Of a stretch of DNA of 64,000 nt, positions 1 through 64,000 are shown piece by piece; position 1 is the first letter of the stretch, and each line of letters starts with the position of its first letter. Below the pieces are notes generated by a model that worked only from the letters and a program-made list of their open reading frames with translations, did no database searches and had not been told where the DNA came from. The stretch comes from Raillietiella orientalis (Eukaryota): contig JAYWIR010000008.1 in NCBI GenBank assembly GCA_036172245.1, positions 3,534,001-3,598,000 of the forward strand, given 5' to 3'. A program made the position numbers and the translations under genes.

Positions 1-351
1 CGAGAAGAGAAACTGGGTCAAGCGAGCACGGTGGTATTGATAAGCGATTCGACCCACTTTGGAAACACTCAAGAGTGTGAGGACGAGAATTGTACCCTTT
101 CCAGGAAAACTCCTGTCACGTGTGCTTTTTCTTAAACAGGATGGACTCTTTTCATTCCTCTTCGTTCGCCCGTTTCGTTGGGAAATTTTCGAGATTCGAA
201 AGAGGGAAGGTTAAGGTTTCTCCGACGGGGTTGGTATTCCGCAGGGATCCACCGACGCTGCCCGAGTGTGGTGAGTCGCCCCCCATTTGCGCTTATCGCA
301 CGAATCGTTGCTGTTAAATGTGGACAGCACGCAGGGAAGCAGTACGGATCG

Positions 352-458
352 GGTTTCAGAGCGGTGGTCGAATTTCTGGTGGGGGCGGTTGCATGGGAGC
401 ACCAGGGCTTCTCTCTGTATCGTTCCAATTTTAGTGTATGCACAGCCGAAGCGTGTAC
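352..458 (-). ncRNA. U6 snRNA-like sequence: 5' half intact, 3' half diverged (variant, chimera or pseudogene)
   Basis: The minus strand from 458 reads GTACACGCTTCGGCTGTGCATACACTAAAATTGGAACGATACAGAGAGAAG. It has a UUCG-capped 5' stem-loop and a 24-nt exact match to the conserved U6 block ACTAAAATTGGAACGATACAGAGA (435-412). The ATTAGCATGGCCCC..GGATGAC region is absent. There is no upstream TATA box and no T-run at the expected U6 end, so the 3' boundary is approximate. Confidence 0.85.
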
Positions 459-1830
459 TTAGACGACCTCCCATTCCCTTTCACCCCCCTGGGCGTTCCG
501 CGACTCCGTGCGTCTCCCGTCCGGCCCCTGCGTCGCCGCGGCTCTTCCCTCCGCTGGCCGTTCCACCAAGGCGGTCTCCCATCCATCCGGCAGATCTTCC
601 CTTCGCTCCCCAGGCGGGTTCTCTTAGGGCTTCTCTCAGAGCAAGTCACTCTCAGCGTCATGCCATGGTGTAATTAAAGGATCTGGTTCTCGTTCCAGAG
701 GACAACGCTGCTCGTTTTCGAACCCACTTGTGGTGTTTCTTCTGCTTTGTTATGGATGGAACGCCCGTTCATGCAATTGTCTGCTCCCAAACATTTGGAT
801 TTTCAAAGTCCTCGCTCCCTAGGGGAGGAATTTCTTCCAGATCCCTTGGTTGCTTTGGGCACTATTATGTCTCAAGCTCGTCTCTGGAGCTCAACTGATT
901 TATGGATGGATTTCTTGATGTGTTTCTCTTCAGCTCTGCCACTACAACAGGATGTAGCTGTTTCGTCCTTTACCAGAACCAAATTACCGTTCCGTTCAGA
1001 CTCATCAGAATGCACACTTGGGAGGTCAAGCTGGGAACATGAGTGCTCGAGTTGCTGCTGGCAGAAATCGGCAAGACGGAGGACATAGTATGAGCACACT
1101 TTCGGTTTTCCTTGACTGCTTCACACAGTAGCGAATTCGTTCCTCCTCCGCTTTTATAATGACGTGGTGGCTTCATCTCTTTCTCCACTTTTGCGAACTT
1201 GTCCGTAAGCGTGGTAAGGTTCTTTGGAAAGATACCTCCTTAAAGCCGGAAAACCGGAGAGGCTCGCATGCCGAGCTCGGGTTCTCATGCGATTCCCTAT
1301 TCTGACCGCGTCACCTAATCCCAGCCCATCCTCCTCCGATTGAGCCTCGTGCATCTGAATAATTCATAATTCACTTGCTCGTGGAAGTGATTCCTTCACC
1401 ATGCCTTCTGAGTCACCTAACTGCTTCTGCCCGACTGCGCTTCCTTTCAGCTGCTAGCTGCTGCTAGTTATGTGTACTCCAGAATTTGTAATTACACATC
1501 CAAATTGAAAAAACGATCACCAAAACGTGATGCTTTCACAACAGACTTGTGCAACTGGGGAAGGGATGTTCGTCAGGGGAGGTCAGCACGCAGCTGACAG
1601 GGTCACCTTATCAGCATGCGAGTATTCTAAGTGGATATTCCAAGAAGCGCAACGGAGGTCGAGCTTTTCTAGAATGTCGGGAAGACGGAGTCTGGACGTT
1701 TGCGCCGCTGCTTATGCACGCATCTCACGTCCTCGGAAACAAATGGGTATAAAAACTGGGAAGGAGGGGGGGGGGGATCCTCTGGAGCAAATCAGAAAAG
1801 GGAATCACGTAAACTGCGAGCTTTCCGAAT

Positions 1831-1854
1831 GACGACGACGACGACGACGACGAC
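1831..1854. repeat. (GAC)8 microsatellite
   Basis: Read directly. Confidence 0.9.
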
Positions 1855-2447
1855 ATGGAAGAGCGAGTGTCAAATTGATGGACGTGTTTTCTCGTTCCCA
1901 GCTAACCGTATGTGAAATATGCCGAGCTGGGAACGCTTTTCCCGTGGACGCCAGCCAGGGTGGACGAGGGCGCGAAGAGCTGCGCGATCGAAGTGCGCCT
2001 TCGATTCTTTGCTTAATTTGCAACATTTCATCGGCGCCCCTGTCTTTCAGGTTTTCGTGCTTTCTGTGTGAGAGAACAACACAAGCGGAAACGGATCAAT
2101 CCACTGCTGCTACTGCTTTTTTCGAAAAAATTCACACTCGAACGGGCTCTCCTCCGTCTTCTTCTTCTTCTTCCCAGACGCAACGAGACAGGTCGGAGTA
2201 GGGTTCCCCGACGGATCGGCTGGTGCGTGAGAAAATCCGAGGGATCCCGGGAATCAGCAGCCAGGAAATTCGAAAACTTTCCCCCCAGCGTGTACTCTTA
2301 TCGGCGGAGAGCGATACAGCCATCGCGATAGCTGCCGCGGACGGGGCGTACCAGTTCGTGCCGTGGATGCCGCTCGCCTGTCGGCTGGCAAGCATGCCCG
2401 CAGTGGTGCCGCACGCTCCTCCGCATTGACGCTCGAGGCCCTTCGAG

Positions 2448-3724
2448 ATGCTGGAAACCGAGAAGGAAATCAAAGTGCTGGTATGCAATACCCCTCTTTT
2501 TTTTCTTCTTTCTTTCTCCCCTTCCCCCCTTTGAAGAAGCTGTGGAATGCGTTCGCGCCGATCACGCGCCGGCCTGGACGTTCCGTCCAAGCATTCCCCC
2601 CCCCCCCTGCCGTTCTGAAAACTCCGTGCCAGGAGACTTCGTCCCCGGGCGTACTTTGTAAAAAAAAAGAGCTCATTCGTAAACTTTCATTTTCAGCAGC
2701 TGGAGTTTGACTGGCTCTTGCAGCAGGATGTCAACCTGATGTTTGAAGAACTCGCGAGGATACTGAAAGTAAGTTTGCTTCGAAATACAGAAATTATTAC
2801 TCTCCGCACTCGACCATTGAAAGTTGTAGTTTTAATGTGCCATTCAAATAAACAGCATAATTGTTTGTATGACAGAAATGTGATGATATGTTTCTGAGCT
2901 CATCGGATGGGCCAAGTTCCAAAGCAAAACCTGAAACCTTTGTCATGACCTCCCAAAGTCTTAATCAAACACAGCTCAAGTGTGTCGTGACCATGCAGGG
3001 GGATTATATTATTCAAGGGGTAAGAACACCAATCTGAGATACAAGTTGCATCACATATCTTGCAGGATTTGAACATTCAGGTGCACAAGCATCATGTCAA
3101 TGTATATCACACATCCATCGCATCAGATCACCCATGGAAGGTGCAACAGATTCAAGATGCTGCCAATCATCTACAGTTGGCTCTTTCACAAGTGAATCAT
3201 TTGTTGAAAGGAAAAATTTTCCACCTGACTGAAGATGTGCTTTTTCCTCTTAGTCATATCATGAGCTGTCTACAACGCTGCCAGAACTGTTTGCTCGTAC
3301 CAAAAAGAACCAACATCGAAGATCTCATGAAGAGCAAGAACATGGTAATATATGCAAAAAAAGAATCTGATTCAGCAAGGTCTTATTCTTAGAAATGCTT
3401 ATCACCCCTTCTCCCTGCTGATATGGTGATTAGTTTCTATCTGCAAGGTGCCAAGTTGAACTGTGCTTGTTACCGTGTAGCCTATCACCATGGTAAAATT
3501 ACTTTCAAAGTCTGTCAGGCAGAGACCATTGTGCCTTGGGTACGAACAGTGCTTTCCCAACTCACTACAGCTATGCACTTGGCACAGCATTTCAAAGACA
3601 AGGTAACTAATAATATTGTATAGAATTTCTTTTAGTGTCACAATAGTTCCAGGTTTTCACTCAATACAAGGACTGTCTGTCTTTTTCTTGTTCATCTAGT
3701 TCAGCAAGCTCAAGCTCATTGTAG
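2448..3724 (+). CDS. rogdi: Protein rogdi homolog, 6 exons, 271 aa
   Basis: Exons 2448-2480, 2697-2768, 2876-3019, 3066-3344, 3393-3602, 3647-3724, all joined by GT-AG phase-0 introns (216, 107, 46, 48, 44 nt). Motifs QLEFDWLLQQDV, PWKVQQIQDAANHLQ, LLVPKR..EDLMKSKNM, SFYLQ, VPWV and FKDKFQVFTQYKD match the Rogdi family in order. Confidence 0.93.
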
Positions 3725-3750
3725 AGATTGTTTACAGCATAAGATCATGC

Positions 3751-3756
3751 AATAAA
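3751..3756 (+). terminator. Probable rogdi polyadenylation signal AATAAA
   Basis: Canonical hexamer 26 nt after the rogdi stop codon. Confidence 0.65.
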
Positions 3757-3762
3757 GAACAT

Positions 3763-6149
3763 TTATCTGTGTTTTTTCCTCCTGCTTCGGTGCTCTCGAG
3801 AGGGGGTTGTTTCACTGCTACCCACAATGATTTGGCCCTCCTGGATTTCTTGCTTTGTGGCAGCATCAGTAACAGCATTCAGTTTGGATTGGGTGTCCAA
3901 GTAAAACAGCACATCCCTAAGCTGGTCATTGAGTTCTGCTACTTCCTAAATTCTCTGTGCAAGATGCAGTTATACCAATTAGCTGTTTACCTTCTCCTTG
4001 GTTGCCTTCTCCTCCTGAAGCTGCTTGATCTGATTCTGCCAAAGTAACTGGTTCTCGCGCATACATCGATTTAGCTCGCACTCTTCTTGCAGCTGATTTT
4101 GGATATAGGATAAGCGGCTGGTAGCAGCGTTCAGCTGAACAAATAAATGATCTGGATACATGCAATCTAACATACTTTCTTCTCCAGAGCTTGTCGCTCT
4201 TTAGTTAATGCAGCCAGTTGCTCTTCCACCTGTCGGTTCTTCTCCATCACCTGGCGGGTTTGCTGTCCAAATTCTTCAATCTGGGGAGCAACTCCTCAAA
4301 TGAATCAGTCTTGTCACTTACCTTGCGGCTAGCTTCCTTTGATCGCTGGGCCAATTTTTCCTCAAAATAACGACGCTGTGATTCCAGTTGGGAAGTTAGC
4401 AGATAGGTGTACTCCAGTTGTAAGGCATCCAATTTTTCCTCAATCCCTGACTACTGTCCTTATGCAGATTTGCATCAGTTCACCTCACCATCTCCTTATC
4501 TCTCAGATCAATAGAATTGCCATCATTTACTTCTACCAGCTTCCCATCTGCTTTATTCTGCAATAATCGATGCACAAAGTTGTCGCCAACATAGTCCCAA
4601 ACACGGTTGCTGCCCAATTGCATTGCAAATGTGTGTTGGGTGTCCACAAAGTGTCTATCAGCTTCATGCTTTTCATCCCTGCCTTACTCACTGGTAGGCA
4701 TGCCGATTTTCATATCGACCACAACCTACATGGCCGCAGATGAGGCAAATCCATAAGCCCTGCATTGCGCCACATTGCAGGCAACAATTATCAGCACTTA
4801 ACTCAGGTGTCTGGGAGTGGCGGCAAACAGGGCAGCTGGGCAGAAAACTGATATTAGCTGTTGTAATCCCCTGTTTCCTACCTGATGTCTCCCCATTTAG
4901 ACAAGCAATTTCCATGAAATGTATGATTGCAAAGAATAGTCAGCACTCCATCCAAGGATTCATCCATGCGTTCCAAACATACTGGACACATGGGCAGTTC
5001 TGTATGTCCCACTACAGAAATGTTCACATAGCAATTTATAACCTAACTTGAATCTCACCAATTGGTAATCCACCTCCTTCAGATTCCTTGGTCATTTCAA
5101 TACTCGCAATGTACACCAGATGGCAAACATTTGGCTCCAACAGATTGTACTGAATGTTGTTAAAACTCTGGAAGAACTCATCGGCAGCATTCTGAACTTC
5201 GACTTCTGTGTTCTACCCAATTACCTGGCTGCAGAACTTGAGTAACACCATATACTGATTGGGTGTGGAATCTCGAATGATTCGGACATGCTTGATCTCA
5301 GGATAGCAGGGGGCAATAAAATTTAACAGATCATGTGTAGTCATTGTTGCTGGAACAGCAAGCATGCATATCATATCACTCCGGGGGACAGGGTCTCTCA
5401 ATGAGATAAGATGACTGAAAAAACAAACTTTTGTGCCTTCAGCATAGAAGTCTCTTTTCTAAGACTATGACAAACATTACAGGAACAGCAAGCATGAAAG
5501 TGATCCATGAATCATCATACCAAACTTACTTTTGCTTAAACAGGTGAAGAATGCCTTTGGTAACTTCCACAAAGGGATTCCCCGAGATGAATGGGATCTG
5601 TTCTTTCACTTTGCACTTCTTATCTTCCACTGCTGACTGTGCATCTTGTACATTGTTCGTTTTCGGTTTCAGGCAGAATTTGGAAGATGCTCTGTGATGG
5701 GGGGTATTCTGTTTGCAAATGGATTCTCTTCCTGAACTCGCGGAACGAATCTCGTCAAAATGCTCTACATTGTCCTGGTCTGGTATTTTCAGATCTTTGT
5801 CCATGCTGTATGACTCCATAGTTATGTTGCAAAACTTCCTCAGCCCCTGATGAAGCTTCAGGTTATCTTTGTACCTGGGATTGCTGTTTGACAAGTTGCC
5901 TTCGGTTTCATCTTTTATGCCATAAAGATCCCTTGACGACGGTGCTAAGGAGTTTCGGACACGATTAAATACCATCCACGAACTTAAACTTAACAAATTC
6001 AAAATTCATTTTACACTAAAACGGTCCGATTCCGAACGAAATTTTCACGTGGAAGCATTGTGGACTACCTTACCCGTGTAATTGATATTTTCAGTTATCG
6101 AATACCCATCGGAAATTTCCAAACGCAGAAGACACAATGATATTGACAT
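3763..6149 (-). CDS. BRAP: BRCA1-associated protein (BRAP2/IMP) E3 ligase: BRAP2 domain, RING-H2, ZnF-UBP, coiled coil; 11 exons, 604 aa
   Basis: Exons 6149-6074, 5944-5530, 5414-5225, 5191-5059, 5011-4882, 4835-4692, 4654-4489, 4450-4322, 4280-4176, 4134-3991, 3945-3763 total 1815 nt with consistent phases. Motifs: [82 protein letters not shown]; Zn[80 protein letters not shown]; basic C-terminus RSRRKKHR. Confidence 0.95.
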
Positions 6150-9100
6150 ATGCCACTACTTAATTCAGGCAAATGCCGATAGCTTTGTCGGATCAGCAAA
6201 AACACTTAGCGGAGCATAGGATGTCCAAACGTACTATTTTATAACGGCAGTTCGAACTGTAATAACTGTTTCCTTGTTTCAGACTTCACAACCCTCAGCA
6301 ATTTATTCTGCGCACATCGCGACTGCATGCTGCAGCACTTGGCGGGCAGGAAGGCAACATCAAATTTCTTCAGCACCTGCTGCCTTTTATCAATTGGTGC
6401 CGAGATAACAGCTAGCCCCCTCCTTCCGAACAGATTCGGAAATTACCTGGGTAACCGGGATGTGTTAGCACTCAGGAGTGATTGAAACTGTTTCTGAGTG
6501 TCGAAATCCCCCCGTCCCTCCCTCCTCCCTTTGATTTCTTCCAGATCTCTTCCCAAGGACTTACTGACGCTCGGCAGTTGAGAGGGGTTTTTTCTTTCTT
6601 TTCGATTTGAATATCTACACTAAACCTTCTCCTGCCCTTCCTGAAAATGAGGAAGAATTATGCAAAGAGAAAAAAGAAAGTTTATCAAGTTTCTCTGGTC
6701 ATAATTTTCATTAACAGGTAACGACCAGTTGATTTCTTCTTCTTCTTCAGCCAGGCAGAATGACTGGAATGGGAACATTGGCTGTCGACCCTGTGCTTTT
6801 CTTATGCTTTTGCCTTTGCATGATCGTGGACGCATATTTTTGTTTGGTTTCGAATTTTGAGCCTGGCGTTCCTCGAGCTGAAAAATCCTCCTGCAGCCTC
6901 CCTTTGTGGTCCTCTCCTACAAGAAAAACTGCATCAACATCTTGATTGTAGCCATTTCGATAAGGAAGGAAATAACTGGGATGAGGAAAAATATCACAGT
7001 GAAAGAGTATGACCAAAAGAAAAAAAAATGGGTCGTAACTCTTTTGATGCAAGCAAGGCACACAGTATCTTCGAAATGTGCACGCGCGGCTGAAAAACCA
7101 CTTTGAGAAGACGGAAAAAAGGCAACCCCTCTCACAAAAAGTAGAGCTCGGAATTTGCTGCTTGAATACCAATTACGTCGACTATCGGGTGTCCTGATAG
7201 AAAAGCACGCAGACAGCATTATTTCCAGAGTGCTTCAAAACAAATGATGAGCAGCTGATTCACTTTTTCAGACATTGGTTACTGAGTTGTAATCTGTGTA
7301 AATGCTGATGTAATGCAACACAGTTCTCAGGAATAATACTGTTGATCTCCGTTGATTCAGTTCGCGTTAGGAAGTTTTTTGTGAATGAAAACTGAAACAG
7401 TGGATTAGATAGATTTTTTTTTTAATGGCGGATACTAAATCTTCTCCTGCACTCCCGGAAAATAAACAAGAATTGTCCAAAAATCAAAGCTCATGATTGC
7501 ACGATTCGTCTTTATAAGAAACATGGAATCATTGAAGAATAAATCAGTAGGCAGAGTTTGACCAATATTGGTTGGATCCGGTTAGTGAGTTTTATATTAT
7601 AGATGAGAATGCACCGTTGGAGTAGATGGATGACAAACGAGCAAAACAGATCCACATTACACAATGCAGCACAAATCTGGAAGGAGATACTGATCGTGGA
7701 GTTCTTTAGCCTGGAACGCCTCACATGATACTAATGAAGAAGTATCTGCCTCTCACCAATAACCATTTGCTAGAGAATGAATGGCACTGAACAACAGATA
7801 AGTGAGGCTGCGCAAAACTGGAAACAAAATTTGCTCTGGGAATCGGAGATGTGTTGTACCAAACAATGAGAAATGCCTTAACACGAGTCACCAGCGTGTT
7901 CACACCCTCGTTTATTTTTGTTTTTTTCTCCTTAAAAAAACAAGACTTTGGAAGAATCTGCAAAGGATCCACGATTTCTCCGTTTTTTTTCAAGGCAAGC
8001 AGAGAGAAATAGAAGGGGCAGCTGTTTTGGCCTCCTATGGCGGGACCTACAGGTCGGGATGCAAGTGTGAACGATGCAAAGAGCACAGGGAGGAAAAGGA
8101 AGCAGCCTGGGACACGAAGTGGAATGCGCCTGCTTTTGAGATGCAGCATTTCGAGGGTGAAAAAGAGCATCATTCTGATCGCACATGCGGAACTCCTCGG
8201 AATGCAAGGATAGGAGAAGCATTTTCTTAATAAACTTGGAGAACAAACCCTAGGATGGAGGGATGCTTGCATGTATCCAGAGAATAGGTCGAGGGCAGAG
8301 ACCTGCTTTCTGGGGCATAGCCCATACGAAATAAAAGGAGCAACAGTAGTCAAATAAAAGGCCAATTTTCCAGGGTAGGAATGCTGGAGAGAGATGATGA
8401 ATCCATTCCTTCTGGAGTGGTCTCCGATGCCTAGAGAAGTTACAGAGGAAGTGATTTCTGGAGATTCCCTCGTCGGTCTCCGGAAAGACATTGGCAATTT
8501 TTTAAAGCAGGGCCACTGTCTTCACCCCATGAGCAACGAAAGCAATGGGATGTGCAGCTTAGCAGTTCCATGAGACTCCCAGAGGCCAAAACCGGTCTCT
8601 TCGACTCTCTCCAGAGATCCACTCGCCTCCCGCTTGCATCACTTCGTGGACCTCCGATCCATCGAAGAATCTCACGCAGAGGTTCTCCGCTCGGATCCAG
8701 GAGAGGCCAAGAGGAAGATTGGCTTCTCCGCGCGGCATCCTCCAGAGGAGCTTCACCAGCAGCAGCGATTGCAACAAATGCTCCCGGGTGCTAGTGGTCC
8801 AGTTCGCTGGAGGCTCAGGCGCAGCTTCTGTGAGAATCAAGGAGACTCTCTTTGCGGGTGGCCGGACCCTAGGAAACAGAGAGGGGGGGAGGTGGTGCTC
8901 TCGTTGTCTTCTTCGGTAACGAGGAGGATGAAACCTGGGGACTGAGGCTGTCGAAAAGCGGTCCGGCACACCTCCCCTGTCTGAGTCGGATGCCACCAAG
9001 CAGATTACAGAGATGATGATGCCGAAAAGATCCAAGGAATGAAAGGGAGATGGAATTCGAGCTAGTAAGAGTTGGAGAAATAAGCAAGGGCTCGTAGGGA

Positions 9101-10884
9101 ATGAGGAGGACGACGGCAGTCGAAGCAGCGGCGAGAGACGCCGTTGATCCTCTCAGGAGATCGGAGAACCCGCGGCAAAAGTCGATGGACGTTCGAACCT
9201 GGCTGATCGGAGACAAGAAAATCAGAAGAGTCTGGCATGAAGCTCACAAGCGGGAGCGCTGCCGAGAGGGGGAAGACAAGGAAGGAACGAGAGAGAGAAG
9301 TAAGGAAGAGTTTCGTCACCTCGTCGGCGGCTCGGGACTGCTCGGTAGGAGAAGAAGGGGGAGGGGGAACAGGCAGGGAAAAGCGAGAAGTCAAGTTTTT
9401 TACCCTTTCCCTCCCATCGCAATCACTCCCGATTGCGGAAAGAGGGAAAGGGAGTGTTCCGACCCAAGGAGCTTTCCGAGACGTCCCAGAAGGTCGCTCG
9501 TTCAGCGTCCCATGTTGCCCCTGGTTACGGCCACCGTCAATCCTCTTGTCCCCGCCTTCCGAGCAGCTCCGGTAGGGTTCGAAAGAAGAAACGAAGCTCC
9601 CGGTGTCTCCGGGAGCGTCGAGTTCCAGAAGGGCTTCCTCCTCATGGGGAAAATTCGTCCTGCTGACCCTCATGCGGGCAGATAGGGCCTGCCCTCACGG
9701 GCGGTCCTCCTCCTGGGGTGCGGTGATGCTCTCCACCGGCCGGCTACCGCTCGATGTGGAGTGCGTGCGTCGTGTCTGCGCGCGCGTGCATTGGCCAACT
9801 TCCGGTCTAAAAACAGCCTCTTCCCCCCCCTCTTCACTCGACCAGCGATCGCTTCTCCTCTCCCCGTCTTCAGCTACTCGGCAATTCATCTCTCCCACGA
9901 TCTGGTTTCGTTTCCTTGTTGTTTTCGAAAGGTCACCTGGAAAGGGGCAGGAAATCGAGGCGACCACTCCGCTGCTTTCGTCATCCTTCCGGGGACCAAT
10001 GGGAAGTCCGGATCTTTCGAGCGCCAGTGGAGAAGCGCTCGGCCAATGAGCACGGCTCGGCGAAAGCAAGCGCGGTGTCGGAGGAGGCACAGAAGCCTCG
10101 TTACCGTCCTTCCTCCGCGCGAAGAGTGGTCGCCATCGGCGGACCGAAAGAAAAAGTCTCTCTCACGGAAGAAAGGGACAATTTAGGAACGGGGCTGTTG
10201 CCTGGTGGCCGCGGCCGTCAATGCCGAACGCTGCGGCGGCCTCAATCTCGAGAGGGGGGGGGTCGAGCCCCGGAGTGCGTGCACCTCTATCCGCAGAACC
10301 GGGCGCAGAGGACATAGCGAAAACAGGAGCAGGAGAACGGGAAGGAGCGGCAGGACGCTGAGTGCAGCCTTTTCCTTCTTCCCTTTTCCCGCTTGCGAAA
10401 GATGCTCAGCGGCAAGCACCTCCTAGGATTCACTCGGGCGGAAGGGGGACGCCCGCTGCAGGCAGCAGCGGGCGGTGCCGGCACCCTAGCGGGTGCTCTT
10501 GGAACTTCCTCGCCCTGCCGCTGTTGCTGCTGCCGTCGCCTGAAGGCGCGTCGTTCGCGGGGCAGAGGAGCGGCTCGCTGCCGCAAGCCCCGTGAATCCA
10601 GGGCGCCCTTGGACAAGAGCCAGGAGGAGGAAGAGACAGACGGACCCGAGGGCGCGGCCGCTTGAACTCCTCTCCGCGGGGGTGACGGGAGGAAGAAGAA
10701 CTCGTTCTCCTCCCTCCCTCCCTCCCTCCCGTGTTCTCACTGAGAGCGGCCGGCGGGTCGGAGAGAACGCAGCCGGCGCCGATCCACGGTCCCGCGTTTC
10801 CTTGACGGTGGCTCCCGCTCCCAGCTCCTCCCTCCAAGACTCCGGGCTTCGCTTACTTATGGAAGGGAAAGATGCAACCTCTCC

Positions 10885-10951
10885 CCTTCACGACTATGAG
10901 GAAAGGGGGAAGGGGGTAACCCCCTTCCCCCTTTCCTCATAGTCGTGAAGG
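10885..10951. repeat. Perfect inverted repeat, 33-bp arms, 1-nt spacer
   Basis: 10885-10917 (CCTTCACGACTATGAGGAAAGGGGGAAGGGGGT) is the exact reverse complement of 10919-10951, with a central A at 10918. Confidence 0.95.
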
Positions 10952-12210
10952 AAGGTGTAGGATGTAGGGAGTTGTAGAGGGTGGCTGGGTATCTACCCTG
11001 ACCGTGGCACACAACCGTCACATGCGAGATGTTGAGCCCCGGGAGCGCGGCGCGGTAGGCCTGTCGTCCATCTCGCTTGCGTCTGCAGATCGGACTGGAA
11101 GACGTGGCGGTGTCTTGGAGGCAAGGAGCGCGGGGAAGGCAGGGGGGGGGGGGGGGGAGTATGGAAATCGAACCCTCCTAAGAAGCGGTTTCGCGCCTGC
11201 CGACGGGGGAACGCCCGCCGCGCTGCTCCTGCCTCCGAGGGCGAAGGGACAGCGGCCGCCTTTTGCGAGCCGCCGGACTCTTTTCCGGGAGCCGGCCGGG
11301 GATACGGGAGAAAGCGCAGCGCCGGCCCTCCTCCTCAAGCATCGCACCCACGCCCCTCCGTTTTCACGGTAACCCTTCCTTCCCTTCCCCAACGCAGCTC
11401 CTTCCCTGCTCCCACCGGTTTCCGGTGGCTCCTGGAAACGGAGGCCGACTCGACCCTCTTTCGCCCGCCCCAAGGACTCTCCCCACCCCAAAGACCACTG
11501 AGGACGAAGGCGAAGCGTTCGGCGAGAGCCGCCCTGGCAGCGGCGCGGGGTGACTGCCGGGACCCCCCCTTCCCCCGCCCTTCCGGCAAGCCCGCGACCC
11601 CTCGCCTGCAGGCAGCCAGAGCATCGTCCGACTTTTCCTCTCCTTCCTCCCGAGGGAGGACCGGACGCCGGCGGCTGAGGGGGGACGGAAAAGCGGGCAA
11701 CGGAAGAGTTGTCGTCCCGGGGCAGGCCAGCGTCAGCAAGAACGACAGCTCCAGGGCGTGAAGGAGCGGAAGGCTCTCCTCGCCTTCGACTCCCCTCCTC
11801 CCCGTCCGTGTCTCCAGAAATCACAGAAGCGACGTGGATGGAACACCAATCTGTATTTCAGATTTTCTCTCAACGACACACAGTTTGCTCACAAGACGAT
11901 TCTGGTTGCAACGCAACGACACTTCTGTATGTATAAAAAAACAAAAAAAAAAAGAGGAGGAGGAAGAAAAGGGCTGCACGTGCCCAAGTCGCAGCGGGGA
12001 CCAACCGGATGTCCTCGTTCAAAGGGATGGGGAAGGATGGGGGGGGGGGGAGCGGGGCGGTCAGTCAGCTGGGGTCACCTTGCTACCACGAAGAGAAAGG
12101 GCTGCTGGGGAAGGGGCGCGGACAGGAGAGGGACCTCCAGCTCGGGCTGCTGACTCTGCCTCTGCCCGAGGGGCGAGAGGGGAGGCACGGCGGAACGGGG
12201 AGCATCCTCC

Positions 12211-12238
12211 CGTCGTCGTCGTCGTCGTCGTCGTCGTC
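12211..12238. repeat. (CGT)9 microsatellite
   Basis: Read directly. Confidence 0.9.
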
Positions 12239-13196
12239 AGGTGCGCGCCCCCCGGCGCCGAGGCGGGGCAGCAGCAGCGGCGAGGCAAAGGGCGGCTCGC
12301 GGACACGGCCTGCCCCCCTTTACCCCCAGTGGGAGGGGTGAAGCAGGAAGAGCAGCTTGAGGGGAGGACAAAGCAGAACAACAAAAATGCAACAACAACA
12401 ACGGAAAGAGCGGCGGAGGGAGGGAAAGGAGGGAGGAGGAGTTCGAACCACTGCGGAGGGCGTGGGCGGGGAGCCGCCCTTCCCGCCGCCGCCGGCGAGG
12501 ACCGGCGCACGGAAGCGGAAGAGGGAAGAGGCGGTCGCGCGCGTGGAGCAGGAGCTCGGGGGGAGAAGGAAGCGCGACCCGGGCGGCGTCCGCCTGAAGC
12601 GCCCGAGGCCGTCGCGGACAGAAGCTGCTGGAGGACTAGCGTCAGGGCGGCGGGACGCGGGAAAGAGGAAGGGGGGCCGGAGGGGAAGGGGGCACGGGCG
12701 ATTCTCGGCATGCGCCCGGGGAAGCGGGAGGAAGGGGGAGGAGGAAAGAGACGAGGAGACCTCCCCCCTTACCCGGTGCTCCTTCTGCCCGCGGTGGGTC
12801 CCCACCACCCCACCCAACGACAGCAGCGGGCTCGCAGCAGACCCGAAGAGAGCGAATCGAAGGAACCGCCAGACCGGAAAAGATCTGTCAAGCTTCTGCT
12901 GGTCTCCTTTCCACCTCTCGGGGATCGAGAGGGGTGGGTGGGAAGCTAGGGGGTGGGGTGGGGAGGAGAGGGAAGGTCTGCTCCCTCTGGACTTTCCTTA
13001 CGAGTGCGCCCGCGCGTGCACGCGGGCGTGGCTGTTACCCTTTCCCTTATCGAACAGGAGAGGAGGAGGAGGAGGAAGAAGAGAACCAGGGGATCGAGGA
13101 GTGGGTGGGAGGGGGGGGAGGGAGAGTGCAGGGGTGGAGGAGCAGAAAAGGGCCTTTCTCCCTCCCCCTGTTTTTTCCTCTTCGTGTGCGTGTGCG

Positions 13197-13222
13197 TCTC
13201 TCTCTCTCTCTCTCTCTCTCTC
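13197..13222. repeat. (TC)13 microsatellite just 3' of the Hr4 stop
   Basis: Read directly. Confidence 0.9.
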
Positions 13223-13339
13223 TTCCTGTCAGGGGAGGGTGGGAGGGGATGGGGAATAAAGGCGGAAGGCCACTCGCCGGAGCGAGAGGCGTCCAGTTCC
13301 CGTTTGGCACGGAGGAGGAGGGGAAGGAGGCGGCTCCCG

Positions 13340-16300
13340 CTAGTTAGAGTTGAGTAGGAACGGGACGTAGAACATCTTGCTCTCCAGCAGGAGCGACGCG
13401 GCGTCTTCCACCTGCGGAAGTATCAAAAAAGGAGGGAGAAAGTGCTCGTTCGCTTCCGGCGTCCCCACTCGGCGCCTTTCACCCCCCTCCTCACCTCCGG
13501 GAGCCTGTTCATCAGGTCCTGGAACCGGTTCTTCTGGTGTGGGAACCTCTTCTGGGAGAAGACCTTCAGGCACGCGAGGTATCTCTCCCGGATCACCGCG
13601 AGCTCTTTGGGCGGCTGCTTGGCTGCGGGGAGGAGGCGGGTGAGAGGGAGGAAGGCGGTTCCTCCACCACCCCCCACCCCGTCCGCCCCGTTCCCCTTTT
13701 CCCGGACCCGCGCGTTACCGTGAGAGACCATGGCGATGACCTTGAGGCACACGTATTCCTCCATCTGGATGTTGAGCTTGTGCAGAGTGACCGTCAGCCG
13801 GGTCAGTTTCTCTACCATCGCGCCCACCTCCTCTCTCAGCTGCTCGCTGGAGATGGGGCGCCCCATCATGGAGCTGAGGCACGCCTGCAGGGTGTGCAGG
13901 CTAGAAGATACCTGGAAGGGAAAAAGGGGGGAGATGAGGGAAGGACCTCAGGATGAGGGCTCGAGGGTCGGGAGGTGGCTTCGGGCTCGACCCCGGGAGG
14001 AGCGGTGGAACCCACCTCTTCGAAGAAGTCGACGTCTCCGCGCGCTTCCTCCCGCTTCGTCTTCAGCCGGTACATGACACGGTAACCGGAAGTGGTCAGG
14101 ACCAGGAGTTCGTGCCACTTGTGGGTGAGGAGGCTCGTGTGGACCTGCGGGAGGAGGAGACACCGTGATGCTTTCTCCTGCAAAGGTCGGCTCGCACGAG
14201 CTTCACCTCCAGGGGCAACTCCGAGTAGAATGGCAGCCTCTTGGTCCACTGGACCAACTTGTAGACGATGCAGTCCCCCACCTGGCGCAGCTTGGAGGTC
14301 AGGTCGGATGGATTGTTCAAAAGGTCCTCCATGTTCTGCAAAAAGAGCAGGTCGTGAGGAGAGGTCGCGCTGCGGAGGGGGAAGGCGAGGGAGAGGAGGG
14401 CGTCCGGCGAGTACCCTTAGAGTGGCGACGCTCTCCAGGTCATCACAGTGGACAAGGCTTTCGATCATCTGCTGGGCAGCTTCGAAGGTCAGACCCGCGT
14501 CTCGAACGGGAGCGGCGGCGGCAGCGGCGGGGACGTCGATGCGCTGGCGCAGGTGCAGGATCTGCGCGCTCCTCCCCCGGAGGAAGGTGGGAGGAGGAAA
14601 GATGAGAGCATCCGTCCACCGCGGGAGGATTCCTCCTTTTCCCCGGAGCGGTCCCGCGAGAGGGGGGCTCCTCCTCTTACCTCACTGGGATTAGTCAAAG
14701 CGGTTTTCAAGATCTGCCCGTTGGTGATGGGTGGCACGCCGTCCGGGTAGGTCATCTTTGGTTTATCGCTTGCGGGTTTGAGGATGCCGTTCCTCGTCTT
14801 CTTGTGCTTCTTATATTTCACCTTGAAGGGGTGGTTGGGAGGACGAGAACGCTTTAGAACGCTTCGGGAGCGACTGCCACCCAGCCATACCTTGTACAGG
14901 TTGTACACAGCACCGGAATTCCTTCCTCCTGGCATCCGGTCCTCTCGGACAGCTGCCCGGAAACAGAAAGATGCGTTACTCCTTGCCGATGCCGAGACGT
15001 GTCTTCTTGTTACACCCGCACTCCCCGCCTCTCCTCCTCCTCCCTCCGCTCTGTGGGGAAGCAAGGGCAGAGGACAGGGCAGGTGCGGGTGCAAGCTCTC
15101 CCCCACCCCCACGTGCCCGACGGCATCATCAAGGTCGCGCGCGGAGCGCGAGGGTCTCAAGGGAGAGGGAGGGTATGGGAGAGAAGGGATCTTTGGGGAA
15201 GCGTCACAACCTTCGATCGATGTCCGAGGACCACTTCGAAGGAGTCTCGGGCAGATGACGCGGGCACTGCGCGTGCACAGCGCCCGGGAGGCCAGTCGAT
15301 CGAAGCGATGAATCCCCTTTCGCCGCGGGAGCTACGGAACGGTAGCGGGGAACGCACCCTCCGGCTGGTGCCTCTCATTCCCTGCTCCTCCTCCTTCCTT
15401 GAGGTTCTCTACTCCCATCTTAGCTGGCAGCGCGGGGAAGAACCCCTGGGGCGCTGGGCAAGCACATGGCATGCCCCGACTGATAGAGCTCCCCCCTGGG
15501 ATTGCTCCGCAAGAGCCCGCTGCGCACAACGTGCAGAGGAACGGGCGTACCGAAACGCCCCACAAAGGAACGAAGTCGCTCCTGGACGTTCCCGGCCCCT
15601 CAGGATCGAGGAGGGAGACGGGAAGAGGAGGAAAGGTGGGAAGGCGAGTTTTTTTCTTCACCTGCCAGCACCATCCCCTGCTTCAGGCACTTCTGGAACC
15701 TGCAGTACTGGCACCGGTTCCTCTGCGCTTTGGTGATCTCGCAGTTGCCTTCGGCCGTGCACGTGTAGACCCTCTTGTTCTGGACAGTCCTCTTGAAGAA
15801 GCCCTTGCACCTTGGAGGAGAAAAGGGGGTAGGTAGGGGAAGCGGTGAGGAAAAGGTAGGGGGGAGGGGAGGTCGCCCCTACCCTTCGCACGTGATGATT
15901 CCGTAGTGCAGGCCGGTGGCCTTGTCCTCGCAAATCATGCAGATCATCAGCTGCTCGTCGTCGTCCTCGCTGGGCTCGCTGGCGGCAGCAGCAGCGGCAA
16001 CCTCCCTGCCACCGCGCTTCTGAGCCCAGGCGTTGTCTAGGGTCAGGTTCAGGGCCTGGGTCTCCAGGGCTGCCGTGAGGAGACGACCCTGGTTGTTGCT
16101 GCCGGCGACGGCGGCCGTCCTTCCACCGCCGCCAGCGGCACCCCACAGCTTCTCCATTCCTGCCGGAGGCGCCTCCTTGTCCTGGCACGCCTCGAGCAGC
16201 CTGGACATCGGACCGCCTCCTCCTCCTCCTCCGTTGACGGTGTGGTGGGTTTCCTTTGGCATTCCCGCGTCTATCCTCCGCGCCGCGGAGGGAGGCGGAG

Positions 16301-19300
16301 GAGGAGGTGGCGGGGGAGGCAGCAGGAGCTGCTGCTGCTGCTGCTGCTGCTGCTCGTCGCAGCCCTCTCCGGGAGGCGGAAGCGGGCAGCTACCTCCCCC
16401 TCCCGAAAGACCTAGATACCGGGAGGTGCTGTCGGGAGAGGTTTGGTGCTCTGCCCGGGAAGGGAGGTCCTCGAGGGTGCGAGAGCTCCTCTTATCTTGG
16501 GCGAAGAGTTCATCAACGGGTAGGTGCACCGAAGTGTTTTCTATCTGCAGCTCGCGCTGCGGTTGAGGGTCCTGGTAGGAACCAGGAGGGAAGGATGACG
16601 GCGAAGAGAGCTGCTGGTGGTGGTGGTGGTGGTGCTGCTGCTGGTGTGGTTGTTGTTGTTGGTGGTGGTCGGGCGAGGCAGCGGCGGCCCAGACCATCGT
16701 CCGCACCCCTCCCACCTCTCCCAGGATCACTGCGGGCAGGTTCTTCTTGAGGCCGTCGAGCGATGGGGCGCTCCCGAGCGGCTGCTGCTGTTGCAAGGAA
16801 GGCAAGTAGCTGCGGATGATCTCCGGCTTCACGCCGTTGATTTTGTACTGCCAGGATCTGTCCTCGCCGGAGGCCTTGGGTGGGGGTGTCAAGTTCTGCG
16901 AGCAGGAAGCGGCGGCCGGTAGCGCCCTCGAGGAGGAGGAGTGCTGCTGGGGGGGAGAGTTCCACTTGGGCCTGTCCTTGCCGCCTCCAGTGCTCTCCTC
17001 GAAGCAGAAGGGGCCGGAGAAGGAGACGGAGGGAGAGGAGGAGGGAGGAGAGGGGACGCGCAGCAGCAGCCCAGCTACCTCGCCCAGCTCTGCCTTCACG
17101 GGGTGGAAGCCGCCCCCTCCCGCCTTCGGACCCCCTCTAACGCTGTCCCCTTCGTCCTTCGCATAGTCTTGGGAAGCGGCGGCCCTGCCATCTGCGCCCG
17201 GGACACCCTGGCTCAGTTCCACGGCGGAAAGGGCATAGCCCAGCTCCCTGCTGGCGGGTGTCAGCAGCGGGCGTTCCGTGTCCAGGAAACCCAGTTCCGG
17301 GGTGAACCTAAGAGCGACCCTTCCTTCAGGAGGAGCGCCGGGGAAGGGGAGGAGCGTCGTACCTGTCCTTGAAGGCCGTTGCCACCGGGGATCCAGTGCT
17401 CTCCACCGAGCGTTCGGAGGGAGTCTTTGGCGAGCTGGAGACGTCACCCCCTTTGGCACTGAGAGGGCTGGTCGTCGACGTGTCAGCGATGCTTTCTCCT
17501 GAAAGGAAGGGAGTCGAGGTTGGAGCAGAGGGAAGCTCGCGTGGTCTCTCTTCCTCGTTAGGTTTTCGCCTCACTCAGGGTGGAGGAGTGGAGGGGGGGA
17601 GCGGCAGGGCAGCGCCAGCGTCTCCGATAGCCTCCGGATCTGCTCCGGCAGGGTGTACGGGCCCCAAATGTTCCGGGAGGGGGGGGAAGGGGAGGATGGC
17701 GTGGTGGAGTCAGGGACGCCTCTACTGGTTCGACCCTCGAAGCACAAGGGAGGAGGGAGAGGGGAAAATGTCTCGCTCCCAGATGGAGTGGAGACGAGGG
17801 ACTGCGAAGTCTCTCCCGTTCACCCTCTCGGAGAGCGTGCGACCTCCAGAGAGAAAAGGGAGAACCAGGTCGATCCAGAGGTGGCGGCTGCGGGAGATGC
17901 AGCATCCCGTACTAAACGCCAGCCTTCTCCGAGAGGACGACGAACGAGGCGAGGGCAACCGTGTGTGTGCGTGAGTGAGTAGAGAGGAGTGACCCCCTGA
18001 CCTTGCGAACCCCTTCTCTTTTTCCCCCTTCCTCTTCCTCAAAGTTCTTGCCTTCCCGCCCGGGAGGGAAGGGGAGGGAGAAACGACCGTTCTTGTGAGC
18101 GCGCCCCGGTCGTCTCCATGGACGGGATGAACTTGCGGCAGCATCTGTATCCCTTCGACCTTGGAGCACACTGCGCAGGCCAGGAGTCCGAGTGGAACTC
18201 CCTTAAAAAGAGGGACGGTCCGCTCCTGCCCGAAAGGTCCAGGAGGAGACCAGAGAGCTGAAGAGAAGGGTTCCTATGACCACTCCAAAGGGGCAGTCGG
18301 AAATCAACAGTTGAGTTCGCGACCCACTCTCCCTTTCCCCTCCCTCTCTTCGCCGGCACGGACGACGCCGCAGGCACCCATCTGTCTTTCGAGGCGCTGC
18401 TGGTCCCCTGTCCCTCAAACCCACACCTGTCATCGCACCAGTGCTTTCCGCCACCGCCGCCCCTTTCTGAGACCCCAGAGCAGGAAGGGAAGGACAGGAA
18501 GAAGGAAGAGGAATGGCCGCTGCCTGGTAACCTGGGAAACTCCGCGAGCAGCCGACCTGCCACAGCCTCAGGTCAGTGCAGGACGCTCCATGCAGAGAAG
18601 GATAAGGACAAAATGGAGGGTGGGAAGGGCTTTCTTCTTGTCTCCCACGCTCCCAGCGCATGCAAGAGCGTGCGGGGGTGCTCACCTCCTCCAGCCACAT
18701 CCCCAGGGCACGGAGCCGCACAGGAAACGCGGCAGAGAGGGAACCCTTCCTTCCGAGGGTGGCTGCTAGGACAGAAGGAGAAGGTGATCCACGATCTCCC
18801 CTCTCCTCCCTTCCTCTCCTCGGGCGTACGCGAGCGGAAACGAATGGACAGGTAAGCCTCGAGGAAGGGAGAGAGAAGAAATAGAGAGAGGATCCGGCCG
18901 CTGCATGGAAGTTGCAGGTCCCTCCCGCGAGGCGGAGGGCGCTCGATGACAAAACGGCGGGATAAGTAAGGAGTGAGATCTGTGAGGGAGTTCCGAGAAA
19001 GGAGGAGGGAGGATGGAGAAAGGAACCTTCCCAATCCGCTGCGATTGCGGTTTCTATTGGCACATTAAAGAAGCATCCGCAAATGGCGGTCCATTCGCAG
19101 CTTCGGAGAGGAGGAGGATGAGAAGGGAGGAAGGGAAGAAGAGAGGAGGACAGAAGGGAAGGAGGGAAAGAGGGAGAGGAGGCAGGGAAGTGGAAGAGTA
19201 AGGGAAGAGGAGGAGGTAGGGAGGAAAAAGAGCACGAAGACGAAGGGAAGAGGGTAGCAGGAAAAGAAAGGTCAAGGAAGGGCGAGAAGTATGTCGAGAA

Positions 19301-19544
19301 TGAGGAAGAGGTGGTATTCGTGACTTTTCATCGCGGGTGGATGGACTGATTCTCCTCCTTCCCCTTCCCCCTCCGAACTTTCCGGTCCGCGGACGCGCAG
19401 AGGAAAAGGACTGGGAGGGGTTCTCACCATCAGAACTGCAGCGTGAATCTATTTTCCGTCTCTTCAGTTTCAAGTCCTGGAACAAACTCATCCTATCATA
19501 CTCTTCTCCGGAAAGAGAGGGCAGTGACCAGCCAGTCATAATCC
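13340..19544 (-). CDS. Hr4: Nuclear hormone receptor HR4 (NR6A, GCNF-related); 12 exons here, 940 aa from ATG 19539; 5' end probably extends upstream
   Basis: Exons 19544-19428, 17498-17363, 17307-15883, 15810-15662, 14952-14891, 14821-14681, 14561-14415, 14335-14207, 14144-14016, 13911-13719, 13622-13495, 13411-13340, all GT-AG with consistent phases. HR4 hallmarks: [58 protein letters not shown]4 zinc fingers [87 protein letters not shown]; ligand-binding domain [35 protein letters not shown]-terminus [16 protein letters not shown]. Confidence 0.96.
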
Positions 19545-22500
19545 CTGGAGAGAAAAGACAACAACGGCGTGGATTAGAGGTCGGTGTGCCTAAGCATTCC
19601 GTAAATCATCATCACCATCATAATTAGCCACAACAAAAGAAACAATGACAACAGCAGCAACAATGGCAACAGTTTCGTGCCTTTAGGGGGGCACAAGCGC
19701 GCACACAAAAGGGGGAAGAATAGGGAGGAGGAGGTAGGGGTCAGCCATCAAAAAACACGGGCAGGCGTGCGCACAGTCGTGGAGGCGGTGGTGGTGGTGA
19801 TGGGGAATGTGAAAGGGGCTTCAGAAGCCCCTCCGATCCCACCCCCCCGTCAATCTTTCAGCCTCTTTTTTCTTCTGTTTATCCCTTCCACGCCCCTCCC
19901 CACTCTCCCGTCGTTCTCCCTTAGTTCATCGTCCTTGATTTCTCTGGAAGGGACCATGGCGAGGATCCGCCCGCTCAGGGAAGTCCGCATACCCAGAAAA
20001 GGTGGGGGTGCGTCGCCTCCTGCAGGTCACTCTCTTCGCCCACCTTCCCCAAAAGCAAAGGTCTCCAGCGAGGTCGGACGATGGTTAGGGAGTGGGGGTG
20101 GGGTGAGGGAAACCACCCACTCCCTCGCCCCCATCTGCTGTTCCCGGCTGGAGGGCGCAGAGAAATCGGAGTCCCCACCCCGACCCCTCTCGCGCACCCG
20201 GCCGCCGTCCGGCCTGCTCGCAGAGCAGCGGCGAGGGTGCGACGTGGGCGCGACGCAGGGTCAAGGAGACGATGAGGGGACGGGCGCGGAGCGGTGTAGA
20301 TGGGGACCCCGGGGACTGGGGAGGGAGAGGGGAAGGAAGGGGCGAGAGGAGGAGGGGGACGGGAGGCGCTCCCTGTCTTCTCCCCCTCCTCCGACTGCGC
20401 GCGACGGGGGGCTTCGATTCAGAGCGGCGTCTTTCTGGGTCACCGCGGCCGTGGTGCGAGCGGAGGGCAGCACCACCAGCGGAGCGAAGCCCCGTATGCC
20501 TCGGCAGCGGCGAAGGGGGCGCGTGGGCGGGGGTGGGTAGGGAGGGTGGGAGTGCTTCCTCCTCCCCTCGTGAGGCCGCTCAGGCCTCACGAGGCGCACC
20601 TCCCCGCTCGTCCTCCCCCCTCCCTTCCGTATGATCGCGGCGCACTTGCTCTTCCTCCCTCTCCCTTCTGCGCAGAGACGCGCGCGCAGGGAGATACGGG
20701 AGCAGGAAGGCGCCAGGAACTCCAGAAGTCCCTCCTCATTCCGAGGTGGTTTCATTCCGCACCTCAAAGTCCTCGACATCCCTCGCTCCCCTCTTCCAAC
20801 CGGGCGTCCCGAAACGCCCTCCTTTCCTCCCGTCAGAGTTCCCCGCAGAGGGTGAGGAGGCAGGTCCCGCGGGAGAGATCCGGGACCCCGAGACGGGAAA
20901 AGCTGGCCCACTCGTCGAGATCAACCCCTTTCCTCCCCCAGAAGAGAGGGAGACGGGAGCTCTCCCGCTGCCAAAGTCCCGACGCTACTGCTGCCCGCTC
21001 CGAAGAGTCGCAGCAGGAGGAGCAAGGAGGAGGGGAGCGGGAAGGCGAGGGGGTGCTCGCCACTCACTTGGAACGCTGCCGTCGCTCTCCGCTCTTCCCT
21101 TCCTCCCTTGCCGAGAGAGACCAAAACACTTTGCACCCCAACGCCCTCTCCTTTCCTAACGGGGGGACCACGGCGTGAGGGGGAGGACCCCCCCCCTCAT
21201 CCCTGCCTCTCAACGACACGTCCGCCAAGGAAGGCGGCGAATCGATGCGAACGGACGGCTCTCTGGGTGGGTGGGGGATGACGAGGAAGCGAAAAAGAGG
21301 GGGAAGGGGGGGGGGAGGAACTCGTCGGCCACGAGCCCGGGAGGCTTGGGAGAACCCGGAACGGGTGGAAGGGTAGCGCGGGGGGCTTCCGGGAATCGGG
21401 AACACCTTCGGCGGCTCGCTGGCTGCTGACGGGGAGGAGGAGGAGAAGGAAGCTGCAGAGCGTTTCACCAGAAGGCTCAGGATCTCTCAGGAGCGTCTCT
21501 TTCTCTTGAGACAGGTTCTCACGCACAGCGGAGGGAGGGCCGGGAGCGGGGGGGAGGGGAGAGGGGGGAGGGAGAAGGACAAGAGGGAAGCCACGAGGGG
21601 TTTCGGCAGGTTCCTCCCCTTTCCTTCCCCTCTCCAGGATGACTTCTTGGAGACCACGCCGGCTTGTTTCCTCAGGGAAACTCCCGGCCCACAGCGCCGC
21701 GCGCCCGGAGGGAACGCCTTCCGTCTTTTGAGCGAGCGAGCATGCGCGCGGAACCCGTTGGGGCCCTGGGCGGGGAATCTGGAAGGGTAGAATCGCGTTG
21801 GGCAGGTCGCCGCAAGAGGGCGGAAGGGAGGGAAGCAATGGAAGGGGGCTGGGGAGGATTTCAGCAGGAGAAAAAAAAAAAGAAAAATCCGTTCGAATCC
21901 CCCCACCCTCTCCCTCCTCCTCCTCCTGCTCACGCTCACGCGCGCACCATTCGCAAAAGCGGCAGCGGCTCAGCTCTTCGCGAGCAACCTTTCCCGACCC
22001 AACGACCGTGGGCTCTCGCCCCTGCGGCAGCGGCGCTGCACAGGGGCCTTCTCCGAGACGCGTCGGTCCTCTTTCGGCAGGCGCCTCCCGGGTCCCGGCT
22101 TGCCACTCTGCTTCCGCTAATCACGGAGTGGATCTTCGATCGCAACGATCGCGAGCAAGTTGGGGAAGAAGAAACAACGGGCGACTCTTGCAGCATGCCG
22201 TGACGTCATTCGACGATCAAACGAGAATTGCCGGTTTCGCGTGTGCGCGTATGGCACTTGTGCGTATGCACCTTTTTTTTCTTTTTCTTTTTTTCCTTGC
22301 TTTCCCCTCCCCGTTTGTTTGCTGCGTTCTCACTCAAAAACAAACAAACAAACAAAAGCAACAAAAAGAAAAAAAGAAAGAGAGAATCGAACGATTTCTC
22401 GTGAGATCTTTATGATGACAGAGCGCTCGTGTCGCCTCCGAGTGACGTGCCCGCCTTCGGAGTCAGTCTCGGAAAACTCTCACGCTCGTGTGACCTACAT

Positions 22501-22951
22501 GCATCCTTGCGTCCGTGATGCTTGCTGCTTCCGAAGACGATCTCGGGAGCACGTCCGTTGACGCCGCAAAGCGATCAGCAATCTCAGAAAGCTGCGGCCG
22601 GAGATGGTCCGGGGACGAGAGGAAGCTGGCCTCCGTGCATTCACTAAGAAGAAAAAAGAGGGACCGCCGGTTTGCCCCACCTCTCCTTTTTCTTATGAGA
22701 GAAAGGAGGGGGGCTGGTCCTTGGGAAAGAAGAGCAACAAAAGAGAATGAAATAAAAAAATGGAACTTTGGCAGAAGGGGGGGGGTCGTCTTCAGCTCTA
22801 TCGGGAGTTGACCGAGAGAGGCCGCACGCCTATGCATCTTCCTCCTTTGGATTGCATTCTTTCGGCCATTTCTGGAAATTTTATTTCTCCTCGTGCGCGA
22901 ATCAGTATGGGAAGCGGTTGAAGCGTTCAACAATGGAATACCAGCACTCGT

Positions 22952-23252
22952 GCAACAATGCACGCGATGAGACCGGGGAGGCAACAATGCACGCGAGGAG
23001 ACCGGGAAGACAACAATGCACGCGAGGAGACCGGGAAGGCAGCAATGCACGCGAGGAGACCGGGAAGGCAGCAATGCACGCGAGGAGACCGGGAAGGCAA
23101 CAATGCACGCGAGGAGACCGGGGAGGCAACAATGCACGCGAGGAGACCGGGGAGGCAACAATGCACGCGAGGAGACCGGGGAGGCAACAATGCACGCGAG
23201 GAGACCGGGAAGGCAACAATGCACGCGAGGAGACCGGGGAGGCAACAATGCA
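22952..23252. repeat. 29-bp minisatellite, 10 full copies plus an 11-bp partial
   Basis: Unit GCAACAATGCACGCGAGGAGACCGGG(G/A)AG starts at 22952, 22981, 23010 and so on to 23242. Copies are head-to-tail with no spacers. Confidence 0.97.
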
Positions 23253-25126
23253 AGGAAAGCGTAACCGTGGCTAAAATTCACTTTAGGATTCTCTGAACAT
23301 AAACAAAGCTATCAAGGCTACCGCAAATCATTTCCACAGTGTTACCGCGAGAGCTCTCCTTGCCGCACCCTTTCCCGCGTCGGAGTCGAACGCGGCTCTT
23401 TTTGTGCGTGCGTTTTGTTTTTTTTCCGGCACAGATTGATTGATCCATTGCCCACCCCGCGTACTCTTCTGCACCGAAAGGGTTGTTTCGTTTGAATTAC
23501 GGGTGCTGGAAACGCTGCTGCCTTGCGTCGCTTTCAACTGTCGTCCCGGCGTCAAGGCAAGAACTGTGACAGCTGGCAACACGAGAGAGGAAAGACAAAA
23601 AAAAAAAAAAAGACAGGAAGAAGAGTCGGAAATGCCGCTGCAGCATCGCCGCTGAGAGACTTATTTCCTGCTCCTAGAGGAATCGAACCGCCCTCTGAAC
23701 TCGAGGACCCAGAAAAAAACGAAGTGTTTTAGGTGCACTTTGCTGGAACCTCGGGCGAAATGGATGCAAAAAAAAAAGGCAGGCAAAGTGGAGTGAAACC
23801 GAGACGGAGTGGATGCCCCAGCATTCGCGATTTCGCGCAGAACTCGGTGCAGCGTCTCCCCGCCCAGTAGATGGGCCGTGGAAGCTTGGCGCCACTCGAC
23901 CAAGAACATACGGGGGGAGGCCTCTCCCCCGGCCGTTCAGATCCTGGAAGGCCGGGCAATCGCGTAGTGAGCGGCCTTCCTGGTCGACAGAAGATGTCCA
24001 GGCTCCGGCTTGGTGGAATAGGACCCTAACCTACGGGAGGCTCGTCCGCGAGAAAGTGGCGCAGCCTCGCGGGCAATTTCCAAGGCCATCTCGGGTTAAG
24101 GAGCAGGACGGTCACCGGCAGGAACAGAGGAAAATCAAAGGAGCAAGCAAAGATGTGGAGGAGAGAAGAGGCAGCAGAGGTTGCGTGCACCGAGGTGCAA
24201 GCGTTCGCACGGCCAGGGCCCGGGTAGAGGAAGAAAATGCAGGTAACACGAGGTGTTTCCGAGGAGAGCAAACCGGCAGAACAGATCGGGACAGTACCGC
24301 GGGGTTGCGCCGTGCGGGCGGTGCTGTTCGCCGCCTCCCACCACGGTGCGCCCTCGAAAAAGACACCCTGGATCCGCTCCCACCTCCTTTCCTTCCCTAA
24401 CATGCGGTTCCTCCCCGACCCGCGGCAGTTCGCACGAAGGACAAGTTGGAACACTCGTGGAGTTTGGAGGGGGAGGAGGTGGTGCCCACGGCGAGAGGGC
24501 TGGAAAGGAACCCACACGCGGCACACATCGTACGAGGCAGCACGCCAAGCTCTATCGCCCGTGGTACTTTGGAACACACAATGAAACGTAGGGGAACAGG
24601 AAAGGGGGAGAGGGGAGGATGTGCACGTCACGAATGGCACGTGAATGATGCGCCGGGCTACGCGCGGCGCGCTCAAGCACACGTAGAACCTGTGGAAGGG
24701 GGTGGGAGGCCAGGGGGGACAGTGAGGGGATGGGAAAAACCGGCACGCACACATGGATGAGCGCGTTGAGGCTTCGTGACAACGTGCTGGGGCAATCGGG
24801 GGGCACGCGGCACATCTCAGCATCACTCTTGGCACTGGGACACACATGCAGAACGTGGAGGCAGCACACGTCACGCGGACGGACGTCCTCCTGGGCACCG
24901 TGGCACATCGTAGCGCATATGAAACTCTAAGGAACGGCTGGAGCGGAGGGAGTGCAAGGTGGGAGAGCAGGAGGGGGAGGAGGAGAACCACACGTAGCAC
25001 GCGTTGAGCGCGCGCGCAACAAATGCCAGCACGCGCCCGCGTGGAGCATCTCCGCACTCCTTCGCTACACTCGCCCTAAGAAGGGGCAGCAGGGATGCAC
25101 CTCTCCCACCCTACGACGTCCCCTCT

Positions 25127-25175
25127 TCCTCCCTCCCCTTCGTCTTCCCGCTCCCTGGCTTTCTTTCCCTGTGGA
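25127..25175 (+). repeat. 49-bp dispersed direct repeat, copy A (copy B at 27052-27100)
   Basis: TCCTCCCTCCCCTTCGTCTTCCCGCTCCCT(G/C)GCTTTCTTTCC..GTGGA; 46 of 49 positions identical by eye. Confidence 0.85.
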
Positions 25176-25536
25176 GAGCCGTGCGCTGTCCCCGGCTTCG
25201 GCGCGCCTGCGCGCACGGGGAGCGAAAGTTCTCCCGGCGGCGGCGGCGGCAGCAGCAGCAGCTCCCCTTCCTTCTCCCCTCCCCTTTCCCTCTCCCCACC
25301 CCCCTTCCCTCTCCTCCCCTCCTTTCCTCGTCCGCCCTCCCGCCCGCTTCCCTCCCCGCACCGCCTCTCACCTGGGGACCCGCAGCGTCTCCCGAAACGG
25401 CACGGCGCAGCCTTCCTCCCGCAAGTCCGTCCCCGCCGACGGGCTGCCGCGGAATGCGGCCGCCGCGCGACCTCGCGGGGGGAACGGGGAAGACCCCCGT
25501 CCTGCCTCCTCGTTGGGGGGGGGGGTCAGGGAGGAA

Positions 25537-25615
25537 GAGGAGGAGGGGAAAGGGAGGGTCGAGGAGGAGGGGAAAGGGAGGGTCGAGGAGGGGGGGAAAG
25601 GAAGGGTCGAGGAGG
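25537..25615. repeat. 24-bp purine-rich tandem repeat, about 3.3 copies
   Basis: Unit GAGGAGGAGGGGAAAGGGAGGGTC. Confidence 0.85.
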
Positions 25616-26724
25616 AAAAAGGCGGTACCGGGGAAGGGGGACAGAGGAAGGTGGCGACCGTGCGAGGTGGCGGTCGGGGAGACGGGTGGAAGGTTGGAGT
25701 ATGCAGAAGGGATGGGGTGGTGTGGGGAGAAATATGGGGGAAAGGGGTGGTTGGTGGTGTGGGGGGAAACCGCGGCCTCCTCGCTCTCCTCTTCCCGGCT
25801 TCTCCACCCCTCTCAGCCGCTCCTCGAGCGCGTGCGCGCGCTACCTTCGCGGCCGCCGCCGTTTCCCTCCCACCATCCCTCTCCCCGGGGGGAAAAAAGA
25901 AAGGGAAAGGCTGGTTGCGGGAACACGCGCGCTCGTGCCCGCCCGCCCGTTCGCTCGCTCGCTCGCTCGCCCCGATTCCGGTTCGTCGACCCCGCCGCCC
26001 CACGCTGGATCCCCGGAACGCCGGACCGACGGCGACCCTTTCGCAGTGTCCTTCGCTGGCCTTGAGCGGGGTCGTCGGTCCGGCCTGGCTCGAGTTCCTC
26101 CCGCCCTTCCCCGGCCCACGCGCCGTCGCATCAACTCCTCCCCCAAGCACGGGGAAAGAGAGGAGAGGGGCGCCTTCCGAGGAGATGGGGTGAGTTGGGG
26201 GGGGGGGGGGGGGGAAGACGGACGGTCGGCGGAGCAGGGATGCTGCCGCCGCCTCTGCCAGTAGCCACACCGACTTCCGAAGGGCCCTCCCCCGGAAAAG
26301 GGGTAGAGGAGGAGGATCGGGGGCAAGGAAAGGGAAGAGCAGAGGAAGTGGTGGGGGGGATCGGAACAGCCGGTCCGGCAATGGTGCAGGCAGGCGGTCA
26401 GAAAAACGGCGGCGGCAGCGGCGGCGGAAGAAGGCGCGCGTCGCCGCCGAGGGGACGACGACCCCTCGGATCCCTCGGAACGAGTTGCTTCCTATTCTGG
26501 GAGCGCGCGGCGGGGGGAGAGAAAGGGAAGCGGGGAGAGGCGCGCCTCGCGCGCGCGCGGAAAACACGTGAAAAGCGCCGCTGCCGCTTTGCTCGCGTGA
26601 CGTAACTTCGCTTCGACCTTCACAAGGACGGGTTCGTCTGCCGCGGCAGGCGAGGAGCAGGAGAGAGGGCAGGGGGGAAGGGAACGAGCGAGAGAGAGCG
26701 CGCGCGCTCGCTTCGGGAAGGACG

Positions 26725-26766
26725 CCTCCTCCTCCTCCTCCTCCTCCTCCTCCTCCTCCTCCTCCT
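26725..26766. repeat. (CCT)14 microsatellite
   Basis: Read directly. Confidence 0.9.
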
Positions 26767-27051
26767 CTTCCTCCTCCTTCCCTTCGAGTTCCCGCGGGGA
26801 CGGAAGGAAGGAAGGGGGGGAAAAAGGAAACAGAAAGAAAAAGCAGGGAAGGGCGCGGTCGCTGAGGAGAATGGGAGGGGGGTGGTGGATCCGAGGGAGG
26901 AGGTGGATCAGGAAGGTTTGGGAGCTCTTCCTCCCCCTCTACCGCTCCTTCTCTCCTTGTCGTCGCGATCGCAGAGTCCGGGAGAGGGAGCGCTTATTTT
27001 CCCCGGACTCGAGGGCGACGTGCGGGCGAAGGCCGCGTCCCCCTCGAAAGG

Positions 27052-27100
27052 TCCTCCCTCCCCTTCGTCTTCCCGCTCCCTCGCTTTCTTTCCTGGTGGA
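27052..27100 (+). repeat. 49-bp dispersed direct repeat, copy B
   Basis: Matches 25127-25175 with 3 mismatches. Confidence 0.85.
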
Positions 27101-29155
27101 CAACCACGAACGCCCGCCGTCTCCCCGCCACCTCTGCTGCAAGCGAACGCGAGCGCCCCGCACAGCAGCGGTGGCGCTCATCCCGGTTGCTCCTTCCTCC
27201 TGGTCGATGAACCTCGCAGCCTCGGCCCGCACTCCCGCCCGCTCGCTCGAGAGAGAAAGCGAACGCGCGGCAGCCGCGGCCGCGTCCTTTCCCAGCGGCC
27301 GTTCCCGTTTCCTTCTTCCCCCCCCCCCCCCGCTCTTCCTCTCCCTCTCCTCCCGGGGCTTCGATTTTCCCCGCATCCTTGACGGAGAAGGCGAGGACAC
27401 CGAAGGTAAAACTCCGGGAGAGAGAGCGCGCGCGAGGGGATGGCGATGGGGAAGAAGGTCGTTTCTCGTTCCCCAGCGACCGCTCCCCCTCCTCACGGCC
27501 GCGGTTTCCCTTTCTTGCGCCAGCGGCCGCGGCTGCAGCAGCAGCAGCAGCAGCAGCAGCAGGGTCGGAGGGGGAGGGGAGCGAAGAGAAGAGGCTGCGG
27601 CCCGGCCCTCTCCGCCCCTCCTCTTCGAGGGCATTCGATCGGGGTCAGGACAGAGTGCGGGTGTCCCGGAATGCACTGTTCGCGTCTCTCGCGGTCCCCA
27701 CCGGGAAAAGCGCGGGGGAGGAGCCCCACCCCCTTTCTGGACGGAGGACCCCGCGCTTCGCTGAAGCGCCGCGCGAAATGCAACCGCACCGCCGGCCACC
27801 ACCACGTGGGCAGAGGCCGCTGATCGCCGTACCGAAGGGTCTCTCCACCCCTTCTCGACCCGCGCGCGCCCTGAGCACCTTCCGTTGCCGAGCAACGCGC
27901 GCGCGCGCGCGTGCGTGGGTGAGCTCAGCGGCGGCGCCGAGGCGAGGGTAAAACACATCGCGAGGTGCGCTGCCTGCGGTCTCGGGACCGCAGCGAGCAC
28001 GTCCGGGGAGGGGGAGGGGGAGAGGAGGAGGCGGGAAAGGAAAAAAAAAAAAAAAAAAAAAAAAAACAGAAGACCCAAAAAGTAGGGCAGCGACGGAGAG
28101 GGAGCGCGAGCGGCACCTTGATCTCGGACCGGGAGGAGAGAGGAGGGAGGGGGAGGAGGAGGAGGCGCTGGGCCCCGGCCGGCCTACTTCGCGGGCGTTC
28201 ACTCGCTTCCCCCCCCCCCCCCACTCGCTTCTCTTCCCCACCCACCCGCCCACCCTCCGGCGAGCGCCCGCTTCCTCGACAGCCCGCCGGGAGGTGACGA
28301 CGACGAGGCAGGAGAGCAAGCGGCCTGGGGACGACCGCGCGCCCTCCTGCCCGCACCCCCACCCCACCCCGAAGCGGCGAGAGAGAGCGGCGTTCCTTCT
28401 GAAAGGCAGGGCGAGGGCGGGGAGCGCCGCAACTTTCGACGTCCCCAACCCCCCCCTCCACGAAGGCCTCCTCCTTTCCCTGTCCCTCCCCCTCCCGGTC
28501 ACTCCTCGCCTAGGGCCGGAAGCTCGGGCCGCTTCTCTCCCTGCCCGTCGCTCTTCCTCGGGCTGGCTCCCCCCTGCATCGGGATCAGAGGGGGGAGGGG
28601 GATGCGTTCCCGCCGACTGGTCCACGCATTCGCCCCGGGGGACAGAGGCTCCTCGAGTTCGAGTCACCGCCGCCTGCTCCTCTCCTCCGAGCTCCTTCCG
28701 CTTCCCTCTCTTCCTCCTCCTCCTCCTCCTCCTCCGGGAAAGTGAAAGTGGCCCCGAGGAATCGGCGCGCGCGGCACCACTCCGGCGGCGCTCGCAGCTT
28801 CCCGGAAAACGCGAAGTGCGGGGAGAGCCGAGGAGGAAGGGGAGAGGAAGAAGGGCGGGGGAGGCAGGGAAGGGAAGAGGGGGAGGGATCGAAGCAGCCG
28901 GGGGATCGCCTCCCGGGCGTCCGTGCACTCGCACCCCCGCTCGATGGTGCACACGCCGATTGGACTGCCCACTGCTGCCCCTTCGAGTCCACTGATGCTT
29001 GGAGGAGGCTGCGCCCTACGGATCGGATCTCCCGTTTTGCTCTCTTGCCCTCGGGAAAGAGCGCAGGCCGGCGGTCCGCGCTTCCCACCCTTCCGGAGGA
29101 GGATGGAGGGGGTTCCGGGGAGTAATGCTCTCCGGGTTCCACGCGGGAAGGGGCG

Positions 29156-29252
29156 GGAGGGGTCGAGGGTGGCGGCCCGCCGCTTACCTGAGTGGACGAG
29201 CGCAGGAGGGGTCGAGGGTCGCGGCCCGCCGCTTACCTGAATGGATGAGCGC
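29156..29252. repeat. 49-bp tandem duplication containing two CAG|GTAAGC donor sites on the minus strand
   Basis: GGAGGGGTCGAGGGT(G/C)GCGGCCCGCCGCTTACCTGA(G/A)TGGA(C/T)GAGCGC starts at 29156 and again at 29205. Confidence 0.9.
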
Positions 29253-29261
29253 TTGCGCCAT
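29237..29261 (-). CDS. Hr4: Candidate proximal first coding exon of Hr4 (MAQALIHS-G)
   Basis: ATG at 29261 in good context (GGCATGG), followed by a strong donor CAG|GTAAGC in phase 1. This matches the phase-1 acceptor at 19544 and gives MAQALIHSGIMTGW. No transcript evidence. Confidence 0.4.
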
Positions 29262-29493
29262 GCCTCCAGGGCTGGCGGATCGCAAACCCCGTCTCCTGGA
29301 AGCAGCAGCAGCAACAGCGGCGGCGGCGGCGGAGAGCAAGCGGACGGGCGGCTGCGGCGTCGACGGCAGCAGCAGCAGCAGCAGCAACGGGAAGCAACAA
29401 CGGACGGGATACCACGATCCGGCAGTGGACGAAGACCACCAGCGATACCACCGCGAGCCACACAACAACAACACCAACCACCAACAGCAGTAG

Positions 29494-29494
29494 C

Positions 29495-29526
<32 letters not shown>
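29494..29526. repeat. (CAA)11 microsatellite
   Basis: Read directly. Confidence 0.9.
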
Positions 29527-32500
29527 CGGTCACGACAGGAGAAGCAGCAGCAGAGGCGTCAGCAGCAGCGAGCACGCCTGCTATCACCACGGCAACTGGA
29601 GAGGACCACCCGTGGAGGGGGCCCTTTCACGCCCGGTAGTCTTGGGTGTGTCGGCCTGCGCGAACTCGTCCGGACGGCTGCCGTCTCTGCACTCCACTCG
29701 CCGTCGTCTCTACGCAACGCGCGGTGTCTTTCGGTGCGCGGCGCGCGGGTCTTTCCGTGGAGCGGCGGCGGCAACGGAGGCGGAGCCGAAGGAGGAGGAG
29801 GAGGAGCGGGAGGAGAAAGGGAGGAGGAGGAGGAGGAGGGCTACCACCACGACAACGGCGACGACGACCACGACGACGACCACGACGACGGCGACGGCGG
29901 CGCGTAAACAACGGCGGTGGCAGCGAAGCGCGCGCGCGCACGCGAGGGAGAGCGCCCGAAAGCGGCGCGGCGGCCTTGTGCCATATTGAGCAACGGTGGA
30001 GTCAGTAGCCGGGCGAAAGGTCGCCCGTTTCGCAAACTGTTTGGCAAGAGATTCCCAGAAGGACGCGCGCGCGGAGCGAGGGCTGCGCCTCCTTCGAGCG
30101 GGCGTCGGCATCGGCGATCGCCAGCCCTCCCCCCTCGTCGCCCTCCCTCCCCTCCATCCATCCTTCGTCCGCTTGCCGCAGCAGCAGCGCGAGATACGAC
30201 GGAGCGAGCGAGGACGTCGCCTTTGCTCCCTTCTCCCCTCCCTGGCGCCCTTCCTTCCTCCTCCTCCTCCCCCTCTTTCGTCCCACTTCCCTTTCGCCTC
30301 CCTCGGAGAAAGGGGGGTTCTTCTTCCTTCCCGGTGGGCCTGGCGTCAAGGGAACTCGCGTTCTAGGTCTCCAGAGGGCGGCAGCGGTCGCCCGTCCGCG
30401 AGTCGCGCCGGCCGTGACCCCTCCAGAGACCCCTAGACCCCTAGCGCGGGCTCGCGGTTTCCGCAGCAGCGGCGGAAGGGCCGTAGGGGTGGAAGGGGCA
30501 GCGGACTCCTCGGTTCCTTTCTTTGAGTCCCACCCCCCACCCCCCCGCCCCATCCCCGCGCTCCCGCGTTCCAGGGGCCCTCGGGAGGAGGAGGGAGAGA
30601 AGGAAGGGGCGGGCGGGCGAGGAGGCGAAAGAAAACGCGCCCCGCCGTATTGAGGTTGCTTGGAGGCGTGACGTAATGGTAAAAGCGCCGTAACCTGGAT
30701 ACGGAGGGAAGATGAAAAGTGTTCCAGATTTGCGGGCGCGTGTCTCTCGCGCCGTTTCGTTTTCACGCGGCTTCTCATCTGGGCCGGTATTTGACGCGAC
30801 TTTCGCGCGGAGGGCCCTGCTCTCGGGGGCGGGCCCATTGCACGGGGAGGCGCTGCCCACACCCCTCCGCAGCCCTGGAGGAAGACGATCCTGCAGAACT
30901 CCTCCAAGAGCGGACCGCTGAAGAAGGAAAGGGACAGGCAGGGAGTGCGCCGGTTCCCCCCAGAGCCCCCTCTCTTCATCTGCACCGATCCGGCGCCTTC
31001 CTCCTTTCGCCGCCACCATCGCCGCCTGCTTCTTCTTCTTCTTCTTCTTCTGCTGCTGCTGCTCCTCTTCCTCCGAAGACGACGATGACGAGGGTGACGA
31101 GGACCACCCCTCCGGAGGGTGACCGGGCACCTCGCGTTCCCCTGTCCTATCCAACGGTGACCTCTTCCGCTCCTACCGTTCGTTCCCTGAGGAGGAGGGC
31201 GCTCGGCCAGGAGTTCCTCCTCCCTTTCCTTCCCAGTCAGGAGAAGGAGAAAGTGGGGCCCGTCCGCCCGGTTGTCTTCGGGGCAGCAGGCGGCGGCGGC
31301 AGCAGCGGCAGCAGTTTTTTTTTTTTTTATTCTTTTTTTTTTTTTTTTTCCTTCCGCTCTCGTCCGTCGCCTCGGCGGATGGCCGGTGGCGGAGAAAGCG
31401 CGACCTTGGGCGCGGGCGGGGTTCAAGCGCGTTCGCCATCCTCATTTCACCGGGAAGAAAGCCCGCCGGCCGAGCGGGAGGGCCTCTCTCGAGGAAGACG
31501 ACGGCCAAGACGGGCCCGCGGTGGCGTCGGCAACGTCCGGTCTTGGAGGACGCGGGAACGGACCGAGGGCTCGGGCGGGGAGGAAGGCGCGCTGCCTCCG
31601 TCGATCCCGGAAGGCCGCCGCAGCGCTCCTCCCTCCCTTCTTCACTCGATCCCCCCGGGCGTCGTCCCGGAAACTCCCGCCATCTCCGTCCTCCTTCTCC
31701 ACAGTCCCTGAAGGTGGTCATCTCCCCTGCCCTTCCCCTCCTCTCACCCACCGAGCGGGAGGGGGGTGGAGGGAAAATCCGATCCTTCCCGGGCGTTGCA
31801 CCCGAGGGGGCGGCGGCGAAGGTCTCCCGGGGGGATCGTCCGCTTATCCGCACGGTGTCCGTGGACAGAACGGCGGGCGACGAGCGCATCCTCCGCCGTC
31901 CGGTCGCGGGGCACCTAGGGGCGCCCCCTCCCGACGACGCAGAAGAAGGCGCAGGGCGAATGGAGACGGGCCCGGGCGGTGAGGACAAGCAGCAGAGGAA
32001 AGGCCGGAGAGACAAAGCAGAGCGGCCCCGGGAGAGGAGCGGCTGGCTGCTGCTGCTGCTGCTGCTGCTGCGCGCAGCCTGCTCCGGAGAAAGTGAACTC
32101 CTTCCTCAAGTTCAGAGAACGGTCGCGTCACGCGGCCGGCCGGAATCTTGGTCACAAGGGCAGCGTGACTCTGCGGCGCCCGAGGCGGCTTCGCCGGGTT
32201 TCCTTTTTGCTTCCATTCCTCCTACGCTCGCAGCGCATCTCTCCCTCTCTCTCCTCCTCCGGCTGATGTCGGCCGACGCCGGCTGAAGGAGTCGAACGGG
32301 GCATGGGCAGGGGCAGGGCGCAAGGAAGGGGGGGGGGGGGATTGATTTGCTGCCCGCCACCTTCTCGTCCATGCCACGGCCGTGGGGGCATGAGCTGCGC
32401 GAAAGGGCAAAGCGGACGATAGGCGACCGAGGAAGCGCCGGGCGACATCCCTGAGCCGCTGAGTCCATCGCCGCGCCTTCCTCGGGGGGAAGGGGAGGGG

Positions 32501-34408
32501 ATGCTGGAGGAGGGGAGGCGGTAGCGACGCCCGCGGGCGCTCCGGAGGAAAGACGAACAAGATGGAGGAAAGCGGGGGGGAAGAGGGGAGGAGGAACAAG
32601 TGAAAATGCGATGGTGGTCTGTGCCCGAAAGAAGGCCAGAGCAGCGGCGAAGGCGGGCGGGTGGCACGGAGAGAGTAGGAAAGGAGGAGGAGGGGGGGGG
32701 AGGAAGGCGGTGGTGGGCGGGGCGAGAGAGATAGAAACGAAAACAAAAACCTTGCGGTTTTCTGTGTCACGGCGTCCCCAAACTCGCGGGTTAACGCACT
32801 CTTGGGCAAGAGGACCCGACGTTGCGCCAAAGATTCTTTCTCAAACATGGCCGCGAAATTTTGAGCCGGCCCACCCCCTCCTCCTCCCTTCCTTCTCCTC
32901 CTCTGCCACGCCGCTTCCCCTTTGCTGCGCCAGGTTGCCCGTTGGTCGCGGCCATCCGCTCCGTTCTTACTCGAGGGAGAAGGCGACCCAGATGGCGAGG
33001 GCCGCCCGCCGTCCCAGATCTGGGACGAGGGAGAGCGGACCGACGGCAGGGACAGGCCCCAGAGATCCATCCCACCTCACCGCTTGCTGACGCAGCTGAT
33101 GGGGCGGTCAGAGGCCCCGCTCTCTCCTCACGGACCTCACGGCTTTCGGCCGTATTCGCCCGCAGCCTCCGGGTCGGCACGACGCGCTTCTCCCCCCTGC
33201 TGCCCCGGTTCCCCCGCGGGACGGACCGCGCGCACTCGTGGCGGGTACGGCAGGGATTGAAGGCGGGACGGAAGGGCGGGAGAAGGATCCGGATACGGAA
33301 CGGGGAAGACTGGCGAAAGGTTGGACCAGCACAGAGCGGGGAAAGAGCTACAGCGGTCCCTGCCCTTGAAGAAAGCAGTTGGCCCCCTCCCCACCCTACC
33401 TTGAGTTTGGGTCTTTGCTTGTGTGTGTACGTTCTCTTTTTTGAGGGTAAGGGGAGGAGGGCAAAGGCTTTTTCCGTCTCCTCCTTTTCCTGACCCTGAC
33501 CCACACCGACCCCCAATGCCCCCGCTCACCTCCCCGGGCCCTGTCTACCCTTCCTCGTGTCGACCCACGCCCTTTCTCCCCTCCTCTCTGAAAAGAGAGG
33601 GACTCCGGTCTCCCAGAGAACAATCCGGACGAAAGGGACGGACCGCGCTCCCTCCTTATCCCCGCTCGGAGTAAGTCTCTCCCTTCTCCCCTCCTCTCGG
33701 TCCACCGACAGTTCCCGCCTCTCTTTGCCTCTGCCTCCGGGAAGCGCATCCGGACGAGAGAGAGGGAAAAAAAAAAGCCTGCCTTGCTTGTGAGCTGGGG
33801 ACGAAGGATGCGAGTAACGAGGCAGCAACCCTTCCGTTTGGGCCAGCAGGTGCGGCGGTGGCGATGACGCAAGCGCGCTCAGGGATGCTGCAATCGGCCG
33901 ACCGACTGGCCGGCCACGAGTCTCCCTTGAGGCAGGGACCGACAAGACCTTCGGAGGAGGCATTCAACCCGGGGGTCACCGCGAAAGGAGGGAGCAGGAG
34001 GAGGAGGGGGGGAGGAGGCACGGCTGCCGACGGGTCCGTGGCGAAGGTGTGCGCGTGCCAACGAGGAGGAGAGGCGCGCCACGGAAGCTGCATCCCCGCT
34101 GGAGCCTCTCCGGAAAAGCGAGGGAGGACAGGCGTCTCCCTGGTGTCCGTGAGAGCGCTCGCTCGCGAGCGGATCCGGGAACCGAGACAGGGAGCGGAAG
34201 GGAAGCTCTCGCCCTCCAGCAGGAGGAGAGGAGTGTGGTCACTTCAGTGGCTCCCGAGTCAGCGGGCACCTCAGCGCAGCCGGTGGTGCCCTTTTCTCCT
34301 CCACCTTCCTTCCTCCTCTTCCTGTTTGTCTGCGCTGCGCCGACCAAGCAAAGCGGGGCGTGCAAAGTCCGGCAGCAAAGCTGTCACCTCGCCTCCCCCG
34401 GAGCGAGC

Positions 34409-34421
34409 GGTGCACTGACCC
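34409..34421 (-). promoter_or_regulatory. Candidate ecdysone response element (hsp27-type IR1)
   Basis: The minus strand reads GGGTCAGTGCACC, which fits the IR1 EcRE pattern (hsp27 element GGTTCAATGCACT). A single hit in ~45 kb could be chance. Confidence 0.3.
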
Positions 34422-36301
34422 AGCCAGGGAACCCTGTCCCCCCCCCCCCACCCTTCCTTCCCCGGCTGGGATAAGGGATGCGAGGGGTGAAATGCAGCCC
34501 TTCGATTTGGATTTGCCGCTACACAGGAGCGAACGAGCGACTCATGGGAGAGAGAGAGATCCGTGCTCTCCGCACACCCTCCTCCTTTATCCCCTGAGGG
34601 AAGAAAGCGGGGAGCTCTTCCCCGGGTCCTTTGGAGCCCCCTGCTCCTACAGGAGAGGGGGAAGGAACTCGGGAGCTGTTTGCGAGCGAGGCCGCCGAGC
34701 CAAGGCACGAATAGGGATTTCCGGAACGGAGACAGTGAGCACGGGATGGCAAGGGAGATCGAAAGGGGGAACGAGAAGGAGAGAGAGGGACCTGCGTTCC
34801 GCTGACACGAATGAGTGTGCAAAGTGGGTGGGGCCGCGGGAAAAGGCCCTTCTTCCCGACCGCCGGCACTCGTGGAAGGGAGGAAGGGAACGAAGGGCGG
34901 TGACTGCTGGAAGGGCAGCAGGACTAAGGGAAGGGGGGGGGGGAGCGAGGCGAGGCATCTCCAGGCTATCCGCGGTGGTAATCGCTGCCACCCTCCCCTT
35001 TCCTCGTCAGAGAGGAGCTGCGAGAGGGGGAAAGCAGGTAGTACCGGGAGAGGGTGCGCGAAGGGTTCATGGGCACCTCGGGGCATTTCTGCGCGTAGTG
35101 GACGACCTCCTCCCCACTGTAATGCCTTCGGATCGAGGGAGGATCCACAATCCGTTTGGGACCCCCGGCCGAGGGCGTCGCCGTTGCGATTGGCTTTCTG
35201 AGTTGCCATCACGCCGTTTCTACCGGTGCTGCCTCTGCGACATTTGCGACGGTTGCTGGAGTGACTGTGGCGCCCTCTGCCCCTCGCTTCTGCTGTTGCA
35301 TGGCAGATGTTCTCCTAGTTGCTGCTGTCGGCATAGATCGCCGCTTCCAACAATGTCGCATCCGTAATTGCCTTCGGGATTGTTGCACGCTGTTGGGTAG
35401 TCCATATTGTTGCCGATATAGTTATTTTCTGACTGCTATTCTCGTCATCAACACTGCGGATCCCAAACGATTGTTGCTGCTGCGGTTATCATCGATATCG
35501 CAGCTGCGATTGTTAGCCGCTGCGCCTCTGACGACTGTTGGCGTCTCCGAAACCAATCGCCGTGGCGATTGCTGCTGCGGCTGCCTTTCCGAGATGCTCC
35601 TGCGCGCGTGAACCTGGCGCGACGAGGCCGCGCGTTGCGAAGGGGAAAAGAGGTGGCAAGACGGTGGCTCTCGGTGGGTAAGAAAGGGGAGGAGGGCGAG
35701 GGAAGGGGAAGAGGAGAGAAACGGATTCGAGGGGCGGCCGCTGCGGCGGCGTGTCTCGGTGAGCTGATGCCCAGCACAAACAAGGAAGAGAATGGGAAGG
35801 GAGATCATGCGTGCCCGGAGAGGCGTCAGCAGCAGCAGGTGGGAAGCGGTACGGTGGGCGGGCCGGGGGGGGGGAGGAGAGGGAGGGGGACGTGCGCTCT
35901 TAGGGCGATCGTCAGGGCGAGGCGGCGCGCTGAAGGACGCGCTCGCGTGCGCGCTCCGCGCGAAGACAAAGGGAGCAAGAAAGAACTGGGGAGCGATGCG
36001 GCTGCCTACGAGGAGCAGCGGACGGTGGCGGGGAGGGGTTGGCGGGGAATTCAGTGTTGCCAGAAATCAATCCCGAAGCCCGCGTCCTTCGGGAAACGGG
36101 GTCGGGCACGCGCGGAGCACTCGCCAGTAACGAGGCATGGAGGCGAAAACGGGGAGGACGAAGGAAAGGGAACCTTCGCCTCCCTCCATTCCTATCTCCC
36201 TCCCAGTAGCTCCCGTTTCCGAGCGTCGCCCGGAAACGAAAGGGAAACGGGAAAGGAGAGCAGGGACGAAGGGGAAGGACGACGACGCGGAGGGGGAGAA
36301 G

Positions 36302-36314
36302 GCGTCAATGACCT
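36302..36314. promoter_or_regulatory. Candidate IR1 ecdysone response element
   Basis: GCGTCA-A-TGACCT, one mismatch from RGGTCAnTGACCY. Confidence 0.25.
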
Positions 36315-39300
36315 TCCCGGGAGAGAGAGGCGGCAGGTGCCCCGCGGGAGCCACGCTCTGCTCGCCAGAGGAGAGACGCGCTCCCGGAAACCGGAAGCTG
36401 CGGGGAGGGGAACCGTCCGTCCCTGCGAAGGAAGGGGAGAGGAAGGCGTCCGGGAGCCCCCTCCGTGGGCTCCCGGACGGCTCGCGCGAGCGCGCGAACG
36501 GGACGTCGCCATTCCCCTGACGGCAGTCCCGCGGAAGAGCACGGGAGGAAGAACCGGCCGGATGTCTCGCGGGCGACAGCAGGCGATCCTTCGGCGGGTG
36601 CGCGGAACGCCCCCTGGCGATTGAACCGCATTTCCGTCTCCTGCCCTCTTCCCGGAACGCAGAGACAAGAGCGGGGAGAAGCAAGAAGGGAGGGGGAGGC
36701 GCCAGGGAGACGCTCGCGAAGATGGGCGCGAGGGTAAGAGGGGATGGGAGTGCCCCTTGCCATCCGGGATGATCAGGGACAGAGTAGGAGGGGGGGGGGC
36801 AAGGAGTATATGGGGGCACTCCCGCCGCCGAGTACCGCCTTTGCCAGAGTCCAGAGAAGAGCTCAGGGTCAGGGAAGGTAGGGAAAGGAAGGACCAGTCT
36901 GCGCCGGCGTCCTGGCGTCCGGTATAGAGGAAGGGCACCACCTCGAGGAGGAGAGGCGGCTTTTTCACCCCTCCTCGCCCCTCTCTTCCCGCGGGAGAGC
37001 CGCTCCCGACCTCTACCGCCGCCTCCGGGGAAGTGCCCCTTCCCTCCCATCCCCCTCCTTCTCCAGACAAACGCGAATTCCGTGATGGGCCCACAAGGAA
37101 GGTAGAGAGGGGAGGAGAGGGAGAGCTCCTTCTTGGCCCCGCTCGCACACACACACCTCGATCCCCCCCCCCCATCCTCGTCCGGAGCGGGTGGTCGAGC
37201 GCCCCCGTCCTCTCTGCTGCAGAGCTCTCGTCCTCCTCTCCCCCTTCCCGGCCGGGGCGTATCTGATGCCCGCTCGCAAAGCAGCTGGGGACGGAGCGGA
37301 GACATCGGCGGATGGCGCCGCCGACTCTTTGGCCTCTCGAAGGAGCGAGGAAGAAGGGCTGCCAAGCGCGCTCCGCCGCGGGGCCTCGGAGGAGGGTCCG
37401 CTCCGTCCGTCCGAGACGCTCCTCTCTCGCGCGAGCAGCCCGGGAGGAGCAGTTCGCTTCGAAAAACCGGGTCACCGGCGAGGCGCTCCGATGGCCTCCA
37501 GATCCACCCGAAAAGATCTCCTCCCCCCCCCCTCCTCCTCCTCCTCCTCCCCTTCCGGACCGCCTTGAAGACGAACGGAGCAAAAAGAATGGAATCAAGG
37601 AAACGCCGAGGGGGGCGCGCGCACGCGTGAGCTGCTGTGCGCGGCCCCTTCCCCTGGAGCGAGGATTCCCCGCGGGGGCGGGCGAGGTCCGTTTCTTCCG
37701 CTCCTCCTCCAAGCAGGAAGAGGAAGAAGAGGACGGCGACGCTGGGGGCTCTCCACACGCCCTAGCAGACGAGGCGCCGGCTGCGCGCGCCAAGGCTCGG
37801 TCAGCGGCTGCCGATGCGCGGGTCGCTCGCGTGCGCGCAGCCCGGAAGGGTTGCGCGCGCAGATGCGAGGCGCGGCAGCTGTGGCTGGCCGCGGCGCCTC
37901 GCGTCCGGGAGAGAGCAGGCGGGGCGCTCTCTGGCCCGCCGGATGCCCGAGGGAGAAGGGGAATGGGGAGAGGGAACCGGCGACGCCCTCGAGAGGCGGA
38001 GCGGAGGAAGCGGGCAGAGCGAGGGGGGGGGGGGGAGGGAAGAGAAGGAGGAGGGAGGCGGCGACTGCGCCCGCTTGCCGCTGGCACCACCCTCAAACCG
38101 GCCTCGCCGCCGGCCACGCGAGCGACTGGCGGACCCGGCCGCCGCTTTCGTTCGCCTTCTTGAGGTTTGCCGATGACGTCACAGGTCGCCGAGGAGCGGG
38201 TGCAAGGGCAACGGCTTCCCAGCTCCGCTGGCAGGTGAAGCTCGTGCTTGCACACGTCTGCGCGACCACGCGAGATACCTGCGCGCGCGTGCGTTCCCCT
38301 TTAGCGCGTTCGCGCCTTCACCCGCTTCCGTATGTGTACCGTACGCACACAACTCACTCACATACGTGCACTTTTCGCTTACAGCCTCCTTTCAGGCGCA
38401 CCTCGAGGGCACTTACGCACACGTGCGCGCGCGTGTGTGCTGCGTACGTGGGTGTGTCAGCATCTGAACGTACGTGCGTGCGTGCGTATTCAGGTGCTCA
38501 CTGGAAGCAAATTCTTGTTGTTGTTTTTTTTATTTTTTATTTTTACGAGTATACGCGCATCCGCTTTGCGACACATGACGCGTGTACGGATATCTTCACG
38601 AGCGATGCATACGTGTGCCCGCGCATCCCATAGAAGAAGAGATCCATCCCTGGCACGTCACGTCTCACGCGCGTGCTTCGCTTCGCCCGCGGTGATTTCG
38701 TTGCGGCACAAAGCGAGTCGCCCGCCCGTCGAACGACGACGGCAGCACGCGGATGGCGGCGGAAACGCGCGCGCAGGCGCGTTTCCGCCGCCGCGCCGAT
38801 TTTGCTTTCACTCATCCCGGCGCTGTCCCCCGCCCCTTCCCCTCCTGCCCACGGACTCTCCTCTTCTCCTCCTCTCCCTCACCCCCCCCCCTCCCCTTCC
38901 CCGCTGGAAACGGCGGAGGAAAGGCGGGTGGGTGTCCCTCCGTTGCACATAACGGGAACACGCGAGAGCGAACGCTTCCTTATGGCCGCTAAGGACCTCG
39001 TACGAGAGCCATTGTGAACTCGCTCGACGCGCGCGCGCCTCCTTCTCTCTCTTCCCCCCCCCCTCCCCCTTCTCCTTTCTTCCTCTCTCTCTCTCTCTTT
39101 CCCTTTCCCCAGATCCACTTCCGCTTCGCTTTCGCTGCACTACCTGAGGATTCAATGGCAGCTGAACGTTTCCTCGCGGGTTATGATGATGCAACCGTAT
39201 GCCGATCGGCGCGACGTCTTTCGCCGTTCGCCGCTACCTCGAGCGGCGGCGTGACGTCAGCAATGCCGTCGTCCATACGAACCGAGGAGCGGTAACGCGT

Positions 39301-41029
39301 CACGGGAGGCGGTCGACTCGCCTCGCAAGCTCAAGAAACTTGCCTTTCCCTCCCTCCTCCCCTTCCGGCATTTCACTGTCTCACTCCTATGGCCTTTGCC
39401 ACTTTTACTACTACTGCTGGCCTTTCCCCAACCCCCTTCCTCTTTCCTTGGGAGCAGCCCCTGTTGCCAAAGGAGACTCGAACGCCGCCACCACAGACAT
39501 GTAGAAGGAAGAGGAATCCTCCGCTCCATCGAGCCGAGGAACCCATATTTCGGGAGAACACCCGGTTCAAGGGAAGCGGAATCCCCCCATCCTGAAAGCC
39601 CGTTTTTTTGTCCTTTTTTTTTTGGTCTGCAAGGGGGAGTTCGCTTGGCAAAGAGGGCAAAGACGGGTGAGGCTCTTCACCATTGGAAGATCGGAGGAAG
39701 AAGACGAAGGAGAAAGTCTGAACGTGTGAGTTGAAGACTTGATATGGAGGTCGGAGGGTCCCACCCTCGCCTCCCTCTAAGGAATCAATAGCCCTTTTCC
39801 AGAACACCGCGCGAGCGAATGTTGACGAGACGATTGGCGGCGAATTTGGCAGAGGTCTCCGTCCACTTGTGTCGTTCCGACTCCCACTGACCCCGGGAAC
39901 GCGAGGGATGGTACGTCCCTCCCACTCTCTTCTTTCCCCATCGGTCCTCCCCCCTAATTGGACATTCACACAAACACCAAAACCGGGATTTCCCGATAGC
40001 CCTGCACGAGCTCCCGTCATAGCAGTGAGCAGGAAGCGCCCCGCTCCAAGAGAAAGCAGTGATACTCCTCCTTCCGAGCAGCACGAACTGCGTGATTTCT
40101 CCTTACACGGACGGCGACGCTTCTAGGGTTCCCCCTTTCCCCTACTCTCCCTCTCATGGCATCCTTCGTCCTCCCCTAGCCACGAAATAGTCCCGAAGGA
40201 CTGGAAAATCCTGAGAGAGGAAGAGAAAAGGGGAAGGTGCAAAGGGGTCCCCAGTGGCGTTTCCGGCCGAAACCCGAAGCGCCGAAACGCGAGGTTCTCT
40301 CGCTCTCCAAGCCCTATGTACTACCAGGGAGTCCTCCCCAGAGCGCACTACCGCCCCACTCCGCAGTTCTTCGGGAACGATTTGCTGCTGTTTGCTTCCC
40401 GTGTCGACGGGAGACACTGAGCACCCCCGGGAGGGATGGGGAGAGGGTGCAAGGGGACTGGCTAAGCAGGCCCGAGCAGCAGTAAAAAAAGGAGGGTCGT
40501 GGTTTCCTGGAACCCGTCTTTCGAGAAGAGATCCCTCGAAAAGTAAAAGATAAGAGGCCGTCTTTCAGGTGAGGAAAAAGAGAGGCCCCGCCGAGCGATC
40601 TCTGGAGGATAATTCCCAGAACGGGATCGAACAAACTTATCGGGAGTGCGGAAGGGGAAGCGGGGGTGAAGAGCTCCGGTAGTACGTAGGCTTCCATTTC
40701 GGACCATCCCCACCACGCGCGCCTATGCTGGCAGCACGTGGCCAGGCGTCCGAAGGTCCCCCGACTCGGTTCCTCCTTGCCAACGATCGGCAGCTCGGAA
40801 ATCAAAGCGTCCTCCTCCTGAACTTTTCCAGGAGATGAATGCAAGCAGCACGAACTCGGAGCAACTCTCTCACCTTCCCCGTCCCCCCTCCCCCAGTCTT
40901 CGTAGGGGTTCTATCGGTTCTCGCAGACCTCCTGAGAAAGCTGGCGACGCCTCGGGACCACCACACTTGCTGAGCATCGTCCACGGACGAGGGAAACGGA
41001 ACAGCTAAGCTAAGAGTAACCCCGCGTTT

Positions 41030-42450
41030 GCGAGGTCACATCAAGATGGACCTGACGAACAAGGCCAACCATCCACCAAACAGAACGAAGTGCACTGGAA
41101 GGAATCAAACCCATCGCCCAGGGTGAGATGCAGTAAATAAAATGAAGTCCTTCGAGCAAACCGATCCACTGCATGGAATGGAATGAGCTGAGCAAAATCA
41201 AATCCACCAAACAAGGTAAGTTCTTTGAACAAAACGAAAGCCATGAACAGACCAAATCAGTTAAACCGAATGCAATGCTTGTGACAACCTGAAGCCCATT
41301 ACACAGAGGGGAATGTGTTGAGCAAAACCAAACCCATCACCCAAAGCTTCATTCAACAACATGAATCCATGAGCAACTGAAACAAACCCATTGAACAAAA
41401 TGAGATGAACAAAATCAAATCCACTGAACAATGTAAATGCATCAAACAACATGAAATCATCCATCATCAAACTAAATCCATGAAACAAAATAGGAGGGAC
41501 TGAATAAAATAAAATCCATTATGTAAAGTGAAATGCATTGCACAACATGAAATCTATCAGCAAATAGGGTGCATTACAGAAAAAAAAAGAAATTGACTGA
41601 AGTCCGTTACATAAGGGGAAACACATTGAACATGAAATCCATCAGCAAAACTGAATCTATTAAACAAGATGATTCTTTTCAGTCCATTAAACCACGAGAT
41701 AAAAAAACGAAAAAAAATCAAACCCATTACACGAAGGGAAATGCATTGGAAAACATGAAACCCACTGAACAAGCAAAAACAATTGAAGCAAATGAGATGA
41801 ATTGAATAGAATCAAATCCACTAAAGCAAGCAAACCGCACCAAACAAAATGGAGCAACCTGGATCCACTACACAGAATGACCTGAGCTGAGCAGAATAAA
41901 ATCCATCATCATCCAAAGTGGAATGCACTGAGCAAAATTAAGTCCATTGAACAAACCAAATCCATCATTGAGAATGCAGTGTCCTGAACAATGTCAAGTC
42001 CACTAAGCAGGGGAAATATATTAAACAGAAAGGAGATCCATGAACGAATCAAGTCCACTAACAAGCGATTTGCATTGAAGAAAATGAAACCCATGAACAA
42101 ACTAATGCCCACCACAGAGCATGAAGCAAGTGTACTGAACAAGGTGAAATCCACTAAAATGGAAATCAAACAAAATAAGATCCATGAACAAACCAAATCC
42201 GCCAAACAAAATGCAAACGCATGCAAAATTAAATCCACTAAAGCAGCATAGAAAAGCACTGCACAAAATCAAATGCATGAAACAAACTTAAACCCATTGA
42301 AATAAATCAAATCCATCAGAGCCCAAAGGAAATGCACTGAGCAAGGCTGAACAGACGAAGTGAAATTGCCTTCCTGACCGAAGCTCCTTCAATTCGAATT
42401 CAATCTCTTCAACAGAGTCAAGTCCATTAAACCACGTTGTTTCAAGTGAG
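41030..42450. repeat. Decayed A-rich satellite-like array
   Basis: Abrupt AT-rich island with many variants of TGAACAAAATCAAATCCA(C/T) and AATGCA(C/T)TGA. The basic unit is roughly 17-19 bp, with strong A-skew on +. Boundaries are approximate. Confidence 0.75.
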
Positions 42451-45400
42451 CAAACCGGATTTCTCTGCTGGCTCCCCTTGAGCGTTACTCTCGGTTCTGG
42501 GAGCCTCGCCTCGAACGCGCTTTGGCGCCGCGCCACCACCTGTGCGCCGGGACTGTGTGCCGGCGTCTTTGACGGTTCGGACGCAGGGGAAGAAGTGTCG
42601 GTGGTCACCACGGGCAGCCTCCCGGAAGGCGCGGCCTTCCCTCCCGTCCCTCGTCCCACGGTTCTGGAGGGAAGCGGGTAAATCGCGGTGTCGGCAAGGA
42701 AACCGATTTTCCAGCTCGGTGGCGGGCTACAGCGAAGACTGCCAGACGGGAGGGTCGGTCGACCAACAACACGCTGGTCGATGGCCTCGGGAGGGAGGGG
42801 GGGGGGGCGCACACCATAAACCCTGAGCACGTTTCGTCCGGACCCGAAAGTGCCCTGGCTGCGGCGGCGTTCGCAGCGACTTTCCAAAAGGGCAAACGGT
42901 GTGTCGAGCCACGTGGCTTCAGCTCTTTCTCTTCCCTCTTCTTGCTGGATTCTCTATCCTTTTTTCTTTTGTCTCGCTTTTCTTGGCCGCTCCACCATAA
43001 GAAGCGGCCACAAAGGACACCCCTTCCTCCCCCTTTCCCCTCGGGAGATACGCACTGCTCCTCGGCCTTCCTGCTGTCAGGAGGAAGGTGCGCGCGCAGT
43101 GACAAGGAGCGGATGGCGCCCTCACTGGCCGCTAAATCCTCCTCCGCTGTGCTCCAGCCACCCGTCCTTGAGAAGGCCAACTCAAGGAAGCGAGGAAACG
43201 GGGATAAGCATCACTCAGCCTCCGTCATCGCTCCCAGAGGCGATCGGCGTGCTGCATCATCATTCCCTCCTCCCCGTCCCAGGAAGGAGGAACGGAAGGA
43301 GGACAGTTCCTCGGGAAAGGGAGGGGGGGGGGGGCGACGCTGACGACTCCCTCCTGCCGTCCGTCGGGATTTTGCCGCTCCATCTGCTCCCTTTTCCTCC
43401 CTTGTTCCGACCCGCCTCCCTCGGGTGACCGTCCCTTCCTTCTTCCGCTGCGAGGTTCTGGCCCTACCCCCGCCACTACCCTGCAGCCACGCGCGTGGGC
43501 CCGCGGCGCAGTCCACCGCGGCCCAGCTTCCTTCTCGAGCAGCGGAGGCGGCGGAAAATCTCGGAAAGCCGCCTTCTCGAGATAGGGCGAGAGACCTCCA
43601 GGAAGGCGGTTTGCAGTCTCCTTGAAAGCACGGGAGAGCCGGCGAGGAGCACGGAGGCAGCGATCCTATCGACGCGGCCTCGTCGGCGACGACCTTCGGG
43701 AATCTTCGGTTTTCAGAAACAAGAACCGCCGGCAGCGGGACGGGAGGGAGGAGGCGCTCGAATCCACGCAGGGAGGGAAAGTGGCGCGGCGGCTCCGGGT
43801 GGCCCCTATCTCCTCCTCCTCTTCCCCCCCCCTCCTTCTCCCTCTTCCCGCGGCCGACTGGCTCGCCTCTGGAGCTGTCACCGGAGAGACACCGGAGGTC
43901 CCTCTCCCCCCCCCCCCCATTCTGCCAGAGAGGGCAGAACATGTCCTCCCTGCTGCCACTGCTTCCTGAAGGTTTCTTCCCCGAAGGAAGGGAAGTTCCT
44001 CACCCCAGCCCGCCTCGCACGCGCTTCGGCCGGCGAGGGGGAACCGCACAGTGCACGCCGACCACGCCGACCTTCCGAAGCGTGGCGGCGCGAGCCGGCG
44101 CGCCGCGGGACGCCTTCGGGAACCTTCCCAGTCCGCCCGCCCGCAAAGGCCGCGAGAAGGAGAGAGCGTCCCACCGGCCTGAAGTCCTTGGAGATCCCTC
44201 CCTCCTACGACCGACTTTCTGTCGGTTCGACCGGCACGGGGAAGGAGCCTCTGGGCGAGGTGAGTGCGCGCTTCCTCCCCCCCCCCCCACGTCCCTTCTA
44301 CCATTCAGCAATCGTCTCCCGTCCAGGATCGGGAGCGGACGACAGTCACCTTTCCCGCCAGGAGGCAACATCAAGGGAGGCGGAAGAGAACCACCGGTAC
44401 TCCCGGAGGCAATAGGGAGGGTAGGGAGCTCGGCACGGAGGATTGATCCTCCGAGTCCCTTCCCTAACCGCGATCGAGGAGGTCAGACGGGTTCCTTGTA
44501 GCCTGTCCAGCCGTGTCCGCCGAGGAAGCCGGGATGAACGACCCTCCGTCTCCCGATCACGGAGGGGAAGGAGAGGCACCGGGCGATCCCGGAAGAGGAC
44601 ATCCCCGAAGGTGGCCTAAAGGTATCCGGGTTTTCTGTCCTCCCCCCACCCTCTCACGCCGCCGTAAGTACCGCGCTCCACCGCCAGATGGGCGCAGCCA
44701 TCGTCTCTCGGCCGGAGCTCGCGGGGCACTCGCTAGCGAGCCGGCGGCGGCCATGAGACCTGGAGAACGCTGACCTCTTCGCCCCCTTTTATCAATCCCT
44801 GTTCTTCCCCTCTCGGATGGTAGTGAGGTGGGCTGCGGCGAGGATAAGAAGTTGAGAGGGGACGGATGCCGCGAATGGGAGATTGCGGACCGAGACCAAG
44901 GGAGACCCTTCTTCCTACCCTCTTCCCCTGTCCCCTTCAAACCCGCGGATCGAGAGGGGCCGTTTCCTGATGGCCTCGAGCCTAGCAAGTTGCTGATGGT
45001 CCCCGGAAATGCAAGGAGGGAAAGGGAGATGGGAGGCCGGTCCCGCCCGCGGGTTTTGCGGGGAGTCTGCCCGCAGCAGCAGGAGCGAGACGCTCGCCTT
45101 GCGTGACGGGAAAGGAGGAGGAAGATGGGGGAGTAGGGAGAAGGGGTTCCTGCACTCCAAGGGCATCGGATTCTTCCTGCTCTCTCGTGCCAGGTGCGCT
45201 CCCCACCTCCAGCCCCACGCAGACCGGCAGGAGGCGCGCGCGTGCAGGTCTGGGTGGCGTTCGGAGAAAGCGCGCGGCGCGCTGAATCATGGCGGCGTCT
45301 TCGGTGACGTCAGGGACTAGCGGTGGAGGGGAGGCAGGGGTTCGCCTGCGCAGCTGCCAGCCCGGATGGGGCCGGGCGCCTGTAGCGGGACGGCGGAAGG

Positions 45401-48400
45401 GCGGAGGAGGTAGCGGCGGTGACGGAAAGAGGAGGATGCCGCAGCCTCCGGGCTTGGATCTTTTCCCGCTCGCGGAACGACGCGCCGGCGCATGAAGAAG
45501 CCAACGTGGAGTCGCACACCGCGTTCTGCAAACCGTGGGTCCTGCCTCCTCCTCCTCCTCCTCCTCCCCACGCTCCTCCTCCTCTTCCTTTCCGCTTTTC
45601 TTTTTTTGCCTCGGTCCCGCTTTTTTCGTGCGCGTGAAGCCGCGCGCAGCCGACGAAGAAAAGGATTCCTGTTATTGGAGCGGAGAGGTCAGCACGCCCG
45701 TTAGGCGTCGGTTGCAGTCGCAAGCGCTGCCGCCGCACACACGCAAGAAGGAGCGCGCGAGGCGGCAGTGCGGCGAGTGCCCATGGGGCAATAACCTCGG
45801 AGACGAAACTCTTTTTCCGATTGCGATAAAAACAGACTCCAGACTTCCTCTCCCGGAGGCTGCTGCCACTGCCGCACTCCCTCGCGCATCCCCGCCTACC
45901 TCCCCCTCTCTCCCATCCCCCTCCTTGCCCGCTCCTCGAGGACGGCAGCCGATTGAGGACGGAAAGGGGCTCCGCGCTGGGCGTGCTCAAAGGGCAGGGG
46001 AGGGAGGGTCTCGTCTGGAACCTCCCTCGACTTACCTTGCGCGCGTCCCGGACGACAGTGCTGGCACCTCGCGGCGAAGCGCGGGAAAAGCGAGAACTCA
46101 CAGGGGAGGGGCACCTGCGGCGACCCCGCCCCAACCTACCTCATCTCGCGAGAGCGAGGGATTGGGAGGAAGGGAGTGACAGTCGGTCGTTTCCCGCACC
46201 CCTCTACCCTTTCTGCCCCCTTCCTCCCTCCGCTGAATACCCCAAGAAAGCGAGTCCTGAGCTGCTGGTTGTTGCTCGGGGAGACGGACGGAGGATCCGC
46301 ACCGTAACGACAGAGAAAAGATCGCGCGAGATGACGGAGTCTCCTCCTCCCTCTTCCTTTGCAGGCTACAGAATGCAGGGATGAGACGACGAGGTGGAAG
46401 AAGGGGGGAGGGGACCTGGAAACGAGCAGAAGCGGAGTCATGGAAATCGCCTCGCGGAGAGGCCGCACTCGCTCGCCTTGTTTCCCGTTACGTAGCGAAG
46501 GATGGGAGGGGGCGGAGAAGGGAATGTGAAGAGAAGGGTCTCCCGCGCGCTCGCTCACGGGACCTTGTCTACCGGGGGGCCGCTTCCTCCTCGCGGGACG
46601 GACGCCGCGGTGCCCCGCTCGCTGCAGGACTGCTCCTCCTTTCCCCGTTCCCCGTCCCACGCGAAGGAAGGCCCAGAAAAAACCGGGACGGAACAGGAAG
46701 GGTAGGGGCGAAGGAGTGGCAACGGATCCATCCACTCTCGCGAGGTGCGTTTCCCGCTTCCGGTCCAGCCCTCCCCGCCGTCCTCGGTCCCAAAGGAGAG
46801 AAGCAGGGAGAACGGTCCCTTCCTCGCCTTCCCTTCCGCTGGGCCCTCCGCCTTCGTTCCCGGGAGCGCAACGATCACTTCCGGAGCATCTAGACGGGAG
46901 AGGAGGGAAGGGAGCGTGGCTGCGTCTGTGGACCTCCTCGTTCCTCTGAACTAGGAGGAGGAGGAGGAGGAGAAAGAGGAACATGAAGGACGGATCCCCC
47001 CCCCCCCAAGTTGTCGAGGGGTGCTGCCAGTGCACGGACAGGTCCCGCTGATTTTATGCTCCACTCTCTCCCTCCCCAGACGATCCGGGATGGAGGTGGG
47101 GCAGCTCATCGAAGGGTCCATCCCGCCGAAGCGAAACACGGGAAGAGAGCGGTGGGGAGGGGAGGGGGGAAGGAGACCAAGGGGGAAGAACAAGAAGAAC
47201 TCACATGTGCTCGGCTGCTGCTGCTGCGGTCGCGTCTCCGTCCGGGAAGGCCCCCGCGGGTCCACGAAGGCGGCGGCGACTCGCGCTCTCGGACTTCCCG
47301 CCGCTCGCCCGCCGCTCTCTCCTCCGCCTCGGGTCACGTGGCCGCCGCCGCCACCACGGGCGCCACCGCCAGCGCCTCCTGCTCCTCCACCGCCGGCGAC
47401 GCTGGCACCGCCGCCGGCTGCTCTTCCTTCCGCCGCTCCCTCCAGGAACTCTCGCGGCACGGAGGGGGACGACTGCGCCCCCTTCGGAGGGCGTAGGGCA
47501 CCGAGTGGAGGGCGCGCGCCACGGGGATGCGGCTGTCCCTGCCCCCTCCTCCTCCTCCTCCTGGCTCCTTCGCACGCGAAGACACCGACCGGGTGAGGGT
47601 GCTGGGCAGCTGCCCAACGGGCGGGCGGGCAGGCGGGCGGTCTGTTCCCTGGCGGCTGCTGCTGCTGCTGCGGCGGCGGCGGCTGCGGCAGCGCGCTGAA
47701 GGTCGTTCCGACGTTGCGCGGTCTCCGGCGGACTCCAAGGTTGGGGTGGACAGGAAAATCGCGGTCAGCGAGCGGCGAGTCCCGTTAGCGCGCGCACCGT
47801 CGAAACCGAGTGACACACACGCCGCGCGCGTGCGCGAGCCGCGCGCGCGCGTAGGCCGCACGCACCAGCCGGGCAGCAGTCAACGACCTGCAGCAGCGGC
47901 AGCCGCAGCGACGCTCCCGTTTCCATCCCGAGATTTTCATCTCGTCCTACCCGTCCCCCGCCCCTGTCCCCCATCCCCGGGATGGGGGGGGGGGGGGAAA
48001 GGATGGGCAGGAGGAGGAGGAGGGAATGGGGGAGACGGGCTCTCCGTGGGTCCACCGCCCTTCCTCTTCCCCGGCTCTCCCTGCTCCCCCTCGACTGAAG
48101 GGACGCGCGTCCCTGTCCCTGCGCGTTCGCCCCGACCTCCCCATCGAAGTTTCCCGGGGGGAGCAGGAGGACGGCGAGCCCCGCTTCGCAACCTCTGCTC
48201 AGGCCGCTCCAGCGGGGAAGACGACGGCGCTTCCTCCAGGGAGTTTCCTCGACCCTCTCGTTGCCACTGCACCCCCCGGCCTCGCCTTCCGGCAGGAAAT
48301 GGTCCACGGTCAACAAAGCTCAGGGTGACGAATGCGCTCTCTGGAATCCGGGTGGATCAGGATCTTCCATGCCCCAACTCCCCATCCAAACACCCTGCAA

Positions 48401-49522
48401 ATGCGAGCAACTTCTTGTATTTCTCGTGTTCATTCTTATTTATTTACTTATTTATTTATTCTCCCCTCCCCCGCTGCTCGCGCTCGCGACGGTGCAGGTC
48501 CGCCGCGCAGAGCTGTCGGCTGGAGTTCGTCGACCTCCGCGGACGGGCGGCCTGGATAGGGAGAGGCGGGGGAAGCGAACGGAGGAGCACGCGACGGCAA
48601 CGGCGACGGCGAGCCCGCCTCCTCTCCTTCCCCCATCTTCCTTCCCCCCTTCCCCCACGCACCAACCGCATCCTCCCGGGCGGATGAGGCGGCGGCGGCG
48701 AATGGCTAGGTAGGAGAACCACAGCATCCTTCTGGATCCGGCCGTGCGATGAAGGGATTGGGGGGGGGGGGGAAGAGGCGCCCTGCTGACCCCACCCCCC
48801 CGCGCACACAACTTCCTCAACCGTGCGCGAGCCATGCAGCGCCTCCTTTTCTTCCTCATCCTCATCCTCTTCCGCCCCCTGGAGGCCAGCGCCCCCGCGA
48901 GCGGAGAGGTGAGCCGCCACCTCGACCACCACAGCCATTACCACCACCTCGCAGCGGATAACACCCGAACCAAAATGGGAAAACGACGGCGGCGGCGGCG
49001 GCGAACCAAATCGCCTGGGGCCATTCCGGATGGCCTCGCTGGCGGGTCGCTGCTGATACACTTTAAATGGATCCGGCTGCTGCCTTGCGGTCACCGCTGG
49101 GCCTCTTTTTTTTCTTTCTTTCCTTTTGCGGTCAAGCCTTTCTGGCGGCCACCGGGGACCGGACGGATAGGGATGCAGGAGACCCCGAGGGGGACCGTGG
49201 CTTGGGGAGAGGAGGACGGACTGCAGACTAAACCCCCCGGGTAAGAGGGCGTCCTCCGACAGGGATGGGCGTCCCGTGAGTAGAAGAAATCTCTGAAACC
49301 TCAAAGTTCCCCTCCTCTCTTCCCCCCGCTTCCGCGGGAACGCAGCGCCGAAGCACGGGAAGCTGCGGCTGCGCACAAGTGCGGAAGAGACAGCGAAGAG
49401 TGCTGCCGCCAAGCCCTCTGCATCCTCCTCCCGGGGGAGCTCACGAGAAGACGAAGATCCTCTCTCCCCATCGTGACTACCGAGAGATCCTTGCCCGCAC
49501 CCCCAGCCCTAACCCCACTTAC

Positions 49523-49718
49523 CATGCTCTAACCAGCATTCCCCCCGGACGGCAGAAGACCCAGCGCAAGGAGAACGAGATCGGAACGTCAGTCTATCAG
49601 CCTCTTCGGTAGCAGGGAAGCTGGAAGGTCTGCACCCGCACCCGCACCCTGAGTCCGAGCCGCCGTGAGCAGGGACGACACGCCCTCCAACGTATCCCTC
49701 CGAAAGACGCCTTCTCAT
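49523..49718 (-). CDS. Hr4: Candidate distal first coding exon of Hr4 (MRRRLSEG...ECWLEH-G)
   Basis: ATG at 49718 opens 65 codons plus 1 nt and ends at a consensus donor ATG|GTAAGT in phase 1. Splicing to 19544 gives ..WLEHGIMT.., resembling my recollection (unverified) of an LEHGIMT junction in some arthropod HR4 isoforms. Confidence 0.5.
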
Positions 49719-52463
49719 CGTGGAAGAGGGTGGTGTCTGTCTCCTGTCCTGCAAGTCAGATGCGCGGCGGTTCGGATGCTGGAGATACCTGCGACCCTTC
49801 GAGGTCTTCTCCTTCTCCCTTTTCCCCTCTTCCTCCTCTCTTCGTCTTCCACCTCCTCCCTTCCTCCTATTCCGTCTCGTCCACATCAACTTCGACCTCT
49901 GCGCTGCTCTCGCAGGAGAGAGGGCAAGAGGAAAGGACTAATGCAGCAGACACGACACCAAGAAGAGGGCACCGGAGGCCAGGCGCCCTCGGCTCCATTC
50001 TCGCGTGTCAACATCGGAGGTACCTCGCGCGGATCCGCAGGGGGGACCCTAGGAGAGACCTTCGAAGGATCGAGAGTGGATCCGAGAGACGCAGCCTCCC
50101 CACAAGCTTCCGAGCACTGCGGCTGGGAGACAGGTGGGGGGAGGTGCAGTGCCAACGGCGAAAATCGTCAGCACTCTGAGGGGACATAAGGAGGAGAAAC
50201 GGCGAAAGGTTGTTGAAGATCCCTGGGACCCACGGGGATGTAAACCTCCTCCTTTCCCGAAGCCACCTTCGGTTGACTCGACGACTCCTGGGTTTCCTGC
50301 TGGCCCAGGGTCCCCGAACGCCGGGATATTCCCGCGGGTCGAAGTCCGAAACGAAGAAGGGGGAAGGGGAGGGGGGCGAGGGAAAAAAAACGAAAAAAAA
50401 AAAAAAAGGGTCGGGATGGAAGAGGGGGGGGGGAGGAAGAAGGTGAGTTGAGGGAAGAAAGAGAGGTAGAAGGTGGGAGAAAGCGCGTGGGGTCTTCGTG
50501 CACCGGGACACACCCGATCTCTTCTTCCAGGAAGAAGAGGGAGAGGAGGAGGAAGAGGAGAGGCGCCGTTGCAAGGCATCTCCGAGAGCTGAACGAGCGA
50601 GCGCCGAAGGGCTGGACCGGCTCCGCATCGGATCAGCGGCTAGACAGCTGTAGGAGAGGAGAACCAGCCCTGTGAGAGGGAGGAAGAGGAGGAGAGGAAA
50701 CTTGGAAGGGTTTGCAGGACCCTCCCTGTCTCCTCCCCCACCATCTGTCCTTAGACGTCATCCACGAGGACTCCACAGTACGTCGCACAGAACCGCGAAG
50801 AGGGCATTTCAAGGTTCCTCTTGGGTCTTCAGGAGGAGTTCAAACCTGCCTTAAGGAGGGGAGAAAGGGGTCCCTGTATCGAACGCGTGGACCCTCCACC
50901 CTCTCCCGCTGCTTCCGCTCCCATATCCTCCAGGAGGTCCTCGGGAGCAAGCGCAGTCTCACGCGCAGCCCTCGGGCGCTGTCGGCTCGGGAACTTCGTC
51001 CGGCACCGACCCCCGCCGATGCGGGTCAGCGTGCCGCCCTCCGGCCCTTCCCCCGCTTCCCGAAGTTTCCGTCCAGCCTGCAGGGTGAGGGACACCGCCG
51101 GCTGCCTTTTGAAGTTCGGGGTTCCTTCCTGCCGGGCTAATGACCGGACATCCTGCCCCTGACCTCGGGAGGAAAGAGCGACCGTGAAGGTCCCGTTCGA
51201 TCCTTCATCGAGACGGCGGGTCTCCCGGCCACAGCGGGTGGGGAAGGTGGGAAGGAGGAGGAGCAGGACACGACGGCGATGCTGTGGTGGGTAGAGAGGG
51301 ACGCGGAAGATGGAAGAGGAGGAGAGGAAGAGGAGGAGGAAGGGCGCGGTGCCGAAGAAAAGCAGTGGCTCAGGGGGAGGAGCACAAGAATGGGGAAGAG
51401 GGAAGGGCGCAGAAGAAGCAGAAGGGGAGGCGAGCGGAAAATTCGGGTCGTCGAGACGAAGCGTCAGCTACCGCGCGCGCGAGTGGACACGCCGGCCAGA
51501 CCGGACGGCACGCGCGGAGGGGAAACTCGGAGACGACGAATGCGCACCTGCGGGGCCGACCGAGCAGCTGCGCCCGCAGAGCCGCGCCGCTCGCGCAGAA
51601 CCGACGAGCGGCGGCGGCGGCAGCCACGCGGGAAGGAAAAAAATGGGGGGAGAAGGGAGAGCAGTAGCAGCATCCATCCCGTGTTTTCCCGACCCCCTAG
51701 CACCCGCAGCCTCCTCACGCGCACGCGGCGACCGGCGCTCCTCCTCCCCTGGAGCCCTCCCGTTGCGTTCGGCGACTCCAGAGCGGCCGCGGCGGACAGC
51801 TCGAGCGGAGCCAACAGCCCGCAGCCTGCCGCGCCCCCGCCACAGCTGCAAGAGGGCACGTAAGTTCTCCCTCGCGCGCGCGCGCCCGCAGAGAACTGCG
51901 ATGGGGTGGGAGGAAGAGGAACGGCGCAGCGTAGGAGAAGGATGGGCGTGCCGCGTGAAGGAGACCCAGAAGCGATTGAATCCGGGACGACCACTTGGAA
52001 AAGCTCCCTTGAGGGAGGGAGCTGGCAGGCCATGGGCTGCAGACCTTCTCCCTCCATTTCTTCCTCTCTTCCTCCGCCATTCTTTTTCATCCTCCTCCTC
52101 CTCTTTCCTTTTCTCTCTTCTTCCCTTCCTCCTCCCCCCCCCCGCGAAGGATGGTAAGGGGACTTTGGACTCTGCCTAACCCCTGACGCCATGTGGAGAA
52201 AGCGAAGGCCCCTTCTCCCTCCAGACCGAAAGATTCTTCGGGACCGGGAAGGAGAAGGAGCCACAGCGAGCAGCACGCTGCGGAGAGAGTCGGGAGCTTA
52301 CCCTTTCGGCCGGTGGATTCGGATCATGACGCGGGTGGGGATGACGGCAGCCGCAGAACACCTGCCGAGAGCCTCCAGCGAAAAGGGGGACTTCGGCCAG
52401 CTGACCTTTCGCCCAGGGTGGGTTCCTTCCCTCCTCCAAGGGACCGCGCGCACGTCACTCTCG

Positions 52464-52688
52464 ATCCTCCTCCCTTTCTCTCCCTCCCTCCTTCTCCTCC
52501 TGATCCCTTCGTTCTCCTCCTGCTTCCCTCTTCCTCATTCTCCTCCCTTACTTCTCCCTTTTTTTCTCTTCCTCTCTTTTTCCTTGTCCTCCTCTTCCCT
52601 CTCTCCTCCTCCTTTCCTTCTCCCTTTTTTCTCCTCGTCCTCCTCCTCTTTCTCCCTTCTTTCACCTTGTTATCTTCATTTCCTTCTT
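52464..52688 (+). repeat. Long polypyrimidine tract
   Basis: About 225 nt, almost all C/T on +. Confidence 0.8.
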
Positions 52689-55600
52689 GGTGACACTTAG
52701 GAAGACATGCTTTCCGGAAGACCCCTCTCTGCATCCAGCTCCTCCTTCTTTTCCTTTCCCTTTCTTTCTTTCCCTACTGGACCCTGGGAGGAAGGAGGTC
52801 TCCTCCCAAGCCGGAAGGAAAATCCTGCAGCCGGGCGGACCCGCTTCTGGCTCCTCACCCGGCGTGCAGGGACTCCACCTTGATGTCATCCGAAGGCACC
52901 CCGCATCCCCTCGTCCACGGCGCGAACCGCTTCCCGGGTTCCAGGATGAAGGGGGGGAAGGGGGAAGCAGAAGAGGCATTCGCGGCCGCCGCTGCCTCGG
53001 CACCGGGTGAACCCGACTCAGCGGCGTTCCATAGGCGAACGAGCATCCAAATTGGGAGGAGAGGGAGACAGGACCAACGCTATAGCGGCCGTGGGAGGAG
53101 ATTCATCTAGGGAGCTTTGTGTAGCCGCCCACAAACGATCCTAAGAGCTCCAACTGTCCCGGGCTCAGGTCGACGCTACGGGTGTTCCCTCTCCTGTTCC
53201 GATGGAGTGCCGCCTCTCCCGCTGTCCACGAGCGTATTCGGGAGATCCGCTGATGCGTCCACGGTGTGGCGTTTCGCCCTCTCCCGCGGAAGAGGCACCG
53301 AGGAGCAAGTAGGGAGCGGCACCCTCTTCAAGAGAGCTGGGAGCTGCTCCGGCGGCGAGCAAGGAGCGAGGGCTGCAAGCCACGGGGGTGGTGGAGCTTC
53401 TACCGCATCTCTTGAGAGGAGAGGAGTGGGGTTTTCCCCCGTGTGACAGTTCTGCTCCCTCTTTCGCTAGCGAGACGCCCACCGGATTTCCCTTCAGGAG
53501 CGCGACTGTGATGGCGCGATCGAAGTCGCTCGTTTCCAAGGAGAAAAGCGAACCGTAAGTCCGTCGCAGGACGCCCTTCGCTCCCATCCCAACCACCGTG
53601 CGTCCATCAGTCGCGGCAGAAGCGAGCGAGCCGCCTCTCCCGCCGAGAGACCTTGGACGCGAGACCTCGGCGGCGTGCGCGCCTGCTCGCGTGGCCCGTT
53701 AGCGAAAAACTGCTGCGCTTCCTTCCTGCTCGGACGCCTGCCGCTGGCCGCGCGTTTCCTGCCAGAGCCTTCCGTGCGCGCACGAGGGTTCCCGGTTTCG
53801 CCGGCTAGGCGTGGCGACGACGAGCAACAAGGAGAGGAACGGAGGGGAAAGGGGAGGAAGGGAGGAGGAGGAGGAAAAGAAAGGGAAAAGGAGGAGGAAA
53901 GGGAGGAGGAGGAAGGGAAGAGGAACGGAGGCTGGATGCTCCGTCGCCCATCGCCTACTGGAGCCCTCTCCGACACAGGGGGAGCTTCCTCAGGGCTGCT
54001 GCGGGTTAGCGGCGGTGGCGAGCACGCACACCACCAGATACTGCACGAAGCTGCTGGAAGATGAGTTCCTCCTCCTCCCCCACCTCGGAGCTCGCGACCC
54101 TCGTCTTCGCGTACAAGACTGCCAGATCATCCAGATCCGCGGTCTCAGTCTCGCGAGCGCAAGCATCTGGATTTCAGATGCTCGCACTGTGTATCTAGGC
54201 GGTGGTAACCACGGGGCACGGATCCCGCTGCTTCTGCGCGCGCACGTGTCTCTCTCGTAGCGGAGCAACGGCGAAAGGAATGAATGGGGCGGTAAAAGGA
54301 AAAAAAAAAAAAAAAAAGGAAGGAAGGAAGAAAAATGAAAAAAAGAAAGAAGGGTTGGGGACGGAGATGGGGATGTGTGGATCTCCCATCCATCCCTTCT
54401 TTCCACGTGTCGCCGTCACACGAAGGGGAAGGACGCAGGTCGTAAAGCTCCCTGTCTGGAGAGCAACGGCAGCAGACAGCAGCATCTGCACAGGCGGACC
54501 GGAATTCCATTCTCGCGTCGCCTCCTTCCTCTCACCCCCATCCACCTCCTTCGTGGGTTGTCCCCCTCTGAGGGAGTCCCAGCGAAGCATTCCGCCGCCC
54601 TTCCCTTCTTCGCTGCAGCCGCCCAGCCACTGGAGGATGAAGCAGAGCAGAGGACCCGAACTCCCTCGTTCCCAATTGCACCAGGGGCCGGAGGGACCCG
54701 TGGGAGCCGGGCCAGAACAAAGGGGCGTAGAGGGTTGGCCGGACCACTGGGACCAAGTGACCCCCATGTCTTCCGCTGGTGCGGTGGCGATTCGCGCGAG
54801 CAATGACTAGGGCGCGCCAGTGTCCAGAAGAAGGGTCGGTCGACACTGGCGTACCCTCGACTCCTGTGGGAGGGGAGGTTGAAGGAGCTGGTGGGATGGG
54901 GGTGAAACGAGAGCTCATGGAAGCGAAAGCCAGAAGAGGAGAAAGCAGGCGGGAGAAACCAAACCTATGCGGGTCATCGGAGGCTGCTTCTTCGTCCGAG
55001 AGCCGAGGACGGAAATGCCCGGCATCACCGCTGCGCGGCGCCTGAGTATCGTCTGCAAAAGGAGGGAAGGAGGGGGTAGCGAACCGCTCGGGGCGGGAGG
55101 AGAGGGTACCTGCTGGATGACAGCGGTGCACCCAGCAGTCTCCAGCGGGCCAGGCGAGAAAGTCCGTGGAGGATCCAGGATTCCCAGGAAGCTGCAGGAG
55201 GCTCCCGGAGGGTCTCCAGGCAGCATCACATCTCGTCTGGCTTCCGGCTTCCTTTTCTCTCCCCCTTCTACCGGAAGCTTTGTCCCACGAATTCCCACCT
55301 TTCCTGCCGGGGAAGCGGGAAGCAGCCTTCCCGGGCGTCGTGTGCGATCCGCTCTCCAGAAACGCCATCTTTCTCTTCCTCCTTTCTTTGCAAGCACTTC
55401 TAAAGAAGAGGAAATGGCAAACCTTTGACAGGGAGACGGTCGCCAGGGATATGATCACCACGAGAAGTTTCCTCGGGTGTCCGTCTGCCCCGGGAAGCAG
55501 AATCTTCGGCGGACCGCAGGGAGCAATGCAACCTTGGCCTTTTCCCTGCTGCGTCTAGGGAGCCGGGGAAGCCACGCCGGAATGCTGGCAATCTTGGGGA

Positions 55601-57348
55601 TGCCCCACGGATGCGACTGTGCGGACGGGGCGAAGGCAGGGGTCACATTCCGTCGGCCAGAGGCAGCGGGCGCCACCTGAGGGACGGCGGGAGTCAAAGG
55701 CGATCCCCTCCGGTGGGGCCGCGCGTCTGCTGTCGGGGAAACGCCCGGCGGGATACGCGAAGGGAGGGGACGCGAGCGAACGCCCGTGCACGCGACTTGG
55801 TACACTGGCAGAAGGTGTGTGTGCGCGCGCGCACCCAGAGGGACGACGAGCAACGCTACAAACGAGCCGGCGTGCAAGGGAGCGGACGAGCGAGCGGACG
55901 ACCTGAACGGTCCTCGCTCGTACGCGGACTCGGAGTCGCCTCCAGCGGCGGGTCTGGTTAGGGCGTTCCGCTGTGTCGGGTCAACGGCTCCGGCGCTTCC
56001 GGGTTTCTTTCAGCATCCGAAGGGGTTTAGCGGACCTGAACCGAGGGTGCAGCCACCAGCCAGCAGACTCTTCCACCGCCGCGCGCCTCCTCCCCCTCCC
56101 GGCGACAGGAGCCCCGCCGGACGCCTCCGACAAAACCGCCCTCGCTGCCACCTGGAGAGGGACGCTGTGCCGCTCGACCCCTGGCGGGGTTATGCGGCGC
56201 GCATCGACGACGTGGCTGTCCGCTCACTGCCAGCCGGGACTCCTCCGGCTCGTCGGCTCGTCAACGCGCGAGCGCGCCCACTCTGCCTATTTGCCCTGGC
56301 CGCCAGCGAGCCCGGTATTTCCTTCTGTCTTGAGGACGCTCTCCGGCTGGTGGAGACTCTCCTGGTGAAGGAGACGCTGGTTGGGGACAACGGAAGGGGC
56401 CTTTCCGTTGAGAGGAGACCCTCGGGAAAGAGAGCATCCGCTCTTCCGTCCCACCGATAAGGGGGCGTCCTTGCTGGTCGCTTCCCCTCCGCTTTCACCC
56501 TCGTTCCCCAGGGAGTTTCGACCAACTCCTTCTGTTCCTCCATAGAACGGCAGTGACAGGAATCAAGACACCAGGAAGCGTCGCGAGGATTCACGGGAGG
56601 ATGGGGGGGAGTAGGAGTAGGGATGAGGAAGCCGCGTGGGGCGTGACGAGCCCTGCCCAAGACTTCCTGCTCGCAGCAGGGCACACGCCACGAAATGGGG
56701 ACGTCCCTACCTCTCGTCATCCACTCGACAGCAACAGATAGCGCTGCTTAGTCCGTTTCACAAGCCCCGACATTCCGGGAAGGAGGACCTTCCTCCTCAG
56801 ACATCGCCTGCGATCTCCATTGCAGTGGGAAGCCTCCCCTCTTCCTCATCCTTGAAAGTCACCCGCCCCTCGCTCCCTTCGCGCCAGAGATGCTGTTTCC
56901 TACCCCCAAAGGGAACAGCATCCTCTCCTGCTCCTTCACAGAGCAGCCCAGGGAAGGAAAGCCAGGAAAGCGCGGCCACCAACGAAGTATCCCGGCTTTG
57001 CTGTTGCTCCCAGAATCAGATCCCACCCCTTCTCCCATCTCTCCTTGATCGAAAAAAAAAAAAAAAACGAAAAGAAGGAGAGGAGGAGAAGGGACAATTA
57101 TCTGAATTTCCCGGCATCCCATCACCCATCTCTACCCACAGAGGTCGAGAAGAACGCCAGAGCACCCTCTTCCATACTGTTCATCCCCAAAGTGTCATAG
57201 TGACTCCTCCAAAAGCCCTGGGAGCCGGCCCGACTCAGGAGAGCATCTGAAGGCAACGGCTGCCGCGACTTCCGCCTGCGCTCTCCCGCCCCCGGAGTGC
57301 CCGACGCGGTCCCCTCCTCCCTTAAAGGCACCAAAGCGACTAAGAGAA

Positions 57349-57517
57349 CTTCCTCCCTCCTCCTCCCTTCCTTCCTTCTTCCTCCTCTTTTCCTCCTCTC
57401 TTTCTTTCCTCCTCCCTCCCTTCCCTCCTCCTCCTCTTCTCCTTCTCTTTTCCTTTCTTCCTCCATCCCTCCTCTTCCTCCTCTCCTCCTCTTTTCCTTC
57501 CCTCCTCCCTTCCTCCT
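57349..57517 (+). repeat. Long polypyrimidine tract
   Basis: About 170 nt, almost all C/T on +. Confidence 0.8.
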
Positions 57518-60500
57518 AAGGGAAGGACCCTTGAGGGAAATGCGCGCAGTTTCAGGCAGTGGAGTGCTCCCGTCTCCACAGTCACTACAGGGAGCTCTCG
57601 CGAGAGAAGACGCATCTTTGGGGCGTTCCGAGGACGCTCGGGAAAAGAAAACACGGGAGATGGAGCGGTCACCCCTCGCTTGCTGCGGGGAATCTTTCAG
57701 GTCAAACGTGATCCTCCTTCGCGTCGGAACGAGTGGGACGGAGGAAGGGGTTGGGAAGGGGGCAACGGAGGGCAATGGTGGAAGGGAGAAGGAGCCCAAA
57801 GTGCCAGTTCCGGGTTCGCTGGCGCTGCAGCTGGGAAGCTCCGGGACGAATCACCGCCCCTCCCTCGCCTTCGTCGCGATTCGGTTCGGCGGCACGCGGG
57901 GTCGAGAGAGCCGGTGTGGAGCTGCGGGGCATGGCTGACTGCGCGGGCGGGCACGCCAGGCATCTTTCGGGAACGTAAACAGGACCGCTTTTCGTCCTTG
58001 AGAAACACGGCGGCGACCTCTGGAGCTTCAAGGTCCTCCTCTCCCCCCCCCTTTTCCAGTGGTCTCACCACCTGGAATTGGCTGCCGCGGTTAAACACGG
58101 TGCGCTGTGCGGTTCTTCCCGGCGAGCGCGCATCTTTGGTGCGGAACCGCCCGGGAAGGAGAGCGGGGAACGCACGCGCGCGCTCCTTTTTTCCTTTACC
58201 TTTTCCCATTCCGCTCCCGCGATCACCGATTGCGGGGTTCGCGTTCCCAGGCAACTGTGTAGCCGCTCTCCCCGCCGGGCTCCCCACCAGGGGGCTTACC
58301 CGGGGGGTTCGGGCACTCCGCGGGATGCTTCAGGGACTCCCATGGAAGTCCCTTCCCACTTTCGCCCCCGGCATTCCCCCTGGCGATGGGACACGCCCCT
58401 TCTTCAAGGGCGCACGTCGTGCACGCAAAAGTCTCACACTCCCATGCACATACGGACGCTCCACGCATCGCAGGTTACGCATTCACGTCATACGCGTGTC
58501 GCGCACTCCTCGCACGCGTCCCACGCACATTCGGGTCACCCCGAGTCGGCTTCGTGTGTTCTCATGCTGCACACACGCGGCACACGTCGGTGGCGCCTCG
58601 CGTGTGTCGCTCGCGTTTCGCGTACGCCGTCGCACACTTTAGGCATGCACGAGCTCAGAAGAGCCACACGTTAGTGCGCGTGCGCGGCAGGGGAGGCTTC
58701 CCGGAAGGACAGCTAACCGCCGCTGCCGCTCGTCGAGAGCGAAGGGACGCGACCCGGCGGACTGCGCGCCGCCGCCGGGGGAGGTCTCCCGTATGCCTCG
58801 GAGGTCTCCTGCAACTGCTGCCGCGACCCTGCTCGCCCCTCGGCCGAGTCCTCCCGGTTTGGAGGGATGCAACGGCCGCCGAACGGGGAGTCTCCGCTCC
58901 CCCATCCCCCCTTCCCTTCTGCCTCTGGCAGCAAGAAGAGCTGTTCCCCACCGGCCCCAGAGGCAGGTCTTCTCTCCCTCTCTGTCCCACTGGCGCCTGG
59001 GACCTCGAGACTCGGCCTCCCTCACCGTCCGCCGTCCTCTCCTCTTCCGGAAAGGGAGAGGACAAGATACCCGCTGTAAGTCCCTCAAGATGCCTGCTGC
59101 GAGGCACGCAAAGAAACGGGAACGACGTGCGCGTGAGTGTCGTTGAGCGAGCACCTTCGACCTTTCCCCAAGAGCATTCAAAGAAGAAGACTCTGCACGC
59201 CTCCCACGCGACGCGCGGCAACTTGGACCATTCCGAGAACAGGTTGCTCCAGCCAGTCTCACCCCAGCCCCTCCTGCCGCAGAACGCCTCGGCCTCGGCG
59301 GCGCTTCCTGGCCCGTCAGAAGGGCCGGCAAGTAGAGCCGTCGCGCTGGAGAGGAGAGATGACATTGAGATAAACACTTTCGCAGACTCCACAGCAGCGA
59401 TCTCCGGCAAGTTCGCCGCTAAGGAGGGAAAAGCTCGGCACTTCCTCCCCCCCCCCCCTTTTTCCGTTGCTCGGCAATGGGTTGTTGATTCTCAAGGACC
59501 CCTCTGGAAGCAACGAGCTTTTCGCCGGGTCACCTTCGGCGGGGTCTCCGGAAGGAGCACGTGCGCGCGATTTCTTCACGCATGGCACGCCGCTGGGAGC
59601 CATCAGAGAGGCCTCGCCACAAGATGCGGCCGCCCTCCTGGACCAGGGAAACCGAATCGGCCCACTCGCGCAGCCAAGGAGAGGAGGCGGGGAGAGGGGG
59701 CAGGAGGGGCGGCAAGCAGGAAGAGCAACTCGCGCGCAGGCGTGGGCGGGAAGGGCAGGAGGCTTCCACAACAGGGCGTGGAACTCGTCGCAGGCCGGGC
59801 GGCACAGGCGGCCGATTTCGATCCCGCGTCCCCCCTCGGCAGTGGCCGCCGCAAGGGGGGAGGAGCAAGGGAGTGGAGAAGGGAGGAAAGAGGAGGAAGA
59901 GGAGCGTCGAAGGGCAGGATGGAGCCGAGAGCGCCCTTTGGGGTGTCCCAACACCCCAAAGTGGGAACCTCCATGACATGCGCTGCTCTATTTCCGCCAC
60001 GACGAAGCTCCCGTCCGAGATACAGCGGAGTCTCTCCTGGAGGTGATCCCGGGATCCCCCCTCACTTCCTCTTGGGCGATCTCCTGGCCGGTACTCTCGA
60101 GCTCCGAGCAGCCAGCCGCCTCGTCCCTCCCGAGGAAGCAGCGGGGGAAGGACGCCACCGCAGCGGTAGCCCGCGCATGGGTCCCGAATGGTGGCGCGCG
60201 AGCATTCGGCAGGCGGATGGTGGGGCGGGAGAGACTCGGGCTACCGACCCAACGGTCTCTACAAAGAGAAAGATGGGCTCCTTCAGAGGAGGGGATAAAT
60301 GGGAGACGCCCGCCGACGGTGGTTCCCGCTCGTTCCGGAAGGAAGGAAAAGCGCGCGGAAAAAAAAAGGCACCATCGCAGAGTCAGCTGTCGGAAGGGCA
60401 GAGCACCCGCTCAGCTGGGAAGAGCTGGGAAGACGCTGCCGGCTGCCCGGGGAGCGCGTCCCGATCTCCTGGTCTCATCCGCTCTCCTCCGGCTCCTTCG

Positions 60501-63500
60501 TCGTCCTCTTCATACCTCCTGGCCTGGCTGTACGCCACAGGCGAAGAGCCAGGATGAACCCAACAAGAGCACCGCGCAGGCCGCAGCGCTCGTGGGCTTC
60601 CCCCTCATATCTGTGGACCAACTGGAAGATCAGCAAGAAACGCCCGCACCTCTTGATGACGAGATGCGAGAAGCTGTGTTCTGGGGTCCCTGAAGGGAGG
60701 GCGTAGGTGGAAAAGGAGTTCGAGGGGTCCGCAGGCACACTCAGAGAGAGAAAGAGTCTTTCCCTTGAGGACGCTTCCTGAAGAAGAAGGGAGAACAAGC
60801 GAGTCAGGGAAGGAACGCTGCCGCGGTGGGTGGCACACTTTCTGCATTCCCTGCTTCCCTTTCGTCTACTCCGGGTGCTCCCGGAGGCGCACACATCTTA
60901 AGATTCGGCAGGAAAAAAATGCCCTTCTCCTCCTTTTCCTCTGCCACCATTACCACCACCACCCGTCTTCCCCTCCTCTTCCCTTTCTCCACTACCATCA
61001 TCCATCTTCCCCTCTTCCTCTTCCTCCTCCTCTCCCCTTTTTCCTCGGACTCGTGAGGGTGAGTGCGCAGGAACGGACGCCAAAAAGCAGCGAGGGAAGA
61101 CGTAGCCGCTCGGAAGAACGGCTGGGCCTTCGCGAAGGCGGAGAGGTGGGACGAGGTGTCTCTGAGAGAGCCGGTCTGCGTGCGGCGGATCTTACCGCGC
61201 GCGCTCACACGGAAGAGGGGGGGAGAGGAAGAGGAGGAGGAGTGGCGGTCGGCTGCATGGCTTCGGAGAAAGTGGCCGCTGACGTCTGCGTCGGCGAAAG
61301 ACGCCTCGCCCCTGCAGAGCGCGGATCCGAAGCCCTCTAGGAGAGCTCGAGGAGAGCAGCAGCTTCCCTCTTGCATTGCCAGCGCCAGATCTCCGCCGAG
61401 ACGTCCCCTGTGGTGAGCCAGCGCCCAGCTGAGATCAGCGGCAGCGCAGGGGATGCTCCGTGAGAGGACCGTGCGCGCCGGAAACTTCACGAACTTTCCA
61501 AGCGAAAATTCGGGACGGGAAGGCTGCTGGAGGAGGCGGGGGAAGCAGCGGCTCCGAGGACGACAAACACCTCGCAGGAAGGCAGCTGCGAGCAGCGGCG
61601 CGTGCGCCACTCCTGCGTTCTCCCTTGGCGCGCGTTGGGGAGAGCAGAGGACATCTTCCACCACCCGGCAGCAGCAAAACGTTGGCGCTTGCGTCTCGGA
61701 CCCGCCCTTGATGCGGGAGGGTAGGAAACTGCGAAAAATTGGCATGCGGCGGATACTCCCTGCCTGGGAGCGCAAGGAAGTTCGCCGCGATGTTCGGAGA
61801 TAGCGTTCGCTCACGGTCCGCTCGCGCTCTCTGAGCTCTCGGGAAAGAAAAGGGGAGAGAGGGGCATCTAAAGATGCACGAAGGAAGGAGAACATGAAAA
61901 AAAAAAAAAAAGAATGAAGAAAAAAAAAAAGGAGATGCTGTTTCCCCGGCAGCGCGCGATGCTTTCAGCTTACTTTCGTTATAGTAGACGAGGGGTCCCA
62001 TTCGCTTTTTCTCCTCCTCCTCCTTCCCCCTTTTTTTCCTTCCGTTTTTTCCCTTTGCGGTCGTAAATCTCGGCGACGCGGAAGGACACCCTGCGCGACA
62101 CGAGGCTGTCAGCGGGAAGCGGCCAGAGCTCGGGAGAGAGCGGAGCGCGGAGGAACCTCGGCCGCAAGAGGTCCACTCCCGAAGGCTCGCGCGTCTACCC
62201 GCCCGTCCTGGATTCCCGCGAGCGAAGGAAAGGGGGACGCGCGCGACGGTCCTTCTGTCCCGCGTCCCTCTCCGCTCCCTGGTCCAGCACGCGGGCAGGA
62301 AGGCGGGGCAGCCTCCAGAGGGGGCGCGCGCGCCATGGCTGCCCCGACCTGCCTGCCTTCTGAGCTCCGAGAGGATCTCCCGAAGCCGTCGACCGGCACG
62401 CGTCCGGCGGCCTCTGCGCCCATTTGCCCCGCCCCCTTGCATTCCAGAAAGGAGGCGGGTGCCGAAGCTCGCAAAGGATCTCTTGTCGAAGCGGAGCTGT
62501 TTCATGAGAAGATGCAGGAGGACCAGAGATGGCGAGGTGTCCAGGGAACGTCTGGGAACGTTCCCTCTCTTCCCCTCTCCAGCCCCCTTCGCTTCGATGG
62601 GGGAGGAGAGGGGAAGGGAGGGTGCCCTAGCTTTGAGGTCATGCGTGACGATAGACTCGCAATGCCCGCCACTGCGGACGGAGAGCGGGTCGCTATGGAG
62701 ACGCCGAGAGCTTCCACCTCTCGTGGGACTCGCCCGTCATCCGTAGCCGTAGGCAGTGCGAAGGAGGACCAAGAGGAAGAGCGAAGGGAGGGGAGCCCTC
62801 ACCCCTACTGGGGGGCGCGTGCAACCGTTCGAGGTGCTCCCTATTCGTCGAGCTGCCAGAACCACCTCCCACTCCCCTCACCCCCATCATCATGGGGGTA
62901 GGGGGAGGGGGATTGGAATCCCTATCCTGCTCTCGAGAGGCGCGGCGGCGGTCCACTCCTTCGCGGCTTCGTCGTCAACCGAGGGATCACGGCTTCTCTG
63001 AATCAGGGATCCTTTCCAGGAAGAACGCTCCATGGTGGTGTTGAGGGAGGGAGATCGCGAAGGTCTTGTGAAGGTCCATCCGGGAAGACGGGCCGAGGAG
63101 GGCGGCGGAGGCAGGTCCGCGCTCTCCCTGCTTCTGCCCGCAGACTCCCCACGCCCCGACGCACCTGTCGGCGGCGGCCCCGCGTGGAAGAACTCTACGA
63201 GCTCCCGACCTGACGGCCTCTCCCCCGTGGGGGGTGCAAGGAGAGGATAGGGCGCTGCTCTTGATAACGGGTCACGCTTTCCGCCGCAAAGCGACGCACC
63301 GAATTCTTCCTCCGCGGGCTGGAGGCTGCAAGGACGAGAAATTCTGGAGCTGCAGTATCGTTTCCAAGAGCCACGGAGCATCGTCCTCCCCCTCCCCTCT
63401 TCGTTGCGGAGGGCTACCCGCTGGCCGGCCACGGGTCGGGAACCAGGGAACAGCATCGTCGACATTCACCGTCGCCTCAAAGCCGGCGATCACGGAGCAG

Positions 63501-63891
63501 CCAAGTCCCCCTCCCCCACGATAAATAAATTTTCAGTTATTTATTTATTCGCATCCCACTCTTTCTCCTGGCTTCCCCACCGTCCCTAAGCCTTGACGGG
63601 AGTGGCGGCATGCCCCCCCTGCCGACGGCAGCCACCGCTCATTTCCCCGGCTCCAGAGGTTGCCCACCAACTTCCATGCTTATTTATTTCTATTTATTCA
63701 TTCATTTCATAAATAAACGGCCCACTGCCACCGGGTTTGAGGGCAGCTGATCACGGGGCTGCAGACGGTGACGGCGTTGCGATGGAGGGGGTACGGACAC
63801 CCTCCGCTTCGGGAATGCCCCACGCCTCGCGAGAGCAGTCCAGAGTGGGGACGAGGGGTTTCCCCACCGAGGCTCGCGCCCTCGCCTTCGC

Positions 63892-63976
63892 CACCACCAC
63901 CGTCATTGTCATCGTCATCGACAACCTCTCATTATCACCACCACCGTCATTGTCGTCGTCATCGTCAACCTCTCAT
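63892..63976. repeat. 44-bp-period tandem duplication (2 copies)
   Basis: CACCACCACCGTCATTGTC(A/G)TCGTCATCG(A/T)CAACCTCTCAT starts at 63892 and again at 63936. Confidence 0.85.
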
Positions 63977-64000
63977 CGTTGGCGTCATCAGCGGCAGCCT

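Follow-up and report, generated by a model that had tools for sequence, protein, structure and literature searches.

Tailless or 3'-truncated small nuclear RNA (snRNA) pseudogenes are a class for which Schmitz et al. (2004) and Denison & Weiner (1982) are reportedly the sources that others cite. According to the passages of Doucet et al. 2015 (PMC4476161) that deal with human snRNA copies, 65% of these are 3'-truncated, 70-100% of the truncated copies carry duplications, complementarity is seen at the 3' junction, and an internal-priming route is proposed. Passages of Noll et al. 2015 (PMC5322556) also describe internal priming in tailless copies, with complementarity of 2-18 nt, and the tailless retropseudogene route is extended to all non-coding RNAs in the corresponding part of Kojima 2010 (PMC2912911); a snap-back reverse-transcription junction is described, in a passage of a further report (PMC11371274), for R2 insertions. 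A search of the literature by titles and abstract openings, which does not prove absence, found no paper on tailless U6 copies in arthropods. Here we report that a locus at the start of the window, i.e., the whole stretch of 64,000 nt that was analysed (G000:C8:3534001-3598000 of a 210-Mb genome), is best explained, with a probability of roughly 0.9, as a dead 3'-truncated ('tailless') U6 retrocopy that was internally primed. A 3'-truncated retrocopy was the third option offered by an initial annotation of this DNA, whose headline was a U6 head with a replaced catalytic core, and it is supported by the end of U6 homology at nt 47, by a 12-nt direct repeat, and by a family of U6 stubs in the same genome.

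The two best Rfam U6 matches in this genome, L001 and L002, are 107 nt long, finish with a run of T, are preceded by AT-rich DNA, and are probably true U6 genes; they lie 86 kb apart (G000:C38), show three differences in the 5' hairpin, and are each a source of retrocopies. In the window, positions 412..458 on the (-) strand were identified by Rfam, BLAST and alignment as U6 snRNA nt 1-47, extending from the 5' stem-loop through the ACAGAGA box, so the U6 5' half reported there is real. With Rfam model RF00026, the match to 458-412 (-) was confined to model positions 1-45, and its 30.7 bits (E 4.9e-5) fell short of the gathering score of 44; BLAST and alignment against L002 both gave 45/47 identical positions, the two changes being A18G and T23C; nt 24-47 are identical to L002, which agrees with the exact 24-nt block through ACAGAGA that had been noted. 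All three methods place a sharp end of U6 homology at nt 47. The 5' hairpin does fold, with seven pairs and one bulge, as had been claimed, but it is no better than that of the gene, A18G having replaced a U-A pair by a U-G wobble. The locus thus has an intact 5' end and a truncated 3' end (nt 1-47 only), no oligo(A) tail follows nt 47, and it lacks the full length, AGC triad, internal stem-loop, U4-pairing region and T-run terminator of a functional U6. No displaced U6 3' half was found within the 83.5 kb scanned around the site, where the best matches were 11 nt long (E at least 0.79).

The bases next to the truncation point belong to a 12-nt direct repeat, a candidate target-site duplication that the initial annotation had overlooked, of which the downstream copy lies at 404..415 (-), overlapping U6 nt 44-47, and the 100% identical upstream copy at 626..637 (-), 222 nt from the other. 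Anchored exact repeats of at least 12 nt within 330 nt upstream were found in 10 of 23,821 pairs in flank-swapped controls, with about 0.05 such repeats expected by chance over the 120 U6 loci described below; when the junction was compared with tiles of the region, 505 of 506 had no such repeat and the single exception was the locus itself. The length of 12 nt fits the duplications of other U6 copies (10-13 nt), which likewise overlap the U6 end, and through the 4-nt overlap with U6 nt 44-47 the target is complementary to the RNA at the 3' junction. A 12-nt repeat that overlaps the last four U6 bases reads, from the letters of the locus, as what internally primed retrotransposition with target-site duplication would leave behind. 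Between the U6 start and the upstream repeat lie 167 nt, as opposed to 0-50 nt in the 14 further copies that have exact repeats of at least 10 nt, and 'far' repeats of at least 9 nt are, as a class, not clearly above control (5 loci including the window copy, against a control mean of 1.5 and a maximum of 6). The T/A-rich L1 endonuclease consensus, which is specific to mammalian L1, is absent at the cut, where the site is purine-rich and contains GC. If the repeat is read as a target-site duplication, the insert comprises 416-625 (167 nt of GC-rich DNA, then U6), and everything from 415 downwards is target DNA. The two extra bases before AAG, taken by the initial annotation as an 'extra AG' that was part of the element, are present, but both they and the AAG are supplied by the repeat copy at 404-415, which has its twin upstream.

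The window copy is one of many. An Rfam U6 search of the genome gave 48 matches from 48 scored candidates, and pattern searches gave 39 matches to the U6 core and 88 to the U6 5' end (0 in reversed controls). Among the loci fetched, 125 were distinct and U6-derived; five of these (L054, L071, L094, L138 and L140) were left out because alignment gave no 5' end, and the 120 kept, including the two intact copies and the window copy, are a lower bound from a set that was mostly chosen by the 5' end and is therefore silent on the number of 5'-truncated copies. U6 homology ends at nt 20-30 in 23 loci, nt 31-40 in 38 and nt 41-52 in 10, with the longer copies ending at nt 53-70 (6 loci), nt 71-95 (22), nt 96-104 (9) and nt 105-107 (12). 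Hence 71/120 5'-intact loci stop by nt 52 and are, like the window copy, without the catalytic part, and the asymmetric conservation that had seemed odd for uniform pseudogene decay is the norm among 5'-intact copies. Median identity of the copies is 93.9%, and 47 of 118 match the gene at least as closely as the window copy does. Near duplications (score of at least 8) accompany 27 of the 71 short copies, compared to 0-3 in 12 flank-swap controls, and exact repeats of at least 9 nt within 20 nt are present at 14/120 loci against a control mean of 0.06; an overlap of 2-7 nt with the U6 end occurs in 15/15 copies with an exact repeat of at least 10 nt, an uncontrolled count from a scan that favours overlaps.

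Several further characteristics of these copies bear on how they arose. Inverted U6 sequence of at least 8 nt precedes the 5' end in 11 of 118 copies (0.01 expected), e.g., in L017, L023, L026, L119 and L056, the last with a second inverted U6 piece, and represents cDNA that snapped back on its 5' hairpin; the window copy has 3 nt, i.e., none. L071 (G000:C7:652513-652572, -) carries the U6 3' half without a mismatch (nt 49-107, 59/59), including its T run, followed by a tRNA-like stretch, and has no 5' half. The A18G and T23C changes of the window copy occur together in 5/97 copies (L029, L031, L032, L038 and L069; Fisher p 0.0014), and changes at A in TpA amount to 58/673 versus 65/1433 elsewhere; the pairing suggests either a variant (third or older) U6 source or TpA hot spots combined with age and, given a variant source gene, the window copy may be an exact copy of its template. 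Across 118 copies, AT-to-GC transitions (0.059 per site) exceed GC-to-AT transitions (0.041), TpA being most affected with little CpG excess; this substitution pattern is unusual and GC-favouring.

The anatomy of the window copy would be accounted for if the chromosome was opened by a staggered cut of 12 nt, made by an endonuclease-reverse transcriptase of the L1/Tx1 type, and a freed DNA end then annealed to U6 nt 44-49, a single-stranded purine-rich stretch reading GAGA(AG), and primed synthesis inside the RNA. Priming from inside U6 would mean that nt 1-47 alone were copied, and the loss of the 3' part with retention of the 5' part would be explained by a 3' half that was never copied. The 167 nt would have been added before end joining, through a template jump past the U6 5' end or through a second template primed from the other strand, and repair would have duplicated the 12-nt target, the sequence after nt 47 being pre-existing target DNA. 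An extra template joined at the 5' end is seen elsewhere in this genome: L094 (G000:C54:575300-576100) has U6 nt 63-107 (45/45) head-to-tail before a U6 5' stub, which we read as a template jump between two U6 molecules or as copying of ligated U6.

With regard to the enzyme, a reverse transcriptase (RT) profile search of the genome gave 150 scored matches among 3,358 candidates, many of these matches falling in long open frames, and six long open reading frames (ORFs) that were scanned contained an APE-type endonuclease plus RT in four cases and RT only in two. For one tested ORF, the closest solved structure was human L1 ORF2p (E 8e-53, versus 2e-26 for R2), and an L1-like APE-RT enzyme of this kind may have made the window insertion. 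Copies of U1, U2 and U4 were found beside LINE ORFs in 4/10 regions scanned. Arrays of LINE ORF2, spaced at approximately 5.5-5.9 kb and located beside snRNA or 28S sequence, were seen at L176, L178 (U4), L185 (U1, with two copies 5.9 kb apart), L186 (U2) and L188 (28S); these are candidate snRNA- or rDNA-associated L1/Tx1 lineages. Dispersed, decayed 18S and 5.8S fragments were also encountered (L196-L202 and L171-L174; 15 and 5 matches, including one intact each) and are probably rRNA retrocopies.

The part of the proposed insert that precedes U6, at 459..625 (strand not assigned), is a block of 167 nt with 68% GC, as compared to 47.5% over the 200 nt on the far side of the upstream repeat and 59% past the downstream repeat. 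Bracketing by the repeat makes it quite probable that the block was inserted together with the U6 piece. No donor was found: own-genome DNA searches with 459-624, 459-540 and 541-640, in which very common words were skipped, returned the locus alone, and comparison with 189 fetched loci (524,851 nt) gave no match better than E 2.8, the donor search having covered rDNA spacers and the 3' part of 28S only partly. The block had no Rfam match at E<=10, in a weak scan that also missed the partial U6 overlap, and its one ORF had no Pfam match. Two candidate donors were rejected. For L200, a 48-nt match (E 0.015) was equalled by 4/220 control tiles. The GC-rich part of a 28S contig (L175) ranked top under one scoring (1/300 shuffles, 2/191 genomic controls) and failed under two others (22 and 3 of 300 shuffles; 26 and 11 of 191 controls); it was rejected because the likeness depends on the scoring and is far too diverged for so young an insert. 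The block may derive, by template jumping or twin priming, from a source that is unassembled or lost, and the chances are about even that the reverse transcription which copied U6 also captured an abundant, unannotated RNA, of which the block is what remains; that it is native DNA, with a repeat of other origin, is unlikely. The truncated-insertion status of the U6 piece holds whichever origin the block has.

Native origin of the block is part of the explanation that best survives besides the one preferred here, namely that a dead U6 stub was patched into a break without a staggered cut, so that nt 1-47 alone were inserted, the 167 nt were already in place, and the repeat arose by chance or by local templating. 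The failure of every search to yield a donor for the 167 nt speaks for such a patch, as do the frequency of GC-rich patches in the window and the 44/71 short copies without a scored near duplication; the rarity of junction-anchored exact 12-nt repeats among control pairs stands against it, as does a repeat whose length and overlap with the U6 end are those of the other duplications. We consider a patch improbable and, being a variant of the tailless-retrocopy reading, its weight is partly included in the probability given above.

A further explanation supposes that a full-length U6 copy was inserted earlier and lost its 3' half afterwards, either by decay or because another insertion displaced it. 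Its support comes from the DNA downstream of nt 47, which over 58 positions in register without gaps is identical to U6 nt 50-107 at 21 (p 0.032, 20,000 random stretches), and which carries at 375-369 the AAATTCG heptamer noted previously at canonical U6 spacing. The heptamer is where it was said to be, but it matches the U6 of this genome at only 6/7 positions; in-register 6/7 matches to the U6 3' part were found in 17/72 short copies, although the window copy is the only one of the 72 to have one exactly at nt 82-88. At 324-316, 9 nt also match the 3' end of U6. Taken at face value, the in-register p of 0.032 counts against the retrocopy reading; it is marginal, and weak beside the 96% identity before nt 47, which falls to 36% afterwards, a contrast that is incompatible with uniform decay. 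The best gapped local score against the U6 3' half has p 0.25, the 83.5 kb scanned hold no such half, and the repeat accounts for the junction. Decay or displacement of a full-length copy is thus very improbable.

Under the preferred reading of a tailless retrocopy, the stretch at 106..403 (-) would be flanking DNA outside the element, and the 'extra AG', the 32-nt 'core' (most of which falls within this stretch), the heptamer at 375-369 and the T4 run at 109-106 are all most likely flanking target DNA. In a genome search, 411-1 matched itself alone, and the flanks of the window copy resemble those of no other among the 120 U6 loci. The 6-bp CTGGTG/CACCAG stem on which the 32 nt had been credited with a fold of their own does exist; it is unremarkable, being equalled by 21/200 shuffles (z -1.38), and the fold of the first 110 nt was equalled by 63/200. 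The 'replaced catalytic core' is therefore not upheld: U6 homology ends at nt 47, the next bases lie in the 12-nt repeat, and the 411 nt that follow are single-copy. With single-copy downstream DNA and approximately 47 nt that align to the species' U6, the locus is, as far as examined, the ordinary truncated pseudogene that the initial annotation had named as the outcome that would refute its own proposal.

Pfam matched none of 20 ORFs in the 6.5 kb beyond the window start, nor any of the 4 ORFs overlapping 135-1085. Further into the window, 2440-6005 holds a rogdi-like gene (~2440-3400, +, PF10259) and a BRAP2 gene (~6000-3760, -, PF07576) in convergent orientation, with introns of ~50 nt, in an island of 41-46% GC within DNA of 60-68% GC. 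A SNORD95 match at 1381-1426 (E 0.088, 22 bits versus 55) was taken as chance.

The annotation's own proposal was a transcribed, non-catalytic U6-derived RNA of ~350 nt, possibly a decoy for 5' splice sites. The intact 5' hairpin and ACAGAGA box would suit such an RNA, and the first T4 on the (-) strand is indeed at 109-106, 350 nt away, a distance that GC-rich composition alone would be expected to produce. Upstream, AT content at -50 to -20 is 30% in the window copy versus 67% and 70% in the two intact copies, and in-register identity to these is 9 and 12 of 55 positions, as opposed to 25/55 between the intact copies; by both comparisons no type-3 promoter (PSE plus TATA) is present, the PSE of the species not being formally defined, and the remark that the lack of a promoter favours a pseudogene is borne out. 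In addition, the 167 nt upstream are enclosed by the two repeat copies, folding is no better than in shuffles, and conservation is not above that of sibling stubs. With U6 homology stopping at nt 47, single-copy downstream DNA and no upstream U6 promoter, the ~350-nt Pol III RNA finds no support, and we regard such an RNA as highly improbable. The U6 stub most likely has no function; co-option, in which read-through or a cryptic promoter would yield a stable RNA with the U6 hairpin and ACAGAGA box, without the core, and acting as a 5' splice-site decoy, is a scarcely credible prospect judged from the sequence.

Finally, a U6-headed SINE or a U6/LINE chimera with 411-106 as the body of a mobile element is of negligible probability even though snRNA-headed SINEs exist (SINEU, in the relevant part of PMC4494074) and U1, U2 and U4 copies adjoin LINE ORFs in this genome, since 411-1 has itself as its one genome match, only 4 alike pairs were found among 120 downstream flanks, none including the window copy, no other U6 stub has this body, neither flank matched any of 15 fetched LINE-rich regions or 25 RT loci, the far end has no tail or duplication, and the repeat closes the insert at 404-415, leaving neither a multi-copy head with shared body and tail nor a full-length U6 placed 5' of a LINE 3' fragment within one duplication, U6 being truncated.

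By itself, the single locus is of little importance. More than 100 U6 stubs with duplications, internal priming, snap-backs and extra templates would be of moderate value as a record of relaxed L1/Tx1-type machinery in a non-mammalian animal; the cited papers, in the parts that concern tailless copies, link these to therian L1, and the U6 stubs described here are in a non-mammalian host. U6 matches in which the 5' half is kept and the core is absent are expected from internal priming and are not a sign of selection.

Compared to the known systems, as characterised in the pertinent passages of the reports cited, the window locus resembles SINEU (Kojima 2015, PMC4494074) in its snRNA-derived head, for which a Tx1-type partner was proposed in that case; by contrast, SINEU forms multi-copy families with a shared body, while the DNA downstream of the window locus is single-copy. 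U6/L1 chimeric retrocopies (Group IV, PMC4476161) likewise have U6 joined to other sequence inside a duplication, with a full-length U6 at the 5' side of a LINE, whereas here a truncated U6 is at the 3' side. In snRNA/LINE chimeras that arose by twin priming (Doucet et al. 2015, PMC4476161), one duplication encloses a 3'-truncated snRNA together with a second sequence, as seen here; the second sequence of the window locus is, however, not a recognisable LINE, and neither end has an A-tail. The closest match is with the 3'-truncated snRNA pseudogenes of Group III (PMC4476161), which are the tailless retropseudogenes of PMC5322556 and PMC2912911. The window locus differs from these, as the passages describe them, in its invertebrate-type rather than therian genome, in a target that is not T/A-rich, and in the extra 167 nt inside the repeat pair on the 5' side; it shares with them an intact 5' end, truncation at a purine-rich single-stranded site, the absence of an A-tail, direct repeats of short length, a 3' junction at which target and RNA overlap, a large number of dispersed copies, and a genome that contains L1-like ORF2s.
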